64,000 nt of DNA from Candidatus Hadarchaeota archaeon (lineage in GTDB: Archaea > CAYQAE01 > CAYVLA01): the NCBI GenBank assembly GCA_964621445.1, contig CAZUNO010000004.1, positions 109,413 to 173,412 on the forward strand, read 5' to 3'. Position numbers and translations under genes: made by a program. How positions within the stretch are numbered: position 1 is the stretch's first letter; each line of letters starts with the position of its first letter. Under the pieces are notes generated by a model that saw nothing but the letters and a program-made list of their open reading frames with translations, did not search any database and was not told the DNA's origin. This document shows, in pieces, positions 1 through 64,000 of this stretch.

Positions 1-967
1 CTTTCTTCCTTCCAGTTACGGTGGTGGTGAAGCCCTTTGTCTTGCTTAGGTAGTGCTCCACTCCGGTGACCTGTATCTCTCCATTTAGTGACGAATTTGG
101 CGTGCCATTGACATCAACCACGTCTCCGAGTTTGATCTCCGCGCGTCCCACCAGGTCCAGGGTAACCTTCATTTTGTATTTCATTTTCTCCGCTCTCGCC
201 TTAGCGACGCTTTGGGCGGTTTTAGTATCCTTTATGGTGGGGTCATTTATGATGAGGGGATTTCCGCCGCCGCCTCCGGATATCTTTGCTAAAACGTTCT
301 GTTTCGTCAACCAGGTTATGGTGTGCGAACCCTTAGAGCTTGAAGGGCTTTCCCCCCGAATCTCGGTGGACCCATACCTTGGGGATGTATCGAGACAAGA
401 GGCGCTCATGATATCCTTTCCGTATTCCACCGTATGTCGATCCTCGGTAACCCAGGATCGAAATATTAGCTGGCCCTGCTCGTTTGAATAGATATCGAAA
501 TTACATTTCTTGGCCAGCTTCAGGATGTGCTTAAAGGCATTTATCTTATCATCGAGGGAATATATCGGTAGATTAATTCCATCGGAGGCCTCCTTGACCT
601 CTATCTCGGCCTCCTTGGCCAGATCCTTCACTATCTTACCCGCAGTTTGATTCGAGTATACCTTCTTGGTCTTGAGTTTCAGAAGTGCCGAGAAGGGACC
701 CAGTCCGGTCAGGGTTAGGTTTCTGATATCGTACTCGACCTTGTCCAACGCACCGGCAAACACCTTCTCCAGTTTATCCTCATAACCAAGGCTGGCCTCC
801 ACCATCTCCTTTCCCTCGACCTCTAGGGCATCTGGAGATGACATCTTTATCTCGCAGCTATCAATGGGCAATCCCATGCTTCTCTTAACCCGAAGGCTCA
901 CCAGCTTCCTTTCCTTGGCCGAAATCGAGTCCGATCCTACGGTGATGGAGAAAGCCGGTTTCATCAT
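1..967 (-). CDS. Baseplate hub protein (phage late control D / gp27 / VgrG N-terminal-like), running off the window's left end
   Basis: Not in the ORF track because it has no stop in the window. Manual translation from ATG 967: MMKPAFSITVGSDSISAKERKLVSLRVKRSMGLPIDSCEI...SLGYEDKLEKVFAGALDKVE...YSNQTAGKIVKDLAKEA...GRAEIKLGDVVDV...LNGEIQVTGVEHYLSKTKGFTT. These are gpD-family hallmarks, and the gene directly follows the tube initiator. Confidence 0.8.
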   Translation of the reverse strand, partial: MMKPAFSITVGSDSISAKERKLVSLRVKRSMGLPIDSCEIKMSSPDALEVEGKEMVEASLGYEDKLEKVFAGALDKVEYDIRNLTLTGLGPFSALLKLKTKKVYSNQTAGKIVKDLAKEAEIEVKEASDGINLPIYSLDDKINAFKHILKLAKKCNFDIYSNEQGQLIFRSWVTEDRHTVEYGKDIMSASCLDTSPRYGSTEIRGESPSSSKGSHTITWLTKQNVLAKISGGGGGNPLIINDPTIKDTKTAQSVAKARAEKMKYKMKVTLDLVGRAEIKLGDVVDVNGTPNSSLNGEIQVTGVEHYLSKTKGFTTTVTGRKK

Positions 968-1468
968 CTACACCATCGACCCCCTAGATGAATTGATCTC
1001 CTTTACCTTACTCCTTACCTCCTCCTTCGCCGATTGCTTCTGTTCCGGGGGCGGCGTTTCACCTGGGCCCTTCTCAGGTTCATGCTCCCTCAGTACCATG
1101 GAGTATTCGCTGCCCGAGGGTTCGGTGTTTTTTAGGGTAGCCGAGAATTTTTCCATAACTACCTCAGTTACCTCCGTCAGAGGGCTTATATCGCAGGAAA
1201 ATGATAACACCTTGCCCTTGGAGAAAAGATCCCTGAGCTGATCAAGGGTCTCGGGAGTGTCCGGGCCAACCAACCGACCGTCGAAGGAGATCTTTACCGG
1301 GTCCCGCCCCAGGTCCTGAAATACATTTGAATCGGAACCCGGGATCTTGAGCTCAACCACCGATCGCTCTCCGCTTATTGATAGATTAGCTATATTTCTA
1401 AGCTCCCGGATCACCCCATCCTCATCATTTCGCATAATGAGATCTATGTCCTCTACCCTCATCTGCAT
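968..1468 (-). CDS. Tail tube initiator / baseplate protein (Mu gpN DNA_circ_N-like)
   Basis: Motif VVELKIPGSDSNVFQDLGRDPVKISFDGRLVG resembles the DNA_circ_N/tube-initiator family. It lies between the tape measure-like gene and the hub gene. Confidence 0.65.
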   Translation of the reverse strand: MQMRVEDIDLIMRNDEDGVIRELRNIANLSISGERSVVELKIPGSDSNVFQDLGRDPVKISFDGRLVGPDTPETLDQLRDLFSKGKVLSFSCDISPLTEVTEVVMEKFSATLKNTEPSGSEYSMVLREHEPEKGPGETPPPEQKQSAKEEVRSKVKEINSSRGSMV

Positions 1469-1470
1469 AG

Positions 1471-3027
1471 CTATATCTCCTCAAAGCTGATGTGACCGTA
1501 GTGACGGCGCACCTGTTCGGTCATTATCCTGGATATCTTTCTCTCCAGGTCCCTCAGATCCTCTTCCTGAACTTCGCCTGAAACGACCAGGTTCACATCC
1601 CTCTCACGGGTCGGTCTGACCGGTCGCAATACGGGACGAGAAGGTTGTTCTTCCTCTCTCTGAACGGTGGCCTGAGCGGCCGTTGATGGAGAGGTGGAGA
1701 CCGGGGGCATTGTGGCCGTCACCGGGGGCCCGGAAACTGCAATATTTGCTAGGGGCCTAAGGTATTCCCTCTGGGTGACCTCGATGTTCTGGGCCATTTT
1801 GGTAAAATGATGTTCTATCTCACTGGCCAGGGCCGTTTCCAGGGAGAGTAATCCAGGTCCTGCCTCCCGCGGCCGAGATACGGGTGAGGGCCGGGTTTCG
1901 GCAGGGGCCCGGAAATCCACGGGAATAACTGGCAGTTGTGTTTCTTGCCCCTCCGATCCAATCTCCTTCAGACTGGATAATTCTCGGCCTATTTGCCCTT
2001 GAAGTCTGGCCATGGCCATGCTTGGCGCCAAAATCTCGGGAACAATGGCCCTGGTTTTATCCTCCTCAGTCTCAGTTCCGGATATATACCTTCTTTCTTC
2101 CGAGGATGGTTGCTTTGCCGATACATTTCTAGTATCCTCAGGGGGGATTTCGCCCCCCGTTATGCTTATGGGCGAGCCCAGGTCTCCCTGTAGGCCTGAA
2201 CCCAGCCTGGTCAGGGGCATCACAAGTTGAGAGGCGGCCACGGTCAGTGGTGAAACCGGGGTCTTCTCGGTGCCTAGCTGTGGCTTTTTCATTTCTACTT
2301 CTTTACCATCGGATTGTTTCCTTTCCGCGGTTTCCCCGTCTGACGCAGGTGTGCCAGGAAAGGCCGGGATTCCGGCCATAACTGTGCTTGAAATTGCGCC
2401 TGCAAGAAGAGCGGCATTGCCTATCTGACGGCCCGCTCGCTCTGCAACGGACAGGGGCTCATTTATGCCCTCCTCCAATTCCATTATGCTGGATGATACC
2501 CGTCTTGTGGCCTGGGATGGTCGTGACTGAGAAACTAGACCTGCCAGTCCCTGCGATCCGGTGATATCTCCGACCTGGAAATCTTTGGAAGGGGTCTCCT
2601 GGACAGCCCCTGGAACGAGGTGTACCATTTGCTGGGCCATGGCTGAGGCTATCTTTCTGGCTACCGAGACCCGGAATAGTAGGGAAACGTTTACCCCTCC
2701 CATCCTTCCCGTTTGGGTCTTGACATCTTGCTCCATTTGGTCCTGTCGAGACCAGATATCAAGGGGTGGAAGAGGTGCGAAACCAGTCATAGACAGCTCC
2801 GTCATCCTGTTACCTACGGTTGCCAGACGGGTTATGGCGCCAGTCAAGGTCCTGAAAACCGATGTCAGAAGTCTTTCCATGGATGCCGCGTACCTGGATG
2901 TATCAACACCCATCTCCCATAACCGGTTAACGTAGCGCTGGGTATAGGCAGCTATTCTAATGGGTTTAGAGATGGCTCGATAGGTTTTTCGTTCATCCAA
3001 GGTTTTCCTCCACCTCTTCCTCTTCAT
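1471..3027 (-). CDS. Tape-measure-like protein (518 aa, largely low complexity)
   Basis: Syntenic position after the chaperone pair. Helical N-terminus, long P/S/T/E-rich region, and C-terminal DVNLVVSGEVQEEDLRDLERKISRIMTEQVRR as seen at tape-measure C-termini. Confidence 0.55.
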   Translation of the reverse strand: MKRKRWRKTLDERKTYRAISKPIRIAAYTQRYVNRLWEMGVDTSRYAASMERLLTSVFRTLTGAITRLATVGNRMTELSMTGFAPLPPLDIWSRQDQMEQDVKTQTGRMGGVNVSLLFRVSVARKIASAMAQQMVHLVPGAVQETPSKDFQVGDITGSQGLAGLVSQSRPSQATRRVSSSIMELEEGINEPLSVAERAGRQIGNAALLAGAISSTVMAGIPAFPGTPASDGETAERKQSDGKEVEMKKPQLGTEKTPVSPLTVAASQLVMPLTRLGSGLQGDLGSPISITGGEIPPEDTRNVSAKQPSSEERRYISGTETEEDKTRAIVPEILAPSMAMARLQGQIGRELSSLKEIGSEGQETQLPVIPVDFRAPAETRPSPVSRPREAGPGLLSLETALASEIEHHFTKMAQNIEVTQREYLRPLANIAVSGPPVTATMPPVSTSPSTAAQATVQREEEQPSRPVLRPVRPTRERDVNLVVSGEVQEEDLRDLERKISRIMTEQVRRHYGHISFEEI

Positions 3028-3229
3028 CCTCGGAAACCACTATTCTGGTCACTCCTTCAGCCGCCTTTTGGGCCGTTCTCTTCATCTCATTTCTGTATGA
3101 CATAGCGCCGGTGAGGAAGAGAACCTGGTCTCTGGTAAGGTTGGCGGGATTATCGGCCAGTTTGTATCCGCAGTCCAGACATAGGGCTGCAAGCTCTACG
3201 CCCTCGGGACTTTTAACGAACCGTTTCAT
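2993..3229 (-). CDS. Tail assembly chaperone C-terminal ORF (gpT-like), in the -1 frame of the upstream gene
   Basis: 78-aa ORF overlapping the upstream stop (ATGA). Reachable by a -1 slip on A9. NPANLTRDQVLFL resembles gpT/gpE' 'P.E...LT..Q' motifs. Confidence 0.6.
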   Translation of the reverse strand: MKRFVKSPEGVELAALCLDCGYKLADNPANLTRDQVLFLTGAMSYRNEMKRTAQKAAEGVTRIVVSEDEEEEVEENLG

Positions 3230-3591
3230 TCGGATTTTTTTTTACGAGCTGCCGATTCGGTCACGCCGCTTAGTTCAAGGACCTTCATTCCAATAAACTC
3301 CGGTACCCCGAATTTCATTGCGGCAACCTCTCCCTCAGAGAGCTCCGGGTCAACCAGGCCCTTTGAAGCCGCCATTCTGAGTGCTTCAAGGTTTTTGTGG
3401 ACGTCAACATTGCCTAAATCCGGGGTTCCATCGTCCTTCAATGGAACGTTTCCAATCAAACCAAATATCTCAGAAAGCTCTCCATCGGTTAATGGACGTA
3501 TAGAGACCTCTGCGTTATCGTACTCCTTGATGGTGAGAGTTTTCTTCATTTTTGCGCCCTGTAGAATGGCCTGCTTCGTGAGCCTTGTCAC
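3226..3591 (-). CDS. Tail assembly chaperone (gpG-like)
   Basis: GTG 3591 preceded by GAGGAG. 121 aa with EVSIRPLTDGEL, typical of tail chaperones. Lies directly after the tube gene and ends RKKKSE across the A9 run. Confidence 0.65.
   Translation of the reverse strand: MTRLTKQAILQGAKMKKTLTIKEYDNAEVSIRPLTDGELSEIFGLIGNVPLKDDGTPDLGNVDVHKNLEALRMAASKGLVDPELSEGEVAAMKFGVPEFIGMKVLELSGVTESAARKKKSE
3235..3243 (-). other. Putative programmed -1 frameshift site (A AAA AAA within A9)
   Basis: Minus strand reads CGT AAA AAA AAA TCC GAA TGA. The -1 frame AAA AAA ATC CGA ATG AAA CGG is open into ORF 2993-3229. Confidence 0.65.
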
Positions 3592-3596
3592 TTCTA

Positions 3597-3998
3597 CTAC
3601 TCCTCCCTCATCCTGGTGGCGGTGAATGTGTAGTCGGTGGTGCCCACGCCGTTGGCATCCATTGAGAACACCTTTCCCTCCAGATAGCACCTATCGAAGG
3701 CCAAGGTCCTCACGGATTGACCTCCCTTCTTGAGTTCTATTACCAGCTGGAATGGCTGGATGTCAGCCACGCCGGTAACCATCATGCTATCAAACTTTGG
3801 AAAGCTGGAACGCACCTTAAGCGTGCCCTCCACGTACATGGGTCCGTAGTCTATTCCCACCCTTTCGTCAAGGCCTATGTTGTGGACATTCTGGCGGTTT
3901 CGGACCACCTTGTACTCTATTGCCTGAAGCCCTGGTATGACCTCGCCGTCGACCTTTATGTTACTAACATTTGCGGAAACAACAACTGGTTCTGGCAT
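3597..3998 (-). CDS. Contractile tail tube protein
   Basis: 133-aa beta-rich protein immediately after the sheath, with a very strong SD (GGAGGAGGTGA). C-terminal TTDYTFTATRMREE is typical of tube proteins. Confidence 0.75.
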   Translation of the reverse strand: MPEPVVVSANVSNIKVDGEVIPGLQAIEYKVVRNRQNVHNIGLDERVGIDYGPMYVEGTLKVRSSFPKFDSMMVTGVADIQPFQLVIELKKGGQSVRTLAFDRCYLEGKVFSMDANGVGTTDYTFTATRMREE

Positions 3999-4014
3999 CT
4001 ATAATCACCTCCTC

Positions 4015-5370
4015 CTAGGCTTGAACGGTTATGGTGGCGTAGATATAATCTATGGCCCTAACCGGCCTTACCGCGATGTCCGCCCTAACTATGCCCTGGG
4101 CGAAATCCTGTTCTGAACAGTACACGTCGACCAGGAAAGGTGGCTCCTCCCCGTCCACGCTGGGCACGATGGCGTCCTCACGTTCCATGGTCATGAAGAA
4201 CTCGGTTAGCTTCTCCCTTAGAGCAGTGCGACCGCCGGGGGTGTTAAGAGTACCGATGAAGTTCTCAGCCACATTCCGGGCTCCCCTAACCGCGTGGTCA
4301 GCAACTCTGGTGACGCTGATCTGTTCCTTGTCGGTTGAAATGCCCTTCTCCACGATAATTCCTCTTCCCTTTCGGGCCTCCAGGGCCAGAATACCGGCCT
4401 TGAGAAGCTCCTTTAGCTGTGCAGGTGTGTACCTGGTTTCAAGCTCGGATACCCCGGTAATGGACTTGAAGGTCGGGGATTCGTAGTAGTTCAGCTTGCT
4501 TATCAAACCGCCAACGGCACCAGAAACTCCGTAGGGCGCTACAAGAACGAATCGATCGCTGGCCAGGGTCTCGGTTCTCTTTGCGATGTCCTCCACATCT
4601 TCCCCGGGTGCCACGGTCCCAATTCCGATCCTGTTCTTTGCCTCCTGGGCCATGTTCTTGCAGTGGGCATCGATCAGAGCATGTACCTTGGGGTCCCATG
4701 TGTCACAGACGGAAACCATGTCCACATCCTCTTCCATCTCCAACATCTCGAGGGCTGACTCGATATCCTCCATCTTTGGTTGAGCTGTCTCGCCGCCGGA
4801 AAGCTCGTACTCGCCTGGTGCAGGGATTGGACTCTTGGTCTCCTTTCCCTTGCTAAGGTCCTCCGCCGACACCAGTTCGGAGTTTTGGTTGAGCATTGTG
4901 ACGATGTAGTTGTCACTGTCCGGATCCATGACCAGATCGTCCCATACCTCGAAGGTAACGCCATTGGTGATCTGTAGCATCACGCTGTCTTCCGAATTCC
5001 CTTCCGATACTCCCACCTTTATGGAGTTACCGGCCTCGCCCGGAACCTTTGATTCAAGGTCCACGAGCTTTGCGTTGTTCTCGTTGGTGAGGGTCGCTTT
5101 CGCGGATTTTGACCCTCCCGCCTCAACTCGCACCGCATATACCTGCGATACACCATTTAGAAAACAGGTGCGAGCATCCTTGGTTAGGGAATAGGCGGTA
5201 TCCGCTCCGAACTTACCAGTCAGTTCCCGGTACCCAGTGACTGGTATCGGTTTGAGAAGGGGGCCCTTCTCAGCCGTGCCCACAAGCCCAACCACCCCGG
5301 CTGGATGAAGCTGTTGAGGCACGATCTCCTTTATTACCTGGATTTCAACTCCGGGTAGGATTCTTGCCAA
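4015..5370 (-). CDS. Contractile tail sheath protein
   Basis: N-terminal ILPGVEIQV and GLVGTAEKGP; C-terminal NFIGTLNT, GIVRADIAVRPVRAIDYIYATI. These are Phage_sheath_1/1C hallmarks. TTG start with GAGGA SD. Confidence 0.92.
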   Translation of the reverse strand: MARILPGVEIQVIKEIVPQQLHPAGVVGLVGTAEKGPLLKPIPVTGYRELTGKFGADTAYSLTKDARTCFLNGVSQVYAVRVEAGGSKSAKATLTNENNAKLVDLESKVPGEAGNSIKVGVSEGNSEDSVMLQITNGVTFEVWDDLVMDPDSDNYIVTMLNQNSELVSAEDLSKGKETKSPIPAPGEYELSGGETAQPKMEDIESALEMLEMEEDVDMVSVCDTWDPKVHALIDAHCKNMAQEAKNRIGIGTVAPGEDVEDIAKRTETLASDRFVLVAPYGVSGAVGGLISKLNYYESPTFKSITGVSELETRYTPAQLKELLKAGILALEARKGRGIIVEKGISTDKEQISVTRVADHAVRGARNVAENFIGTLNTPGGRTALREKLTEFFMTMEREDAIVPSVDGEEPPFLVDVYCSEQDFAQGIVRADIAVRPVRAIDYIYATITVQA

Positions 5371-5402
5371 TCTAAGTCCTCATTGGCGATGTTGTTCGAT
5401 AT

Positions 5403-5420
5403 TATTTAAAGATTGTCTTC
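5403..5420 (-). promoter_or_regulatory. Archaeal TATA box (TTTAAATA, 5410-5403) with purine-rich BRE-like upstream sequence, driving the tail operon
   Basis: Minus strand reads GAAGACAATC-TTTAAATA, 32 bp upstream of the sheath TTG. Confidence 0.6.
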
Positions 5421-5555
5421 GAATTCTGACAAGATTCTCGGTCATTTCGAAGAGTTTGGATACTTTACCAGACATTTAGGAAACCCGGTGATCTCCATTA
5501 GGAAATCCGGAAGATATTAATCCCCCTTAAACATTTTCGATAGCCCAGTGTTAAT

Positions 5556-7076
5556 TTGAAAACCCCTTTTCACGGCATATGCCCGCCATTAGAACTTCGC
5601 TCAAATATCATGTTTTTCCACGATTGGAGATACGTCCACCATGGATCGACCGTCTGGTTGAGTGAATCGGGGGAGAATCCCGGTTTATGGGTACCGGCAA
5701 AAACGGAGGACTATCATTGGGCAGGAACCAATATCCCGAGGGGAATAGAGTTGAAGGTGAAGAAAGCCGTCAAATCGGGTCCCATTATCGAGCCCGACAA
5801 GCCCTGGGAGGGGATGTTACATGCCCCCAGTCTAATTTTTGACCAGGGAAAATATAGACTCTGGTACGAGTCGGTTCCACCGGTCGATATGGAGGCCTTT
5901 GATGCCGGAATGACAAACCTGCTGTGCTACGCGGAGTCCGCGGATGCAGAGGAATGGGTCAAGCCAAATCTGGGGGCTATGGGCTACCAGGGGGCCGAGA
6001 ATACAAACATAGTCTATGGGGGAGAATTAACCTCCAAGACGGGCTACCACGGGGGAAGCGTGTTCCTGGACCCAGGGTGCGATATAAGCGAGAGGTTCAA
6101 GTTGATACACCTGGGATATCTTTCAAGAGACGACTACGAGTCCTACATGCAAAAAGAGGGGATGGAATCAGACCCCCATAACGAGAAAAGAGACGAACCT
6201 CGGGCCGTTTTTGGCGGCGTTTCCCCTGATGGCATAAACTGGACGCCTCTAGATGAGCCACTAGTTTTACAGATGAGCGACACCCAGAATGTAGCCTACT
6301 ATGATACCCATCTGAGGAGATATGTGGCCTATCTAAGAACCTGGGTGATGGGAAAGCGGTCGATAGGTAGAACCGAGTCCAGGAAGTTCGGGCGCTTTCC
6401 ACTTCCCGAAACCTTTCTCTGGCCGGATTTATCGGTAGGTCCCTCCGATCTGTGGTACGCAAATGGAAAAACAACCTATCCTGACGCGGATGACTACCAT
6501 CTACTCTTCCCCAAGAAATGGAGGCTGTCCGAGGACCGTTTCTACGTCTACATGTCAACCAGCCCCGATGGAATCATGTGGGGTCCACCTAGACCTGTTT
6601 TGGAACCGGGTGAGGAGTGGGATTACGGCGGGGTCGATGTAGGCCCAGGAATGGTTAATCTGCCAGGTGAAAGGCTAGGGGTACCATTCGTGGGATACGA
6701 GGTCCCCCACAAGTATCCAAGAAGTGCTCCCCTGGGAAAGATAGCATTAGCCCACTGGGAACGTGGGAGGTTGGTCGGCCTGGAGGCAAAGGAGAGAGGG
6801 AGCTTCAGCACGGTATTGTTGAGATTAAAGGGGCAGGAGGTTCACGTAAATCTAAAAACCAGCAAAACCGGTGAATTCAGGATAGGGATCTCGGATAAAA
6901 ACGGAATCGGAATAGCAGGTAGGACAATAGCAGATTGTGATCCCATTACCGGGAATCATCTCGACAAATTGGTTACATGGCACGGTAGCTCAAATATCGA
7001 GGAGGGGGATGAACACCTTTTGCGCTTCCGGGTAGTTATGGACCAGGCCGAACTTTTTGCCCTACGGTTCATCTAG
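5556..7076 (+). CDS. Five-bladed beta-propeller glycosidase-like protein (GH43/GH32/GH130 clan-like)
   Basis: Repeated S.DG..W propeller motifs (YAESADAEEW, SPDGINW, SPDGIMW), DTQNVAYYD, and a C-terminal beta-sandwich (DCDPITGNHLD). Confidence 0.65.
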   Translation: MKTPFHGICPPLELRSNIMFFHDWRYVHHGSTVWLSESGENPGLWVPAKTEDYHWAGTNIPRGIELKVKKAVKSGPIIEPDKPWEGMLHAPSLIFDQGKYRLWYESVPPVDMEAFDAGMTNLLCYAESADAEEWVKPNLGAMGYQGAENTNIVYGGELTSKTGYHGGSVFLDPGCDISERFKLIHLGYLSRDDYESYMQKEGMESDPHNEKRDEPRAVFGGVSPDGINWTPLDEPLVLQMSDTQNVAYYDTHLRRYVAYLRTWVMGKRSIGRTESRKFGRFPLPETFLWPDLSVGPSDLWYANGKTTYPDADDYHLLFPKKWRLSEDRFYVYMSTSPDGIMWGPPRPVLEPGEEWDYGGVDVGPGMVNLPGERLGVPFVGYEVPHKYPRSAPLGKIALAHWERGRLVGLEAKERGSFSTVLLRLKGQEVHVNLKTSKTGEFRIGISDKNGIGIAGRTIADCDPITGNHLDKLVTWHGSSNIEEGDEHLLRFRVVMDQAELFALRFI

Positions 7077-7152
7077 AATCACCCGATGGGTCACCTTTCG
7101 CTTGATATTTAAGTTCCCAAAGGAATTTCCATGCTGCCAGAGGGGAGGGAAC

Positions 7153-7908
7153 CTGCTGAGCTCATCAAACGGAATAATTCGGGTAAGCGATCTGGTAAAG
7201 AAATATGGTGAGGTCGCTGCACTGAAGGGATTAGATCTAGAGGTGTTTTCGGGGGAGCTCTATGGGTTTCTTGGTCCCAATGGAGCCGGTAAGACGACCA
7301 CCATAAACGTCCTGACTGGTCTGACGGTACCCACAAGCGGTGAGGTAATTCTCGATGGGTTCCATATGCCCGAGGAGTCAGGCGATGTAAAGAGGGATAT
7401 AGGCCTCTGCCCCCAGATAACCGCCGTATATGACTACCTAACGGGAAGAGAAAATGTTGAATTTTTTGGTGGACTCCAGGGTATGGAGGAGAGCCAGATT
7501 TCCTCCCGGACCAAACTCCTGTTAAGAAGCCTGGGCCTGGAGGGCGATGCGGACAGGCGAGTCGGGGAATACAGCGGGGGCATGAAGCGCCGAATAAACC
7601 TGGCCATGGGATTGGTTCATGGCCCCAAGATGGTATTTCTGGATGAACCCACGGTCGGCATGGACCCACAGTCCAGACATGCAGTCTGGGACTTCCTAAT
7701 GGAACTGAAGGAGAGCCGTAAGACCCTCATACTTACCACTCATTACATGGAGGAGGCAGAAATCCTCTGTGACAGGGTGGGCATAATCGATCACGGTAGA
7801 TTGATTGGTCTGGGGTCGCCGGAGGAGCTCATGAAAGACCATGACGCCCAGAATCTGGAAGAGGTCTTTCTCGATCTGACCGGCAGGACCATAAGGGAGG
7901 AGATGTAG
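7153..7908 (+). CDS. ABC-2 type exporter ATP-binding subunit
   Basis: Walker A GPNGAGKTT, signature YSGGMKRR, Walker B VFLDEPT, H-loop TTHY. Start uncertain: CTG 7153 after GGAGG, or TTG 7057/7102. Confidence 0.9.
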   Translation: MLSSSNGIIRVSDLVKKYGEVAALKGLDLEVFSGELYGFLGPNGAGKTTTINVLTGLTVPTSGEVILDGFHMPEESGDVKRDIGLCPQITAVYDYLTGRENVEFFGGLQGMEESQISSRTKLLLRSLGLEGDADRRVGEYSGGMKRRINLAMGLVHGPKMVFLDEPTVGMDPQSRHAVWDFLMELKESRKTLILTTHYMEEAEILCDRVGIIDHGRLIGLGSPEELMKDHDAQNLEEVFLDLTGRTIREEM

Positions 7909-9069
7909 TTGAGGTTTCAAAGAATCCTGGCCCTTTTCATGAAGGAGATAAGGAGAATGACCAGGGACCCGGGGGCTCTCTTTCTGCTGGTGCTTTTCCC
8001 CATGATCTTGACCCTGGTGTTCGGCCTATCATTCGGCAAGATAGGGGGTGGAGAGGAGAACAAGTACACATTGGCGCTGGTGAACGAGGGGGACATGGGA
8101 GATAAATGGGTTGGATTCTTCCAGAGCAACCTGAGTGAGACCGGGCTTTTCGAAATCGAGAACTACGAGCAGGAGAATTCGGCCAGAAGCGAGCTAGAAC
8201 AGGGGAGGATAGACTCCATAGTAGTTCTACCCCAAGGTTTTGGGGAGGCCTGCGAGTCCTTCAGGAGGGCTCCTGAAGACCCGTCCAGCTGGTCGAACGT
8301 GACCCTGGGTCTTTATGTGGATAGTGGGTCCCTCGTTGCCAGCCAGGCCATACCTCCGCTTATAGAAAGTATGATTGAATTAATCCTAATAGGTGATGTT
8401 ATTGATGAGCCCAGGATACCCGTAAACCTGGGAGCTCCTTCGATGATCGAAGGCAGGGAAACCAGCACCTTCGATTACTTTGTTCCGGGGCTATTCTCTT
8501 ATGCCGCCATTTTTCTAATAATGAGCGTCGGGCAGTCGTTCACGATTGACCGGGAGAATGGATTGCTTAGAAGGATCAGGACAACCCCAACCAGTTCGAT
8601 TGAATTCATGTCGGGACATGCTCTTTCGAATATGGTCGTGGCAATCATCCAGGTAACCGTAATATTTGCCATGGCCTTTGTCATAGGTTACAGACCCCTT
8701 GGCGGCGTGCCGGCGCTGCTCATGGCCTTTCTAACTGTGATAATCTTCTCCCTTTGCTGCGTAGGTTTCGGACTTATCACTGCAACCCTGGCCAAATCGC
8801 CGGGTTCGGCAACCGGTATAGCATTCGTGTTCATACTACCCCAAATGTTCCTAGGGACGTTCGTGGGGCTAGTTCTAAGCCCGGCCATGAAAAGGATCGC
8901 CAGACTGGTTCCCAGCTGATACGTCACCGATAGTCTCACCACGTTATTTATCAGAGGGGCCTCGGTGTTTAGCCCCAGCGTTATTCTTGACCTATTGATA
9001 ATAGCGGCATGGAGCATCGTAGTGCTATCAATAGGAATAGTGGCCTTCGAAAGGTACGGAAAAGACTGA
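7909..9069 (+). pseudogene. ABC-2 permease interrupted by an in-frame TGA at 8917-8919
   Basis: The same frame continues after the stop (YVTDSLTTLFIRGASVFSPSVILDLLIIAAWSIVVLSIGIVAFERYGKD*) and supplies the expected last TM helix. Confidence 0.8.
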
Positions 9070-9103
9070 AAAGCCATTCAATTGTGGATAAAGTGATCAT
9101 AAT

Positions 9104-11785
9104 ATGGGCTTACTTGGCCGATTCGGAAAAGCCGTGGTTAGCCACCCCAAAGCCATCATCATAATAATTCTGACCTTCACCGCAGTAATGGGTTACTTCG
9201 CCACCCAGGTGGAATTCTCATCCAGCGAGGAGGATTTTCAGCCCGAGGACGAGATTGGGATGGCAAATAGAAGGGTCCAGGAGAAATTCGGGGCCCAGCA
9301 GATTTCAGTTAACGTCCTTTTTTTCTCAAATGATAACGCCATAGATCGAGCATCGCTTCTTGCCCAGCTGGCATTTCGACAGAGAATTTTAAATGACACC
9401 GAAATCAAGAGCTCCCTAGCCACTACATCCGACAACCCCTCGGGCATGAATTCCGTCGTGGACCTGGTATGTCGAGCGGCTTTCATGACGGAACTGTTCG
9501 GCGAGTTTGAAGAACTATTCTCGAATGGAGAAGGATCCTCGGGCCCCCCGCCAGGAGTATTCGGGCAGGTCACTGAGCGTGCGTCGAATCTCTCCGACCA
9601 GGAGCGGAGATCAATCCTCGAAGGAGGCTCATTTGAGGTAAACTTCCAGGGCATGCCCCTGCCCATCACCGTCGATTTTAAGCCCTACCGTCCTTCCCTT
9701 CTTCCGACATATCTTGAGAACACTCCTTACGAGGATATCATCACCTTTCTTCTATCTAAGGATTATGAGAAAGGGGGAACCACGGCCAAAGATGCCCTGT
9801 TCAGCGTCTTGCTTAAGGGTTCCCTGGATTCCGAGAGGGCCCTTTCAGTTGAGGAAAGAATTCAAACCATTGCCAATGATATTGGCTCCTCCAAGGATTT
9901 CCTGGATATCAGGGTGCTGGGCGATGAGTTGACAAGCCAGGTCATAAGCGAGGCTTCAGGGCGGACAACGGGCATACTGATGTCCTTAGCTTTGCTTTCT
10001 GTGGTGGTTACCTTAATGATCGTGTATAGGAGCTTCACTGACACGGCATTGAATATAATCACCCTGATTTTTGCGGTGATATGGGTATTTGGCCTCAGCG
10101 TTTTGCTTGGGTATAGATTCAACCCTGCCATCACCGCGGTTCCCGTATTGATCATCGGGTTGGGGATTGATTACGGAATACATCTCACCAATCGGTATAA
10201 AGAAGAGCTTAGAGGGGGAAAGAAGGTGAAACAGGCCTGGATGGTTAGTGAATCCTCGGTTGGATTTGCTATCCTCCTCACCACCATTACCACCCTTCTC
10301 GGTTTTATGAGCAACATCACATCTTCGGTCGCCTCGGTGAGACACTTCGGCATACTTTCTGCCTCGGGGGTGGTAAGCGCTTTCATCTTGATGGTCACAT
10401 TCCTACCTGCAACAAAGGCCATATTGGACGGTCGAAAGGAGAGATCGGGTGAGCAGGTAGTCAAGGAGAAGAAGGATGCGGATGGTGGGTGGGGTTTTGC
10501 CAGGAAAAAAGTTGAGGCCGAAAGACCCGAGATGTTGGACGAGATGGTCTGTGCGTCGGGACCTGCCTGTATAAACAAGGGATTGGGTGCCGGGGCAATC
10601 ATAGCACGTCATCCAATTATCATTTTGTCGATAGTGGCATTGATCACCGGGATTGCGGTTCTGGGAGCTGTTCAACTGGAGCCAAGATTTGATTTCCGTG
10701 ACTTTCTTCCCCGTGGGCTTGAGGTATCTGAAACCTTCGATCGTTTCTTCAGCGACTTCAACTTCAGTGGCGAATTGGTATATGTTCTGGTAGAGGGCGG
10801 GGTAACCAACCCCCAGGTTCTGGAATCGCTGTCGGCGGTGGAGGGGAGAGCAAGCGAAAGTCCATTCACCAGCCCAACCAGCCCGATTGAATCACCCCTA
10901 GAACTGGCAAGGGGGCTTGCGGACCCGAGTTCTTACCAGTATGATCCGGATGTTGCCCGGTTCTGGAGCGAACGAATTGATGAGGACGGAGATGGAACTC
11001 CGGACGATGATTTGAAGGAAAGGGAAGTGGAGGAGCTTTATGAGCTGCTTTATGAAAAGGATGAGTCCCAGTCACGAAGGGTTCTTCACCGCTCGGGCTC
11101 CGGATTTGACTCTGTCTTGGTGAGGATACCCGTGAAGAGCACTTCCGGAGATGAAGTCCTGACCCTGGCGGAAGATATGAAGTCGGCCGCCGATCCCCTG
11201 GAAGAGCTCCAGGGAGAGGTTAACAGGGTAACCGTTACTGGGTCCCCAATTATCTCGGCGGTCACTCTGGAATCAATTGACACCGATTTCGTTCGTTCGG
11301 TGCTAATCACCTTTGCCGTTTCCCTGCTAATCCTAACCATCATCTATCTTCGCATTAGGAGGGCGATGCTTCTGGGTGCTGTAGCATTGATTCCTCTAAC
11401 TTTTGTCATTGCCTGGGGAGCTGGAACCATGTACTATGCCTCCATACCACTAAACGTGGTAACGGTAACTATACTGGCCATTACCGTAGGGCTGGGAATC
11501 GACTACGGCATACATGTAACAGAACGCTTTTTGGAGGAATTGGATAGACTTGGTGATCCTGATTGCGCTCTCTGTGTTGCCGTAAACCACACGGGTAGTT
11601 CCCTTTTTGGCTCTGCAACCACCACGGTTATCGGTTTCGGAATTCTATCGCTGTCCATAATCCCTCCGCTTGCCCAGTTTGGAGTGATTACCGCAATTAC
11701 CGTATCCTTTGCATTTCTATCCTCGGTGTTCGTTCTACCCACTTTCCTCAGGCTCTGGTACATACTGGGACCGGGCAGGGAGTAG
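9104..11785 (+). CDS. RND superfamily MMPL/HAE3-type transporter
   Basis: Two-fold internal repeat, each half with GLGIDYGIH, about 12 TM segments and two large extracytoplasmic loops. Confidence 0.9.
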   Translation: MGLLGRFGKAVVSHPKAIIIIILTFTAVMGYFATQVEFSSSEEDFQPEDEIGMANRRVQEKFGAQQISVNVLFFSNDNAIDRASLLAQLAFRQRILNDTEIKSSLATTSDNPSGMNSVVDLVCRAAFMTELFGEFEELFSNGEGSSGPPPGVFGQVTERASNLSDQERRSILEGGSFEVNFQGMPLPITVDFKPYRPSLLPTYLENTPYEDIITFLLSKDYEKGGTTAKDALFSVLLKGSLDSERALSVEERIQTIANDIGSSKDFLDIRVLGDELTSQVISEASGRTTGILMSLALLSVVVTLMIVYRSFTDTALNIITLIFAVIWVFGLSVLLGYRFNPAITAVPVLIIGLGIDYGIHLTNRYKEELRGGKKVKQAWMVSESSVGFAILLTTITTLLGFMSNITSSVASVRHFGILSASGVVSAFILMVTFLPATKAILDGRKERSGEQVVKEKKDADGGWGFARKKVEAERPEMLDEMVCASGPACINKGLGAGAIIARHPIIILSIVALITGIAVLGAVQLEPRFDFRDFLPRGLEVSETFDRFFSDFNFSGELVYVLVEGGVTNPQVLESLSAVEGRASESPFTSPTSPIESPLELARGLADPSSYQYDPDVARFWSERIDEDGDGTPDDDLKEREVEELYELLYEKDESQSRRVLHRSGSGFDSVLVRIPVKSTSGDEVLTLAEDMKSAADPLEELQGEVNRVTVTGSPIISAVTLESIDTDFVRSVLITFAVSLLILTIIYLRIRRAMLLGAVALIPLTFVIAWGAGTMYYASIPLNVVTVTILAITVGLGIDYGIHVTERFLEELDRLGDPDCALCVAVNHTGSSLFGSATTTVIGFGILSLSIIPPLAQFGVITAITVSFAFLSSVFVLPTFLRLWYILGPGRE

Positions 11786-11809
11786 TGAAAACCCTCTAAT
11801 TGCGGATAA

Positions 11810-13015
11810 TTATTTTTTCCAGAAGTCTGCCGGCATGGTTTCCGGCTCGCCCTCCAGTTCAAGCTCCACCACGGTGTCCTTGGGGTCCGGGGCCTCCTGG
11901 GGAAGACCCTTAACGAAGGCTCTGTCCGCGGATTGTTCCACATCCAGCTCCCGTCCAGAGGCAAGCATCCGGGCTCCTGTTATCCGGTTTTTTATACCCG
12001 CCAGAGTCATCTCGGTTCCTGGCCAGCACGTGATGTGGATATAGACTTTATTTCCCTTGGCCGTAACATGTCCCACATGCCGCTGGGAAAAGGGAGCCGA
12101 TCCTGCGCCGTAAATCGACTCCTGGTTTACCTTGATCCAGTCACCGATTTCCCTCAGCCTCCTTGCCTGGAGCTGTGGAATCGTCCCGTCGGCCTTCGGC
12201 CCCACGTTTAGGAGAAAGTTCCCGTTTCCCGAGACACATTTGACCAGATTTCTGACCAGCTGCATGGATGATTTTAAATTAGGATCTCCTGGGTGATAGC
12301 CCCACCAGAGATCATCCATGGTCATGCAGCTTTCCCAGGGCCTGTTTTTCCCCTCGATTTTCTGTTCCGGGGTCTCCAAATCCCCGGGAATGCCCGAACG
12401 ATTATTGATTATGATATCCGGCTGAAGAGATCTGACCCGGTTATTTAGTTCCTCAGCCCTCCAGTCCTCTGCCGTGTGGGGCCAGGAGCCATCATACCAC
12501 AGTATATCTATCCTATCATACTTGGTCATCAGCTCTTCTACCTGGGCATGGACATAATCAACAAACTCCCTCCATCCCTGGGGATCCTTTTCTGGCCCTT
12601 TCCAGTATGCCGGCCATCTCCAGTCAAGAAGAGAATAATAGAAGCCGATACGCATATCAGCTTCCCTACACGCATCGACGTACTCCGATATGAAGTCACG
12701 GCCGGAAGCCATCTTGGGAGCAGTGAAGTCCGAAACGTCGCTGTCCCAAAGCGAAAAACCGTCATGATGCCTTGTTGTCAGCACAATGTATTTCATACCT
12801 GCATTCTTGGCCTTTGATACCCATTCTGTTGCATCAAAATTCTGGGGATCAAACCTATGGGCGAGCTTAGCATATTCGGATTTAGGTATTCTCTCGCATT
12901 GCATAATCCACTCGCCGCGAGCTGGAATAGCATATAGCCCCCAGTGTATAAACATACCAAACCTGGCCTTGGTCCACCATTTCATCCTTTCCGGAACCTC
13001 GTATTCATCTGCCAT
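11810..13015 (-). CDS. Alpha-L-fucosidase (GH29)
   Basis: ARFGMFIHWGLY, AGMKYIVLTTRHHDGF, nucleophile motif ILWYDG, NFLLNVGP. Confidence 0.93.
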   Translation of the reverse strand: MADEYEVPERMKWWTKARFGMFIHWGLYAIPARGEWIMQCERIPKSEYAKLAHRFDPQNFDATEWVSKAKNAGMKYIVLTTRHHDGFSLWDSDVSDFTAPKMASGRDFISEYVDACREADMRIGFYYSLLDWRWPAYWKGPEKDPQGWREFVDYVHAQVEELMTKYDRIDILWYDGSWPHTAEDWRAEELNNRVRSLQPDIIINNRSGIPGDLETPEQKIEGKNRPWESCMTMDDLWWGYHPGDPNLKSSMQLVRNLVKCVSGNGNFLLNVGPKADGTIPQLQARRLREIGDWIKVNQESIYGAGSAPFSQRHVGHVTAKGNKVYIHITCWPGTEMTLAGIKNRITGARMLASGRELDVEQSADRAFVKGLPQEAPDPKDTVVELELEGEPETMPADFWKK

Positions 13016-13262
13016 ATCATCAACCTATCTCCCATTCTTCCTTGAGTCGGTCTGAAGAAAATGGGTTTTCGAATTGGGTGAAAAAACGAGTTGACTTAAA
13101 AATCATGCGGAACCAAAAGCAAACAAGCACCCCAAAGTTGCTTTATTCATTATGTTAGCTTATGTTAACCGCACTCATCAAATGCCCTAATTGAGGATTC
13201 GGTGCGCCCCGTATCTCCTTTACCCTTCAAACCTGCACCAATTCGGGAAAATGTCAACTAGC

Positions 13263-15944
13263 TCAATCAGCTAGCTCCTTGTACAACTGGCCGATAATCA
13301 GTACAACCGAACTCAGTGCGAATATCAATAGCCAGCCGAGGTTACCTGGGTCCGTTGTCCTGAGAACCATGGCCAAGGGTGGGAGATAAACGGCGGCGAA
13401 TAGAAGCCCCGTACACAGGGCGAGCGAGCCCCAGATATAGATATTCTGGGTCAACTCATTTCGCAAAATTCCAGTTCCCTTTCCCCTCATGTTGAATACA
13501 TGCCAGAGCTGGGCAAAAGCCAAGGTCAGGAATGATGCCGTAACGGCCTGGGATTCACTCATTCCTAACCAGGACAAGCCCATAAACAGGATCATCAAAA
13601 CGGAGACGGTTATGATGGACCCATAACCGGATATTCCCATCCATGCAGAACGGGGGAGTATGGGCTCCTCGGGGTCTCGAGGTTTTCTCTCCATGATATT
13701 GGGGTGACCGGATCCCGTTGCCATGGCCAGGGCCGGGAATATATCGGTCACCAGGTTAAGGAAAAGTATCTGGAGGGGTAGTATCGGTAGCGGTGCGTTG
13801 GCGATTGAGGCCAGGCCAACTACCATGATCTCGCTAAGGTTGCAGGAGAGAAGAAAATAAACCACCTTCCTTATGTTGTCGAATATGACCCTCCCCTGCT
13901 CCACCGCGGTGGCAATTGTGGAGAAGGAATCGTCCTCCAGAATCATGTCAGCCGCCTCCCTGGCGACCTGGGTTCCCCTTTGCCCCATGGCCACCCCTAT
14001 ATCGGCTTCCTTTAGTGCGGGTGCATCGTTGACACCGTCTCCGGTCATTGCCACTATGGAACCATTTTTCTGGTGTATATCGATGAGATCAAGCTTTTGT
14101 TTGGGATCCACTCTGGCGAACACCGAGGTATTAAGAATCTCACTCCGTCCTTCAGATGGCGTGTCAGCCAGCTCCTTTAACCTCTGACCACTCATTACTG
14201 GGTCAGAAGGCCCCGAGAGCCCGACCTGGACTGCGATATTGCGCGCGGTTACTGCCTGGTCCCCGGTGACCATTATCACTCGAATCCCGGCCTTCTTGCA
14301 GGATTGGATGGAGGCCTTAACCTCCTTTCTCGGAGGATCCTCCAGGCCCACCAAGGCTATGAAATTCAGGTCCTCGTACGGTTCAACTCCCGGATCCCGG
14401 ACCTCCTTTTGAGCCAGGGCCAGAACCCGCAATCCGGACTCCGCCATCCTTCTATTTTCCTCCAGAAGTTCCTCGGAATCCTTAGGGTCCAGAGTATGAG
14501 CCCCCTCTTCCGAGATATAACCCGAACAGACCTTTATTACCTCCTCCGGAGCGCCCTTGACAGCCACTCGATAGTTGGAGTTCATCCTATGATAGGTGGC
14601 CATCATCTTAGTGCTTGAGTCAAATGCCTCCTCCCTCTCCTCCGGTAGCCTTTCTATCAGGTCATCTCGCTCTATCCCTGCTTTGGAGGCCGCTGACAGT
14701 AAGGCGATTTCCATTGGGTCCCCCACTGACTTTCCCTCGGGGCCTAGGGTGGCATTGTTACAGAGAGCTGCCACCTCAAATCCAGCTCTGAGAACGGATT
14801 TCTCATCTATCTCCATTATCCCCTCATCCTCACTAGGAATGGAGAAGTCCTCGCTTTTCGATGAAAGATTGGTCACCGTCATCCGATTTTCGGTTAGCGT
14901 GCCCGTCTTATCGGTGCATATTACGGTGGTCGCTCCCAGGGTTTCGACTGCAGACAGCCTGTTGATAAGGGCATTTTTCCGGGCCATTCTTAACATGCCC
15001 CGGGCCAGGGCTATGGTGGCCACTATGGGAAGTCCCTCGGGAACCGTGGCCACGGCGAGAGCAATGCCCGTTTCAATCATCAGGAACAGCTCTCTACCCG
15101 CTAAGAGCCCTGATACGGTAACTAGGGCGGCAACGACTACGGTCACCCATACTAGCTTTCTTCCCAGTCCCTGCAGGCGTTTTTCTAGCGGGGTTATTTC
15201 CTTCTCCGCGGTGGCAACCAGCGATGAGATCTTCCCCAGTTCGGTATCCATACCGGTATTCACCACCACCCCCGTACCACTCCCCCTGGTTACCGCCGTT
15301 CCCTTGAACAGCATGCTAGCTCTTTCGGCTAGTGGAACTTCTCTATCAACCGGTTGACTTTGCTTGCCAACGGGAAGAGATTCGCCGGTAAGTGTTGATT
15401 CATCCGCCTCCATCCTGGATGTTTCCAACAGCCTAAGGTCGGCGGATATAACGTCGCCTCCTTCCAGTATAACGATGTCGCCTGGAACCAGATCTTCAGC
15501 AGAGATTTCCTGAACCGAGCCATCCCGACGTACCTTTGTGGAAACCGTGCCCAGGCGCCTTAAGGCCTCCATGGATCGAATTGCCCTAAGCTCGGTCACA
15601 AACCCGATTATTCCGTTAATCAGAATGACGGCAAGGATGGCGATGCCCTCCAGGTTCTCCCCAAACAGAAACGACAGACCAGCAGCCACTGCCAAAAGAA
15701 CTACTATCAGACTTTTAAACTGATGAAGAAGTACGCTCCACCAGGGTTCCTTTTCCGCCTCCTCCAGATGGTTGGGTCCGAATATCCTACTGCGACGAGA
15801 TGCCTCTGCGCTTGAGAGGCCTTCCTTTGGATCAACCACCAAGTCGTCGAGTAGAGATTCACTATCCTCGGACCACGGAAATTGTGGTACTGAAGGCCGT
15901 TGGTTTTCGCCTGAATTGGCCACGAAGCTTCCAGGCGGGTTCAA
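13263..15944 (-). CDS. P2A-type cation (Ca2+-like) transporting P-type ATPase
   Basis: TGES, VPEGL, DKTGTLT, KGAPE, TGDGVNDAP, QILFLNLVTD. Confidence 0.93.
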   Translation of the reverse strand: MNPPGSFVANSGENQRPSVPQFPWSEDSESLLDDLVVDPKEGLSSAEASRRSRIFGPNHLEEAEKEPWWSVLLHQFKSLIVVLLAVAAGLSFLFGENLEGIAILAVILINGIIGFVTELRAIRSMEALRRLGTVSTKVRRDGSVQEISAEDLVPGDIVILEGGDVISADLRLLETSRMEADESTLTGESLPVGKQSQPVDREVPLAERASMLFKGTAVTRGSGTGVVVNTGMDTELGKISSLVATAEKEITPLEKRLQGLGRKLVWVTVVVAALVTVSGLLAGRELFLMIETGIALAVATVPEGLPIVATIALARGMLRMARKNALINRLSAVETLGATTVICTDKTGTLTENRMTVTNLSSKSEDFSIPSEDEGIMEIDEKSVLRAGFEVAALCNNATLGPEGKSVGDPMEIALLSAASKAGIERDDLIERLPEEREEAFDSSTKMMATYHRMNSNYRVAVKGAPEEVIKVCSGYISEEGAHTLDPKDSEELLEENRRMAESGLRVLALAQKEVRDPGVEPYEDLNFIALVGLEDPPRKEVKASIQSCKKAGIRVIMVTGDQAVTARNIAVQVGLSGPSDPVMSGQRLKELADTPSEGRSEILNTSVFARVDPKQKLDLIDIHQKNGSIVAMTGDGVNDAPALKEADIGVAMGQRGTQVAREAADMILEDDSFSTIATAVEQGRVIFDNIRKVVYFLLSCNLSEIMVVGLASIANAPLPILPLQILFLNLVTDIFPALAMATGSGHPNIMERKPRDPEEPILPRSAWMGISGYGSIITVSVLMILFMGLSWLGMSESQAVTASFLTLAFAQLWHVFNMRGKGTGILRNELTQNIYIWGSLALCTGLLFAAVYLPPLAMVLRTTDPGNLGWLLIFALSSVVLIIGQLYKELAD

Positions 15945-16064
15945 GTCTTAAATCTTCCATGGATCATTGAACTCATCGTTTTGAGCGTGGGGCCGATTAT
16001 GACAAAGATCTGAAAATCCAATAGTATGTTTTAAACCCCGCTAATATCCAACCAAGGTACGATC

Positions 16065-18056
16065 ATGAAGCGGGATCATGACCACCAAAAGGAGAAGCAT
16101 CAGGATCATCACCGGATGATGAAGGACTTCAGGAGAAGATTCTGGATCTCCTTGATCCTCACGGTTCCCATACTCGCATTGTCCCCCATGATACAATCCT
16201 TCCTGGGGATTGAAGGGGCAATCTCGTTTCCAGGGGACAGCTTTGTACTGCTGGGGCTTTCGGTGTTGGTTTTTTTCTACGGCGGATGGCCGTTTCTTTC
16301 CGGCATAGTTAGAGAACTCAGGCAGAAGCAGCCCGGAATGATGACCCTTATCGCCGTGGCAATAATTGTTGCCTTCATCTACAGCGCTGCGGTGGTTCTG
16401 GGCATTCCTGGTAGGTTCTTCTTCTGGGAGTTAGCCACTCTAATCGACGTTATGTTACTTGGGCATTGGGTGGAAATGAAATCGGTAATGAGCGCCTCCA
16501 ATGCTCTTGAGGAACTGGTCAAACTAATGCCCTCCAAGGCCCACAGGTTGAAGGAGGATGGATCCACGGAAGATGTGGATATCGAGGAGCTTACGAGAGA
16601 GGACAAAGTCAGGGTTAAACCGGGAGAAAAGTTCCCTACCGACGGTAAGATATCCGAGGGGGAGACCACGGTAAATGAATCCATGTTAACCGGGGAGTCG
16701 AAACCTGTGGCAAAGGAGCCCGGCGACGAGGTGATAGGCGGATCGGTAAACAATGAGGGGGTGGTTACCGTTGTGGTCGAGAAGACCGGTGAGGAGACAT
16801 TTCTTTCCCAGATCATTGAAATGGTTGAAGATGCTCAAGAGAGCAAATCGAGAGCACAGGACCTTGCCAACAGAGCGGCCTTCTTGTTGGTAGTCGTCGC
16901 TCTTTCAGTGGGATTCGTAACCCTAGCAGCCTGGCTCTGGGCGGGTAAGGATTTCGTCTACGCGCTTGAGAGATCGGTAACGGTAATGGTAATAACCTGC
17001 CCGCATGCGCTTGGCCTCGCGGTACCCCTAGTCATCGCCACCATAACCGCACTGGGGGCAAGGGAGGGCCTTCTAATACGTAACAGAACCCCCTTCGAGA
17101 AGGCACGTGAACTAGCAGCCATCGTATTCGACAAAACCGGAACCCTGACCGAAGGTCGCTTCGGAGTTGAGGACATCCTATCCTGGGGAAGGGAGAAATC
17201 CGAGATAATTCAACTCGCCGCATCCGTGGAAAATCTATCCGAGCATCCGATAGCACAGGGAATATTGAACGAGGCCCAAAGGCGAGAGCTTGAGGTTCTG
17301 GAGGCAAACGATTTCAAGGCCATGAAAGGAAAAGGCGTTGTAGCCAGCATAAAAGGAAAGGAGATTTCGGTTGTTTCGGAAAAATATCTCCAGGAGAAGG
17401 ACATCGAGATACCTGACAGCGAGAATGGAATTGAAAGTGGGGGCAGAAGTATCGTGTATGTCCTGGAAAATGGTACTCCAATTGGCTGCTTGGCTTTGGG
17501 CGATGTGGTCAGGGGAGAATCAAAGGAGGCCATTCGGAGACTGAAGGAGATGGGACTAAGATGCATGATGATGACCGGGGACACCGAGGAGGTTGCCAGA
17601 TCGGTGGCCGGAGAACTGGGTCTGGATGAATATTTTGCAGAGGTTCTACCTGACGAGAAATCACGAAGAATCCAGGATATCCAGCAGCGAGGGCTTTCAG
17701 TTGCCATGACCGGAGACGGGGTTAACGATGCACCTGCCCTGGCCAGGGCGGATCTTGGTATCGCTATCGGGGCTGGAACCGATGTGGCCATTGAAACTGC
17801 TGATGTAGTTCTGGTCAAGAACGATCCCAGGGATGTGGTTAGCGTCATTAACCTCTCCAAGACATCATATAGCAAGACCCTACAGAACCTATTGTGGGCA
17901 ACCGGTTACAATGTAATAGCCATCCCCCTGGCCGCAGGTGTTCTTGCCTCGGCAAATATAATACTCAGTCCCGCTGCCGGTGCCATGCTAATGTCAGTTA
18001 GCACGGTCATCGTGGCCATTAACGCGAAATTGATTAAGGGTCCGGATGGTTCCTAA
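16065..18056 (+). CDS. copB: Copper-translocating P1B-3 ATPase CopB
   Basis: His-rich N-terminus, CPH motif in TM6, DKTGTLT, SEHP, YN and MSVST motifs. Confidence 0.9.
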   Translation: MKRDHDHQKEKHQDHHRMMKDFRRRFWISLILTVPILALSPMIQSFLGIEGAISFPGDSFVLLGLSVLVFFYGGWPFLSGIVRELRQKQPGMMTLIAVAIIVAFIYSAAVVLGIPGRFFFWELATLIDVMLLGHWVEMKSVMSASNALEELVKLMPSKAHRLKEDGSTEDVDIEELTREDKVRVKPGEKFPTDGKISEGETTVNESMLTGESKPVAKEPGDEVIGGSVNNEGVVTVVVEKTGEETFLSQIIEMVEDAQESKSRAQDLANRAAFLLVVVALSVGFVTLAAWLWAGKDFVYALERSVTVMVITCPHALGLAVPLVIATITALGAREGLLIRNRTPFEKARELAAIVFDKTGTLTEGRFGVEDILSWGREKSEIIQLAASVENLSEHPIAQGILNEAQRRELEVLEANDFKAMKGKGVVASIKGKEISVVSEKYLQEKDIEIPDSENGIESGGRSIVYVLENGTPIGCLALGDVVRGESKEAIRRLKEMGLRCMMMTGDTEEVARSVAGELGLDEYFAEVLPDEKSRRIQDIQQRGLSVAMTGDGVNDAPALARADLGIAIGAGTDVAIETADVVLVKNDPRDVVSVINLSKTSYSKTLQNLLWATGYNVIAIPLAAGVLASANIILSPAAGAMLMSVSTVIVAINAKLIKGPDGS

Positions 18057-18095
18057 ATCGCTTGCTAACATAAATGACCATCAGGAAGGAAACCG

Positions 18096-19031
18096 ATGAA
18101 AATTTTTGAAGACGTAACACAGGTTATCGGTGATACGCCATTAATCAAACTGCAGAAGGTTGCCGCCGAATCAAAGGGAACCATACTGGCAAAGCTGGAA
18201 AGCATGAATCCATTGGGTTCTATTAAGGAAAGGATAGCCCTTTCCATGATTCACGAGGCAGAGGCCAACGGGAAATTGAGCCCTGGGGACACGGTGATAG
18301 AGCCCACAAGTGGGAACACTGGGATTGGTCTTGCCCTTGTCTGTGCCGTGCGGGGATATGATTGCATTCTTGTCATGCCAGAAACGGTAAGCGAGGAAAG
18401 AAAAAAGGTATTGAGTGCACTGGGCGCTGAGATCATATTGACACCACCTGGGAAGGGGATGAAGGACTGTATCTCCATGGTCGAGGGTCTGGTTCGTGAG
18501 AATGAGATGTACGTCTTCCTGAACCAGTTCACCAATCCCGCGAATCCGAGGGCCCACAAGGAAAAAACGGGGATGGAGATATGGAGGGATACCGAAGGTG
18601 AAGTTGATATCCTGGTTGCCGGGGCTGGCACCGGAGGAACCATTACCGGGGCCACTGAGTTTCTAAAATCCAAGAAACCATCATTGAAATCCGTGGTGGT
18701 AGAACCCGCTGAATCCCCGGTTCTATCACAGGGGAGGAAGGGAAGTCACAAGATAGAGGGCATAGGACCCGGCTTCATACCGGAAGTGCTTAGAACCGAA
18801 ATTCTGGACGAGATATTCCCGGTAAAGAGCGACCAGGCCATAAACATGGGGCGTCGCTTGGCCTGTGAAGAGGGTATTATGTGCGGAACCTCATCAGGAG
18901 CGGCTGTACATGCTGCCGTCGAAATTGGTAAAAGATTGACTAACCGCGGCATGACCATCGTGGTTATACTTCCCGATACCGGGATGCGATATCTTAGCAC
19001 CGAGCTGTTCGCTCGCCATTCAGGAGGGTGA
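18096..19031 (+). CDS. cysK: Cysteine synthase A (O-acetylserine thiol-lyase)
   Basis: NPLGSIKER (PLP lysine), EPTSGNTG, GTGGT, HKIEGIG, PDTGMRYLST. Confidence 0.92.
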   Translation: MKIFEDVTQVIGDTPLIKLQKVAAESKGTILAKLESMNPLGSIKERIALSMIHEAEANGKLSPGDTVIEPTSGNTGIGLALVCAVRGYDCILVMPETVSEERKKVLSALGAEIILTPPGKGMKDCISMVEGLVRENEMYVFLNQFTNPANPRAHKEKTGMEIWRDTEGEVDILVAGAGTGGTITGATEFLKSKKPSLKSVVVEPAESPVLSQGRKGSHKIEGIGPGFIPEVLRTEILDEIFPVKSDQAINMGRRLACEEGIMCGTSSGAAVHAAVEIGKRLTNRGMTIVVILPDTGMRYLSTELFARHSGG

Positions 19032-19035
19032 TAAT

Positions 19036-19989
19036 ATGGATCAAGATGAAGAGGATGACCCGGTTACAGAGGCCAAATTGACTTGGGAAGATGACCTTTC
19101 CGAACTCGTTGACTCGGTGATGGCGAGTTATGATAGAGAAGGTGGAATAAATATCCAGGAAAGACAGAACCTGCCCTCCAGAACCGAGGTATCGGATCTA
19201 CTTGACGGGTTTCTCAGCCTTCTTTTCCCCGGTTATCTTGGTCTTCAGGGGATTTCAAGATCGGATACGAGGTATGTGATCGGTAACTCTCTCCATTCCA
19301 CCCAAGATCTTCTCCAGAACCTTATAGAGAGATGTCTCAAACACGAATGCGATAGAAAGGAGAAGTGTGATACCGACCGCTGTGCGGCCAGGGCATACAG
19401 GGTATCTTCGGAACTACTGAGGAGCATACCCCGGACCCGGGAACTATTGAAGGAGGACATACAGGCAGCCTATGACGGGGATCCAGCGGCAAAAAGCCTG
19501 GAGGAGGTTATTCTATCATATCCAGCGATATTGGCCATATCCACATACAGGATAGCGAACCAGCTCTACGAACGGGATATTCCTTTCGTCCCTAGAGTTA
19601 TGTCGGAAAGGGCACATAGCCTCACGGGAATAGATATTCATCCAGGTGCCAGCATAGGAAGGAGATTCTTCATCGACCATGGCACGGGAACGGTGATAGG
19701 GGAGACGGCGGTAATAGGGGATAACGTTAAACTCTACCAGGGAGTGACTCTGGGTGCGCTAAGTTTTCCCAAGGACGAGAGGGGGCGTATAATCAAGGGG
19801 GGCAAGAGACATCCGACCATAGAGGACAATGTTGTCATATATTCAGGGGGCACGATTCTGGGAGGGGAGACGGTCATTGGCCATGACTCGGTAATAGGTG
19901 GAAACTGCTGGATAGTCAAATCCGTGGAACCAAACACCAAGGTAACCATCCACGCTCCGCACCAGCATTACCGAAACACCGAAGAATAA
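19036..19989 (+). CDS. cysE: Serine O-acetyltransferase (long EpsC-type)
   Basis: DPAA, TGIDIHPGA, FFIDHGTGTVIGET, LYQGVTLG, KRHPT; adjacent to cysK. Confidence 0.92.
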   Translation: MDQDEEDDPVTEAKLTWEDDLSELVDSVMASYDREGGINIQERQNLPSRTEVSDLLDGFLSLLFPGYLGLQGISRSDTRYVIGNSLHSTQDLLQNLIERCLKHECDRKEKCDTDRCAARAYRVSSELLRSIPRTRELLKEDIQAAYDGDPAAKSLEEVILSYPAILAISTYRIANQLYERDIPFVPRVMSERAHSLTGIDIHPGASIGRRFFIDHGTGTVIGETAVIGDNVKLYQGVTLGALSFPKDERGRIIKGGKRHPTIEDNVVIYSGGTILGGETVIGHDSVIGGNCWIVKSVEPNTKVTIHAPHQHYRNTEE

Positions 19990-19994
19990 TTCAA

Positions 19995-20975
19995 TCAACC
20001 CAACACTTCTGGGTTTACCAAATTTGGTGGCCTTTCCCCCTTCATGGCGGCGATTATATTTTGGGCGGCCATCTCGGACATCCTATTTCGGGTTTCGATG
20101 GATCCGCTGGCGATGTGGGGGGTGAGAATCGCATTAGAAAGCTCGATCAACCTCTGGGATACCTCCGGCTCATTCTCGAAAACGTCCAGGCCTGCAGCTG
20201 CAATTCCCCCCTTTTCCAGGGCCTCGGCCAGGGCATTTTCGTCAACTACCGGTCCACGGGATGTGTTAACGAGTATCGTGGAGGGCTTCATGGAATCAAG
20301 CTCCTCTCTACCTATCAGATGCCGGGTGGAGTGCGTGAGCGGGGTGTGAAGGCTTATGAAATCCGAGATTTCTATGAGCGTATCGAGATCCACGTAATTA
20401 GCGCCGATATCCCTTTCCTTGACTTCTGACGCCCTTTCCACATCGCTATAGACCACCTTCATGTCGAAGCCCTTCGCCCTACGGGCTACCGCGCTACCAA
20501 TTCTTCCCAGCCCGATTATACCCAAAGTCTTTCCATGGACATCATAGCCCAGTAACATCTTGGATTCCCAACGCTTGAACCGACCTGCCCTCACAAATTC
20601 GTCGGCTTCAACGACCCTTCTGGCACAGCTCATTATCAGGGCCCAGGCCATATCGGCCGTGGTGTCCGTGAGTACGCCGGGCGTGTTGGTAACCCTGATA
20701 CCCCTTTCCGTGGCTGCTGGAACCTCGATGTTGTCATAGCCAACTGCATAGTTCGAAATGATCTCCAGATTCTCCGAGGCATCCATTACCTCCTGGTCAA
20801 TTTGGTCGGTCAGCAGACAGAGAAGGGCTTCCTTGTTCTGCACTCCGCTAATTATCTCGGACTTCTCGGGGACATCCATTTTATCCCTGACCGTAACTTC
20901 CTTGCACTCCTTACGGAGGATATTTAATCCAATTTCGGGTATACCTCTGGTCACGAAAACATGGTAATCTGGCAT
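19995..20975 (-). CDS. gyaR: Glyoxylate/hydroxypyruvate reductase (D-2-hydroxyacid dehydrogenase)
   Basis: AVGYDNI, TNTPGVLT, GIIGLGRIG, NTSRG, DVFENEP, PHIAS. Start taken at MPDYHV. Confidence 0.85.
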   Translation of the reverse strand: MPDYHVFVTRGIPEIGLNILRKECKEVTVRDKMDVPEKSEIISGVQNKEALLCLLTDQIDQEVMDASENLEIISNYAVGYDNIEVPAATERGIRVTNTPGVLTDTTADMAWALIMSCARRVVEADEFVRAGRFKRWESKMLLGYDVHGKTLGIIGLGRIGSAVARRAKGFDMKVVYSDVERASEVKERDIGANYVDLDTLIEISDFISLHTPLTHSTRHLIGREELDSMKPSTILVNTSRGPVVDENALAEALEKGGIAAAGLDVFENEPEVSQRLIELSNAILTPHIASGSIETRNRMSEMAAQNIIAAMKGERPPNLVNPEVLG

Positions 20976-21063
20976 TCTATCCCTGGGATTCACAATCTGG
21001 AGATGGGTATTAACAATTACGGTAATGAAAGGAAGTGAAAGGTCCCCACAAACTGATTCATGC

Positions 21064-21936
21064 CTATTTGGAACCAACAAGGTGCTCCGCTATTATCCTC
21101 CTCAGGCGAAGGCGGTTCCTTCTGGTTTCAATATCGGAGCAGGATAGACCCATGGTTTCCAGGATGATAGGGCTGCTATATTCTATGTCCCTTAGGGTCC
21201 TTAATGCCTCCTTCCATGGTATATTTCCTTCAAGGGGAACCAGGTGTTGATCGGATGCACCCTCGTTGTCGTGGAGGTGTGTGGCTATGAGAGTGTTGTT
21301 AAGCTGCCGTATAAAACCATCTAGTTCGAGAAGCGGTTTCTGGATGTTTGCATGGCCGAAATCAAGGCACACCCCTAGATTATCGGGGTCGATGGCCACA
21401 ATTTGCAGCAGCTCAGATGGCTGGCAACAGAACCTTGCGGGCAGTACCATATTTCTATCATCGGCGATGGAAACCGGTTCCAAGGGATCGAATTCGTTTT
21501 CCACCGCAACCCTGACCCCCACCTCATCCGCACACGAAGCAATCTCGGAAAAGGATTTCTTAACAAGCTCGGATGTACGCCCCATGTCCCGGTGGTACTC
21601 GCATGCATGTTCTACCATCACGGGAACCCCGAGTTCTGCTGCGTGGTTGAGAAATTTACAGCTTTTATGGATACTCCTGCTTCTAGTTTTGGGATCTGGG
21701 CTGCCGAGATCGAAGCCCGAACTGAGACTTGGGCCGTGTAACTGGACCGGGAATAGGTCCAGGGACCGGGCATGATCAGCTATTTCCCTCAGCTCCCGGT
21801 TTGGATCGTTATCCAGCCGTTGGACATGTCCGTAGCTGTATTCGAAGAACTCAAAGCCCGCGTCCGCGATCTCCTCCAATGCTTTCTCGGCCTCTACCAT
21901 CCCAGCCCCGTGGAGAACTATGCCATAATCCATCAT
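21064..21936 (-). CDS. Sugar phosphate isomerase/epimerase (AP endonuclease 2 TIM barrel)
   Basis: Metal ligands VAVEN, CLDFGHAN, THLHDN, DQH, ILE. Confidence 0.85.
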   Translation of the reverse strand: MMDYGIVLHGAGMVEAEKALEEIADAGFEFFEYSYGHVQRLDNDPNRELREIADHARSLDLFPVQLHGPSLSSGFDLGSPDPKTRSRSIHKSCKFLNHAAELGVPVMVEHACEYHRDMGRTSELVKKSFSEIASCADEVGVRVAVENEFDPLEPVSIADDRNMVLPARFCCQPSELLQIVAIDPDNLGVCLDFGHANIQKPLLELDGFIRQLNNTLIATHLHDNEGASDQHLVPLEGNIPWKEALRTLRDIEYSSPIILETMGLSCSDIETRRNRLRLRRIIAEHLVGSK

Positions 21937-21977
21937 TGATGGGGCTACAAACCTCTCAAGATAAATGATTACTGGGG

Positions 21978-23747
21978 TTAGGGTGACCGCAGATCAAAGG
22001 AATGCTCGGGTCTAAGGGAGACTACCGGGGAAGCTCCCGGACGGATGGTAAGTGCGCTTCGGCGCAGAACCCCCTCGTCGGCCGGGGTGATTTCCAGGGA
22101 CCAATTTCCCTGACCTTCCTCTTCCGGCCAAATTTCCATCTCTGCCCTTCTCCTCCTAAGATTTGTCTGTGCCTCACCGGCTTTAAGTCCACTGGGCTCA
22201 TAGAGGGTTAGGCGTGCGGTCTCCTCGCCAGATCCCCGAATTCGGACCGTGAAACGATCCGTAAGCTCAGGAACCCTAAAGTAGAGACGTCCAATCTCCC
22301 CCATTAGATTTAGCCTTCTCGCTGCATATAGCCCAACTGCCGAGTTTGATTCAGTTATCCAATACAGAATATCATCCCCCTCCAGGGTAAGAGGATACAC
22401 ACCCGTGACCTTTGGTTTGAAGGAGATTTCGGACGGGCCCTCGGCCAATCTCCCCTTGTCGAGAATATCTAGGTTCGGGTCCTCTAGCGTCCATTTCACG
22501 GCGGAGCCGACCTCTCCCCTTGAATCTCTCCCTATTCCAACCTTGACCTCGTGACCGGAACTGGCACCTATCAACACAACATTCCGGCTCGTCATCTTTG
22601 CCACCGGGAAGTTTTCCATTCTAGGTGGGCGACCGGGGGACACTATCCTCCTCCTACGGCTATGGTCATCGGTGAGAGCCAGGCCCCATATTGATTCCGT
22701 CTCCCTTGGACCTTTCCAGAATTCGAAATTGCCTTCCTTTATCGCCTGGTTTGCCTGTTTGAACCACCGGAAGTAATCCGCATGATCCTTCCCGTACTCC
22801 GGACCTTCATAGAAAACCCAGTATCCATCGCTAACTTCCGATATGCCGACTGCGTTTTTGCCGCAGAACTCGGGGTCCGCTCCGATAACCACGGGATCGA
22901 TACCTCCTATGTAGCTAAAGGGTATGTTGGCCCTTTCAGGTATCTCCATTCGTTTACCCAGCTTTTCCTGATTAACACGGATGGCATCTTCCTGAACCAT
23001 CATTCTGGAAGGCCTTCCGTAGGTCGTTGCATCCGCAAGGATGATTGGCGCCTCTTTTGTCGACCATTCAGGATAGCAGGCCTCGGTCATGAATGTGGTT
23101 CCCGGGGCCGGGTATATGCAAAACCTGAATTGGTGATTGCTCTGGTCTACGGCCTTTCTAAGCTCCTTGCAGTTATGGCGCCAATGTCTGATCTGAAAAT
23201 CAACGAACTCCGAGTGGATTTTTTTCCTTTCCAGCCATTTTCTCCTCTCATCATTCCCCAGTTTGGGTATTTCAATGCCCTTATGGTTTGAAAACTTCTC
23301 CAGAATAACATCGTCGTATGAGATAGGGTAGCAGTTTCCATGATGGCGTGGTTTTCCGGACGCATAGTTCTCAAAGTCCAGAAAAACACCAATGAGGTTT
23401 GGATATTTAGGGCTGATTCGGGCATGTTTTCTTATATGACCGCTCATCCAATCCCAGAATTCCGATGAATTTGGACTCCAGAGGTCCTGTTCAAGGCCCG
23501 AAGACCACACCAGCTTCCTTCCCGTCGCTCCGCCCTCCGGAGCTCTAAGAGTTCCGCCCATCCAAGGCATGTACATTAGCCCGTGCTTCTGGCACCACGT
23601 GGCAAGAGCCTCAACTTCGTCATAATCGTCATACCCTTGTCTGGGAGAATATAGGCTGAAACCTGCTTCCGCCGTCTCCTCGACCATCCATTCCTCGGCG
23701 ACCCAATCTGCATCTTTTTGCATTACCTTGTCGACAAGTATCCTCAT
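21978..23747 (-). CDS. Uncharacterised glycoside-hydrolase-like TIM barrel protein with C-terminal beta domains
   Basis: ATG 23747 with GAGGA SD. Motifs GVFLDFENY, SYDD, DGYWVFYE. Fold is inferred only. Confidence 0.5.
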   Translation of the reverse strand: MRILVDKVMQKDADWVAEEWMVEETAEAGFSLYSPRQGYDDYDEVEALATWCQKHGLMYMPWMGGTLRAPEGGATGRKLVWSSGLEQDLWSPNSSEFWDWMSGHIRKHARISPKYPNLIGVFLDFENYASGKPRHHGNCYPISYDDVILEKFSNHKGIEIPKLGNDERRKWLERKKIHSEFVDFQIRHWRHNCKELRKAVDQSNHQFRFCIYPAPGTTFMTEACYPEWSTKEAPIILADATTYGRPSRMMVQEDAIRVNQEKLGKRMEIPERANIPFSYIGGIDPVVIGADPEFCGKNAVGISEVSDGYWVFYEGPEYGKDHADYFRWFKQANQAIKEGNFEFWKGPRETESIWGLALTDDHSRRRRIVSPGRPPRMENFPVAKMTSRNVVLIGASSGHEVKVGIGRDSRGEVGSAVKWTLEDPNLDILDKGRLAEGPSEISFKPKVTGVYPLTLEGDDILYWITESNSAVGLYAARRLNLMGEIGRLYFRVPELTDRFTVRIRGSGEETARLTLYEPSGLKAGEAQTNLRRRRAEMEIWPEEEGQGNWSLEITPADEGVLRRSALTIRPGASPVVSLRPEHSFDLRSP

Positions 23748-23862
23748 TATGTTATCCTCTCCCCTCAAGGAAAATCGTCTCCGAACTCGATTACAGAAGG
23801 TATGAAAAAATATTGCCCTAAGGAGGAAAATCTTTTCCAACCTGGGCAGCTGAGAAACCCCC

Positions 23863-24960
23863 ATGAGTCTTCAAAGGGGCCTCTCAGCGGTCAATCTTGA
23901 TGAGACGGATATCGTTCCCTGGGTGGAATGGTTCTGGCCCATGTCAAGGCAGGCATATCTTCATCTAACCGGTATCGATCCTATTCAAAATACTGCAAAG
24001 GCATGCTTAGCGGTTATCGAGGAATTGGATTTGGACCTAATGTGGGGAGGGATCCACCATCGAGCGGATGCCGAGTCCCTGCCAGGTAGCAAGGGGTCAC
24101 GTATTGATCAAGAGGGCAAGAGAGTCGAAGCCTGGGGTGTATTTGGCACCAAGTGGTCCACCGAGGGCGCTCACCTCAGCTCAGGAAGTAGGGCAACGAC
24201 CGAGGATGTCCTTACCTTCGATCCCTCCGAATATGATGACCGAACGGTTTCCGAAATTGCCTCCGATCTTTCCAGGATTCATGAGAGGAATCAAGATGAT
24301 ATAGGTGACATGTGCCTGGTCGCAGAGGCCCACTACACCACGCTTTTCCATTGGTTTTTGGGATTATTTGGGTGGAGGCCCACCATATCTGCAGCTTTAG
24401 GTCATCCTTCGGATTTTGCCGATCAAATTGAGATGTTTGCATCCCTGTCCAGGAAGTACACGGAAGCCTACGCCAGGGTTCCCGATCTACGCGTTTTCAT
24501 TTCCCATGACGATATCTGTATGAGTAACGGGCCAATCTTCAGCCCCAAGTGGTACAGGAAATACATCTTCCCATACTACTCCTGGATATGGGAGCCTCTC
24601 AGGGAAAGGGACATTCCCGTCATCTTCTGTTCAGATGGCGATGTCACCCAGGTCGTTGGCGATGTGTTCGATGCAGGGGCGGATGGCTTCATATTTGAGC
24701 CCTATGTAGACTTGAGATGGATGGCCGATAACTGGGGAGGGAAAAGGATATTGATCGGGAACGCGGATACCAGAGTTCTTACCGGAGGTACCCCGGATGA
24801 TTGCCGTAGAGAGGCCCAGAGGTGCGTTTCAATATGTGGCGATATGCCTGGGTACTTTCTAAATGCCGGTGGCCAGCTCCCCCACACCATACCATGGGCC
24901 AATCTCCGGGCCTATCTCGAGGAGTGTCGGTCTTTGAGAAAACGAGAGACACGAGCATAG
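23863..24960 (+). CDS. Uroporphyrinogen decarboxylase / MtaA-CmuA-like family protein
   Basis: HDDICMSNGPIFSPKWYRKYIFPYY, FCSDG, LIGNADT, GQLPHTIP. Confidence 0.8.
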   Translation: MSLQRGLSAVNLDETDIVPWVEWFWPMSRQAYLHLTGIDPIQNTAKACLAVIEELDLDLMWGGIHHRADAESLPGSKGSRIDQEGKRVEAWGVFGTKWSTEGAHLSSGSRATTEDVLTFDPSEYDDRTVSEIASDLSRIHERNQDDIGDMCLVAEAHYTTLFHWFLGLFGWRPTISAALGHPSDFADQIEMFASLSRKYTEAYARVPDLRVFISHDDICMSNGPIFSPKWYRKYIFPYYSWIWEPLRERDIPVIFCSDGDVTQVVGDVFDAGADGFIFEPYVDLRWMADNWGGKRILIGNADTRVLTGGTPDDCRREAQRCVSICGDMPGYFLNAGGQLPHTIPWANLRAYLEECRSLRKRETRA

Positions 24961-25003
24961 ACCACGGTTAAAAGATTTATGGCGGGATTTCAGGATCATT
25001 CCC

Positions 25004-25756
25004 ATGGCAAACGCCGGCTCGGTGGCCAAGTGGTTAGCGGCTTTGGTACTCGCCATGTTTTTGCCTGGGCTGCTGGCCGGACTAATCAGCCAGATATCAT
25101 CATTCGTGGGTCTAGCAGGGATCGAGCCCATACCTGATATAGCGTCGACCATCGATGCGCTTTATGCATTTTCCAGGAATCTGGGGTTTATTCTGGTTGT
25201 TGGAGGATCATTGGGAATTATTCTCTCCTTCAAGTCCGAGGAACTGCCCGTTTTGGGAACGATTGGCTGGTATATTCACCTAGTGAGCCACGAACTAATC
25301 CATGCACTGATGGCAAAGCTATGTGGTTATAGGATAAAGGAGTTCAAGCTAACCAAGCATGGTGGCTATGTCGCCTACTTCAAGCCCGAGTCAAAGGGCA
25401 ACTTTCTAATAAGCCTCGGTCCCTACCTATTTCCGCTAGTACCGCTGGTGTTGCTTGTTGCCTGCTACTTCTCGGGGGGAATTCTAAGGCAGGTAATTGT
25501 ATTCCTGCTGGGGGCATCCCTGGGGTCACATATTGCCGGCACTTCTCGCGAGGCCTTTCACCAGTATGATGTGAGACACGTCGGCATATTTTTTTCGGTC
25601 ATGGTTATCATGATTTGGAATGCATTCCTGGTGGTATTGATCATGGCCATGGTTGCGCCCTCGCGTGTTTCGCTTTGGCTTTTCCTGGAAACCAGCCTTC
25701 GTTTCGATGCCTGGTACCTGTCATCCTTGTACCGTTTCCTGCTCCGAATCACTTAA
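25004..25756 (+). CDS. Membrane zinc metallopeptidase (M50B-like)
   Basis: HELIH zincin motif, ISLGPY, downstream D, multiple TM segments. Confidence 0.7.
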   Translation: MANAGSVAKWLAALVLAMFLPGLLAGLISQISSFVGLAGIEPIPDIASTIDALYAFSRNLGFILVVGGSLGIILSFKSEELPVLGTIGWYIHLVSHELIHALMAKLCGYRIKEFKLTKHGGYVAYFKPESKGNFLISLGPYLFPLVPLVLLVACYFSGGILRQVIVFLLGASLGSHIAGTSREAFHQYDVRHVGIFFSVMVIMIWNAFLVVLIMAMVAPSRVSLWLFLETSLRFDAWYLSSLYRFLLRIT

Positions 25757-26855
25757 CATCGACTAAATTATACTCGCTGGAGCCCAGGCCCGCCTCCTCT
25801 GCGGCCTCGATTTGCCCCACGGGATCAAGACCGTGGATTCCCTTGAATTTCTTGTCATTCGATTCTAGCCCCTCTTCGGATGCCACGGAGTTAGGGAGGG
25901 ATGGTGCCTCGGTGATAAGATCGAGGGAAGCCTTCTCCAGGGAAACGATATCTGTGGATGCCAGAATTCCAAAATCCTGGACTATGGGGTTATCCGAAAA
26001 AGGAGCACAGTCACACTCTGGGCCTATGCCGGTAAGGAAATTGACGAAAAGCACCCTGTTTTCCTCAAAGGTTGAAAGAACACCGCTAACTCCATCCACC
26101 AGTGCCTGCAGGAAATTCTTTCTCATAGGTGAGGGACGCTTAAGACCTTCGTGCGTACATTCCCGAACGCAACGCATGCACCTCTCGCACTTCTCAACAT
26201 CGAACTCTATCTTTCCATCCACCAAGCTGATTGCCCCATAATTACAGGCCTCAACGCAGTCCCCACATGCAATGCACTTCTCCGAATTCCATATTGGGGG
26301 ATCGACATTCACGGATCTGTGGATTTTTCCCTTGGAACTCCTGGCCGTACATCCCATGGCTATGTTCTTTATGGATCCGGCAAATGACGCGTTGCCGTGC
26401 CCGGTAACATGGGTAAGGACTATCATGGATGGGGAGTGATATATTCCGGATGGGACGTCCACCTCCTTCACTATCTTGCCCCCGGTCTCAACGGTCTTGA
26501 AATCCTCGCCCTTGAATCCGTCCACTATTATTATCGGGCATCCCAGCGTCCCCTGATTATATCCTCTTCGATGTGCTATCTCCAGATATCGCACCGCGTC
26601 CGGTCTACAGCTTTCCGCTATGAACGGCCTAGCCCCCGTCAATCTCACCTTGTTAATAACTCCATTAACGAATTCTGGTCGAATTGTCCTAAATCCTCCC
26701 GAAGAACCAAGGTGCATCTTTAGGGCAACTAGGTCATCATCTACCACGGTCCCTGGTAATCCCGCGGTATCTAGTAGATCGGGTACCTTCATTAGAAGAC
26801 TTCTTTCTCCTTCCGCCCTGCTCGCTCTTGAACCAGCAAATGCAACATCGGTCAT
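25749..26855 (-). CDS. DUF362 domain Fe-S protein with 2x[4Fe-4S] ferredoxin domain
   Basis: VALKMHLG, HVTGH, GSIKNIAMGC, CIACGDCVEAC, CERCMRCVREC, PECDC. Confidence 0.85.
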   Translation of the reverse strand: MTDVAFAGSRASRAEGERSLLMKVPDLLDTAGLPGTVVDDDLVALKMHLGSSGGFRTIRPEFVNGVINKVRLTGARPFIAESCRPDAVRYLEIAHRRGYNQGTLGCPIIIVDGFKGEDFKTVETGGKIVKEVDVPSGIYHSPSMIVLTHVTGHGNASFAGSIKNIAMGCTARSSKGKIHRSVNVDPPIWNSEKCIACGDCVEACNYGAISLVDGKIEFDVEKCERCMRCVRECTHEGLKRPSPMRKNFLQALVDGVSGVLSTFEENRVLFVNFLTGIGPECDCAPFSDNPIVQDFGILASTDIVSLEKASLDLITEAPSLPNSVASEEGLESNDKKFKGIHGLDPVGQIEAAEEAGLGSSEYNLVDVK

Positions 26856-27240
26856 GGAGTGGAGCGAGGTAATGTGTCTTATAAGTTGGACGTCTGACCG
26901 ACCTTAAAGCGGCCATTCCGCAGACCGGCCTGAACCACGATTTCGGAGAAATTCTTTCGGAAATTAATGGCCTTGACCCTACGGAAGAACATAATGGCTA
27001 CGCAAGCACGGCAACGGGTTGATCATCGGCCGATTTATAACCATCCAATAATAATCCAGACCAATTTTGGAGCAACCCTTTTTCACGAAACTTTTTGATG
27101 ACCCTCCTCCCAAAGCTTGCAGAGTGGAGTGAGTTTGCTCACGTGATTGAGGAAATTAAGGGGGTTGCAGTCCTTGAGGAACCCTGGAGCTGGGATACGT
27201 TTTTCAGGGTATTGTGTTCCAACATGATTGAGGAGATCAG

Positions 27241-28062
27241 ATGTCCCAGGGTAGCGAACCAAAAATTGGGGTTATACACTATAATTTCCCCGGATATACC
27301 ATGGAGGACTTCCTGTCCTATGCCCAAGACACCGGGTTTAAATATGTGGAGATTCAGATAGGCGACGTATGGGATGAGGAAAATCCATTATCGGAAGGCA
27401 AGGAACGAGCACGAAAACTTCGCGGCAGGCTGGAGGAGCATGGTCTCAAGGTTTCCTCCCTATCGGCCAAGAACGATTTCGTTTACCTGGACACAGAAAT
27501 GATAGAAGCCGAGGTCGCCCGTATGGAAAAGGTCTGCGATCTGGCCGAGATATTGGGAACCAGTGTACTCAGAACCGAGGGCGGAAGGCCAAAGGAGTCA
27601 GTTCCCGAGAGCAAATGGGCCGAGGCCATATCCACCTGCCTCAAAGGATGTGTCCCCTTCACCGAAAAGCGGGGTTTCTATCTTGCTTTGGACAATCACG
27701 GATTAACCACCAATGACGGAGACCGCCAACTCAGGATCTTCGAGGAGGTTGGCTCCGATCACGTTGGAGCGAACATGGACGTCATGAACTACCGTTGGTT
27801 CGGCCATGATCTTGATACGGTCTATAGATTCTACGAGCTCATCGCTCCCTACACATTCCACCTACACATGAAGGATGGTTTTGGCTCCAGAGAAAACTAT
27901 GAATGCAAGTCACTAGGAGAGGGAGAGCTGGACCTTCACAGGGCAATTTCTGCATTGAAGGATGCCGACTACGAAGGCGTTTGGTGCGTGGAATACGAGG
28001 GGAAGGAGGACCCTGCCGTAGGATACCGAAAGGGGCTGGAATATTTGGAGAAGAACCTCTAG
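27241..28062 (+). CDS. Sugar phosphate isomerase/epimerase family protein
   Basis: ALDNHG, NMDVMNY, HLHMKD, LGEGELD, VEYEG. Confidence 0.85.
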   Translation: MSQGSEPKIGVIHYNFPGYTMEDFLSYAQDTGFKYVEIQIGDVWDEENPLSEGKERARKLRGRLEEHGLKVSSLSAKNDFVYLDTEMIEAEVARMEKVCDLAEILGTSVLRTEGGRPKESVPESKWAEAISTCLKGCVPFTEKRGFYLALDNHGLTTNDGDRQLRIFEEVGSDHVGANMDVMNYRWFGHDLDTVYRFYELIAPYTFHLHMKDGFGSRENYECKSLGEGELDLHRAISALKDADYEGVWCVEYEGKEDPAVGYRKGLEYLEKNL

Positions 28063-30812
28063 GCTTCTTCTCCCTGCTGGGCCAGTATTCCATCGATCTC
28101 TATCCTAATCTCTTCTGCTGCAGCAAGCTCCCGGCCGTACTCCACGAAGTCACCCTGGCTACGGTATTCCTCGGCCCTGTCAATGTGATCGAAATACTGC
28201 TCAATAAGCTCCTCAAGGGTCTCCCCGCTGGGGGGAGTAGGCGGTTCAGTGCCGGTTATAACCAATGAAACCGCATCGGGAAGTGTATCAGCCATCACCA
28301 CGTTATTCTTGTGAACAGCGATCACCTTCTTGAGCTCGGGTATCTCCGACTGCTCGGCGGATAGATACAGGGGCTCTATGTATAGCACCGATCCCTCAAC
28401 CGGCAATACCAGGGTGTTACCCCTTATTACCCTCGAACCCCCGGTATTCCAGAGAGATATGCTCTTTGAGATATCCTCGTCCTGGTCTATCACGGCCTCA
28501 ATCTGCATGGGGCCGGGTACCAGTATCCCCTTGGGGAAGCGGAATATCATCACGGTTCCATAGTTATCGGGGTCCTGAAGTGCACTGACCCAGGCTATCA
28601 TATTTTGCTTGCCCTTGGGCGTGAAGGGTTGGATGAGCGCGAAGTCCGTTATCTCTGAATCCTCCGCGGCTAGCAGAATATTGTAGGGCTCAACCCTGCT
28701 GCTCTGGCTCTGGTACTGCTCGGTTGCCGGCGTCCACACGTCCTCTTTATTGTAGAAGGTCTTGTAATCCTCCATATGATAGGTAGAATAACGGGCCATC
28801 TCCAATTCGAAAAGGTCCTCCGGATACCTCAGGTGTCGCCTGAATTCCTGAGGCATTTGTTTGCCGTCCGTTAGAAGGTCGGGGAATATCTTTGAGAAAG
28901 TCCTGACCACCGGATCGTCCTCATCTATGATGTACAACCACATCTCGCCGCTGTAGGCATCAGTAATTATCTTGACGCTGTCCCGAACATAGTTTACCCT
29001 TTGCCCCTGTAACCAACCGTACTCTGAATAGGGATATCTATCGCTGTGGGTGATACCACTGGCCATCCAGTACAGCCTTCCGTTTTCCACAAAGGGGTAG
29101 GGATCATCATCAATTACCAGGAAGGGAGCGACCAGCTTAATCCTCTCTAGTATCTGTCTCCTAATTATCAGCCGGGACTCCTTGGACACGTAATGGGAAA
29201 AAAGCATCTTGGTGCTTCCCGTATGTACCGCAGCGATGCCCTTACGAAGTCCATTTTTGAGTTGGATGCCACTGTCCGCCTCATAGCGATAGAATTTATT
29301 CACGTTACCGCTGGGATAATCAAATTCATCGATTCCCTCCGCGTTGACCACGATGTAATCATCGGTGAGCTCCCCGAAGTAAATCCTTGGCTGTTCGATC
29401 TTGATCTCCGGCCAATCGGTTGAAGGAGGGATGTCCTTGACAACCACCTCGGGCAGGCCATCCTGGTCGACGAGGTTGACCGGTGCGATGACCACCCCGA
29501 ATCCGTGGGTGTACTGGAGATGACGGTTGGCCCAGGTTCTGGCAGCGGACTCAAGTTTGCTGGTCATCATCTCTCGGGCCCCGATCATTACCTCGGTACG
29601 CTCCCCGGAAACTATGTATCGATCCACATCCGGATCCAAGAACTCATAATACGAACGTATCTCCTGTTTCTGTTGGAAGACGGCCTTGGTAGGCTTATAA
29701 TCCAGTATCCTGGCGTTCTTTATGGTGGGGGAGGATAGAGCCTCCTGCGCAGTCAGGTTGACATATGTGGGATCATACTCCGTGCTCACAACATCGGCAA
29801 GGGAATATCCTGATAGGGTGTAGTTGATATGGCGCTCTATGTACTCCTGCTGTATTCCCGGTTCGTTCGGGGTAACTGTGATGGAGTCAATGACTGGGAA
29901 AATAATTATCTGGAATAGCAATAGCACCCCGACAACGGCGGCAGTCCCTTGTACCCACCTAACTGCAATGGCCCCGCTTCTCCACTTTTGACTACTCAAC
30001 CTACCTGTGAAGAAGAAAATGGCAACACCAGAGAGGATTACCAGAAGACTGGCCACCAGATAGAAGGGGAGCTTGTATGTTACGTCCATGAACTCGGCTC
30101 CAACCGGTATTGCACTAGCCGCATTCGCGGCCCGAAGCAGGCCATACCTGGCCAGGTATATCCTGACTCCAACCAGAACGAATATGATGGAGGCCAGGAA
30201 ACGGAGGTGTAATGATTTCTCAAATATCTCTATGCTGGGATGCCTGGCGTAAGCTATGATGATTACAGGGAGGCTCACCAGAATGCAGATGAAGGCCAGG
30301 GCGATCATTGCGCCAATCAAGGTAGTCAGGAATGGGAAGGTGAACACGTGAAATGAGAGATCTAGTCCAAAAAGGGGGTCGGTTTTTCCAAAAGGTGTTT
30401 TATTCAGGTAGGCTAACACCGTGAGCCAGTTCCTGCTGATCACGAATCCGAAACCGAGCGAAATAAGGGCGCCAACTAGCAGGAAAGGCAGGTTACCAAA
30501 ATCCGGGATCTGGCTGGCAGCGGCAGAAGCCGGATAATTATCAGCGGCCTGATCGGCTTGCCTGCTTGAAAGCTTCACCGAAAGGTATATGGCAAGGAAA
30601 CTCAGGCCTGCAGATAGGCCAAATAGTGCCCATCTGGCCCATATCCTGGTGAAGAACACGCTCAGGAACCCCACGTCGGTGTACCACCACCAGTCCATAA
30701 GGACGCTTGGCATCACCACCAGCAGTACGCCCGCTGCGGCTAGGAGAATAACCAGGGCGATCACGGGTTTGACGGGGAGTGGGGATAAAGGGGGTGCCTC
30801 TCTAGGTTTCAA
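28059..30812 (-). CDS. UPF0182 family membrane protein
   Basis: DPLFGLDLSFHVF, HLQYTHGFG, PRIYFGE, NYVRDSVK, RYPEDLF, VIRGNTLVLP, YIEPLY. Confidence 0.92.
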   Translation of the reverse strand: MKPREAPPLSPLPVKPVIALVILLAAAGVLLVVMPSVLMDWWWYTDVGFLSVFFTRIWARWALFGLSAGLSFLAIYLSVKLSSRQADQAADNYPASAAASQIPDFGNLPFLLVGALISLGFGFVISRNWLTVLAYLNKTPFGKTDPLFGLDLSFHVFTFPFLTTLIGAMIALAFICILVSLPVIIIAYARHPSIEIFEKSLHLRFLASIIFVLVGVRIYLARYGLLRAANAASAIPVGAEFMDVTYKLPFYLVASLLVILSGVAIFFFTGRLSSQKWRSGAIAVRWVQGTAAVVGVLLLFQIIIFPVIDSITVTPNEPGIQQEYIERHINYTLSGYSLADVVSTEYDPTYVNLTAQEALSSPTIKNARILDYKPTKAVFQQKQEIRSYYEFLDPDVDRYIVSGERTEVMIGAREMMTSKLESAARTWANRHLQYTHGFGVVIAPVNLVDQDGLPEVVVKDIPPSTDWPEIKIEQPRIYFGELTDDYIVVNAEGIDEFDYPSGNVNKFYRYEADSGIQLKNGLRKGIAAVHTGSTKMLFSHYVSKESRLIIRRQILERIKLVAPFLVIDDDPYPFVENGRLYWMASGITHSDRYPYSEYGWLQGQRVNYVRDSVKIITDAYSGEMWLYIIDEDDPVVRTFSKIFPDLLTDGKQMPQEFRRHLRYPEDLFELEMARYSTYHMEDYKTFYNKEDVWTPATEQYQSQSSRVEPYNILLAAEDSEITDFALIQPFTPKGKQNMIAWVSALQDPDNYGTVMIFRFPKGILVPGPMQIEAVIDQDEDISKSISLWNTGGSRVIRGNTLVLPVEGSVLYIEPLYLSAEQSEIPELKKVIAVHKNNVVMADTLPDAVSLVITGTEPPTPPSGETLEELIEQYFDHIDRAEEYRSQGDFVEYGRELAAAEEIRIEIDGILAQQGEEA

Positions 30813-30933
30813 TCTTTACACCTTTTCCCATGGCTTTGGCTTGAGTTCTGATAAAGGTTGTGCAAGAGCCAACTCGGTGACCTGTAATACATGGCTTGAC
30901 CTCATATATAAGCTTCAACCTCCATCTGGTATC

Positions 30934-31485
30934 GTGATCCGCACCATTCTAATCACCGGGGACAGGGCCGCCGGCAAGAGCAGCTCCTGCCTTTTCGTGC
31001 TGAAAAAGGCCAGAGAAACGGGAATGGATACTGGCGGAATAATCTCAATCAGGGTAATGGAAGAGGAAAGGACAATAGGCTATGATGGACTGGACTGCTC
31101 CAACGATGATAGATTTCCCTTGTCAAGAAAAAAGGAAAAGACTCAAGGCGGAGATTGGTTCTGCGTTGGGGATATGACATTCGCCTTTTCAAGGGCTGGG
31201 TTTTCGAAGGCAAATTGCATTCTGGCAAGAAGCGCCTTCAGACAACCAGATATTTTATTTTTAGACGAGATCGGCAAGCTGGAAATGAGAATGATGGGGT
31301 TTCATGAAGGAATGGTATCGATTTGCGATAGCCGGCCTCCCGGCTTGGCACTTTTGTCCTGCCGCGTAGAGGCAACCCCCTGGATCAGGGACCAATGGTC
31401 AAATTGCTTTAGGATATCAGGTGAGTGGATACCCGGAAATGAATCAGAGCTGTGGAGGACGGTTCTGAGCTCCATTGAGGAGTAG
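30934..31485 (+). CDS. NTPase_1 / DUF2478-like P-loop NTPase
   Basis: ITGDRAAGKSS, GGIIS, LFLDEIGKLE. GTG 30934 lies about 23 bp after ATATATAA (30904-30911). Confidence 0.75.
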   Translation: MIRTILITGDRAAGKSSSCLFVLKKARETGMDTGGIISIRVMEEERTIGYDGLDCSNDDRFPLSRKKEKTQGGDWFCVGDMTFAFSRAGFSKANCILARSAFRQPDILFLDEIGKLEMRMMGFHEGMVSICDSRPPGLALLSCRVEATPWIRDQWSNCFRISGEWIPGNESELWRTVLSSIEE

Positions 31486-31497
31486 TATGGTTACCAG

Positions 31498-33296
31498 CTA
31501 CTCCCTTAGGCCATTTCTCGAGGAAAAATGGAGGCTCAGGGCGTACAGGAACGGTAAAAGTGCCATAGTGGAGGCCTCCGAGATCGCTTTTGACCATTTG
31601 GCCAACCCATCATAGAGGGAGGCCTGGCCGGGGACCGACTTGCCTTCCTCAAGGATCCTCTCAGCATTGGAAAGAGTCCTAAGAAGATTCAGGGGTATGG
31701 GTGAATCCCTGGGATTTGCCAGGCCCTGCTCGACCATGGGCTTGACCTTTCCCAGTAATCTGTTGTATGCATCCTCCCTTAGATCCGCCATCATGCCTGG
31801 GAAGATGAATAATCTCCTCTATCAATGGCCTCCTTAGCATTACTCAGATCACGATTAATTTGAGTAAAGTTGCACAGACCAAGGTCCTGGTTAAACCCAA
31901 GGAGGCTCTCCATCTCCTGCACCATGACAAAAACCTCTGTTTTTATCAGGTCCTGATCCTTCAAACCTGCCAGCACACACGGTATTTCATCCGGGTTTAG
32001 GAATAGATCCTCGTCCAGTTGGATTTTTTCTTGCTGAGGTTTTTTCCCACATAGACAAGATCCTAGCTTTCGGTGATTACCGTGAAGTTCCTCACGACCT
32101 CGATGGGAAGCGTCCCCTTCTCCTTTGTTCGGTAGGGGATGAGAAAAAGGGAGTCACCCTCCTTGGGTCCCATATTAGGCTCTTGCTTCAACGCCTGGAC
32201 TCAGGTGAAAAAATTGGAACTGGTTCCCCATCACTCCGGTTGAAATAGAAATAATGCTCAATTGTCTTGAAGATTAGCTCATATCCAAGGTCCCTGTGCT
32301 GGGGGTACCTGTTTCCGAAATGGAGCCACATGGCCTCGTTTTGCCTAAGCATCGCCTCGGTATGGGTAAGCACCCCCCATACCTTTATGCTCCCCAGTCC
32401 AGGGAGGAATTTGCCGTTCAAACCATTATCTTTCCACATCTCCTAATAGGTATCCATCCCCTCCTCCCCGCCGAGCCTGAAGCCGGGATGGGATTGCTCG
32501 TTTTACCCGGTCACCGGCGCTTGTTCGGTCATGAATGCATCCAGTATGGTTTAATAGAACCAGCAGTCCTCGAAATAGAGAATTCCCATTGAAAAGTTTG
32601 GGTTAATCTCGTGAATCTTTTCCGCGGTTATTGAGCCATGGTTTACACCCGGTCTCGTATCCAGCCTCTATAGTCATGCAACAGCCCGTTTTCGCGGAGC
32701 CAGAAGTAACGCTCATTAGTTGCTAGCGGAGGTATTTGCGCCCCCCGTCTCGTTGGAAAACTCCTCCAGAGACCGATCATCATAGGTATAATATGTAGGC
32801 ACGAAGGTGTCATGGCCGTAAAGCTCCATATCCCACAATATGCCCCATATAGGGGTAATGCAGCGAGAGATTAGCGGTTATCATGGCTGACTCTTCAACC
32901 ATCAAGTACCACCAGGTCTCATCTATGGGGGGAGGGGGTGTGGACCTCTACGACCTCATCGGGGCCAACCGCCCTGGTATAATTGAAGTCAATTCTGTCC
33001 CAGTTTACCTGCATATAGTACGGACCAGCGATGTAGGTTATGTTATTTTCAGATGCTTCGAGGCTTTCCAGCCCGTACTTCTCCTCGGAATACTCATTGG
33101 GCCATAGCCAGTTGCCTCCATTTCCATAGTAGGCGTCTATACCCGTTTCTCCTAACCCCGTGAAATTATATCTCCAATAGGAGCTGGAGGGCCTGTAAAT
33201 GGCCCTGGAAAAGGGTATCTCCTTATTGGTCCCCGCAAACCCGGCTACGGCAAGCACGGCCATCAATAAAATTAAGGAAATATTACGGAGGTGCAT
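31498..33296 (-). pseudogene. Degraded secreted, membrane-anchored GH-like protein related to the 21978-23747 gene
   Basis: Signal peptide at 33296. Fragments join across frameshifts at homopolymer runs (32927-32932, 32852-32855, 32741-32746) and stops (32645, 32553, 32505, 32445). Confidence 0.75.
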
Positions 33297-33426
33297 GGCC
33301 AGCAGTAGGTTAGATCGGCTGAAAAGTATCGGTATATCTAACCATACCTAGCTTCTTGAACTTTACTTTCGTGGAGAAGAAACACATTATAGAAGGGATA
33401 AGGGCTCACGGCGAGAAAGTGGTATT

Positions 33427-34680
33427 ATGGTCGAACTTGCAATCAAAGGGGGCAAGCCGATAGCTCCCCAGGGCCTCCAAACCAATTGGCCGATTTTTGA
33501 TAGTTCTGATCGGGATGCGATAGTTGATGTTCTAGAAAGTGGTTCCTGGTGGTCTCTAAGCCATGACCCGGAATCAAAGAATGGTGAGTTTGAAGAGGCG
33601 TTCACCCAATACCTGGGAGCAGAATTTGGAATAACCGTCGACAATGGAACCGACGCCATCGCCCTTGCCCTGAAGGCCTGTGGAGTAGAGGCAGGGGATG
33701 AAGTTATCGTTCCTGCAGTTAGCTTCGTGGCCACGGCCACGGCCGTTGTACAGGTGAACGGAATACCCGTTTTCGCGGATATCACTCCCGATACCTACCA
33801 GATCGATCCCCAGGATGTAGAAAATAGGATAACCGATCAAACCAAGGCCATAATTCCAGTTCATTATGGGGGTTATCCAGCTGACATGGATGAGATCATG
33901 GATATCGCGGATCGCCATCATCTCTATGTCATCGAGGATGCGGCCGAGGCGCACGGATCCGAATGGAGGGGGGAAAAAGTGGGGTCCATAGGTGACCTCG
34001 GCACATTCAGCTTCCAGCAGGGCAAACCCTTGGCATGTGGAGAAGGCGGTTTCGTTACCACAAACTCCCGTGAACTGGCTGGCAAGTGCATATCATTTGC
34101 AAACTTCGGCCGCAAGATCGGTGGGGATAAATACGAGCATCACTGGATGGGCTGGAACATGAGGATGACCGAGTTTCAGGCAGCCCTTCTTCTCTGCCAG
34201 CTAAAAAGATTGCCAAAACAGACCGAGGTCAGGCACGAAAACGGCAAGTATCTAACAAAGCAGCTCGAAAACATCGATGGCCTGAGCGGCTTGAAAACGG
34301 ATCCCCGGATAACAAGCAAGGGCTACTACTTCTACCTAATGCGATTCGATTCCAATGGGTTTGGAGGAATAAGCAGGGATGTTTTCCTCGAGGCCCTTAG
34401 GGCTGAGGGAATCAAGGCCGGTCAGGCGCATAATCATCCGCTCTACAAAAACCCCCTATTCAGAGACATGGCCTTTGGGAGCACGGGTTGCCCCATTAGT
34501 TGCCCCCTCCATAGGGGGGAGGTGGACTATAAATCGGTAAGCTGTCCTGTTGCCGAAAGGGTCTACCAGGAAGAGGTCGTGGCATTGGGAAAGGACTTCC
34601 TAATGGATCGTAGTCAAGTCCAGCTCGTAGTTGATGCCATCTTGAAGATTAGGGAGAACGTGGAGGAGCTTAAGGATTAG
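33427..34680 (+). CDS. DegT/DnrJ/EryC1/StrS PLP-dependent aminotransferase
   Basis: NGTDAI, IIPVHYGG, IEDAAEAHG, FSFQQGK (PLP Lys), GEGG, NMRMTEFQAA. Confidence 0.92.
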   Translation: MVELAIKGGKPIAPQGLQTNWPIFDSSDRDAIVDVLESGSWWSLSHDPESKNGEFEEAFTQYLGAEFGITVDNGTDAIALALKACGVEAGDEVIVPAVSFVATATAVVQVNGIPVFADITPDTYQIDPQDVENRITDQTKAIIPVHYGGYPADMDEIMDIADRHHLYVIEDAAEAHGSEWRGEKVGSIGDLGTFSFQQGKPLACGEGGFVTTNSRELAGKCISFANFGRKIGGDKYEHHWMGWNMRMTEFQAALLLCQLKRLPKQTEVRHENGKYLTKQLENIDGLSGLKTDPRITSKGYYFYLMRFDSNGFGGISRDVFLEALRAEGIKAGQAHNHPLYKNPLFRDMAFGSTGCPISCPLHRGEVDYKSVSCPVAERVYQEEVVALGKDFLMDRSQVQLVVDAILKIRENVEELKD

Positions 34681-35866
34681 GCTGAGGGAGATGTTCAATG
34701 GGCTTTTCCGGTTCCTGGGTTGAAAGAGGGATGATTGGAATGGCTGATAATAAAACCAGTATGCCACTTAGCACGAAAGGAAGACTAATTGAGATGGGTG
34801 AGGTCCAACCAGCTATCAGCGGCCCGATCACCCATCCAAGGTAACCTATAGCTCTAACTTTGGAAACATCGCTTCCTCGGGACGACTTTCTAGCGAAACG
34901 CTGTATTAGAGTTGCCTGCACCGGCATCCATAGCGCCGCTCCCAATAGATCGTGGGTAAGCCAGATTCCGGCCGAGGCTATGAGGTTGGGCAATAGCCCT
35001 GCTGCGGTAAGTGCCAGGCCTTCATATAGCAATGCTCCGATGTAAACTTTCTTCAGCGAGAATCTGGCAGCAATGCCCGAAAAGAGCAGGGGCAAGGCCA
35101 ATGACAGGCGATGAAGAGCCAGGATCAGCGAAACCTGCTCCACAGGAGCACCGAACTTCTTGGAGAAGAATAGAGGCATTATGAAGTTATGGCTAGTGCT
35201 CAGTCCAACGGCAAAGATGAAGCTGGAGATCGAAATCAGGGCCAGTCCCCTTGGCATGTCAAGGGAGAACATCTCACTCAGCCCTAGATGCTCCCCAGTT
35301 ACCTCCTCCTTCTGCCTTTTTTCCCTGAACCCTATTACGAAAACAATCATCGATAAACCAAGTAAGGTGCCAGATAGGTAGAAGCAATTTGAGAAACCAA
35401 GGATCACCAGCAGTGTTCCGGCGGCTATATTTCCTCCTGCCTCCGATAGGTATTCTATTCCTCTAGACTTTGCAAAAAGGTCCGGGAATTTCTTTGGGGC
35501 GAACTCGTATATCAGGGTTCCCTGTATGGTCTGCCTAAATCTCATGGCGGATTCTCTGAGGGTTTTGGATATCACCAAAAAGGGAAATGAACTCAATATG
35601 GGAGCCATAACAGAGGCTATACATCCGCTGACCATTCCCACGGAATAGAAATACTTCCGACCCCATATGTCCGAGGCGCTGGCGATGTAAACGCTTGAGA
35701 AAGCTATGAATAGGGAGGCCAGCGAAAATGTTATTCCCATATTTTCAAAACTCATTCCCAGCTCATCCAGGAAATATGGAAATAGTAGATCATATACTCC
35801 CATGGATAGGCCGAAGAGCGCCGCGGCAATTGAGATCACTGCAAAATTTCTGGTCCCTATCCGCAT
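34670..35866 (-). CDS. MFS transporter
   Basis: About 12 TM segments and motif A SDIWGRK. ATG 35866 lies about 23 bp after TTTAAA. Confidence 0.85.
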   Translation of the reverse strand: MRIGTRNFAVISIAAALFGLSMGVYDLLFPYFLDELGMSFENMGITFSLASLFIAFSSVYIASASDIWGRKYFYSVGMVSGCIASVMAPILSSFPFLVISKTLRESAMRFRQTIQGTLIYEFAPKKFPDLFAKSRGIEYLSEAGGNIAAGTLLVILGFSNCFYLSGTLLGLSMIVFVIGFREKRQKEEVTGEHLGLSEMFSLDMPRGLALISISSFIFAVGLSTSHNFIMPLFFSKKFGAPVEQVSLILALHRLSLALPLLFSGIAARFSLKKVYIGALLYEGLALTAAGLLPNLIASAGIWLTHDLLGAALWMPVQATLIQRFARKSSRGSDVSKVRAIGYLGWVIGPLIAGWTSPISISLPFVLSGILVLLSAIPIIPLSTQEPEKPIEHLPQPNP

Positions 35867-36029
35867 CCTCGATCGGGAAGAGCCGCCGTTTAAACCTGTA
35901 ATCATAACTTACAAGCATCTAGGACCGGGGCATGCACTAGAGAACCGCGAAGAGCGGTGGATAGAATGAGAAAGTTTAAAGGTGTGCAGGCGCATTCTAT
36001 TCTGTAAGAATGATTGGGGATGGATCGAT

Positions 36030-36338
36030 TTGCCCAAGGACGATAAAAAGAAGGCATCTACCCTCGACGAAATGATCAGGGATAAGGAGACGGAAATCAA
36101 ACGTTTGAGAGAGCTGAAGAGGAAACGTACGGAGGTTCAGTTCTTTCGAGGCATCGCCGCAATCTCCAAATCAGTAGCAACAAAGCTAGAGGATGGAGAA
36201 CCCCTGGGCACCACCGAGAAACTATTTCGCAAAAGGTTATATCTCGGCCTTGAAGCCCGGGAACTTCTCTCCCTTCTAACTGACAAGATTTTCAGAAGGA
36301 AGAAAGCGGTAATCTTCACTCCCAATACATCGAGCTAG
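36030..36338 (+). CDS. Small hypothetical helical/coiled-coil protein
   Basis: Fills the gap between MFS and oxidoreductase. TTG 36030 lies downstream of TTTAAAG. Charged heptad pattern. Confidence 0.5.
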   Translation: MPKDDKKKASTLDEMIRDKETEIKRLRELKRKRTEVQFFRGIAAISKSVATKLEDGEPLGTTEKLFRKRLYLGLEARELLSLLTDKIFRRKKAVIFTPNTSS

Positions 36339-36389
36339 TCCGACGACATTTAAAAAAGGGCCCTACTGGATTGCTGATAGTGAAAATAG

Positions 36390-37391
36390 GTGAATAGGAT
36401 GCCAATAACCTGTGCCGTCGTCGGATACGGCCCTGCTTTCAACATGGGGAAAGGCCATTGTAGCTGGATATCGGAAACTGACGGTTTGGAACTATTTGCA
36501 GTTTGCGATATTGATGAGAAAAGAACTATGGCTGCCAAGAAGGATTTTCCGGATATTGAAACCTTCAACTCCATCGATGACCTAGTCGAGCAGGACTATG
36601 ACATGACCACCATCGTCACGCCTCACAATACCCACGCTCCTCTGGCAATCAAGTGTTTGAGGGAGGGTAAGCACTGCATAGTAGAGAAACCAATGTGCAT
36701 ATCGGTCGATGAGGCCGATAGAATGATTGATGCCGCCAATGAATCCGGAGTGATGCTCACCGTCTTTCATAACCGTCGCTGGGACGGGGACTTTCTTACC
36801 CTCAAGGACATCATTCACAGAGGGCTTCTTGGGGAAGTTTTTCAAATAGAGGCCTTCTGCGGAGGATATGGGCGGCCGAAGGGTTGGTGGCGGTCCGATA
36901 AGGTGGTTTCGGGAGGTGCCATGTACGACTGGGGGGCTCATTTCCTGGATTGGATATTGAACCTGGTCCCTTCGGACCGGGTGGAGGGCGTACACGGTTT
37001 TTTCCATAACCTGCTTTGGGATCACGTCACAAACGAGGACGATGTCAGGTCTATAATCAAGTTCCGATCCGGAACCATCGCCGATTTTCAGCAATCATCT
37101 ATATCCCTCATTGGTAAGCCTAAGTGGAGGATACTGGGAACCGAGGGAGCCCTTGTAGACGGTGATAAGGAGTTCAGGGTGACCACCTCGATCGATGACT
37201 TCAAGGCAAATCTGGAGATTCCATATGAGGATTCGGACTGGCCTGGCTTCTACGATAATATAGTGGATCATTTAGTAAATGGAAAGGAACTGGGAGTTAA
37301 GCCTGAAGAGGCCCGGCGGGTAATAGAGGTCATGGAGGCCGCGGAAAGGTCCTGGAAAAGCGGAAAAGTTGAAACCCTGAAACATGAATAG
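36390..37391 (+). CDS. Gfo/Idh/MocA family oxidoreductase
   Basis: VVGYG, TPHNTH, VEKPM, FHNRRWD, GGAMYDWGAH. Confidence 0.92.
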   Translation: MNRMPITCAVVGYGPAFNMGKGHCSWISETDGLELFAVCDIDEKRTMAAKKDFPDIETFNSIDDLVEQDYDMTTIVTPHNTHAPLAIKCLREGKHCIVEKPMCISVDEADRMIDAANESGVMLTVFHNRRWDGDFLTLKDIIHRGLLGEVFQIEAFCGGYGRPKGWWRSDKVVSGGAMYDWGAHFLDWILNLVPSDRVEGVHGFFHNLLWDHVTNEDDVRSIIKFRSGTIADFQQSSISLIGKPKWRILGTEGALVDGDKEFRVTTSIDDFKANLEIPYEDSDWPGFYDNIVDHLVNGKELGVKPEEARRVIEVMEAAERSWKSGKVETLKHE

Positions 37392-37407
37392 GTCGCTTAC
37401 GCTACAA

Positions 37408-38049
37408 CTACTCCATATCTAGTATCTTCCTAGCGAGTTCTCTACAGGTGGATTCTATTTCCGGTTTGGATGGATCAGGTTCCTTATCCAGATACTGCCT
37501 TAGTCCCTCCTTGATCATATTTGTTTTGCGTTCAAATTTCTCCTCATCAAGGGGCTTGGACCCCTGTAGTTTTTCCTCACCCTCCATGAATCCCTCTGCA
37601 AAATACCAGTCCTTGTACCACCTGCATCCACCAACGTAGAGGAGATATCCAATCGGGGTAGCCGCCTCGGGGATATTGAACATGAGGGCCTGAGCAGTTA
37701 ATCTATGATCGGGGTACTTGACCATTATATGGCTGCCCCGAGGAATCATATCGCATAGAAATTTGAAGAGCTCCTCCTCATTTCCCAGAGTTAGATCTAT
37801 CTCCGATCCCCCGGCATGGAATCCATTTACGTACCTCACCTCTAACCATGGACGATAGTACTTTCCAAAACCGCGGAAATACAGTACCGAAGCCGTTGCA
37901 GGCTCTAGCTTTCCCCGTTCGCGATCAACGAGGTAGAGATCAAATCTTATCTCTCCCTCACCTCTTCCACGAGATACGTTCTCGATCTTGGTCCTGAACT
38001 TTCCTACTTCCTGCTCATCAAGCTCGGAAACATCGTCATACAGCGACAT
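37408..38049 (-). CDS. DUF1122 family protein
   Basis: YYRPWLE, ATPIGYLL, WYKDWYFAEGFMEGEEKLQG. Confidence 0.75.
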   Translation of the reverse strand: MSLYDDVSELDEQEVGKFRTKIENVSRGRGEGEIRFDLYLVDRERGKLEPATASVLYFRGFGKYYRPWLEVRYVNGFHAGGSEIDLTLGNEEELFKFLCDMIPRGSHIMVKYPDHRLTAQALMFNIPEAATPIGYLLYVGGCRWYKDWYFAEGFMEGEEKLQGSKPLDEEKFERKTNMIKEGLRQYLDKEPDPSKPEIESTCRELARKILDME

Positions 38050-38136
38050 TTACTTCCCGGACCAGAAAGGTTGTGGACCTTGATAAGGCTTGATCGGTCA
38101 GGTTAATGATGCCAATGATCGTCGTTCCCAAAACCA

Positions 38137-39057
38137 TTATTGGGACTCTATCATCTCGGGGTATTTCTCCTCTATGGCCTCTCGGTATTGCTTAACTACC
38201 TCATCAGGAACCGGAATAAAGGGCTTACCGGGTATGCCACAGTCAAAGACCCCGAAGGCGTTTGTATAGGCCTTAAATCTGGGTATGGCTCCGTATTCCT
38301 TTCCAAATTCAAGCCCATCGAGGAAAGTCCACACGTCCTTTAGCTTGTGCTGCATCTTCATTGCGTGGTCCCACTTGCCATCCTTACATTTCCTGTAAAT
38401 ATCCATTATGAACCTGGGAAACATGGATGCCGACATGGAGAATAGGCCTTTTGCACCGAGCTTCATGGTTGGTACGAAGTAATGCAATTCGCTAGCGGTC
38501 ATGGGGATAAGATCGGTGAAACGCATTATGTCCAGCTGGAGCTTAATGGTGGTTATCTCCTTGCTGCCGCACATTGACGGTATATTGGCCAACTCCTTGA
38601 ATGTGTCAACGGTGTGGAGCTGTGCAGTGTTCCCGTTGTTGTATACTATGAGCCCTATCTCCGGGCAGGCCTCGGCCAAGTCCCTCCAGTACCCTACTAG
38701 TTCCTCCTCACGTATATTCACGTAGAATGGGCTGACGTTCATGACCGCATCGGCCCCACAGTCCTGGGCATACTTGGTTTTCTTGATCGCTTCCTCGGTA
38801 TTCACGCCCGAGCACCCGGGTATGGCCAGCGTGCCACCGGATACCTCCTCAACGAGGACCTCGATCAGTCTCTTGTGGTCATCCCAGGTTATGGTATGGA
38901 ACTCACCCACGCTGCCGGTGGTTACAATTCCGTCAACCCCGGCCTCGCAAAGCGCCTGGACCTCCCGCCTCATTCGATCCTCATCGAATCTTCTGTCCTT
39001 GTTAATGGGCGTCGGAGCTATAACATAGATGCCCTCCATAGTCTCCCTAGTCAGCAA
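38137..39057 (-). CDS. Dihydrodipicolinate synthase / N-acetylneuraminate lyase family aldolase
   Basis: GSVGEF, GADAVM..SPFY, IVYN, GSKE (Schiff-base Lys). TTG 39057 after GGTGA. Confidence 0.85.
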   Translation of the reverse strand: MLTRETMEGIYVIAPTPINKDRRFDEDRMRREVQALCEAGVDGIVTTGSVGEFHTITWDDHKRLIEVLVEEVSGGTLAIPGCSGVNTEEAIKKTKYAQDCGADAVMNVSPFYVNIREEELVGYWRDLAEACPEIGLIVYNNGNTAQLHTVDTFKELANIPSMCGSKEITTIKLQLDIMRFTDLIPMTASELHYFVPTMKLGAKGLFSMSASMFPRFIMDIYRKCKDGKWDHAMKMQHKLKDVWTFLDGLEFGKEYGAIPRFKAYTNAFGVFDCGIPGKPFIPVPDEVVKQYREAIEEKYPEMIESQ

Positions 39058-39115
39058 AATCAGTTCACCACAATTAATCGTAGAGGGTTGTTGAAAAATG
39101 GGACCTTCCAAAATT

Positions 39116-39817
39116 TTATGGCAAGTAACGTCTAGTGGGATTACGAGGCCAGGTCTTCTCCCTGGTGAATGCCTCCGCGTATTTGGCACCGCATTGCAGT
39201 CCCCTGAACTCCGCTACCGTGGTGACGAATTTAACTATGTCGATTCCATCATGATTCTTTAGCCACTGAACCTGACTGGCATGGCACCCCAGCATCTCGA
39301 TTTTCTTGTCAAATGTCTCCTCTATATCCACGTATTCCTCGGGCTGGAATTGTAATCCGGCGATGGTATCCATGTAATAAATGGGAGTTATTTTTTCGTG
39401 ATGAGGGTGCTCGGTGGTTAGATGAGGAAGGGTTGCCATGAAGCTAGCGTCAAAAATCATTCTGGAGGTCAATTTATGGTCGGGCATGTAGTCATCCGGA
39501 TGGTGGGTGATTATCAGATCAGGCTTCGATCTTCTTATCAGTTCCACAAAATCCATCTTTATTTCCCTATCCATCTCCATTTCCAGGTCGGATATCCCTA
39601 AACCTATTGACTGGGCGTCGATTAACGAGCTAGATTTCTCTGCCTCCTCGGCCCGGGTCCTCGCTAGTTCCTTGGGAGGGATCTCAAAATGTCCTTTGTC
39701 ACCATTGCAGGCATGGGACATTACAACATCATGGCCTTTCCGCCTGTAGAGAGCAAGGGTTCCCGCACAGAGAATCTCAAGGTCATCTGGATGTGCACCA
39801 ACGGCCAGTATGTTCAT
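39116..39817 (-). CDS. PIG-L family N-deacetylase
   Basis: AHPDDLE, RAEEA, THHPDDYMPDH, YAEAF. Confidence 0.92.
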   Translation of the reverse strand: MNILAVGAHPDDLEILCAGTLALYRRKGHDVVMSHACNGDKGHFEIPPKELARTRAEEAEKSSSLIDAQSIGLGISDLEMEMDREIKMDFVELIRRSKPDLIITHHPDDYMPDHKLTSRMIFDASFMATLPHLTTEHPHHEKITPIYYMDTIAGLQFQPEEYVDIEETFDKKIEMLGCHASQVQWLKNHDGIDIVKFVTTVAEFRGLQCGAKYAEAFTREKTWPRNPTRRYLP

Positions 39818-39848
39818 ATCAACCCTTCCCGATTGAGGAAATAACCCA

Positions 39849-40835
39849 TTAATCCCTGATCAAGACCACCTTGAAAACGATCACCAGACTGACTGCTATG
39901 CCCACGGCCCATAGAAATCCAAGACGAAGCAATCTTCTTTTCTCTATTCTATTCTGGAGTTCCTCGGCTTCCTGGGCCAGATCGGCCCTCCTCGACACCT
40001 CATCGCTTAGGGCCTCCTCGGAAATTTCCTTTAAACGCGAATATCTCGGGCTGTTATCAATAGTCCAACTGAGCGAGTTTATGAAGAGCTCTCTGAATTC
40101 CTCGCGTTCCGTCAAGTACCCAAAATAGTTATTTCTATCCGGATTATCCTGCACGGTAAGCCCGGGAAAGGCAACCGAAGCTCCTCCATCCGCAAGTTCG
40201 TGGGCTACGATGAGTGGTGCTCCCTTATCTCCCTCATAGAGAACGTGACGGGTTCCGGGTGCGGGTATCTCAACATAGTTCCCACTTCTATCGCTGGAGT
40301 AGAAGGCGAGATAACCCTCCATGTAGAGTTTAGAGGGCAATCCCCCGTTAATCTCCTCCAGGCTTTCCTTCTTGACGTACTCAAAAACGGTCCTGCCATC
40401 AACGGTCTGTGATCTAAGAGATCTATTCCCGCCAATTGAAAAGACCGAGGGACCTAGCTGGGGAGCATATCGGCTGGTGCAGGCGTCACCCAATCCGATA
40501 ACGGCTCCTCCATCCTCGAAATAGGCGATTGTCATGTCCGAGATATCCTCCAATGTAGCCTGTAACCTGGTTATCGGACATACTATGACCGCTTGCACCC
40601 TGGGAAAATTGACTACGGTCTCGTATATCTGCCTATCATCAACCAGCTGTATCTCCGCCTCGAATTGCCCAGTATCTCGAATTATATCCGCCAGTGCTTC
40701 TCCCCACTCCATAGTTGGCCCACAGTAAATTAGAATTATCGGCGATTGCCCCTCTCCGTGAACCGAAGCCAATAAAAGCATGGCGCAGATCATGGCCATT
40801 GTAAGGCCCAATACTCGATGGTTCAAAGGCTCCAC
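39849..40835 (-). CDS. Secreted, C-terminally anchored hypothetical protein (ThuA/class I GATase-like fold suspected)
   Basis: Signal peptide, YFEDGGAVIGLG, GGASVAFPG, coiled coil, then a TM helix. Confidence 0.55.
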   Translation of the reverse strand: MEPLNHRVLGLTMAMICAMLLLASVHGEGQSPIILIYCGPTMEWGEALADIIRDTGQFEAEIQLVDDRQIYETVVNFPRVQAVIVCPITRLQATLEDISDMTIAYFEDGGAVIGLGDACTSRYAPQLGPSVFSIGGNRSLRSQTVDGRTVFEYVKKESLEEINGGLPSKLYMEGYLAFYSSDRSGNYVEIPAPGTRHVLYEGDKGAPLIVAHELADGGASVAFPGLTVQDNPDRNNYFGYLTEREEFRELFINSLSWTIDNSPRYSRLKEISEEALSDEVSRRADLAQEAEELQNRIEKRRLLRLGFLWAVGIAVSLVIVFKVVLIRD

Positions 40836-41731
40836 CCGCCCTTTTCGAATGGGACAAGGTTCATCTCATTGACCTCAAGCTCACCATTTGCATAGACCCT
40901 CACGTGTTGAATCATATATCTCCGGTGCTCCATCTGCCTGACCCTGTGAGGTAGGGTGCTTAGGGTTGATTCCACATTCATCTGTATGAGTATCTGGTCA
41001 TCGGCCTCCGTGTTATCAAAGGTAATTGAACCTGATGGAGGAGCGGCCTCGATAGGAGTCGTATCAGGGGAGAGCTCGGTGGTTTCCTGATAAACGGTCT
41101 CGTTTTGGTTGTGGCTTATCGAGAGGTATTTGATATTTTGACTTCTTCTGTAGAAGAAGTCAGGAACCCCTGTGAAGTATAGTATTTCTCCATTATCCCC
41201 CTTCAAAACCGCATAAACCATCGAGATCTGCCCCAACAGTGAATGATTCAGGAATAGTCCGAGGGTCCTGGAAAAATCATAGATTACTCCGGTGTATTCC
41301 ACGGGATAACTTAAATTGCCACCCCTTGCGGTTACATTCAGAATATCTATGGGGACACTCACATTACCCAGATTCTCTCTCAGAGCGTGGATATCCTTTC
41401 TTGCTTCCATGATTTCTATCGGTTGACTTTGGTTGGGTAAGAATTCAGGATCCGCAAATTCTGGTTTCGGAGCCATGAATAGATTGGTGTATCGGACCTC
41501 CACCTGCTTGAATGCCTCTTTACATATGACACCGAACGTGAAGATCATGGTTTCGCCCCGCGACTGGGTACTCTTGAATTGGGAGGGCCAGTCATTCTTC
41601 GCAAGGTAAACCGGGCTGCCTTCTTCATGACTCCCCAGAGAAATCACGAGCAGAGTGGACAGAATCAGGATGACCACAAGTATTCCTCCCAGCCCACTCT
41701 TGCCGGAATTGACTTTCAATTTATCACCCAC
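40823..41731 (-). CDS. Hypothetical membrane-anchored extracellular protein
   Basis: N-terminal TM segment and six N-X-S/T sequons. Overlaps the next gene. Confidence 0.6.
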   Translation of the reverse strand: MGDKLKVNSGKSGLGGILVVILILSTLLVISLGSHEEGSPVYLAKNDWPSQFKSTQSRGETMIFTFGVICKEAFKQVEVRYTNLFMAPKPEFADPEFLPNQSQPIEIMEARKDIHALRENLGNVSVPIDILNVTARGGNLSYPVEYTGVIYDFSRTLGLFLNHSLLGQISMVYAVLKGDNGEILYFTGVPDFFYRRSQNIKYLSISHNQNETVYQETTELSPDTTPIEAAPPSGSITFDNTEADDQILIQMNVESTLSTLPHRVRQMEHRRYMIQHVRVYANGELEVNEMNLVPFEKGGWSL

Positions 41732-41787
41732 TTTTGACGAACAAACGGTTATTCGTACCCTGCTTTAAATCCTTTCCGGATTCCGGG

Positions 41788-42222
41788 CTACCATTGGTCC
41801 CCGCTTTGGGTAACTAAAAGGCGGAGACCGTCCTCTACGGAACGAACCATAATTTCGTTTCCCTTCCCTATGTCACCGGATTCCGCACGGGCCTTCCATA
41901 TCTCCCCTCTCACTTTCACCCTTCCATCGGGGTTCAGATCCTCAAGGGCCTCCCCCTGGAGCCCGATCATCGATCCAGCCCCCACCCTTTTCTCATTATA
42001 GGCAACGGTGTATACCAACTTCATCTGCAAGGGATACGATATCACCACTATTACCAGGGCGCCGATTACCAGAAAAAAGAACACCGAATTGGAAAGACCG
42101 AATTGGACCTTGGCCACGAAAATAAAGCCCAGAGCCACTAGGAAGTATATCACCCTTAACAGGGCCATTCTGGATTTGGAAAAATCCATCTGTATATCCT
42201 TCGACTTCCCGTTCCCGTTCAC
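41788..42222 (-). CDS. Short NfeD family protein (OB-fold)
   Basis: MIGLQGEALEDLNPDGRVKVRGEIWKA. GTG 42222 overlaps the upstream stop (GTGA) and follows a GAGGAG SD. Confidence 0.85.
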   Translation of the reverse strand: MNGNGKSKDIQMDFSKSRMALLRVIYFLVALGFIFVAKVQFGLSNSVFFFLVIGALVIVVISYPLQMKLVYTVAYNEKRVGAGSMIGLQGEALEDLNPDGRVKVRGEIWKARAESGDIGKGNEIMVRSVEDGLRLLVTQSGDQW

Positions 42223-44780
42223 TTCTCGCGTCTCCTCCTCAAAAAGAGGAGCAAACCCAGCGCCGTTACCAGGCCAAGCACAAAAATCGAGACCCTGATA
42301 AGGGTGGGAACCCACTCCGGTCCTGCTAAGTCATTGGCCATGTCGATTAGATCATTGCATTTCGATTCCTTATATTCCTGATCCAATGCCGCCTCAAAAT
42401 GCGTTTTTGCCGCCGCCGCCAGGGTGGAATTGGAGTGCATGAGCGCCTTTGATAGCGAACGCAGTCCTAAAACGTAATCGCTGGGGGAAAAGGTACACTC
42501 ATAAGCCATCTTGACCGAGTTCCATGCTAGGTCATAGTCCCCCAACTTAAGATAACAGTAGGATGAATCCTCATAAGCCGAGAGTGATTTTTGGTAATCC
42601 TCACCGAAATACCTCAGCTCACCAAGGTTCCAGTATTGCTCGGCAGCCACCTTCCACTCACCCTCCTCCGAATTCTCAGCAGCAAGAGAGGCGAGCTCAT
42701 CACCGCCATGATCAATATCAAGCATTATCTTCATGTCCTTCAGCATGAACTCCATATCCGTATCCCCTGTGACTCTGCTTATCTCCTCCAGGGTGGTGAG
42801 CGCATTTTGCCTGCTGCCCTGGTTTGCCTGGTCCTTCCAATCCAGAGCTTGTTTGAGAAGATCAAGGAACTTTCTATTCGAACTATGCAGTCCGTGATGC
42901 ACGGACTGCACACTGTCCAGGGCTGATCGGGCCCGCTCTAGGTCCCCGGAGATAAGGTAACATAGACCCGAAAATAGCTCATTAACCGTATGGCTTCGGA
43001 AATCGAATACGGATAGATCCTCCTCTGCAATGTCCTGGTATATGGAGGCAGCGGTGGAGTATATCCGTGCATAGGTGGCCAGCACTGCTTGTGTTGACCC
43101 CAGATAGCTTTGATTAAGGGTCTGGGCCATTCTCCTGGCAAGAAAAAGGTCACCGGCTCTGCGATATGATTTCACCAGGCCCTTGGTTAGACTCGTCATT
43201 GAGGCCAGTGATGAGGGGGAGCTCTGAAGGTAGCTACTTACGACCCCTATGAGTTGATCCGAGGCCTGGGAATACGTCTCGGAGGCCAGTCCCGTTTCCC
43301 CCATGCGATACTGGGCATCTGCAATTGAAACCAGTATCAAAGGAGAGTTCTGGGATTGCTCCTCCATAATATTACGCAAGACGGATATCAGTTTCTGGTA
43401 GCTATCGCTAGCCTGGGTCATGTTGCCCGCTTTCCGGTAGTAATCCGCAGCAAGTTTGAGTCTGGAGGCCGCGGAGGAAAGATTTCCGGAAACGATGTCA
43501 CTATTTCCCAGCTGACGGTAAAGGTTGGCCGCATCCGAGTAGGCCTTCTGGTATGTAACATTTCCTGCGATCTTCAATAGAAAACCGGCCTCCGCAAGAT
43601 TCCTAGCGGCCAGGGTATCGTTACCGGAATCCAGAGCATTCTGGCCCATTAGCCGGTAGACGGAGCCAGCAATACCGTTAAGCATCCGGAAACCCGTCTC
43701 ATTTTTGATCACATATCTCAGCTCCGCCGCTGCCGAAAAATTACCCCCCGAATTTCGGTAGTCCTCTTTGTGTCCGAGCAAATACCCAGTTGCCTCCATA
43801 GATGAAGCCAGTTCCCCAATCTTTTCTCTGGAGTAACTCGCCAGGTCTTCGATTCTCCCCGGCATCTCCAGATATCCATAGATGTATAATGACTCCTCAA
43901 GGGGGCTTTTTAGGGAGAGATAGGTGGAGTAATTCCAGGTTGATGGCTCCATAACATGAGACCGATAGGAGTCCGCCGCTGCTTCAAGTTCTTGATTAAC
44001 CCCCTTTTCATCATCATGCTCGGAATAAAAAATGGCAGCGCTGGTATGATAGTAAGCTGCATATGATTTGAACCCCATTTCGGCTGCTAGCTCCGCGGTT
44101 TTGGACATCTGAACTGCGGACTGCTGGACATCGCCAAGAAGCTCGGTGAAGACGGGGAGATAATAGAGGTCCAAAACATCGAAAATTGAAGGATCTCCGT
44201 TTCTCAGGGAGGTGCTTCTCATCTTGTATACCGATTCGTTGAGCTTTGTAAGGGAGTCCTGGAAACGCTCTTTAGATATTGGCAAAAACACCCTGCCCGC
44301 CCTATATAGGGACTTGATCTTGAGGGTGAGATTTGAGCTGATTTCAGCCGACATAAGGTAGGTGTCCCCTGCTTTCTCCTGGGTGACCACGAATTCCCTG
44401 GTTTTGTTGCTGATGTTGTACAGGTAGGCGCTGTTCTCATAGGCCTCGGCCCCGGACAGATAGTATCCATTATCGACAAATGAGTCCCCTGCCCTTCCGT
44501 ACGCAGCCGCCGCATTATCCACCTGCCTTTCGTATTCCTGGAGTGAACCTATGGCCGCGTATATGCTAGCAGACCTTCTATAACTTAGACCAGCAGCGGT
44601 GTAATTTCCGATGCTAATATAGGCCTGAGCAGCTAAATCGTACTTCTGTGCAGCCGTGGCATAATTCCCGGATTCCATGGCCTCCCTAGCCATGTCCTCG
44701 TATTCCTTTGGGGTAACCGAGTTCACATTCGCGGTTAGGGCTAGCAGGATTATGGGAATAAGAATTATGGACCAACGCAT
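42219..44780 (-). CDS. Cell-surface TPR/alpha-SNAP-like repeat protein with signal peptide and C-terminal TM anchor
   Basis: Repeats of the form GNY..AA..Y..AA..Y, about 14 N-glycosylation sequons, and a C-terminal PEWVP-TM-RRRREK. Confidence 0.7.
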   Translation of the reverse strand: MRWSIILIPIILLALTANVNSVTPKEYEDMAREAMESGNYATAAQKYDLAAQAYISIGNYTAAGLSYRRSASIYAAIGSLQEYERQVDNAAAAYGRAGDSFVDNGYYLSGAEAYENSAYLYNISNKTREFVVTQEKAGDTYLMSAEISSNLTLKIKSLYRAGRVFLPISKERFQDSLTKLNESVYKMRSTSLRNGDPSIFDVLDLYYLPVFTELLGDVQQSAVQMSKTAELAAEMGFKSYAAYYHTSAAIFYSEHDDEKGVNQELEAAADSYRSHVMEPSTWNYSTYLSLKSPLEESLYIYGYLEMPGRIEDLASYSREKIGELASSMEATGYLLGHKEDYRNSGGNFSAAAELRYVIKNETGFRMLNGIAGSVYRLMGQNALDSGNDTLAARNLAEAGFLLKIAGNVTYQKAYSDAANLYRQLGNSDIVSGNLSSAASRLKLAADYYRKAGNMTQASDSYQKLISVLRNIMEEQSQNSPLILVSIADAQYRMGETGLASETYSQASDQLIGVVSSYLQSSPSSLASMTSLTKGLVKSYRRAGDLFLARRMAQTLNQSYLGSTQAVLATYARIYSTAASIYQDIAEEDLSVFDFRSHTVNELFSGLCYLISGDLERARSALDSVQSVHHGLHSSNRKFLDLLKQALDWKDQANQGSRQNALTTLEEISRVTGDTDMEFMLKDMKIMLDIDHGGDELASLAAENSEEGEWKVAAEQYWNLGELRYFGEDYQKSLSAYEDSSYCYLKLGDYDLAWNSVKMAYECTFSPSDYVLGLRSLSKALMHSNSTLAAAAKTHFEAALDQEYKESKCNDLIDMANDLAGPEWVPTLIRVSIFVLGLVTALGLLLFLRRRREK

Positions 44781-44924
44781 TAACCCCGAACTCCAAATAG
44801 AAAGGTAAATGACTCGATTTAACTCTTTTCGGATCCTGGATTTTTATGTCCTAGCGCTTGGGAGTTGGGGTCCAGGAAGACTTTTAAATATAGGACCTTG
44901 CTGGAGAGTGTAAGGCGTTTCCAG

Positions 44925-45734
44925 ATGATGAAGCTATCGGCGTTTGCTGACGAAATCCACCAGCCTATCGGAAAGGCACTGGATTTCATCGAGACGAACA
45001 TGGCCCCCATGACCCATGTAGAATTAAGGAAGGTGGCACTCGAGGGCGAGGATTATATTAGAATAGAGGATTTCCAGGGAGAGGAACTGAAACAGCTGAA
45101 GGAGATCCTTGATGAACGGCAGTTTGGGGTGGCCTCGGTTTCCTCGGGCTTCGCCAAATACAAACATGATTCATGGGATGATAAAAAGGAATGGGAAGAG
45201 CAAAAGGACATGTTGAATAGGTCCCTGGAAGTGGCCAGGGTCCTCCACGCCCCCTATACCAGAGCCTTCGGGTTCAGGCGAATCGAGGGATGCGACCTGG
45301 ATGATTGTCTATCCGAGATCGCCAATCGGCTTGGCTGGGCCGCCGATAAGGCCCAGGACGCCGATGTAACTTTGGCCATGGAAACCGAGGGCGGGCTCTA
45401 TGCTGACACCGGTGAGAACGCCAGGCGGATAGCGGAAGCGGTAAATTCTCGATATCTAAAGATCAACTATGACCCCGGTAACAGCTACAATGTCGGGGAT
45501 AGGCCGTGGCCCGATGGTTTCAAGGAGGTAAAGGACTACCTCGGCTTCATGCATGTTAAGAGCATGAGAACTGAAAATGGAAAGAAGATAGATTACTACA
45601 ACATATTCAAGGAAATGAAGGAAATGGGTTTCGACGGCTTCCTATCCAACGAGCACCATACCGGCGGCATGGCTCCAGCTTCCCTGGAACTCCATCAGGA
45701 TATATTACGTATATTCGACCGCATATACAAATAG
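44925..45734 (+). CDS. Sugar phosphate isomerase/epimerase family protein
   Basis: LSAFADEI, LAMETE, NYDPGN, MHVK, SNEHH. TATA TTTAAATA at 44883-44890. Confidence 0.85.
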   Translation: MMKLSAFADEIHQPIGKALDFIETNMAPMTHVELRKVALEGEDYIRIEDFQGEELKQLKEILDERQFGVASVSSGFAKYKHDSWDDKKEWEEQKDMLNRSLEVARVLHAPYTRAFGFRRIEGCDLDDCLSEIANRLGWAADKAQDADVTLAMETEGGLYADTGENARRIAEAVNSRYLKINYDPGNSYNVGDRPWPDGFKEVKDYLGFMHVKSMRTENGKKIDYYNIFKEMKEMGFDGFLSNEHHTGGMAPASLELHQDILRIFDRIYK

Positions 45735-45736
45735 AT

Positions 45737-46573
45737 CTAGAATATAATGGAGTTAAGGTAACGCGCACCGTCTCGGAAACCGTCCTCACGCCCGAAGAAA
45801 CCGTCTTCGTGTTCAATGCTTAGGACGGAGTCGTAGCCATTTTCCTTTAGGGAAGAGATATAGGCGTTCCAATCAATCTCCCCTCTTCCCGGAATTCGAT
45901 ATCGCCACCAACCCCGTTCGTATACCCCTCGGTAATGCATTTTTCTGTAGTTTATCTCCGTGTCCTTGGCGTGGGTATGGAATATACGATCGCTGAGGTG
46001 GTCAACCGCCTCTATATAGTCAATCTGTTGGTGAACGAAGTGGCTAGGATCAAAATTCAGCCCCAGGTAATCATTTGGCACCGACTCAAAAATTAGGTCA
46101 AAGTTATCCAGACCCTGAAGAAGCGTCTCAAACCAGTTCTCCATTGCTAGTTTGATATCGTTGTCCCGGGCATAATCGGCAAGTTCCGAATAGGCTTCCT
46201 TGAAATCCGTCCTTATTGTCTCCTTCTTGTTCTTTCCCGGGCTTGATCTACCAGCCAGACAACACAGAACCGGGACCTCCAGTTCCACACAGGCATCAAT
46301 CGACTTCCTGAAGAAATCTTGGCTTTCCTCTTCTAACAGGATATCAGTTGTGTAATAGGCCAGGCTGGAGATAACCACCTCGTTATCATCAATTACAGCC
46401 TGTACCTTTTTCCTGCCCCCGGAGATAACGTCATCGATATCAATTTGCTTCTTTTCAGGTCCGACAATTACTTCAAGTCCTCCAATATTTGCATTTGAGG
46501 CGAACTCCGCTATCGACCTGAGGGACTCGTTTCTAAAGGGTGCCGTGAGCATTCCGACGTACAAGTGGGTCAC
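45737..46573 (-). CDS. Sugar phosphate isomerase/epimerase family protein
   Basis: LAMEN, LNFDPSH, HTHAKD, YRIPGRGEIDW, SIEHED. Confidence 0.88.
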   Translation of the reverse strand: MTHLYVGMLTAPFRNESLRSIAEFASNANIGGLEVIVGPEKKQIDIDDVISGGRKKVQAVIDDNEVVISSLAYYTTDILLEEESQDFFRKSIDACVELEVPVLCCLAGRSSPGKNKKETIRTDFKEAYSELADYARDNDIKLAMENWFETLLQGLDNFDLIFESVPNDYLGLNFDPSHFVHQQIDYIEAVDHLSDRIFHTHAKDTEINYRKMHYRGVYERGWWRYRIPGRGEIDWNAYISSLKENGYDSVLSIEHEDGFFGREDGFRDGARYLNSIIF

Positions 46574-46645
46574 TTCGTTGAGTGAATTTCTCGCACAGGT
46601 TTAAGTGTTTCGCGAGTATCTTCCGTTCAATTTCGGCAAGAAATA

Positions 46646-47989
46646 TCATTCCAAGCCGATAACCATAATACGCTCATGGTGCCCGGAGGCCAAGGAAAAC
46701 CTCCCTTCAGGTCCCCCCTTGGTACCCACCGATACCACGACCTCCTGATTCCCATTGCCATCCAGGTCTCCAATTGCCAGGGGCACACACATTGTCTCTC
46801 CCCTCCACCTATGCCAATAAACAGGTTCTCCGTCCTCCTTCATCATATGTAGAGAACACTCGAGAGCGCCTTCCGGGTTGAACAATCCCCTTCCATGGGA
46901 CCCACAGATGATTTCCTGTCTACCATCCCCGTCCCAATCCAGGTGATGGGCTCCAGATAAATCGGGAATCGCATGGGCCGCCCAGCGTAGATTGAATTGG
47001 TGATCGAAATAGAGTAATTTCGAGTCCCGGGACCTGATATTTTCGGCCAATAATGAGGTTCCCTTGGAGCTCGGGAACACCCTCAATTCCTGCAAGTGAC
47101 TTGCAAATCGTTCGGGAATGTCCAGACGACGGAGTATTTCACCCTTGCTGGAGGAAACTGCAATTCCCTCGGTGCCATCAAGGTATATTATCTCCCTGCC
47201 TTGATGACCTGATAACCAGTCATAAGCCAGGAGAGAATCGGGATGGTTACCCTTCCCCCGACATGGAAGACTGAACAGATGGGTTCCATCGTGGCGAAAC
47301 CAGTGTATCCTTTCGTGCCCCGAACAACATATCTCACATATGCCGTCCCCATCAATATCGAACATCCAGGTGTTATGGCCATTCCCGTTTTCACTATCAT
47401 ACTCCTTAGCTACCATTATTTCCTCTCCACCCGGGCCGAGGACCATCAAGGATGGGTGGTTCACCATGTTGATTCGAGGACGTGCGTGGTTACGAGTCCA
47501 TCTGAAATCATTTCCAACGGTGAGGGCTAGGTTCAACCCAGCCCCTGGCGTGGCTTTCTTGATATCAAGTCTCGGATTGTTAATGTGATAATCCAAACGT
47601 ACGTGCCACTTAATCGACCCGTCTATGCCGTTTATGCAAATAACATCCCCGTTATATGAGGCTAATAGAACTTCTGGGATACCGTCCTCGTCGATGTCCC
47701 CAAAGCCTAGCTGACTGATTTGATAGGATTTCTCGGGAGGTCCGGTGATATCAGGGCTTAACCATATAGTTGAGCCATCAAGGATGCTGATGGCACGTGC
47801 GCGATTAGAATTTAGGGTCCGGGTTACCAGAGCCCATTCTCCCTCGATGCTGACCAGGAAGCCCTGCCTTATGAACTCCGTCTCCCCGTGGATTTCCGTG
47901 AGGTCAAAATGTTTCTTCAAATATCCCCCAGTTTTCCCCTCCGCATAGATGTCGACGATGGATTCTTCATCCCAGTTCACGATATTCAT
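46646..47989 (-). CDS. FG-GAP/VCBS-repeat beta-propeller protein (PL11-like fold suspected)
   Basis: GDIDEDGIPE, DIDGDGICE, DWDGDGRQE, GDLDGNGNQE; HINNP, GHN and HPD His motifs. Confidence 0.7.
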   Translation of the reverse strand: MNIVNWDEESIVDIYAEGKTGGYLKKHFDLTEIHGETEFIRQGFLVSIEGEWALVTRTLNSNRARAISILDGSTIWLSPDITGPPEKSYQISQLGFGDIDEDGIPEVLLASYNGDVICINGIDGSIKWHVRLDYHINNPRLDIKKATPGAGLNLALTVGNDFRWTRNHARPRINMVNHPSLMVLGPGGEEIMVAKEYDSENGNGHNTWMFDIDGDGICEICCSGHERIHWFRHDGTHLFSLPCRGKGNHPDSLLAYDWLSGHQGREIIYLDGTEGIAVSSSKGEILRRLDIPERFASHLQELRVFPSSKGTSLLAENIRSRDSKLLYFDHQFNLRWAAHAIPDLSGAHHLDWDGDGRQEIICGSHGRGLFNPEGALECSLHMMKEDGEPVYWHRWRGETMCVPLAIGDLDGNGNQEVVVSVGTKGGPEGRFSLASGHHERIMVIGLE

Positions 47990-48003
47990 GGGCAGATACC
48001 CTC

Positions 48004-48762
48004 CTAAAGCTCCCTCCACCCCGATAGGTCCCTTCCCACCATCTCCTCCAATCGAGTGATATCGTTCTCGAACACGAGCTCCAGTTCTTGAATTAGATCG
48101 GGGGACATATCCTTCCTGGGATCTGCCCTTGGGTCATCGGGGTTAATCTCGGTTCCCAGGAGATTGGTTTGAAAATCAGCGTCCACATCAATGAATTCGA
48201 AAAAACTTCTCAGGAATTTTCCCGGTTCCTGGGAGAGGTCCTGGTAGAACATGACCTTGACGCTTGACCTGGGAAATAAATCGAATACGTTTTGGAGATG
48301 TCGACCGTAGAAACGAGGATCCATGTATAAACGAAACCAGGCATGGCCGTGGTGGTGGAGGCATTTCTCCAGGGGGATTCCCGGGCCTCGACGTCCGTCA
48401 AAACCGTACGGCTTATCCTTGAGGTGTACATGGGCCCAGGCGAGATAGAGAGCTTCTATGGGGTGCCTTAAGGTCATGGTTAATTTGATCTTTGGGAGGA
48501 ACCGGGAGATTCTCTCAAGTGCTGGACGATATACAAGGTAGGAATTGCTGAATTCCCCAATAGCTAGCTCGTCCTGTATTTCTGAGAAATAGGTATCCTG
48601 GTACCATTCCAACCCCCGATGTGGATGTACCGTGAAGTAATTCACATTATCGTGGCTAGGGGGAACGTATATCTCTGGATGGCCCTTACACACATTCCAA
48701 AGCCAGCTTGAAGCCGCTTTACTGGCTCCGATATGGATAAAATTAGGGAGCAAATAACCCAC
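48004..48762 (-). CDS. Sulfotransferase family protein
   Basis: LPNFIHIGASKAASSWL, HPEIY, GEFSNSY, LRHP, C-terminal GRDLSGW. Confidence 0.82.
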   Translation of the reverse strand: MGYLLPNFIHIGASKAASSWLWNVCKGHPEIYVPPSHDNVNYFTVHPHRGLEWYQDTYFSEIQDELAIGEFSNSYLVYRPALERISRFLPKIKLTMTLRHPIEALYLAWAHVHLKDKPYGFDGRRGPGIPLEKCLHHHGHAWFRLYMDPRFYGRHLQNVFDLFPRSSVKVMFYQDLSQEPGKFLRSFFEFIDVDADFQTNLLGTEINPDDPRADPRKDMSPDLIQELELVFENDITRLEEMVGRDLSGWREL

Positions 48763-48786
48763 ATCCTCTATTGAAAAAAGGGTGAC

Positions 48787-49959
48787 TTAAGTTTCTGTTT
48801 GAGATCTACCCCTCATGCTCAGGGATATGGCATCAACCGGGCATAACTCGGCACAGAGCCCGCATCCCTGACAGCTCTTCTTGATATGGAAAATCCCATC
48901 GGCCTCCGAAACCGAGTCATATATACAAACCCGTTTGCAGATGCCGCATCCGGTGCATATCTCGGGGTCGATGGCCGCGATTACCTTCCTTCTTCTATCC
49001 ACTTCCGTCGTTGATAGTAGATTCCCGCATGCGTTGCCCCGGAACTCGCCTATTCTGGAGTAACCTTTCCTGGACATGTATCCCCTGAGCTGGTCGAGCA
49101 TGGTGCATATCGCTTCATAGCCGTTTACAACTATGGCAGAGCATGATTGTGTTACCTGAGCCCCCGCCAATAGGCCCTTGACCATATCCATCCCGGACCA
49201 AATCCCCCCGCTGGCGGCGATGGGAATTTTGAGCTTGGGGCTGGCGGCTATTAACCATCTCAATGTGTAGTGAATTGACCACGGTCCACCATGCCCAGCA
49301 AATGACCCATGCATAATTGGTGCCTCCCTATCCATATCGATTTCGAGGCCCGTGAATCTATTGAACATGACCAGGGCATCCGCTCCCGTTTCGCATAATT
49401 TCAAGGCCAGGCTAATGGGATTAGCGGTTTGAGGAGTCATTTTGGGTATGATCGGGATTGACAGCTCCTCCTTGACCATTTTTGTTGCATTGCACATGGG
49501 AGCTGAGACATCTCCCTCGGATAGTATTGCCCTAGCATGGGGACATGAGACATTGAGCTCCAGTCCGTCAGCTCCGGCCTCTTCCATCATTCTCGCATAC
49601 CTTTTCCAGCCCTCATCGGTATTGCATCCTATACTAGCTATGATGGGAATATCGAGTTTCTTTTTTGCCCTGACTATCTCCTTTGCATACCTTTTTTCAT
49701 CGAAAGGGCTCGCCTGTTCATACGAATACAGGACCAGGGAGTCCTTTCCCGGGGGACCCGTATCAAGAATCTTGAATCTTGGAGTTGGGGATTTTCTGGT
49801 GATCACGTCCTCGAAAAGGGTCTTAACGACGACCGCCCCGCAGCCGGCCTCTTCCGCCTTCTTCATCCTTTTGACGGTGCCCGTTACTCCAGCCGGAGAA
49901 ATGAGCAAGGGATTTCGAAGTTCAATTCCAGCATAACTGGTATGCAGGTCCAATGTCAT
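48787..49959 (-). CDS. Dihydroorotate/dihydropyrimidine dehydrogenase (PreA-like) with C-terminal 2x[4Fe-4S]
   Basis: GAVVVKT, LELNVSCPH, PKMTP, FNRF, ASGG, CTGCGICKRVC, CQGCGLCAELCP. Confidence 0.85.
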   Translation of the reverse strand: MTLDLHTSYAGIELRNPLLISPAGVTGTVKRMKKAEEAGCGAVVVKTLFEDVITRKSPTPRFKILDTGPPGKDSLVLYSYEQASPFDEKRYAKEIVRAKKKLDIPIIASIGCNTDEGWKRYARMMEEAGADGLELNVSCPHARAILSEGDVSAPMCNATKMVKEELSIPIIPKMTPQTANPISLALKLCETGADALVMFNRFTGLEIDMDREAPIMHGSFAGHGGPWSIHYTLRWLIAASPKLKIPIAASGGIWSGMDMVKGLLAGAQVTQSCSAIVVNGYEAICTMLDQLRGYMSRKGYSRIGEFRGNACGNLLSTTEVDRRRKVIAAIDPEICTGCGICKRVCIYDSVSEADGIFHIKKSCQGCGLCAELCPVDAISLSMRGRSQTET

Positions 49960-50077
49960 CTCTCATCATCCATCTCTTCTCAGAGATTTGCGCCTATGAA
50001 TATTTCTTTGTTATTCCAATTACAGGAAGGGATGGATATTGGGTTGAGGATGAAAACCGGCATCATTTAAGAGCACA

Positions 50078-50980
50078 GTGGGTGCCAATCCTGTGATGGG
50101 AGAAGGGGAAATATCAGCAAAGGGTGCCGGGCTAATCATCACATCGGGGATACTTTGGGGAACGGTGGCCATTGTGGTGAAGGTCTTGGTCAAGACGGTT
50201 GATCCGAGCCTAATCGCCTTTTCCAGGCTCCTGATGGGGGGCGTGATGATCTCTACCATAGTCGTGGTCAGAGGCATGCCCGTCCGAGAGACCTTTAATC
50301 TGAGGTTAGTGGCAATAGGTGGCTTTGGGATGGCTTTTAATTATCTGCTGTATACCATTGGCCTCCAGTACACTTTGGCCTCGGCGGCATCAATGGTCGT
50401 ACAGTCAGAGGTCATTTTCCTCGTGGTGCTCTCCGTACTGCTGCTAAACGAGAGATTTGGAGCGCGGCGGATTCTTGGAATGATCCTCGCTTTGTCAGGG
50501 GTGGTCATAATTTCCTGGAATGGGCGTGATATCGTTGGTCTTCTGGGCTCGGATTATCTTATGGGAAACGTGATAGTGTTTTTTGCTGGTTTTTTCTGGG
50601 CCATTTATGCCTATTCGCAAAAGAGGTTATCCTCCGAATCGGGCACATTGGTTTCACTGTCACCGATTCTCATGATCTCGAGTCTAGTTTTGCTTCCTCT
50701 TGCCATTCCCTCCTGGGAATCGGTCCTGGATTTTGGGCCATGGCAAATAATTGCTCTGCTTTACCTGGGCTTCATATGCACCGGTGTCTCCTATATTTTC
50801 CTTGCCGAGGGACTTAAGAGGTTGCCTGCCTCCATTGCCGGAGTATTAACCACGGTTATGCCCATCACAGCGGTCATCCTGGCAAATGTCCTTCTAAGGG
50901 AAATTTTAACACCTTACATTATTGTTGGTGCTTTCCTGGATATTTTGGGTATTCTATTGGTCCTCAGAGGAGATGGGTAG
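50078..50980 (+). CDS. DMT/EamA family transporter
   Basis: Ten TM segments in two EamA repeats (LLNERFG, LLREILT). Confidence 0.9.
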   Translation: MGANPVMGEGEISAKGAGLIITSGILWGTVAIVVKVLVKTVDPSLIAFSRLLMGGVMISTIVVVRGMPVRETFNLRLVAIGGFGMAFNYLLYTIGLQYTLASAASMVVQSEVIFLVVLSVLLLNERFGARRILGMILALSGVVIISWNGRDIVGLLGSDYLMGNVIVFFAGFFWAIYAYSQKRLSSESGTLVSLSPILMISSLVLLPLAIPSWESVLDFGPWQIIALLYLGFICTGVSYIFLAEGLKRLPASIAGVLTTVMPITAVILANVLLREILTPYIIVGAFLDILGILLVLRGDG

Positions 50981-51325
50981 GCCCCTCAACTCGAATACGT
51001 ACCTAGAGGGTTCCCTTTTACCGGGGTCCATTCTGAATTGGCAATGAGAACAAACCATACCTGCGGATGTTTCATTTCCAAAAATGTCAGGTGTGCGTTC
51101 AGGTTTCAGTGGTCTTTTGCAGAACGGGCATTCACTTTGTACCCTATTCGAGTTACGGGTAAAGACCCTAATCCTTATCCTTGGTGAACTACTTGCTATT
51201 CTTCTGGCACGAGATGGACTAAGGGCGAAATCTCCTCCTATTCTATCCAGCACCATGGATGCCAGCTGACCCTGGGAATCAATCCTTCCCTCGCTGAGAA
51301 CTCCCTCTATGGCCTCTAGAACCAT
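50954..51325 (-). CDS. Archaeal hypothetical protein, helical domain plus zinc ribbon
   Basis: CPFC...CSHC and PSRYVF; AGGAG SD; follows mtnP. Confidence 0.65.
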   Translation of the reverse strand: MVLEAIEGVLSEGRIDSQGQLASMVLDRIGGDFALSPSRARRIASSSPRIRIRVFTRNSNRVQSECPFCKRPLKPERTPDIFGNETSAGMVCSHCQFRMDPGKREPSRYVFELRGLPISSEDQ

Positions 51326-51359
51326 GCCTTCTCCTGGTATTTTGTAGGATTGGGAACAC

Positions 51360-52133
51360 TCATTCGGGTTGTCTTCCGCAATCGCACTCCCTCTCGGCTT
51401 CTCTGGCGTCTTCGATCACCTGCTTGAGTAGTTTCCTTAGCTGGATGACCTTATTGGCAACAATCCTTTCCACATCTCTATGGGTGATTTTTTGGGGCTT
51501 CAGCCCGGCGGCCATATTCGTAACAACCGACATCTGGACGTAGCAGATTCCTTTTTCCCGTGCCAGGGTTACTTCCGGAACGCAGGTCATTCCAACGATA
51601 TCCCCGCCCAGCATCTTAAACATCCTTATCTCGGCCGCTGTTTCGTATCTTGGTCCCTCCGTACAGGCATAGACGGCTCGCGGATGAACCGCTACCTCAA
51701 GCATTCGGGCCGATCTCATGGTTATCTTTCGCATCTCACCGCAAAAAGGATTTGTTACGTCGACGTGGCTTTTCGAGCCTTCGAGCCTGTCTACAAAGGT
51801 CAGTGATCGTCTTTTGGTGAAATCCAGAAATTGGTCCGGTAGAACTATATCCTCGGGTCTGAGAGATGAACGGAGACTGCCGACGGCTCCAATTGAAATA
51901 ATCCTCTCGGTGCCAATTTGGGCCAAACCTGCGATATTTGCGCGGTAATTAACCAGATGCGGCGGTAAGTTGTGATTAGGACCGTGACGTAGGACTATTG
52001 GAACATCCGGATCCATCTCCTCTGAGAAATGTGTTTGCAGACTGCCATAGGGCGTTTCCATTTCATCCCCCTTTTCTATGTCCGGAAACACTTTCCTTCC
52101 GCCAGTTCCCATTATCACTGCAACTTTAGGCAT
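51360..52133 (-). CDS. mtnP: Methylthioadenosine/methylthioinosine phosphorylase
   Basis: RHG..H..PPH.VNYRANI, AVGSL, PDQFLDFT, EGPRYETAAE, VGMT, VTNMAAG. Confidence 0.9.
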   Translation of the reverse strand: MPKVAVIMGTGGRKVFPDIEKGDEMETPYGSLQTHFSEEMDPDVPIVLRHGPNHNLPPHLVNYRANIAGLAQIGTERIISIGAVGSLRSSLRPEDIVLPDQFLDFTKRRSLTFVDRLEGSKSHVDVTNPFCGEMRKITMRSARMLEVAVHPRAVYACTEGPRYETAAEIRMFKMLGGDIVGMTCVPEVTLAREKGICYVQMSVVTNMAAGLKPQKITHRDVERIVANKVIQLRKLLKQVIEDAREAERECDCGRQPE

Positions 52134-52294
52134 TGATCTTCCCCGCGATAATTATAAGTTGAAACAATGTATTAGAACTCACTCCACCGCAAAATAAAAA
52201 TGGTGGGTTCCTGCAATTAACCTTCCAAGCGCCCTTAGAAATTCTCCGCCTGTCAAACAACTGATCTAGTTGGATCTTCTTTGGCGATGGTAAA

Positions 52295-53590
52295 TCAATC
52301 CGAAAGCCTATCCGGAAGTTTCTGCCCCGCTACCAGGGTGTGGAAGCTTTCTCTTTCTCTGATTATCTCCGAGTTGGTATCTGAGACTAGTATCTCGGCC
52401 GCCCGGGGCCTTGAATTATATTGGGATGACATCGAATATCCGTAGGCCCCAGTGGTCAAAATTGCCAGCAAGTCTCCCTCTCTTGGCTCGGCTATCTCTC
52501 TGTCCCTTGCGAATATATCACCCGATTCACATATTGGTCCAACTACATCGACCTCTTTGTGGGGTGCCGCCATATTAGTACCATTTAGGATGTGGTGATA
52601 GGCTCCGTACATGGCCGGTCTAATGAGATCATTAAATCCGGCATCAACACCCACAAAGGTCCTATGGGGGGTAATTTTTATGGTATTGACCTCGGTCAAT
52701 AGTAGTCCAGCGTCGGCAACTATGAACCTTCCGGGCTCAATCGCCAGCGAAGGAGATCCCTCTATTCCGTTTGTCTCCTTTGATTCTAGAAAGGTCTCCA
52801 CGATTCTGGAGGCAAATCGGTCCAGATCTATTTCCTTTTCCTGGGGTCTATATGGTACTCCCAGACCTCCCCCAATATCGATATAATCAAATTCCGTATC
52901 TGAGGCCTCCTGTACTCTCGCTGCAACCTCCATGAATCTCCTTATCGCCGGTAGGAAGGGATCCACCTTCATGATCCCCGACCCTATATGCATGTGTACC
53001 CCACAAACCTTCATTCCAACCTTTGTGGCCATCTTTGCAGCCTTTTCTGCTTGCTTTTCCCATATACCGAATTTCGCGTCCTTGCCTCCGGTGATACAGT
53101 GATCATGATGTCCGGCCCCTACCTCCGGATTGATCCTAATGGCGACCTCCGCAGATCTACCCCCAGGCAACTTGGACATTCTCCTTATCTGAGATATGGA
53201 GTCCAGTGTTATCTTTACATCTGCCTTGAGGGCGAAGGATAGCTCCTTATCCTTCACATTATTTCCAGTGAATAGTATCTGGTGAGGTTTGTATCCGGCT
53301 TTATGGGCCAGAAATATCTCCCCAGGAGACACCGTATCGAGTAAACATCCCTCCTGTCGGGCAATAGACAACGCGGCCAGGTTAGAATTTGCCTTACATG
53401 CGTAGTGTATCTTGACTTCCTGATCCATCGCCTTAAAAGCTCCAATGAGTCTACTTACGTTCTCTCTTATACGGAGTTCATTAACCACATGGAGGGGCGT
53501 GTCATATTCCTCGGCCAGAGAGCCACAAAATATCTTGCCGACGAAAAGCTTGTTACCTCTCCGAACTAGGCCAGTTGATTCCCAATTCAT
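52295..53590 (-). CDS. lysA: Diaminopimelate decarboxylase
   Basis: YACKAN, HMHIGS, DIGGG, EPGR, RPAMY, GPICESGD, GAYG, YNSRP. Confidence 0.93.
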   Translation of the reverse strand: MNWESTGLVRRGNKLFVGKIFCGSLAEEYDTPLHVVNELRIRENVSRLIGAFKAMDQEVKIHYACKANSNLAALSIARQEGCLLDTVSPGEIFLAHKAGYKPHQILFTGNNVKDKELSFALKADVKITLDSISQIRRMSKLPGGRSAEVAIRINPEVGAGHHDHCITGGKDAKFGIWEKQAEKAAKMATKVGMKVCGVHMHIGSGIMKVDPFLPAIRRFMEVAARVQEASDTEFDYIDIGGGLGVPYRPQEKEIDLDRFASRIVETFLESKETNGIEGSPSLAIEPGRFIVADAGLLLTEVNTIKITPHRTFVGVDAGFNDLIRPAMYGAYHHILNGTNMAAPHKEVDVVGPICESGDIFARDREIAEPREGDLLAILTTGAYGYSMSSQYNSRPRAAEILVSDTNSEIIRERESFHTLVAGQKLPDRLSD

Positions 53591-53665
53591 GAGCCATCTC
53601 CTAGACTGAATGCTTCCTTTATCTCCAATAATATATATGACCTGGGGTGGCTTCCTAAAAAAACA

Positions 53666-54520
53666 ATGGGAAGGCATATACTGGAGGTTGCAGGTTCTAA
53701 GGTAACGATAGTCGACGGTGATATTATGGATATTACTGAACCCAAAACCCTCTCATGTCCACTGCGGAGAACCGTCTATGGAATAGAGAAGGAAACAGTG
53801 AACTCCGTGAGGAGAACGGTTGAATTCTACATAAATGATTGGGGAATGTTCACCGAGAAGAGAATAGTAAGTACTGATCAGATGCCAATAAACTTCGGAG
53901 TGACCGAAATGCTTGCTTCGGCCCTAACCCATGACATAATAGATGCCGTTGTAATGGTGTGTGAAGGTGCGGGTACCGTTGTCTCTAGCCTTCCCCAGGT
54001 AGTCGAGGGTATCGGGGCCCACATGACGGGCTTAGTGGAGACAAGCAAGGAACCTGGCATCATCCGAAAGTTGAGGTCCCATGAGGTTTTGGTCTTGGAC
54101 CCGGAGCATGCGACCATGGACCCCATCAAGGGGCTGAGAATGGGATTAGAAGAAGGATACAAACGTATCGCAGTCACCATAACCGGTCACGAAGCTATAA
54201 ACACCATCAAACTCAAGAAGGAGGGCGGCAGGGACGATTGTGCGGTCATTGCCGTTCACAACACGGGTATTGAAAGGAACCAAGCTTGTATTCTCGCCCG
54301 AAACTGCGATATAGTCACCTCGTGTGCCTCGAGATGGGTTAGAGAAGAGATTGGACCTTTGGCATCGATGCAATTGGGAATGCGTATACCAGTTTTCATA
54401 CTAACCGATTTGGGCAAGGATATCGCATTGGTAAGATTGAGGGATTTCAGCCAACCCCTTATAGTGGGAACCGGAAAACCACCAAAACTTGGAAAAGAAC
54501 AGCCAAAGCCCCTGCGGTAA
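53666..54520 (+). CDS. DUF2099 / methanogenesis marker protein 8 family
   Basis: HILE..G, CPL, WGMFT, FGVTE, VMVCEGAGTV, GLVET, VHNTG, CASRWVRE. Confidence 0.85.
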   Translation: MGRHILEVAGSKVTIVDGDIMDITEPKTLSCPLRRTVYGIEKETVNSVRRTVEFYINDWGMFTEKRIVSTDQMPINFGVTEMLASALTHDIIDAVVMVCEGAGTVVSSLPQVVEGIGAHMTGLVETSKEPGIIRKLRSHEVLVLDPEHATMDPIKGLRMGLEEGYKRIAVTITGHEAINTIKLKKEGGRDDCAVIAVHNTGIERNQACILARNCDIVTSCASRWVREEIGPLASMQLGMRIPVFILTDLGKDIALVRLRDFSQPLIVGTGKPPKLGKEQPKPLR

Positions 54521-54648
54521 AAGGACGACCTGGCTACGCTGTGCTCCGTAAGAGATATATATCTAGCGGTATTTGACTAGATAGCCGACCGTGAAGGAAG
54601 ATAATAAGTTATTTTTCACAGCTGTAACTGTGGTAGGTAGGGTTAGTT

Positions 54649-55809
54649 ATGAGCGGAGATATTGATCAAATTCTCGATAAGTTAAAGGTGGACGGGGAAT
54701 CCCGCGAGCCTGAGGATGCCGATGTATTGGGCCCATCGGAAGGAGCAGACGATGAGTTGGAGTCCGTTCTCCGGCAGACAATGGCCGAAATTCTGGTTGT
54801 AGGGGTTGGCGGAGCAGGGGGCAACACGGTAACCCGTCTTTTGGATATTGGACTACAAGACGTGGAATCGGTAGTCATGAACACCGATGCCCAGGCGTTG
54901 GTATACGCAGATGCAGGAAGAAAGATGCTGCTGGGTAAGGAAACCACCGAGGGAATGGGAGCCGGGAATAACCCAGAAGTCGGTGAACAATCCGCAATGG
55001 AGACCGTTCAAGATATCAAGGACGTGGTTGATGGCAAGGATCTGGTCTTCGTTACCTGTGGACTTGGTGGAGGGACGGGAACCGGGGCCATCCCCGTGGT
55101 CGCCAAGGAAGCACACGAGGCAAATGCCTTGACCATTGCCGTGGTTACCTTTCCCTTCAAGATGGAGGGCCGGGTAAGGACGGAGAACTCAAAGGTTGGA
55201 CTGGCCAAGCTAATGGACTGTTGTGATTCGGTTATCGTTGTTCCCAATGACAAGCTTCTAGAACTTGCCCCTGGCGTACCCATAAACACCGCTTTCAAGA
55301 TATCGGACGAGGTTCTACTCAAGATAATAGTTGGTATGTCGGAGCTAATCGTTAAGCCTGGACTAGTTAACCTGGACCTCGCAGATCTCAGGAAGATACT
55401 GAAAAGCAGTGGAGCGGCCTTAATAGGTCTCGGAGAGGCATCCGGGAAGGACAAATCAAAGCGCGCTGCATTGGACGTATTGAACAGCCCCCTTCTTGAC
55501 GTCGATATCTCCAATGGAAAGGGAGCCATCGTCAATGTCGTTTCCAGCATGGATGTCACATTGCTGGACGTTGAGAATATAGTGAAAATGGTTGGCGATA
55601 AGCTGAACTCGGAGGCGGAGATCATTTGGGGAGCCCAGGTCGACCAGGAAATGAAGGACACGGTGAGAGTGCTCATTGTGATCTCTGGATTGACCCTTTC
55701 CGATAAGTTTCTAGCTCCTCCATCAGAGGTTACAGAGGAAGAGGAAATAGAGGGCAAAAGTTCTGCCGATATGCTGAGCGGCGTATCATCAATGAGCTGG
55801 CTGTCCTGA
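54649..55809 (+). CDS. ftsZ: Cell division protein FtsZ
   Basis: GVGGAGGN, NTDAQ, GAGNNP, GLGGGTGTG, PF..EG, T7 loop NLDLAD, IWGA. Confidence 0.95.
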   Translation: MSGDIDQILDKLKVDGESREPEDADVLGPSEGADDELESVLRQTMAEILVVGVGGAGGNTVTRLLDIGLQDVESVVMNTDAQALVYADAGRKMLLGKETTEGMGAGNNPEVGEQSAMETVQDIKDVVDGKDLVFVTCGLGGGTGTGAIPVVAKEAHEANALTIAVVTFPFKMEGRVRTENSKVGLAKLMDCCDSVIVVPNDKLLELAPGVPINTAFKISDEVLLKIIVGMSELIVKPGLVNLDLADLRKILKSSGAALIGLGEASGKDKSKRAALDVLNSPLLDVDISNGKGAIVNVVSSMDVTLLDVENIVKMVGDKLNSEAEIIWGAQVDQEMKDTVRVLIVISGLTLSDKFLAPPSEVTEEEEIEGKSSADMLSGVSSMSWLS

Positions 55810-55810
55810 T

Positions 55811-55987
55811 CTAACCGGAACCTGATTCCAGGAGAACGGGACAGGTGAGGGTATCGCTATACAGCCATCTTCTCCCACATTTATCGCAATCATAATACGT
55901 CTTCCCGTCGATATAATCCCAACGATCGTCATTAAGGTCAACCTCGGTTAGCTTGCCGCCGCACATAACGCACTTCTTGCTCGACAT
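55811..55987 (-). CDS. Small zinc-ribbon protein (58 aa)
   Basis: Below the ORF-track cutoff. Manual translation MSSKKCVMCGGKLTEVDLNDDRWDYIDGKTYYDCDKCGRRWLYSDTLTCPVLLESGSG; GAGGA SD upstream. Confidence 0.7.
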   Translation of the reverse strand: MSSKKCVMCGGKLTEVDLNDDRWDYIDGKTYYDCDKCGRRWLYSDTLTCPVLLESGSG

Positions 55988-56130
55988 ATTGGAATCCTCT
56001 TATCGGATTCATCCCTTGGATCGCTCTTAACTCATTTGCCAAACGGAAAAATAGAATGTAGAATTGTACGAATTTGGATCGAAATTCAACCTATCCCAAT
56101 TTATTAGTTTGGGGGATATGATATGTGTAG

Positions 56131-57858
56131 ATGCAATTATGCATTGTTGATCTATACACGGACGAACCTGCTGGGCTAGGTGTTCCTCCCTATTTAGGAA
56201 CCATGCAAAGATATGTTTTTGGGGCAGCGAAGAGCTCGGGTCACCAGCCGGTATATCTTACCATTGATGATGTTAGAGAGAGCCAAGGAAAAGACTGCCA
56301 AAATATCAACCTCACACCAAATTCAGATGATGCTCTGTCCCATATTCGTCAATCGCCCATCGTTATCATCCTTGGAGGAGTGCACACCCCCGGAAAATAT
56401 CTCAGGGCGGAGCCTGGAACCCCCAAGGAGATTAGGGAGATTATTTCCCTCGCCCAAGGAAGGGTTTTGGTTGGGGGTCCTCTAGCCCATGGGACCATGG
56501 GAGGGGGGAGGGCCTTTCCTTCTACAGGGATTGCGTTGGGAAACTCGGCACAACTGATTGACGGAGATCCTGAAGCTTTCATAAGTGACCTATTTGAGTC
56601 GAATACCCCACCTAATTGCCCCAAATATCGAAGTTATTCTGAGCTGAAAAAGTTAGCTATTTGGGGAACGGGAATTATCAAGCAGATCAATCTTGGACCG
56701 GATACAATCGCCGAGATCGAGACCTCCCGAGGCTGTAGTAGAGCCCTGGTTGGGGGTTGCTCATTTTGCTCAGAATGCTCGCGCTACGGTCTCCCTGAGT
56801 TCAGGCCTGTGGATGATATATACGCTGAAGTAAAGGCCTTGAGAAAAGAAGGCGTAAGAAACTTCAGGTTGGGCAGACAGTCGTGTTTCTTTTCCTACGG
56901 TGCTTCGGGTATTGGTGAATCCGAGATCCCGGTTCCAGATCCAAGCTCCATCAGAAAGATCCTTTCAGCCTGCTCAAGCCTGTCATTAAATTCTCTTCAC
57001 ATTGATAATGTGAATCCGGCTGTTGTTGCAGCATATCCTGAGGAATCGGCTGAGATAGTCGATATTATCGTTGAACACTGTACTCCGGGAAATGTTGCCG
57101 CATTAGGAATTGAATCGGCGGACCCCGCGGTGATTTCCAAGAATAACCTAAAATCGAGTCCTAAGGAATCCTTGGATGCAATTCGCCTCATATGCAAGCA
57201 AGGGAATCAAATTGGCTCGAATGGACAGCCCTGCTTCCTTCCCGGGATAAACTTTGTATTGGGTCTTCCCGGGGAGACCAAGAGGACCTACGAGCTAAAC
57301 ATGAACTTTCTTAAGAGCATATTGGATGAAGATCTCCCCGTTAGGCGAATAAACATCAGGGATGTAATTCCAGTACCTGGCACCCCTCTATTTGATCAAA
57401 AATGGAACAGAAAGGCGTACCGCGAATCGGGCCGAAGTTTCAAGAAAGAGGTGAGGGAGAGTATTGACCGGCCAATGCTTCGGAGGGTTTTTCCAACAGG
57501 TCGGATAATTAGGGGTGTGGTCTCTGAATCTAGGGAGGGGTCAGTTTCCTTCTGTAGATTTCCGGGGAGTTATCCGATAATTCTGGGCGTTTATGGTGAA
57601 ATAGAGCTGCGGCAGGTGTTAGATGCAATCGTGGTTTCCCATGGATTCAGGTCCCTGACGGCGCTCAAATTTCCTCTGGACATAAACCGATGTCAAATGA
57701 AGGCCATCACTCAGATACGGGGTATAGGAAAAAAGAGGGCTGCAAAGATATTTCGATCCCGTCCAATAGCTTCTTTCCAAGATTTGGAGGAAGCCCTTCA
57801 ACCCGATCCTCCCTACTCGGCCCTAGAACTCCTGGCTAGGGCAGCATTGCTGGAATAG
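56131..57858 (+). CDS. Archaeal radical SAM protein with C-terminal helix-hairpin-helix
   Basis: DLYTDEPAGLGVPPY, ETSRGC......CSFC, HIDNVNP, GINFVLGLPGET, RRINIR, IRGIGKKRA. Confidence 0.88.
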   Translation: MQLCIVDLYTDEPAGLGVPPYLGTMQRYVFGAAKSSGHQPVYLTIDDVRESQGKDCQNINLTPNSDDALSHIRQSPIVIILGGVHTPGKYLRAEPGTPKEIREIISLAQGRVLVGGPLAHGTMGGGRAFPSTGIALGNSAQLIDGDPEAFISDLFESNTPPNCPKYRSYSELKKLAIWGTGIIKQINLGPDTIAEIETSRGCSRALVGGCSFCSECSRYGLPEFRPVDDIYAEVKALRKEGVRNFRLGRQSCFFSYGASGIGESEIPVPDPSSIRKILSACSSLSLNSLHIDNVNPAVVAAYPEESAEIVDIIVEHCTPGNVAALGIESADPAVISKNNLKSSPKESLDAIRLICKQGNQIGSNGQPCFLPGINFVLGLPGETKRTYELNMNFLKSILDEDLPVRRINIRDVIPVPGTPLFDQKWNRKAYRESGRSFKKEVRESIDRPMLRRVFPTGRIIRGVVSESREGSVSFCRFPGSYPIILGVYGEIELRQVLDAIVVSHGFRSLTALKFPLDINRCQMKAITQIRGIGKKRAAKIFRSRPIASFQDLEEALQPDPPYSALELLARAALLE

Positions 57859-57997
57859 CAAGCTCTTTCTCTCATTATATTATTATATCATACTAATACA
57901 CTTTATTGACGCTTTATTGATCTTGCTTCCAATTATTACCCCATACTACTTTTACGCCTTAACATGTTTCTTCATGTCCCATACCAAAATAGCTCCT

Positions 57998-58861
57998 CTA
58001 GGCGTCAATATTCTCCCTGGGATGGACATCAGATAGTGCCCTGAGCCTCTCGGATGTTACATGAGTGTATATTTGTGTGGTTGCCAGGCTCGCATGTCCT
58101 AGAAGCTCTTGGATGGCCCTTATATCTACATCATTTTCCAGCATGTGGGTTGCGAATGAGTGCCTCAATACATGCGGCGTTACATTCTTCCCTATATTCG
58201 CTTTATGTGCATACTTCTTAATGAGTTTCTGCACATATCGGGCGCTAAGAGAGTCCCCTGAACGCCCCGTAAATAGGTATTCAGATGGCGTCCTACGCTC
58301 CTTCAAGTACCATGCAATGTCTGATGCAGCGTGATTGGAAAGTATCACTAAGCGATCCTTCGCTCCCTTACCACTCTTTATCATAGCCGTTTTTCCATCC
58401 AGGTCGATTTCATCAATCTTCATGTTTACGGCCTCGGATACTCGGGCTCCGGTAGCATAGATGAATTCAATTAGACAGTGATCCCTAGTATTGTTGCTAG
58501 ATGCCTCAAGAAGTGCCTCCAATTCTTTCTTGGTCAAAAATGTAGGTAGCTTTTTAGGCCTCTTAGGAAGCTGTAGATCCTCCGCAGGATCCTCTTCCAT
58601 GGCTTCATTTTGCATAAGTGCCTTGAAAAAAGCTTTAATGGCGTTAACCTGGCTGTATGTAGTTGCATTCGTCAAATGCTTTCTTCTCTTAGTCTTAAGC
58701 AGGTAACGTCGGAGGTCAGAACGCCCTATTTCCTGGGGGGGTCCATTAAACCACCGAGCAAGTTCCCTTATCTGCAGTAGGTAGCGTTCCCTCGTCCGAG
58801 GGGAGTAACCCAGGAGCTCCCAATGGCTGTCGGCTATGTCCAATGCTTCCTTGAATCGCAT
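57998..58861 (-). CDS. xerA: Tyrosine recombinase XerA
   Basis: TGARVSE, GKGAKDR, TPHVLRHSFATHMLE, IQELLGHASLATTQIYTHV; N-terminal SAM-like domain. Confidence 0.9.
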   Translation of the reverse strand: MRFKEALDIADSHWELLGYSPRTRERYLLQIRELARWFNGPPQEIGRSDLRRYLLKTKRRKHLTNATTYSQVNAIKAFFKALMQNEAMEEDPAEDLQLPKRPKKLPTFLTKKELEALLEASSNNTRDHCLIEFIYATGARVSEAVNMKIDEIDLDGKTAMIKSGKGAKDRLVILSNHAASDIAWYLKERRTPSEYLFTGRSGDSLSARYVQKLIKKYAHKANIGKNVTPHVLRHSFATHMLENDVDIRAIQELLGHASLATTQIYTHVTSERLRALSDVHPRENIDA

Positions 58862-58881
58862 TTATATGTCCTCAAGGGTTA

Positions 58882-58909
58882 AGTTCGCTAAGTCATAGCT
58901 TAGCGAACC
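58882..58909. other. dif-like Xer recombination/binding site
   Basis: AGTTCGCTAAG-TCATAG-CTTAGCGAACC: perfect 10-bp inverted arms, 6-bp spacer, 28 bp in total, 20 bp upstream of the xerA start. Confidence 0.7.
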
Positions 58910-59004
58910 TTTTTATGTCTTTTCATTAAGATAGGCCCCCAAATAATACCAATTTTAATCAAATACCCCACCTATTTAGACAAAACATGCTCATTTAATG
59001 GCAT

Positions 59005-59541
59005 TTACCCCAGCTCGGAAATCTCATCCAGATCCATCATCATCCACCAGGAGTAATCTACCCCCTCTTTGCTTCTGAAATAGCGGAAAAGGGGGCGACC
59101 AAACGCTTCCTCTGCCCTTTCATTTAGTGAGTTTAGTTTGTCTCTCACGCTTTCCGTTCGAGAGTAATCCAGTTCATCCACCAGCCTGCTGCTGTTCTCA
59201 TGACCCCTCTTAAGCATGAGACGGAGCACTTCCTCATCCTTCTTGCTATTTATAATCTCACGAAGTTGACCCAGGTCATCGTCATCTTTTTGAACTGGGG
59301 GCGTTGCATCTTCAATTTCCTCATCGGATGCGCCATCTAGGGCGCTTAATATGGTCTTAACATCCCTTCTTATCTCATATATTGCTATATCACTACTACC
59401 TATGTCAAGGGTAAGGTAGTAATCTATTGCATCCCGGATAATCCTGGAAAGGTTTCTTGACCTCGCCTTCAAGTCCGATACCTGATCCCTTCTTAACGTA
59501 ATGCATACCTTCTTAAAATTCCCGTTCGTCACAAAGCACAC
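59005..59541 (-). CDS. Ribbon-helix-helix (CopG-like) DNA-binding protein with C-terminal winged-helix-like domain
   Basis: KKVCITLRRDQVSDLKARSRNLSRIIRDAIDYYL fits the RHH pattern, followed by an acidic linker and a helical C-domain. Confidence 0.65.
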   Translation of the reverse strand: MCFVTNGNFKKVCITLRRDQVSDLKARSRNLSRIIRDAIDYYLTLDIGSSDIAIYEIRRDVKTILSALDGASDEEIEDATPPVQKDDDDLGQLREIINSKKDEEVLRLMLKRGHENSSRLVDELDYSRTESVRDKLNSLNERAEEAFGRPLFRYFRSKEGVDYSWWMMMDLDEISELG

Positions 59542-59543
59542 CA

Positions 59544-59803
59544 GTATGATTGAGTATTATTACAGTATATAACTGTTGCGGCGTATCATTATGATATTAT
59601 CATATTAGCATAAAACGGCAACGTATGATGTAGTATTACTATATTTTTCCCTATCACACCCAAAAAGGTGCTATAGTATGATAAAGTATGATTTAGGAAT
59701 AGCCGGCCAGAATTTTGCAAAAGTGTCGGGGTATGATATAGTATTACCCTTGATGCCAAGAACCCGATCCCGGTCACGCGGCCAATAAGCGGGATGGTAT
59801 GAT
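59544..59803 (+). repeat. Array of GTATGAT-N3-GTAT(T/G)A(T/C) heptad pairs in AT-rich intergenic DNA
   Basis: Pairs at 59544/59554, 59623/59633, 59676/59686, 59731/59741; single heptad at 59797; variant GTATCAT at 59583. Confidence 0.8.
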
Positions 59804-59902
59804 TGGTGCATACTTTGAGAGATGCTCTTCCGACAATAGACCAACGCCGCCTCTGGAGATAATATTTTAATTACCCGTGCCCCCCCATGCAATGGAAATG
59901 AT

Positions 59903-61063
59903 GTGGAGATGAAGCGGTTTTATAATGCCCCATCAGAGACAGTAAAATTTGTAGACACTACTTTGAGAGATGGAGAGCAAACTGCCGGAGTGGTCTTCTC
60001 CAACGACGAGAAAATCCAGATAGCTCGCATGCTGGACGAGGTTGGAGCCCATCAAATCGAGGCGGGCGTTCCCGCCATGGGGGGCGATGAAAAGGATGTC
60101 ATCTCCAAAATATCGGCACTGGGTTTGGAGGCTTCAATACTTGGTTGGAATCGGGCCGTGGTGAGCGATGTTGAGAGCTCCATAGATTGCGGAGTAGATG
60201 CGGTTGCGGTTTCAATATCCACTTCCGATATCCACATAAAATACAAGTTACAGAAGAACAGGGACTGGGTACTTGAGCATATGGTCGAGGCAACCGAATA
60301 CGCTAAGGACCACGGTCTATATGTCTCAGTAAATGCGGAGGACTCCTCCAGAACACCCGATGATTTCCTAATAAAATTCACATCGGCTGCAAAGAATGCC
60401 GGCGCGGACAGGGTCAGATTCTGTGATACATTGGGCACAATGGAGCCCTTTCAAGTATATGAAAGGGTCCAGAACCTAATTCAGAAGACCGGAGTGCCGG
60501 TCGAAATGCATATGCATAATGACTTCGGTCTGGCAGCCGCCAACTCCTTGGCTGGGGTTAAAGCAGGAGCAACCTTCGTAAACGTGACCGTCAACGGTCT
60601 CGGTGAGAGAGCAGGGAACGCGCCATTGGAAGAGGTGGCCATGGCACTTAGATTGATCCTAAATCACAACGTTGATCTTCGGGCCAAGAAGTTCAGGGAG
60701 CTATCCGAACTGGTGGCGAAGGCCTCTGCTAGGGACATACCCAAGTGGAAAGCCATAGTAGGAAGATCCGTCTTTGCCGCAGAGTCCGGGATCCATGCGG
60801 ATGGACTGCTTAAGAATCCAATAAATTATGAAGCCTTCTCGCCCCAGGACGTGGGCCTCACCAGGCAGATAGTGATAGGCAAACATTCGGGCAAGCACTC
60901 AATTAAGAACAAGTTCAAGGAGTATGGCATTGAGCTTGATGATGAGATGACAAGTAAGATTCTCGAGCGGGTGAGGTCAGAGAGCGTCAAGAGAAAGAGA
61001 GCGCTTTTCGACAAGGAAATTATGTTGATCTACGAGGATTTAACGGAAGACGATCATCAATAG
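59903..61063 (+). CDS. nifV: Homocitrate synthase-like DRE-TIM acyltransferase (NifV/AksA family)
   Basis: DTTLRDGEQ, IEAG, EDSSR, HMHNDFG, NGLGERAGN, ESGIHADG, GKHSG; no LeuA regulatory domain. Confidence 0.8.
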   Translation: MEMKRFYNAPSETVKFVDTTLRDGEQTAGVVFSNDEKIQIARMLDEVGAHQIEAGVPAMGGDEKDVISKISALGLEASILGWNRAVVSDVESSIDCGVDAVAVSISTSDIHIKYKLQKNRDWVLEHMVEATEYAKDHGLYVSVNAEDSSRTPDDFLIKFTSAAKNAGADRVRFCDTLGTMEPFQVYERVQNLIQKTGVPVEMHMHNDFGLAAANSLAGVKAGATFVNVTVNGLGERAGNAPLEEVAMALRLILNHNVDLRAKKFRELSELVAKASARDIPKWKAIVGRSVFAAESGIHADGLLKNPINYEAFSPQDVGLTRQIVIGKHSGKHSIKNKFKEYGIELDDEMTSKILERVRSESVKRKRALFDKEIMLIYEDLTEDDHQ

Positions 61064-61071
61064 CGGAGTGT

Positions 61072-61284
61072 TCATTTCATGGGACCGAAGATATCATCTC
61101 CTCTTGAACCATCATTGATATTTTCCCCGGACCTACGTTTAAGGCACTTCACACATACCGAACGTGCCCTGTCGTAGCACATCGGGCAGCAAGGTGACCC
61201 ACAGAGGCTGCAGGTCGTTGGCTCCGGTGTTACCCTTCCGCAGATAGAACACCTAACGGCTCTGGATCCCATTTTTCCTCCCAT
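61072..61284 (-). CDS. Small Cys-rich double zinc-finger protein
   Basis: CSIC..CSLC..CCPMC..CVKC. Confidence 0.7.
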   Translation of the reverse strand: MGGKMGSRAVRCSICGRVTPEPTTCSLCGSPCCPMCYDRARSVCVKCLKRRSGENINDGSRGDDIFGPMK

Positions 61285-61390
61285 GGTGTTTTAAGCATCA
61301 CTCAAGAAAAATGCTTGGTTCCATCCCTCGATCTGGAAGAGATTTAATAGCCGAAGTTCGAATTTTCTGTGGATTCTTGGAGTATTAGAA

Positions 61391-62785
61391 ATGCCCGATG
61401 TAGTCATAATCGGCGCCGGACCTGCCGGTCTTTTCGCAGCCAATGAACTTGCTGATACCGGTTTGAGCGTCCTAATCATTGAATTAGGGCGGGATGTGGA
61501 AAAACGAGAATGTCCCCTAAACACAACCACGACCAAATGCATGAACTGCGATCCCTGTAATATAATGAGCGGGGTTGGAGGTGCCGGGGGTCTCTCAGAC
61601 GGAAAGCTCAATCTTAGGCCTGATATCGGAGGCAATCTGAACGAATTCACCAATAGCGAAAAGGAGGCCTGGGACCTCGTTAACCACGTTGACAGGATAT
61701 TCCTAAAGCATGGGGTTCCCGAAAATGGATATGGAACTGGTGAGGAAGCAGAGGAACTTCGAAGGCGTGCTGCCTCTGTTGGAATCAACTTCATTCCAAT
61801 TCACCAAAGACACGTTGGATCGGACAAGCTACCCGAGGTGATCGAGTCGATAAAGAAGTGGCTGGCCTCCAAGAATATCCAATTCATGCTTCAAACCCAG
61901 GTAACCCATATTCTAGCCGGTAAGGAGGGGGTCAAGGGTGTCCGGATAGATGATGGAAAGGAGATCAGAGACATCAAGTGCAAAGCCGTGATCTCCTGTC
62001 CAGGTAGGTCCGGAGCAATCTGGTTTGCCCGCGAGGCACAGAGATTGGGGGTTAATACCAGACACGCACCAGTGGATATTGGGGTTAGGGTCGAGGTTAG
62101 GTCCATGGTCATGGATCCGGTAACCGATATTAACTGGGACCCAAAATTCCATATCTACACCAAGACCTATGACGATTGGGTCCGAACCTTCTGCACATGT
62201 CCATACGGGTACGTTGCCAAGGAGGACTATGATGATTTCGTGGGGGTCAATGGCCATTCACTGATCGAAGATAGATCCGAAAACACGAACTTTGCCTTCG
62301 TAACCAACGTTGAGCTCACCGAGCCAGTTGAGGACACCACCGCCTATGCCTCCTCCATTGCCCGGCTCTCCACCACGATTGGGGGAGGCAAACCTCTAAT
62401 TCAGAGGTTTGGTGACCTCCTCAGGGGACGCAGAAGCACCTGGAGCAGCATCAAGAAAAGCTATGTCAAGCCCACGCTAACCGATGTCACGCCCGGGGAT
62501 ATCTCCATGGCGCTTCCTCAAAGGCTTACCACCGATATCATTGAGGGATTGGTAAAACTGAACGACGTCATACCCGGCGTTGCCAGCGAAAGCACCTTAC
62601 TCTACTGCCCGGAACTCAAGATGTATAGCATGAGGTTTCTAACCGACCAGAACATGATGGCAAATCTGGATGGCCTCTACGTAGCAGGGGATGGGGCGGG
62701 CCTGGCAAGAGGCATTGTAGGCTCCGCCGCTACCGGTATTCTGGCCGCCAGGGGGCTGTTAGAAGGGATGGATAAGGATAATTAG
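61391..62785 (+). CDS. NAD(P)/FAD-dependent oxidoreductase (uncharacterised family with N-terminal Cys cluster)
   Basis: GAGPAG, CP..CMNCDPC, GGAGGLSDGKL, DIGVRVE, RTFCTCP, VNGHS, AGDGAG. Confidence 0.85.
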   Translation: MPDVVIIGAGPAGLFAANELADTGLSVLIIELGRDVEKRECPLNTTTTKCMNCDPCNIMSGVGGAGGLSDGKLNLRPDIGGNLNEFTNSEKEAWDLVNHVDRIFLKHGVPENGYGTGEEAEELRRRAASVGINFIPIHQRHVGSDKLPEVIESIKKWLASKNIQFMLQTQVTHILAGKEGVKGVRIDDGKEIRDIKCKAVISCPGRSGAIWFAREAQRLGVNTRHAPVDIGVRVEVRSMVMDPVTDINWDPKFHIYTKTYDDWVRTFCTCPYGYVAKEDYDDFVGVNGHSLIEDRSENTNFAFVTNVELTEPVEDTTAYASSIARLSTTIGGGKPLIQRFGDLLRGRRSTWSSIKKSYVKPTLTDVTPGDISMALPQRLTTDIIEGLVKLNDVIPGVASESTLLYCPELKMYSMRFLTDQNMMANLDGLYVAGDGAGLARGIVGSAATGILAARGLLEGMDKDN

Positions 62786-63963
62786 AGATCGATAAGAAAG
62801 GTCTCGCTGACCGTTTTTTCAACCATACCATCCAAATCCAATGCTTCCTCGGCCTCCTCAACATTTACCGGGTCCGGCCTAGGACGTGGATTTGATGGTA
62901 CCGCCTGGCACTCAGTCACCCGAGTGATGCTTTTCTCGTACGTACCTATCCTTCTTGCTATTTCAACTATTTCGTCCTTATCTAGGGCGATAAGTGGCAT
63001 GAGAACTGGTCTATTAGTAACCCTCGTGGTGAGTGCTAGGTTGGTCATGGTTTGCGAGCAAACTTGGGATAAGGAGTCACCGTTGATTATGGCCTCCAGC
63101 CCCCTATTCTCCGCAATCCCATCCGCCACCCTCATCATCATCCTTTTGCACAGGGTGCATGTCAACTCCCTAGGACATCTCTGAATCAATGTGGTCAGGA
63201 CTTCTCCGAGAGGTGAGATAAGAAAGCGCATCCCGGATGAACAGGAATATGATTTTAGAACCCTTGCCACGGCTTTTGCCCTACGGTTTTTACCCCTGCT
63301 TGAGTAGGGGCGATTATCGAAATAGATTAGGTCCTGCTCACATCCCCTTTTCATCATCAGATAGCAAGCAACGGGTGAATCGATACCTCCAGACATAAGG
63401 GATAGTGCCCTCCCTGAAGCACCAAGCGGTAATCCCTTTGGACCATGTATCTCATCGAGGTAAATGTAAGAATCCTCTCGTATATCGATTCCTATAACCA
63501 CCTCTGGATCATCCAGATCAACCGAGGCTCCCGTCGATTTTCGAACCAGATCACCAATCAAGGTGTTGATCTCCTGGCTATCCTTTTCGAAGGTCTTATC
63601 TCCCCTGTTGGTATTGATCGCGAAGGTATCGCCCTCCGTAAGCACATCCATGGCCAAGTTATGTACCTCGTCGGAAATGGCTTGGATATCGCTCCGAGTG
63701 CTGATGGCTGGAGAAAGAGAGATTATTCCAAAAACCTTACGTAGATATTTACATGATCTATGTGGCTTGTTGGTGAACACCACCAGGCGTCCCCGGATCC
63801 TTTCCACATTCGACTCAATTCCCGCTTCCTGCAGGCAGTGTGATATATTTCCTGCCAGTTTACTCTCAAGCCGGCTCCTTACAACTGGACCCTTAAGGAA
63901 TATCTCCCCGTACCTTATGACTACGCAATTTGCTTCCAGGGACAATAAACAGTCAACGGTCAC
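62782..63963 (-). CDS. thiI: tRNA 4-thiouridine(8) synthase ThiI (THUMP + PP-loop, no rhodanese domain)
   Basis: IRYGEIFLKG, VFGI, SGGIDSPVA, CTLCKRMM, GDSLSQVCSQT, PLIALDK, GTYE. Confidence 0.92.
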   Translation of the reverse strand: MTVDCLLSLEANCVVIRYGEIFLKGPVVRSRLESKLAGNISHCLQEAGIESNVERIRGRLVVFTNKPHRSCKYLRKVFGIISLSPAISTRSDIQAISDEVHNLAMDVLTEGDTFAINTNRGDKTFEKDSQEINTLIGDLVRKSTGASVDLDDPEVVIGIDIREDSYIYLDEIHGPKGLPLGASGRALSLMSGGIDSPVACYLMMKRGCEQDLIYFDNRPYSSRGKNRRAKAVARVLKSYSCSSGMRFLISPLGEVLTTLIQRCPRELTCTLCKRMMMRVADGIAENRGLEAIINGDSLSQVCSQTMTNLALTTRVTNRPVLMPLIALDKDEIVEIARRIGTYEKSITRVTECQAVPSNPRPRPDPVNVEEAEEALDLDGMVEKTVSETFLIDL

Positions 63964-64000
63964 CTATAGTTATCACTCTTTTCCCATTGCCGATACAATT

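Follow-up and report, generated by a model that had tools for sequence, protein, structure and literature searches.

Gene content of the contractile-tail locus

We identified 13 tail genes within 10.5 kb of the archaeal genome G000, occupying positions 1-5410 (minus strand) of the window, that is, the whole stretch of 64,000 nucleotides analyzed here, and continuing in the sequence to its left. The order is sheath, tube, 2 chaperone-like proteins, tape-measure-like protein, tube-initiator-like protein, gpD-type hub, spike, gp25, gpJ, gpI, fiber-like protein, and terminator, followed by a convergent unit of 3 genes (Table 1). An earlier note on this DNA had described the genes from sheath to hub as tightly packed on a single strand, with the sheath first, 32 nt behind a promoter box, and both observations held.

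Table 1. Features of the tail operon, its upstream neighbor, and the convergent unit; positions refer to the window unless contig C4 is named.
Feature	Position	Strand or orientation	Evidence
Upstream divergent gene, 506 aa	5556-7076	opposite to sheath	first gene of an ABC-transporter operon
Archaeal TATA box TTTAAATA	5403-5410	-	letters read directly; 32 nt before sheath TTG
Tail sheath, 451 aa, TTG start	4015-5370	-	PF04984 E 2.9e-17; phrog_279 "tail sheath" E 7e-53
Tail tube, 133 aa	3597-3998	-	position and size
Tail assembly chaperone-like protein, 121 aa, GTG start	3226-3591	-	phrog_344 "tail assembly chaperone" E 4e-5
Second small chaperone-like protein, 78 aa	2993-3229	-	position between chaperone and tape measure; ATG overlaps chaperone stop
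Tape-measure-like protein, 518 aa	1471-3027	-	position, size, conserved C-terminus
Tube-initiator/Mu gpN-like hub protein, 166 aa	968-1468	-	DUF6046 29.2 bits (cutoff 27.4); DNA_circ_N 25.3 bits (cutoff 21); Dit_like weak
gpD/gp27-type baseplate hub, 327 aa	1-967, ends 17 nt left of the window	-	phrog_52 E 1e-13; Phage_GPD/YQBQ weak; VgrG_rel weak
Spike	contig C4 108587-109399		PF04717, 29.4 bits
gp25	contig C4 108166-108576		PF04965/PF10934
gpJ	contig C4 106601-108169		PF04865 E 8e-28
gpI	contig C4 105679-106596		PF09684
Fiber-like p228, 228 aa	contig C4 105015-105701		predicted fold
Tail terminator p231	contig C4 104313-105008		predicted fold
2H phosphoesterase	contig C4 103770-104312	convergent to tail operon	both HxT/S motifs kept (read from sequence)
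PAAR protein	contig C4 103328-103723	convergent to tail operon	PF05488 E 2.5e-12
Membrane double-zinc-ribbon protein	contig C4 101691-103322	convergent to tail operon	topology read from sequence

The tube gene was kept in all 26 loci that extend to it. It had no Pfam match, a PDB profile search returned Hcp at a nonsignificant E-value of 0.68, and the Atlas clusters nearby, DUF2001 (share 11%) and Phi812_tail_tube (share 18%), serve as leads only. The start of the chaperone-like gene follows from an alignment with 25 homologues and from a GTG codon at position 3591, which lies 5 nt past the tube stop and is preceded by GGAGGA. The 78-aa protein, 44% to 74% identical across 15 loci and with no family match, is read from its gene position as a putative second chaperone. 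The 518-aa protein, also with no family match, is a putative tape measure by its position, size, and C-terminus; its length varies from 252 to 745 aa among loci, and good conservation is limited to the last ~55 residues. NCBIfam supplied names for none of the tube, chaperones, tape measure, gpN-like protein, p228, and p231.

To the left of the window, where spike, wedge, fiber, and effector genes had been predicted, we identified the spike, gp25, gpJ, gpI, and PAAR genes and a short fiber-like gene, p228, but no ATPase, long fiber, or recognizable effector or toxin was found in G000. The missing effector counts against an injection device. The gpD hub and the gpV spike together are a split VgrG. 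The predicted structure of p228 (pLDDT 83) comprises a long helix and a CBM-like beta-sandwich, and its mean column identity across phyla, 67%, is unusually high for a putative fiber; p228 was the only fiber-like gene, and no fiber chaperone was found. The predicted structure of p231 (pLDDT 80) matches neck and terminator proteins, with phage 812 (8qkh_G) at E 4e-8, as well as E217 (8fvh_M), lambda gpU (3fz2), the pyocin R2 collar (6u5f_A), and the monocin cap (9j1j), and its fold match to the AlgoCIS entry 7adz was weak (E 0.014). There was no Pfam match to p231 at E<0.05, and profile searches of the tube, p231, and p228 against PDB sequences gave nothing significant.

The convergent unit, which combines a PAAR spike tip with a single-pass membrane protein carrying a putatively cytoplasmic double zinc ribbon, is new here. 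A PAAR_motif was identified at L002:13754-14224 (PF05488, 47.3 bits against a cutoff of 27), with ten homologues 58% to 67% identical, and no PAAR was found in G001. In the membrane protein, K/R-rich residues follow the transmembrane helix, and the C-terminal tail (an Ig-like domain and the double zinc ribbon) is, as read from the sequence, cytoplasmic; across phyla this tail is the sole part that aligns. Of 28 genomes or contigs, 17 have a homologue adjoining the cluster and 10 end before the usual position of the gene; none was detected in the whole contig L027, whose module diverges after the hub. The gene is co-oriented with PAAR, or with the spike and a PAAR-like gene. Among the 5 genomes of the phylum, only the 3 that carry the sheath had strong orthologues, and weak zinc-ribbon domain matches were also present in the 2 cluster-free genomes; double zinc ribbons are frequent among membrane proteins of archaea. 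A complex prediction for PAAR and the cytoplasmic tail, run without controls, scored 0.02 and 0.00 and is informative neither way. The 2H phosphoesterase, single copy in the G000 genome and adjoining the cluster in this phylum only, was considered as an effector and may be no more than a housekeeping gene. In some relatives, PAAR is fused to OmpA and peptidoglycan-binding domains.

Flanking genes, head genes, and conservation

Of the 26 upstream regions compared, 9 (G000, L010, L011, and L017-L022) had a TATA-like box at equal spacing (-40 to -42 from the start). The promoter had been called host-type archaeal; the TATA box is there, but a canonical TATA box cannot tell a host from a virus promoter. 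The 506-aa upstream gene is divergent, as the earlier note had it, and its proposed identity as a glycosidase is plausible at most because searches of Pfam and of PDB sequences matched nothing and the sole lead is to BNR/sialidase-like Atlas clusters (score 0.93). On the right, transporter and metabolic genes extend to 21 kb, and, as had been claimed, the sheath is preceded by no head, portal, or terminase gene.

We searched the whole G000 genome (96% complete) for capsid, portal, and terminase families. PF05065, PF03237, PF04860, PF03354, and PF06074 had no matches, with controls working for 3-4 of the 5; the PF06074 search and a PF14065 search for the Pvc16_N cap that was also empty had silent controls and are hence uninformative. 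In the 24 loci having upstream sequence, the 10 kb before the sheath showed no head genes; the head-family search likewise matched nothing in G003 or in the complete genome G054 (Methanocella), and matches in G045, G042, and G044 were unlinked to the cluster. A rearranged provirus would have had head or integrase genes contiguous with the tail genes, and none are linked to the G000 cluster; neck and head-tail joining genes were likewise not found, the operon ending with the terminator. Pfam models can miss the capsid and terminase proteins of archaeal viruses. Among 50,697 phage records, the best sheath match had 29% identity over 42% of the sheath; an IMG/VR scan with the single sheath protein returned nothing, and a scan with alignment A1 returned 1 contig, which is tail-only. 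By Pfam, no lysis-family (holin/lysin) match was identified in ~20 kb on either side of the G000 cluster; sequence is a poor guide to holins and archaeal lysis proteins.

All 13 genes were identified in the same order, and between the same bordering host genes, in G001 and G003. Their cluster proteins are 31% to 78% identical to those of G000, and the flanking host genes 49% to 76%, a similar rate of divergence, with synteny spanning 2 genera. Sheath identity to G000 was 78% in 2 related genomes and 53% to 78% in 26 GTDB loci. The 13-gene order was also present in Bathyarchaeia, Methanomethylicia, Methanocella, and Methanoperedens, with sheaths 53% to 84% identical; it was complete to the terminator in 12 of the 26 GTDB loci, the others ending early or being longer, and all 13 reading frames were intact wherever the locus was long enough. 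The cluster is flanked by host genes that differ between lineages. Each of the 12 genomes checked had a single sheath copy, and the distribution of the sheath is patchy: it was present in 3 of the 5 genomes of its own phylum and in 2 of the 17 genomes of a class labelled Bathyarchaeia, that of G041. Omega (dN/dS) was 0.00-0.20 in 32 gene comparisons between close pairs; between G001 and G003, dS was 1.0-2.2, near saturation, and dN/dS was not computable for 3 of the 13 genes. The recurring gene order and these omega values therefore argue that this is not a decaying prophage, and the decayed, nonconserved module that the earlier note had allowed for is contradicted by conservation, synteny, and purifying selection. 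A search for sequencing runs gave 7 DNA runs from 2 studies (microbial mat and hypersaline lake) and no RNA run among those listed.

Modes of action

That the archaeon carries a domesticated contractile injection machine, the central proposal at the outset, is supported by the complete tail, the absent head genes, conservation, and purifying selection, and these properties, together with the genetic linkage of PAAR and the membrane protein to the cluster, have direct support in the data. A functional head-less injection machine is highly probable. The cluster looks like a cellular device rather than a dormant virus because it is conserved, under selection, and accompanied by a spike tip and a membrane protein. 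The reading we prefer, to which we give an even chance, is a domesticated head-less contractile injection system (CIS) of Mu/P2-like phage-tail ancestry, chromosomally fixed and acting in association with the cell; cell association through the membrane protein is, taken separately, evenly balanced, and the conserved membrane partner tilts the balance toward it. One archaeal promoter would drive the 13 genes building the whole tail, which would be assembled on its baseplate in the cytoplasm, and sheath contraction would push the PAAR-tipped tube through a membrane. Judged from genetic linkage and topology, the membrane protein would dock or trigger the machine at the producer's own membrane, and firing would occur from inside the cell, outward as in T6SS or in a CISSc/CisA-like manner, rather than by a freely released particle.

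A released R-type tailocin or eCIS-like particle, exiting by lysis or another route, binding its target with p228, and puncturing it, is a credible alternative that we place below an even chance; the membrane protein would then serve, for example, immunity, release, or regulation instead of docking. The lectin-like fiber and the terminator cap would be equally needed by a released particle, which counts against cell association. The pyocin-like content (1 sheath, 1 tube, chaperones, tape measure, and no AAA+ ATPase) agrees with such a particle, as do the terminator fold shared with the pyocin R2 collar and the monocin cap, the carbohydrate-binding-like head of p228 on its helical stalk, and the PAAR-OmpA/peptidoglycan-binding fusions of some relatives, which suggest outside targets. 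However, no holin, lysin, or other lysis gene was recognized within ~20 kb on either side, the putative fiber is among the better-conserved proteins across phyla, and the conserved, PAAR-linked membrane protein has no obvious role in a released particle.

The cluster might instead supply the tail of a live or helper-dependent virus that encodes its head and packaging functions elsewhere or in forms too divergent to detect, as the Mu/P2 gene order, the frequent escape of archaeal virus head proteins from Pfam, and the filing of one related contig as viral in IMG/VR could suggest. We regard this as very improbable: head families had no matches in G000, G003, and the complete G054, the host-gene flanks are lineage-specific with synteny over 2 genera, the IMG/VR contig is tail-only, the phage records hold no close sheath, and the operon ends with a terminator and has no neck or head-tail joining genes. 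More improbable still is a decaying prophage remnant without present function; the lack of head and integrase genes and the patchy occurrence would fit one, but the intact frames, the low omega, the conserved promoter box, and a divergence rate close to that of the flanking host genes speak against it.

A bolder form of the cell-associated reading, which we consider rather unlikely, is that these clusters form a so far uncatalogued, pan-archaeal class of ATPase-less CIS, derived from Mu/P2-type myovirus tails independently of Afp/PVC and docked or triggered at the producer's membrane by the bitopic protein. The variable ectodomain of this protein would sense the outside, and its cytoplasmic double zinc ribbon would engage PAAR, the spike, or the baseplate. 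If true, archaea (methanogens, methanotrophs, and Bathyarchaeia) would have a second, convergent path to a T6SS-like weapon, and the PAAR-peptidoglycan-binding fusions of some relatives would point to bacterial targets.

In the available parts of large surveys, CIS are recorded from a single archaeal phylum, and clusters without an ATPase are deliberately discarded as "phage or R-type bacteriocin" (PMC8213781, PMC12210884). Surveys that require or exclude on Cis15/Cis6 (PMC12210884) would not retain the present cluster. The family described here is intact, selected, and present in at least 3 differently labelled archaeal phyla, yet would slip through such a filter; its carriers include two globally important uncultured groups, Bathyarchaeia and Methanoperedens, as well as a Methanocella with a complete genome. 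In the culturable Methanocella sp. MCL-LM, whose genome is complete, the cluster is locus L028/L045. We read the archaeal cluster as a domesticated phage-tail-type CIS, possibly membrane-docked. As a testable case, it could show how archaea, with their S-layer and single membrane, put a phage tail to cellular use; it also provides a new candidate anchor or trigger in the membrane protein and a possible means of antagonism between archaea and bacteria in sediments, mats, and methane-cycling consortia.

Comparison with known contractile systems

The likeness to Mu/P2 rather than Afp/PVC systems that had been proposed is borne out by DNA_circ_N, the tail assembly chaperone, 1 sheath, and 1 tube, and by the lack of an ATPase, Pvc16_N, and a gp19 tube. 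The order in Mu, which we take to be sheath-tube-chaperone-tape measure-gpN (DNA_circ_N)-gpP (gpD-like)-spike-gp25-gpJ-gpI, agrees with that of the archaeal cluster, including the gpN-type DNA_circ_N protein. With Mu/P2 tails and R-type tailocins (pyocin R2, P2-like), the cluster shares a single sheath and tube, chaperones, a tape measure, and a baseplate of gpD hub, gpV spike, gp25/gpW, gpJ, and gpI, and with the tailocins also the head-less phage-tail organization, the lack of an AAA+ ATPase, and a terminator fold matching the pyocin R2 collar. As expected of a tailocin, the 13 tail genes stand between host flanks with no head, packaging, or replication genes. Tailocin fibers are usually the most variable part, whereas p228 is conserved across phyla and has no accompanying chaperone. 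Unlike R-type tailocins, the cluster resides in an archaeal host, has no recognized lysis cassette or SOS-type regulator, carries a short conserved lectin-like protein in place of the long gpH-type fiber and its chaperone, and is kept across phyla rather than being strain-variable. The terminator at the operon end and the convergent PAAR and conserved membrane protein set it apart from tailocins and Mu/P2 tails alike. A likeness to PBSX-like tails (XkdK/XkdM type) is a lead only, as the tube lies near the DUF2001/Phi812_tail_tube Atlas clusters with a sequence similarity below what Pfam can score; PBSX keeps heads and a lysis system.

To our knowledge, the archaeal CIS characterized experimentally so far are of the Afp/PVC type, namely, a T6SS-like CIS of haloarchaea and the PLTS found in ANME and in methanogens such as Methanomethylovorans. 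The present cluster resembles Afp/PVC-type eCIS (PLTS) as a head-less CIS in cellular genomes with a PAAR-tipped spike, a cap gene ending the operon, and no recognized lysis genes, and differs in its phage-type chaperones. A gp19-type tube pair (PF06841) was not identified, the single tube gene having no PF06841 match at E<0.1, and for the DUF4255/Pvc16_N cap, p231 had no Pfam match and a terminator-like fold. No AAA+ ATPase (Afp15/Cis15) was identified among the ORFs in ~20 kb on each side of the G000 cluster, which include only ABC-transporter and P-type ATPases. T6SS has a recycling ATPase, and its absence here counts against a T6SS-like mode. According to the available part of one report, PLTS "always" carry an AAA+ ATPase (PMC4122934). 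One of the 2 "PLTS versions" of ANME in Chadwick et al. 2022 might be the same family, and clusters related to it may have been mentioned before, in the account of archaeal conflict systems by Makarova et al. 2019 (mBio).

Membrane partners are also described for other CIS. In the available text on Streptomyces, function and firing of the cytoplasmic CIS need the membrane protein CisA (PMC12237407); the likeness is one of concept, a cytoplasmic contractile system with a membrane protein, since the Streptomyces CIS is of a different lineage (eCIS-type) and its cell-death role is not indicated for the archaeal cluster. The haloarchaeal T6SS-like CIS, in the part of its preprint available, has a conserved membrane protein adjoining the cluster and proposed as an anchor (bioRxiv 10.1101/2024.04.11.588991), as the cluster described here has; there the protein has 6 helices, whereas here it is bitopic with a zinc-ribbon tail.

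The contractile tail operon

Seven tightly packed minus-strand genes occupy positions 1-5410 of the window, and gene and family matches confirmed the earlier note's sheath-first operon beginning 32 nt after a box. A TATA box at -40 to -42 was seen in 9 of the 26 upstream regions compared. TTG is the sheath start (window 5368-5370) in 11 of 26 rows (the window, L010-L014, and L018-L022), all in the Thermoproteota/own-phylum clade, with ATG in the methanogen clade. The tube-position gene is kept in every locus having a sheath, and its nearest ESM-Atlas clusters include, as a lead only, the DUF2001 and Phi812_tail_tube families.

Left of the window, Pfam matches identified the spike and the gp25/gpJ/gpI wedge that the earlier note had expected there, and its expected fibre gene is p228, fibre-like by predicted model. 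AlphaFold models built from homologue alignments gave p228 (pLDDT 83) a helix of 30 residues and, after it, a beta-sandwich resembling a carbohydrate-binding module, a predicted shape matching a short fibre or a receptor-binding protein. The model of p231 (pLDDT 80) matched neck and tail-terminator proteins, including phage 812 (8qkh_G, E 4e-8), E217, Pa193, lambda gpU, the pyocin R2 collar, and the monocin cap. The family matches and these 2 models therefore describe a complete tail of 13 genes spanning 10.5 kb, which includes its own cap and lacks a neck. It is encoded in a 3.2-Mb, 96%-complete genome, in which the window is contig C4:109413-173412.

Additional domains or genes are inserted in Methanocella and Methanoperedenaceae (loci L025, L027, L028, and L030), given a gpD-type hub of 691-872 aa versus ~330 aa and modules that are larger by several kb. 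Thermoproteota versions carry 3 extra genes past the terminator, absent from the window's genome; the ~165-aa domain is also found fused to PAAR (L041, L047).

Features of the operon, its partner unit, and related loci (window positions unless a locus, L, or contig, C, is named; L002 is the region left of the window)
Feature	Position	Strand	Description
TTTAAATA box	5403-5410	-	ends 32 nt before TTG start at 5370
Sheath	4015-5370	-	PF04984 E 2.9e-17; phrog_279 "tail sheath" E 7e-53
Tube-position gene	3597-3998	-	133 aa; no Pfam match
Chaperone-like gene	starts GTG 3591	-	5 nt past tube stop; phrog_344 E 4e-5
78-aa gene	after chaperone-like gene	-	own ATG overlaps stop of gene before
Tape-measure-like protein		-	518 aa; no family match
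Mu gpN-type protein		-	166 aa; above cut-offs of DUF6046 and DNA_circ_N
gpD-type hub	last gene in window	-	ends 17 nt beyond left edge
gpV-type spike	left of window		270 aa; PF04717 29.4 bits; VgrG-related C-terminus
gp25	left of window		136 aa; PF10934/PF04965
gpJ	left of window		522 aa; PF04865 E 8e-28
gpI	left of window		305 aa; PF09684
p228	left of window		228 aa; no sequence family
p231 (terminator)	left of window		231 aa; no sequence family
Membrane protein		+	543 aa; signal/anchor segment, Ig/fn3/OmpL47-type ectodomains, one transmembrane helix
PAAR protein		+	begins 5 nt past membrane protein stop; PF05488, 47.3 bits
2H phosphoesterase	L002:14271-14813 (C4 103770-104312)	+	third gene; 46 nt past PAAR
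Four-gene block	L002:6320-12022 (C4 95822-101521)		601 aa, 91 aa, 606-aa metallo-beta-lactamase fold protein, 584-aa coiled-coil protein
G001 insert	L007:11243-18437; L010 ~11.3-18.4 kb upstream of sheath		~7 kb; periplasmic binding protein and ABC-type genes
Extra post-terminator genes	L039:78-4193, L040:5862-9946, L042:62-4218, L046:1-3409	as operon	~165, 713, 492 aa; no Pfam family
Extended PAAR, Bathyarchaeia	L047:11502-13373		623 aa; OmpA-family and PG_binding_1 domains
Extended PAAR	L041:7468-8445		325 aa
S8 peptidase	L041:3679-7038		1119 aa; PG_binding_1 present
G001 convergent genes	L051 (C10) 1715-5002		DcrB/DUF1795-like 157 aa, calcineurin-like metallophosphatase 601 aa, 343-aa protein with "x165"-like C-terminus

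The convergent partner unit and flanking genes

Three plus-strand genes, encoding the membrane protein, PAAR, and 2H phosphoesterase, converge on the operon end. Past its helix, the membrane protein carries K/R-rich residues, then an Invasin_D3/Big_1 domain and a C-terminal double zinc ribbon; across phyla, the cytoplasmic tail alone aligns, with an invariant four-CxxC pattern. Of 28 genomes or contigs examined, 17 have a homologue next to the cluster; the sequence stops short of this region in 10 of the remaining 11, and none was found in L027, whose module diverges past the hub. In this phylum of 5 genomes, only the 3 sheath carriers have strong orthologues. Membrane protein and PAAR are co-oriented in Thermoproteota loci, and in one Bathyarchaeon the membrane protein is grouped with a gpV spike and a DUF4280 PAAR-like gene, the main operon having no spike. 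The 2H phosphoesterase belongs to the "2'-5' RNA ligase" family (PF13563 E 1.6e-34) with both HxT/S motifs intact, is single copy in the window's genome, and adjoins the cluster in this phylum only; it may be either a housekeeping gene or cargo.

Extended PAAR proteins were identified in 2 loci, one neighboured by an S8 peptidase; the presence of domains directed at peptidoglycan in these archaeal loci hints at bacterial targets. PAAR was looked for and not found in G001, a sister-genus genome, where 3 convergent genes adjoin the membrane zinc-ribbon protein. The DcrB/DUF1795 family, to which one of these is similar, includes T6SS effector chaperones.

A four-gene block separates the partner unit from the next syntenic host genes, and nothing equivalent exists at the syntenic position in G003, the other sister-genus genome; the block's 601-aa protein has no Pfam match, and the family has at least 12 further copies in the window's genome. 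Upstream of the sheath, the 506-aa gene that the earlier note called a divergent glycosidase is indeed divergent; it had neither a Pfam nor a PDB sequence match and resembles BNR/sialidase-like clusters as an Atlas lead only, so that the glycosidase label is tentative. An ABC transporter comes next. This gene and the sheath are adjacent in the window's genome and G003, with an insert between them in G001.

Distribution and descent

All 13 genes were found in the same order between the same bordering host genes in G001 and G003, at 31-78% identity, the flanking host genes being 49-76% identical. The sheath and gpJ were not found in the fourth family member or the only other class member. The GTDB phylum comprises only 5 species genomes (2-4 Mb), and 2 relatives are inconsistently labelled ("uncultured Thermococci archaeon" versus "Candidatus Hadarchaeota archaeon"). 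DNA sequencing runs containing the stretch come from microbial-mat and hypersaline-lake metagenomes.

The sheath family is large, with 1187 proteins at E ≤ 1e-10 among 8000 candidates; the 120 matches listed were 64-100% identical. Scanning GTDB species genomes with a pattern identified 26 loci (sheath identity 53-78%), labelled Bathyarchaeia, Methanomethylicia, "Nitrososphaeria," Geoarchaeota, Methanoperedens, Methanocella, Methanoregulaceae, Methanomicrobiaceae, and Methanothrix. Sheath-to-terminator order was identical in 12; the other 14 end at a contig or flank edge or are longer, with downstream parts located in further sequence. The sheath tree (26 rows; L034 and L015 excluded as partial) placed methanogen and Thermoproteota loci in separate clades and nested the window's family within Bathyarchaeia (support 99/96), which suggests an old lateral acquisition with vertical descent afterwards. 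Across 32 gene comparisons in close species pairs, dN/dS was 0.00-0.20.

Nature of the device and relation to known systems

The whole-genome capsid, terminase, and portal search proposed in the earlier note returned no match in the window's genome for PF05065, PF03237, PF04860, and PF03354, with controls working; controls were silent in 2 further family searches. Among 5 other carriers searched, G003 and the complete Methanocella genome had no head-family match, and G045, G042, and G044 had unlinked matches only, on other contigs or 290-760 kb away. Ordinary cellular genes lie on both flanks in the window's genome, and the upstream 10 kb holds metabolic genes unrelated from lineage to lineage. 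Known viruses lack this sheath, the best match among 50,697 phage records reaching 29% identity over 42% of the query. The single IMG/VR match, L036, is a tail-only 12.3-kb contig with a rearranged module, and its "viral" label is doubtful because it has no head genes. Its order is hub-spike-gp25-gpJ-gpI-fibre-terminator, opposite-strand zinc-ribbon and gpN-like genes, then sheath-tube-chaperone, and its zinc-ribbon protein is soluble (200 aa, double zinc ribbon). With the operon complete, head genes missing, synteny preserved, and selection purifying, a decaying prophage is ruled out and a virus tail is unlikely.

Whether the device is cell-associated rather than released is about an even call. 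Leaning towards cell association are the membrane protein, which is conserved, has a cytoplasmic tail, and is encoded alongside the spike tip; the unusually conserved p228 "fibre"; and the lack of recognised lysis genes.

Contractile injection systems (CIS) are already known in archaea. CIS surveys record them in one archaeal phylum and leave out clusters lacking Cis15/Cis6 (PMC8213781, PMC12210884). We found no literature report of the ATPase-less archaeal family or its zinc-ribbon partner, and Makarova et al. 2019, or the figures and supplements of Chadwick et al. 2022, may touch on the family. Gene content resembles that of pyocin and Mu, and none of the 3 features defining Afp/PVC-type eCIS in PMC4122934 (AAA+ ATPase, Pvc16_N cap family, and paired gp19 tubes) is present, which upholds the earlier note's preference for Mu/P2-like over Afp/PVC-like. 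Conceptual precedents for a cell-associated device are the haloarchaeal T6SS-like CIS (10.1101/2024.04.11.588991) and Streptomyces CisA (PMC12237407).

Follow-up and report, generated by a model that had tools for sequence, protein, structure and literature searches.

A conserved xerA-dif unit with a candidate DNA-binding protein gene and two flanking motif arrays in one family of uncultured Hadarchaeota

Results

Composition of the locus

The window analyzed here (the whole 64,000-nucleotide stretch) belongs to the chromosome of a Candidatus Hadarchaeota archaeon, assembled into 3.2 Mb in 89 contigs with 96% completeness; in this fragmented assembly the GC skew along the contig is flat. A 2-kb unit of the window comprises a gene of the RHH/wHTH type, a dif-like palindrome and xerA, with motif arrays on both sides. 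The first-pass annotation had noticed this module, together with ftsZ, at positions 54649-59902, and our analysis confirms that observation. The features are as follows:

54649-55809, + strand: ftsZ (TIGR00065, 366 bits against a cut-off of 295.2; Pfam Tubulin and FtsZ_C), context gene
55811-55987, - strand: ORF of 58 aa, zinc-ribbon-like (weak DUF7129 match under the cut-off), context
56131-57858, + strand: gene of a 575-aa radical SAM protein (Pfam Radical_SAM, 35 bits against a cut-off of 29.5), context, convergent with xerA
57878-57903, - strand: downstream composite site AAGTG-N5-GTATGAT-N3-ATAATA, holding ATCATAC at 57887-57893
57998-58861, - strand: xerA, tyrosine recombinase (NF040815 XerA_Arch, 264.2 bits against a cut-off of 220)
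58880-58911, no strand assigned: dif-like site, arms 58883-58892 and 58899-58908 with a 6-nt spacer
58908-58918, - strand: TATA-like box next to the dif arm, overlapping dif and putatively the promoter of xerA (conserved A/T block in the alignment of 8 loci)
58958-58989, - strand: conserved block past the stop of the RHH gene, a T-rich run followed by TAG-N3-GG-N-TAT (invariant columns in the 8-locus alignment)
59005-59541, - strand: gene of the protein with RHH-like and winged-helix parts (178 aa if read from GTG 59541)
59534-59823, + strand: upstream array, 10 matrix matches of at least 9 bits
59544, 59623, 59676, 59686, 59731 and 59797, + strand: GTATGAT cores of the upstream array, most of them directed away from the RHH gene
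59565-59577, - strand: TATA-like box of the RHH gene, AACAGTTATATAC, conserved in 8 loci (consensus AACATTTATC in relatives)

The distance of about 2 kb between ftsZ and xerA given in the first-pass annotation was measured as 2.19 kb from stop to stop. The two genes are close to each other in five of the six loci of sufficient length, L023 being the exception. The radical SAM gene, whose product has a C-terminal helix-hairpin-helix-like stretch (HHH_3 match under the cut-off), is a conserved neighbor in L014, L017, L022, L027 and L028, and its stop is separated from the convergent stop of xerA by 139 bp. The zinc-ribbon-like ORF has tblastn matches of 50-57% identity in L014, L017, L022 and L027.

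The recombinase and its dif-like site

According to a whole-genome profile search, xerA is the sole copy above the NF040815 cut-off in the genome; the HxxR motif and the C-terminal tyrosine of its product are invariant among eight orthologues. The proposed dif-like palindrome proved to be real: it reads GTTCGCTAAG-N6-CTTAGCGAAC at 58883-58908, and its 10-nt arms are 100% complementary (10-6-10). Allowing up to three mismatches, it has a single match in the 3.2-Mb genome, while the reversed pattern, used as a control, has none. One copy is present in all ten loci that hold the gap, as well as in L017; the arm on the RHH side is invariant across the loci, and the spacer is variable. Dif-like palindromes directly ahead of xerA were also found in two further lineages (L053, L056).

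The TATA-like box adjoining the left dif arm (consensus ATATAA) lies about 50 nt ahead of the xerA ATG in the 8-locus alignment, so that the dif-like site sits between this box and the xerA start; the box is putatively the xerA promoter. The conserved block at 58958-58989 is possibly a terminator or a further protein site.

The two-domain protein

Translation of the RHH-like/winged-helix gene likely starts at GTG 59532 (175 aa), which aligns with the initial methionine of 15 homologues. The protein is strongly conserved among relatives (16-sequence alignment) and is most likely a lineage-specific orphan with an RHH-like N-terminus, a helical linker, a winged-helix C-terminus and a conserved acidic tail. 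The two-domain DNA-binding protein of the first-pass annotation is thus plausible, with halves of unequal standing. The winged helix is modelled well: residues 90-175 have pLDDT values of 85-92 in the AF2 model, and structures of winged-helix proteins match this part at Z 7.3-8.6. The RHH assignment comes solely from weak Pfam matches (RHH_1 in 9 of the 16 family members, the best E-value, 0.0048, being under the cut-off), and the N-terminus is of low confidence in the model, computed as a monomer. No Pfam family matched the window's own 178-aa protein, and a PDB profile search returned no match. In the presumed strand K11-R17 the alternating residues K11, C13, T15 and R17 are invariant in the 16-sequence alignment, with V, I or L in between. 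Distant homologues of the same two-domain layout occur in another archaeal family (G103, G325) away from xerA, which indicates that the protein family is not intrinsically tied to Xer.

Motif arrays

The heptad GTATGAT occurs 16 times in the window (7.55 expected), a number reached by one of 100 shuffles. Six of them form the direct array described at 59544-59803, all on the + strand. Among the 268 such heptamers of the genome, the only 300-bp span with at least three is this upstream array, with its six. The true repeat is longer than the heptad: a 17-nt GTATGAT-N3-GTATTAC lies inside a composite of about 26 nt (consensus AAGCG-N5-GTATGAY-N3-GTMATA, core GTATGA), and the same composite, including the AAGYG box, occurs on both flanks of the unit.

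For a genome-wide scan we used a matrix trained on 52 sites from relatives only, the window being excluded, and searched both strands of the 3.2-Mb genome. The composite at 57878-57903 (- strand) is the best match of the genome (27.2 bits; 24.4 bits in another scoring), and so the inverted copy ATCATAC at 57887-57893, noticed earlier on the - strand, is present and is not a chance occurrence. This locus contains the six best matches, at 18.9-27.2 bits; elsewhere no match exceeds 17.9. A second inverted element of the first-pass annotation, ATAATAC at 58943-58949, exists as a string and found no support: the pattern has 8 matches against 6.06 expected, the site scores below 9 bits, and its columns are not conserved in the 8-locus alignment.

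In eight non-redundant loci, GTATGA/TCATAC occurs 32 times in 2100 bp upstream (15.2 per kb) and 21 times in 1262 bp downstream (16.6 per kb), as against 16 times in the remaining 80,636 bp (0.20 per kb) and a genome average of 0.36 per kb. This is an approximately 80-fold enrichment of the core hexamer on both flanks, and the arrays are almost certainly functional sites. Each locus has 3-6 cores upstream of the RHH gene and 1-6 past the 3' end of xerA, the arrays lying 0.65-1 kb from dif on either side. Of the upstream cores 33 of 38 are oriented away from the unit, as are 13 of the 21 downstream ones, the other eight pointing inward.

The promoter region of the RHH gene has the same layout in eight loci: a TATA-like box, the proximal TCATAC...ATACTACC site directly downstream of it, and then the start codon. 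The promoter function of this box is putative.

Conservation

The RHH gene, the palindrome and the repeats are not absent beside xerA in close relatives. The order RHH gene, one palindrome, xerA is kept in all three same-family genomes (G001, G002, G003) and in all seven metagenome loci reaching far enough, and motif arrays are present on both outer flanks in the same 3/3 genomes and 7/7 loci with room for them; since the members of the family are kin, these counts overstate independence. The gene past xerA in L023 runs in the same direction as xerA, and the neighboring genes are different there, yet both arrays and the unit are retained. The downstream sites of the window, L014, L017, L022 and L027 are enclosed by the stops of two converging genes. 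Hence xerA, dif and the candidate DNA-binding-protein gene are one conserved unit, known from a single family of uncultured archaea, and its cis-architecture is both conserved and specific to this locus.

Discussion

The explanation that we find best as a whole, and favor tentatively, is that one archaeal family has inherited, by vertical descent, a self-contained Xer/dif module with a two-sided protein bracket around dif. In such a module, dif would lie within the 5' region of xerA itself, downstream of the TATA-like box and ahead of the start codon. The two-domain protein would bind the composite sites of about 26 nt, near-exclusive to this locus; it is probably this neighboring protein that occupies the arrays. 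Bound at the proximal upstream site, it would shut down its own promoter, an autorepression that the location of the site between TATA and start makes rather likely. Both arrays together could form a nucleoprotein bracket 0.65-1 kb either side of dif, which might loop out and present dif or aid synapsis, or, alternatively, serve as a two-sided roadblock around it, e.g., to Smc-ScpAB. In this way, the bracket might assist in resolving chromosome dimers where FtsK is lacking. The genome contains smc, scpA and scpB, and at 96% completeness it yielded no FtsK_SpoIIIE domain. We infer such an architectural role and regard it as possible, if somewhat doubtful. The earlier proposal that the RHH protein organizes the dif region is partly supported, and the motif arrays fencing the xerA-dif unit suggest a dedicated protein-DNA scaffold at the place where joined sister chromosomes separate.

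Somewhat unlikely, the protein could be a plain local transcription factor, i.e., an ordinary autorepressor, perhaps cell-cycle-timed, which acts indirectly on xerA and whose downstream sites have a transcriptional function (in termination, or as an antisense or neighboring promoter) rather than one in chromosome architecture. The proximal site occupies the classical archaeal repressor position in eight loci, and the distant homologues lie beside unrelated genes; moreover, RHH factors of cell-cycle timing exist in Sulfolobales, where aCcr2 overexpression is described to lower xerA transcripts (PMC13199686). The downstream sites fit this less well. No promoter is expected there in most loci, as two genes converge past xerA; L023, where the gene past xerA is co-directional, is the locus whose downstream gap could hold one. 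Besides, the strongest site of the genome is a downstream one, and what overlaps the apparent TATA-like box of xerA itself is dif, not GTATGA sites.

Heptad arrays together with RHH proteins are a typical feature of plasmid partition and copy-control systems, and the first-pass annotation considered a small element integrated at dif. A plasmid or integrated element could have brought in the recombinase, an RHH iteron-binding protein and iterons, the arrays being old ends or iterons of a domesticated or decaying cassette. The arrays are indeed mirrored like terminal repeats, the unit is intact in the different neighborhood of L023, and the genome contains other integrase genes. However, a single dif-like site per locus and per genome means that there is no attL/attR pair as in dif-integrated elements, and xerA, being the sole copy above the XerA cut-off, is the housekeeping one. 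Furthermore, all relatives examined have the unit, its GC (0.456-0.471) and GC3 match those of its neighbors, the protein is strongly conserved, the ORF list has no replication, partition-ATPase or transfer gene within the unit, and DNA contigs of three runs contain no alternative joints (a weak test at their low depth). An integrated-element remnant is unlikely, and the cassette origin in general improbable.

We give as little credence to the arrays being real but bound by something else, a nucleoid protein or another regulator, or acting through DNA shape, with the neighboring protein having another target. The tie between protein and sites is indeed our inference, and the dif boundary of Thermococcus kodakarensis is described as dependent on a general nucleoid protein and DNA structure, with no dedicated factor (PMC11840125). 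Against this, the sites accompany the gene in every locus and have moved with it in L023, one site lies in the gene's own promoter, and the near-confinement of the sites to this locus agrees with a dedicated factor whose gene lies there as well. Finally, an invertible switch or a replication origin/terminus element, with the mirrored arrays as recombination or initiator sites, is very improbable: mirrored repeats do flank a recombinase gene and the flanking gaps are AT-rich (GC 0.32-0.40), but the unit has a constant orientation relative to its neighbors wherever these are kept, with no inverted version found, the same low-depth contigs provide (weak) counter-evidence by their lack of alternative joints, the arrays are unlike the XerA arms, and no orc1/cdc6 gene stands beside the unit in the ORF list.

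Comparison with known systems

At cer and psi, accessory proteins (PepA, ArgR/ArcA) bound to nearby DNA control the outcome at the Xer core site and provide resolution selectivity without FtsK, their sequences of about 200 bp lying on one side, directly beside the core. The present locus likewise has a Xer core site with nearby candidate accessory-protein sites, but on both sides and 0.65-1 kb off, much farther than in cer/psi, and the proteins are unrelated. MatP of Escherichia coli has an RHH fold and is tied to the dif region, and in this it resembles our protein, whose RHH element is weakly assigned; no sequence similarity between the two was detected. MatP is described as marking the dif region and keeping SMC-type complexes away as an unloader, its sites being scattered in ter. 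While matS is spread over a large Ter domain, no site of at least 18 bits was found here outside the 2 kb. Omega of pSM19035 and ParR-type RHH proteins bind arrays of 7-11-nt units, direct or inverted, upstream of their own genes and combine a repressor with an architectural role. A small RHH(-like) protein with short-repeat arrays upstream of its own gene is common to them and to our locus, which differs in having no partition ATPase or actin-like partner in the unit, an additional winged-helix domain and a chromosomal, dif-linked position.

Among archaeal proteins, aCcr1-3 of Sulfolobales are described as RHH cell-cycle repressors with ties to genes of segregation and division. They are small and act globally, on many targets (PMC13199686), in contrast to the two-domain protein of our locus, with its one putative target locus. 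With other archaeal Xer/dif systems (Cortez et al., 2010, PMC2958812; review PMC8371274) the unit has in common one XerA-type recombinase above the cut-off and an inverted repeat, unique in the genome, whose spacer is 6 nt long. The dif site is reported just upstream of the xerA operon in Haloferax and Halobacterium (PMC11840125) and not adjacent to xerA in Thermococcales (PMC2958812); the arm GTTCGCTAAG differs from the T. kodakarensis dif as given in PMC11840125. Neither site arrays on the flanks nor a gene for a dedicated DNA-binding partner is described in the consulted parts of this literature; the present unit has such arrays and a candidate for such a gene.

The putative bracket is probably comparable to the TrmBL2-dependent Smc-ScpAB boundary at dif of T. 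kodakarensis (Yamaura et al., 2025, PMC11840125); the host genome also has smc-scpA-scpB. That boundary is reported to be independent of XerA and of dif itself, and its loss to have no discernible phenotype (PMC11840125), so the function of a bracket could be subtle. TrmBL2 is described there as a general nucleoid protein at many loci (PMC11840125), whereas the Hadarchaeota unit would employ a putative sequence-specific protein, encoded on the spot, with sites nearly confined to its own locus.

Layout of the Locus and Its Genomic Background

The archaeal XerA/dif system is represented in the window by a gene for a XerA-type tyrosine recombinase (57998-58861), which stands in the following surroundings.

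54649-55809, + strand: ftsZ (TIGR00065, 366 bits; cut-off 295.2)
55811-55987, - strand: 58-aa ORF resembling a four-cysteine zinc ribbon, with ftsZ on one side and the radical SAM gene on the other (sole Pfam match a weak one, to DUF7129)
56131-57858, + strand: 575-aa radical SAM gene with a helix-hairpin-helix-like C-terminal stretch (HHH_3 match)
57998-58861, - strand: xerA (NF040815, 264.2 bits; cut-off 220)
59005-59541, - strand: RHH gene, a 178-aa ORF belonging to no Pfam family
59903 (start): homocitrate-synthase-like gene, divergent

The zinc-ribbon-like ORF is kept in four relatives at 50-57% identity; in five relatives, xerA still converges with the radical SAM gene. The product of the latter weakly matches the tail of the 'DNA modification/repair radical SAM' model and may be a DNA-acting radical SAM enzyme.

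The genome assembly (89 contigs, 3.2 Mb, 96% complete) places the dif-xerA locus 4-5 kb from a contig end, which is also the end of the window. An archaeal dif would be expected in the region where replication terminates; the cumulative GC skew of this 173-kb contig shows no turn at the locus, an uninformative result in an assembly of 89 contigs. The GC and GC3 values of the RHH gene and xerA are those of the neighbouring genes, and three DNA runs of a single study, a weak test at a depth of about 3-6, gave no alternative joints, variants or loose ends for the contigs. The genome encodes Smc (TIGR02169, 893.5 bits; cut-off 729.4), ScpB (130.8 bits) and ScpA (40 bits), the last two above their cut-offs, the adjacent scpA and scpB being located together with smc on contig C1; an FtsK_SpoIIIE domain was not found in this 96%-complete genome.

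XerA and the dif-Like Palindrome

The XerA protein contains the Pfam Phage_integrase domain (7.4e-48) and a SAM-like N-domain, and its HxxR motif and C-terminal Y, which are catalytic, are invariant in eight orthologues. Its gene is the sole copy in the genome above the XerA cut-off, the other integrases being a 180-bit one on contig C25 and a broken copy on C61. That broken copy (C61:2443-5865, locus L034) is a second XerA-like gene of about 50% identity, of which pieces of 149 and 118 aa are left; since it is flanked by two toxin-antitoxin-like pairs, each of a small RHH-like or AbrB-like ORF and a PIN-like ORF, it is probably a mobile-element remnant.

The dif-like site that the first-pass annotation had proposed next to xerA is a perfect palindrome, GTTCGCTAAG-N6-CTTAGCGAAC (58883-58908), and has no second match in the 3.2-Mb genome at up to three mismatches. 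As the expected archaeal dif we took a single site with an imperfect inverted repeat of about 11 nt and a 6-nt spacer; the site found here is single, with perfect arms of 10 nt (imperfect ones of 12-13 nt) and a 6-nt spacer. It occurs once per locus in all ten loci that hold the gap between the RHH gene and xerA, as well as in the related locus L017, and always lies 25-50 nt ahead of the xerA start. Across these 11 loci the RHH-side arm never varies, its partner shows 0-3 changes and the spacer varies freely, as would be expected, judged by sequence, of the core site of a recombinase. Other conserved elements of the gap are a T-rich run right after the RHH stop codon, a TAG-N3-GG-N-TAT block and an ATATAA-like box. 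The conservation of this last box, which abuts the invariant arm of dif, makes it probable that xerA is transcribed from a promoter of its own, in which dif separates the TATA element from the start; XerA bound to dif would then repress xerA as well.

Arrays of Composite Sites on Both Flanks

The repeat array reported by the first-pass annotation is real: the window contains 16 GTATGAT heptads against 7.55 expected, and six of them, all on the + strand, lie at 59544-59803. Among the 268 such heptamers of the genome there is no other 300-bp span with at least three, and the 16-mer GTATGAT-N3-GTATTA has three exact copies genome-wide, all inside this upstream array. The inverted copy at 57887-57893 was confirmed as well. 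The third site of that annotation, ATAATAC at 58943-58949, exists but is neither enriched (8 against 6.06 expected) nor conserved.

GTATGA/TCATAC, the core hexamer, is concentrated in every locus in two stretches, 300 bp ahead of the RHH gene and 200 bp past xerA. The densities tabulated below are for eight non-redundant loci (the near-duplicates L015, L025, L026, L028 and L030 were dropped, as was L029), which are kin, so that Poisson values overstate their independence; the site sequences nonetheless differ among loci.

Table. Occurrence of the core hexamer GTATGA/TCATAC in eight non-redundant loci
Region; hits; length; density
Upstream of the RHH gene; 32; 2100 bp; 15.2 per kb
Downstream of xerA; 21; 1262 bp; 16.6 per kb
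Rest of the loci; 16; 80,636 bp; 0.20 per kb
Genome average; density 0.36 per kb

Alignment of 67 sites from both flanks extends the core to a composite of about 26 nt, (A/C)(A/G)GCG-N5-RGTATGAY-N3-RTMATA, with boxes spaced by some 10 nt. When a weight matrix derived from 52 sites, all of them from relatives, was scanned over the whole genome, the top six matches all fell at the dif-xerA locus. The highest-scoring one, at 27.2 bits, lies past the 3' end of xerA (57878-57903, - strand), the best match outside the locus reaches 17.9 bits, and all matches of at least 18 bits are confined to 2 kb; at a threshold of 9 bits, 11 of the 22 matches in the window lie within 57800-59950. A pair of GTATGAT heptads 24 nt apart at 12491-12521 on the - strand was read as a chance occurrence, as it has no further composite features (11 bits at best) and its surroundings contain no other site.

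Measured from the palindrome, the arrays start about 640 bp away on the upstream side and about 980 bp away on the downstream side; they are mirrored, the cores pointing away from the unit in 33 of 38 cases upstream and in 13 of 21 downstream; several of the remaining cores form GTATGA-N5-TCATAC palindromes. Immediately upstream of the RHH gene, eight loci share a AACATTTATC-like box, with TCATAC-N3/4-ATACTACC no more than about 10 nt behind it and GGTG and the start codon after that. Since the TCATAC site stands between the conserved box and the start, its conservation leads us to infer that it occupies the position where archaeal repressors usually act.

The Predicted RHH/Winged-Helix Protein

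Sixteen full-length homologues, 60-70% identical to the protein of the window, suggest by their alignment that the RHH gene truly starts with the GTG at 59532. At the N-terminus the sequence follows a ribbon-helix-helix pattern, a strand K-V-C-I-T-L-R with alternate residues invariant and two helices after it. The Pfam RHH_1 profile matches 9 of the 16 members below the cut-off (best E-value 0.0048) and does not match the protein of the window; helices are modelled at residues 18-27 and 31-44 with low confidence, the N-terminus of the AF2 monomer being poor. Then come an invariant DIGSSDIAxYExRRD helix, a variable linker and, at residues 90-175, a winged helix modelled by AF2 with pLDDT 85-92; the C-terminal tail is acidic and conserved. 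In VIA-align the modelled domain superimposes on winged helices with Z of 7.3-8.6 and rmsd of 1.8-3.4 over 64-83 residues, domains of the ScpB, TFE-alpha, ArsR, MarR and OmpR types being tied with none standing out, and Foldseek E-values for it are only 0.03-0.3. The predicted C-terminal domain is thus assigned to the winged-helix fold at fold level only, no subfamily being assignable.

A phmmer search of 1.84 billion representatives returned nothing beyond the protein's own cluster, and a word-indexed search of a larger collection yielded 23 proteins, 56-94% identical and all without a name. Nothing meaningful was obtained by a profile search of PDB sequences, and the leads from the ESM Atlas all stayed below 0.9, pointing to unnamed archaeal clusters of similar length. 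In these searches the protein forms an orphan family. When 401 genomes were searched with a profile, two weak relatives came to light in another archaeal family (genomes G103 and G325, E-values 2.6e-7 and 1.6e-5), with the same two-domain layout, a shared C-terminal domain (hhalign probability 91.7%, E-value 7.7e-07) and the same C-terminal WW motif. Their genes (L068, G103:C81, 1252-1797; L069, G325:C21, 1264-1761) do not adjoin xerA; each is divergent from a small lysine- and glutamate-rich ORF, and one of the two genes is followed by a tRNA-like sequence.

Conservation of the Unit

In single-sequence searches the 178-aa protein was present in 3/3 genomes of the same family and in 0/37 other archaeal genomes. 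According to tblastn with the proteins of the window, the family genomes G001 and G003 have in common the order lysA, DUF2099, ftsZ, Zn-ribbon, radical SAM, xerA, RHH gene, (HCS), FAD protein, and the contig of the third, G002, carries only xerA and the RHH gene. Seven of the nine metagenome loci extend past the RHH gene (two are cut), and in all seven xerA follows it. The synteny of xerA, palindrome, RHH gene and core arrays, which the first-pass annotation put forward as a check of its candidate terminus-organizing module, is kept in all three family genomes and in 7/7 metagenome loci with room for it. That annotation had also included ftsZ, which does lie near xerA among close kin, but this proximity is lost in the metagenome locus L023, where the neighbours on both sides are unrelated and the RHH-xerA pair is kept; for this reason we do not count ftsZ as a part of the module.

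At L014 (G003:C14) no homocitrate-synthase-like gene separates the RHH gene from that of the FAD protein; the arrays remain with the RHH gene, in a gap of about 600 bp. At L015, L016, L029, L030 and G001:C66/C3 the break in the assembly falls in the RHH gene itself or at most 50 bp from the upstream array, the RHH gene of G001 being split over two contig ends. These breaks may be due to strain variation in the variable linker or to low coverage.

Possible Role of the Module

The data establish the cis-architecture, its conservation and its near restriction to the dif-xerA locus. The simplest reading is that the composite sites are bound by the protein encoded inside the bracket, and the proximal site, a candidate operator, would explain autoregulation of the RHH gene; binding of the sites by another factor is unlikely. 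A plain local regulator is a possible, if doubtful, account of the unit. The downstream sites lie between two convergent gene ends in five of six loci and thus do not fit ordinary promoter control, and one of them is the best site of the genome. We therefore favour an architectural role, in which the sites are predicted to form a two-sided bracket 0.65-1 kb on each side of dif.

Tentatively, and with more doubt than confidence, we propose that the RHH/winged-helix protein and the mirrored arrays are a dedicated, sequence-specific dif organizer, a putative two-sided clamp that would stall Smc-ScpAB or pair sister dif regions, giving XerA a bias toward resolution without FtsK. Such a system would be a functional archaeal counterpart of MatP/matS, XerD/XDS or TrmBL2.

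An anciently domesticated cassette is improbable, and a switch or replication element very much more so. An IMEX-like element integrated at dif, the alternative raised by the first-pass annotation, is disfavoured: two flanking dif-like sites and variable presence among relatives would be expected of it, whereas there is one palindrome per genome and locus, and none of the three family genomes lacks the unit, nor does any metagenome locus with room for it.

Compact and fully specified, the module comprises a small protein, a 26-nt site, a dif site and a recombinase, one of each, and is a candidate that lends itself as a whole to in vitro work or to transfer into a tractable archaeon. It bears on whether dedicated proteins bracket dif, whether recombination is biased toward resolution and whether SMC is stopped. 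Even if it were merely an autoregulated operator set, it would represent a clean case of a new DNA-binding family for which the target is defined.

Comparison with Other xerA Loci and Known Systems

A literature search, with subscription journals and supplements outside its coverage, found no published description of an RHH or winged-helix partner gene, or of flanking site arrays, at an archaeal dif-xerA locus. Dif-like 10-6-10 palindromes directly precede the xerA start in two unrelated lineages, right after a TATA-like box in L056 (G023:C1, 1440-1490) and about 43 nt ahead of the gene in L053 (G020:C7). PadR- or winged-helix-like ORFs adjoin xerA in 4 of 11 other loci (L050, L051, L053 and L056), that of L056 being PadR-like and located after xerA. 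Repeat scans of L050, L053 and L056 gave no clear arrays, the sole signal being short words shared by the two flanks of xerA in L056. The dif-bracketing design may have evolved repeatedly, around proteins unrelated to one another.

According to a 2025 study (PMC11840125), dif lies upstream of a xerA operon in two haloarchaea; in Thermococcales, according to Cortez et al. (PMC2958812), dif lies away from xerA. A 2021 review (PMC8371274) states that archaea lack FtsK, so that regulation of dimer resolution must differ, and treats the control of site and direction of archaeal XerA recombination as an open question.

As to the known systems, the accessory sequences of cer/psi-type Xer sites are one-sided and stand beside the core, whereas here the arrays lie on both sides, some 640 and 980 bp off. 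MatP/matS uses many sites over a large terminus domain, in contrast to the 2 kb that hold all matches of at least 18 bits in this genome. In the omega/ParR RHH partition cassettes a partner NTPase gene belongs to the operon; here only xerA follows the RHH gene, and no ATPase ORF was found within the unit. Chromosome-domain boundaries at dif in several euryarchaea are described in the 2025 study and explained there in one species only, via a general nucleoid protein (PMC11840125). The SMC boundary at dif of the Thermococcus kodakarensis type, defined in contact maps and dependent on a bound roadblock protein, needs Smc-ScpAB, which is present in the genome considered here; according to the same study, stalling requires neither XerA nor dif, and such boundaries are proposed to aid dif synapsis or decatenation (PMC11840125).
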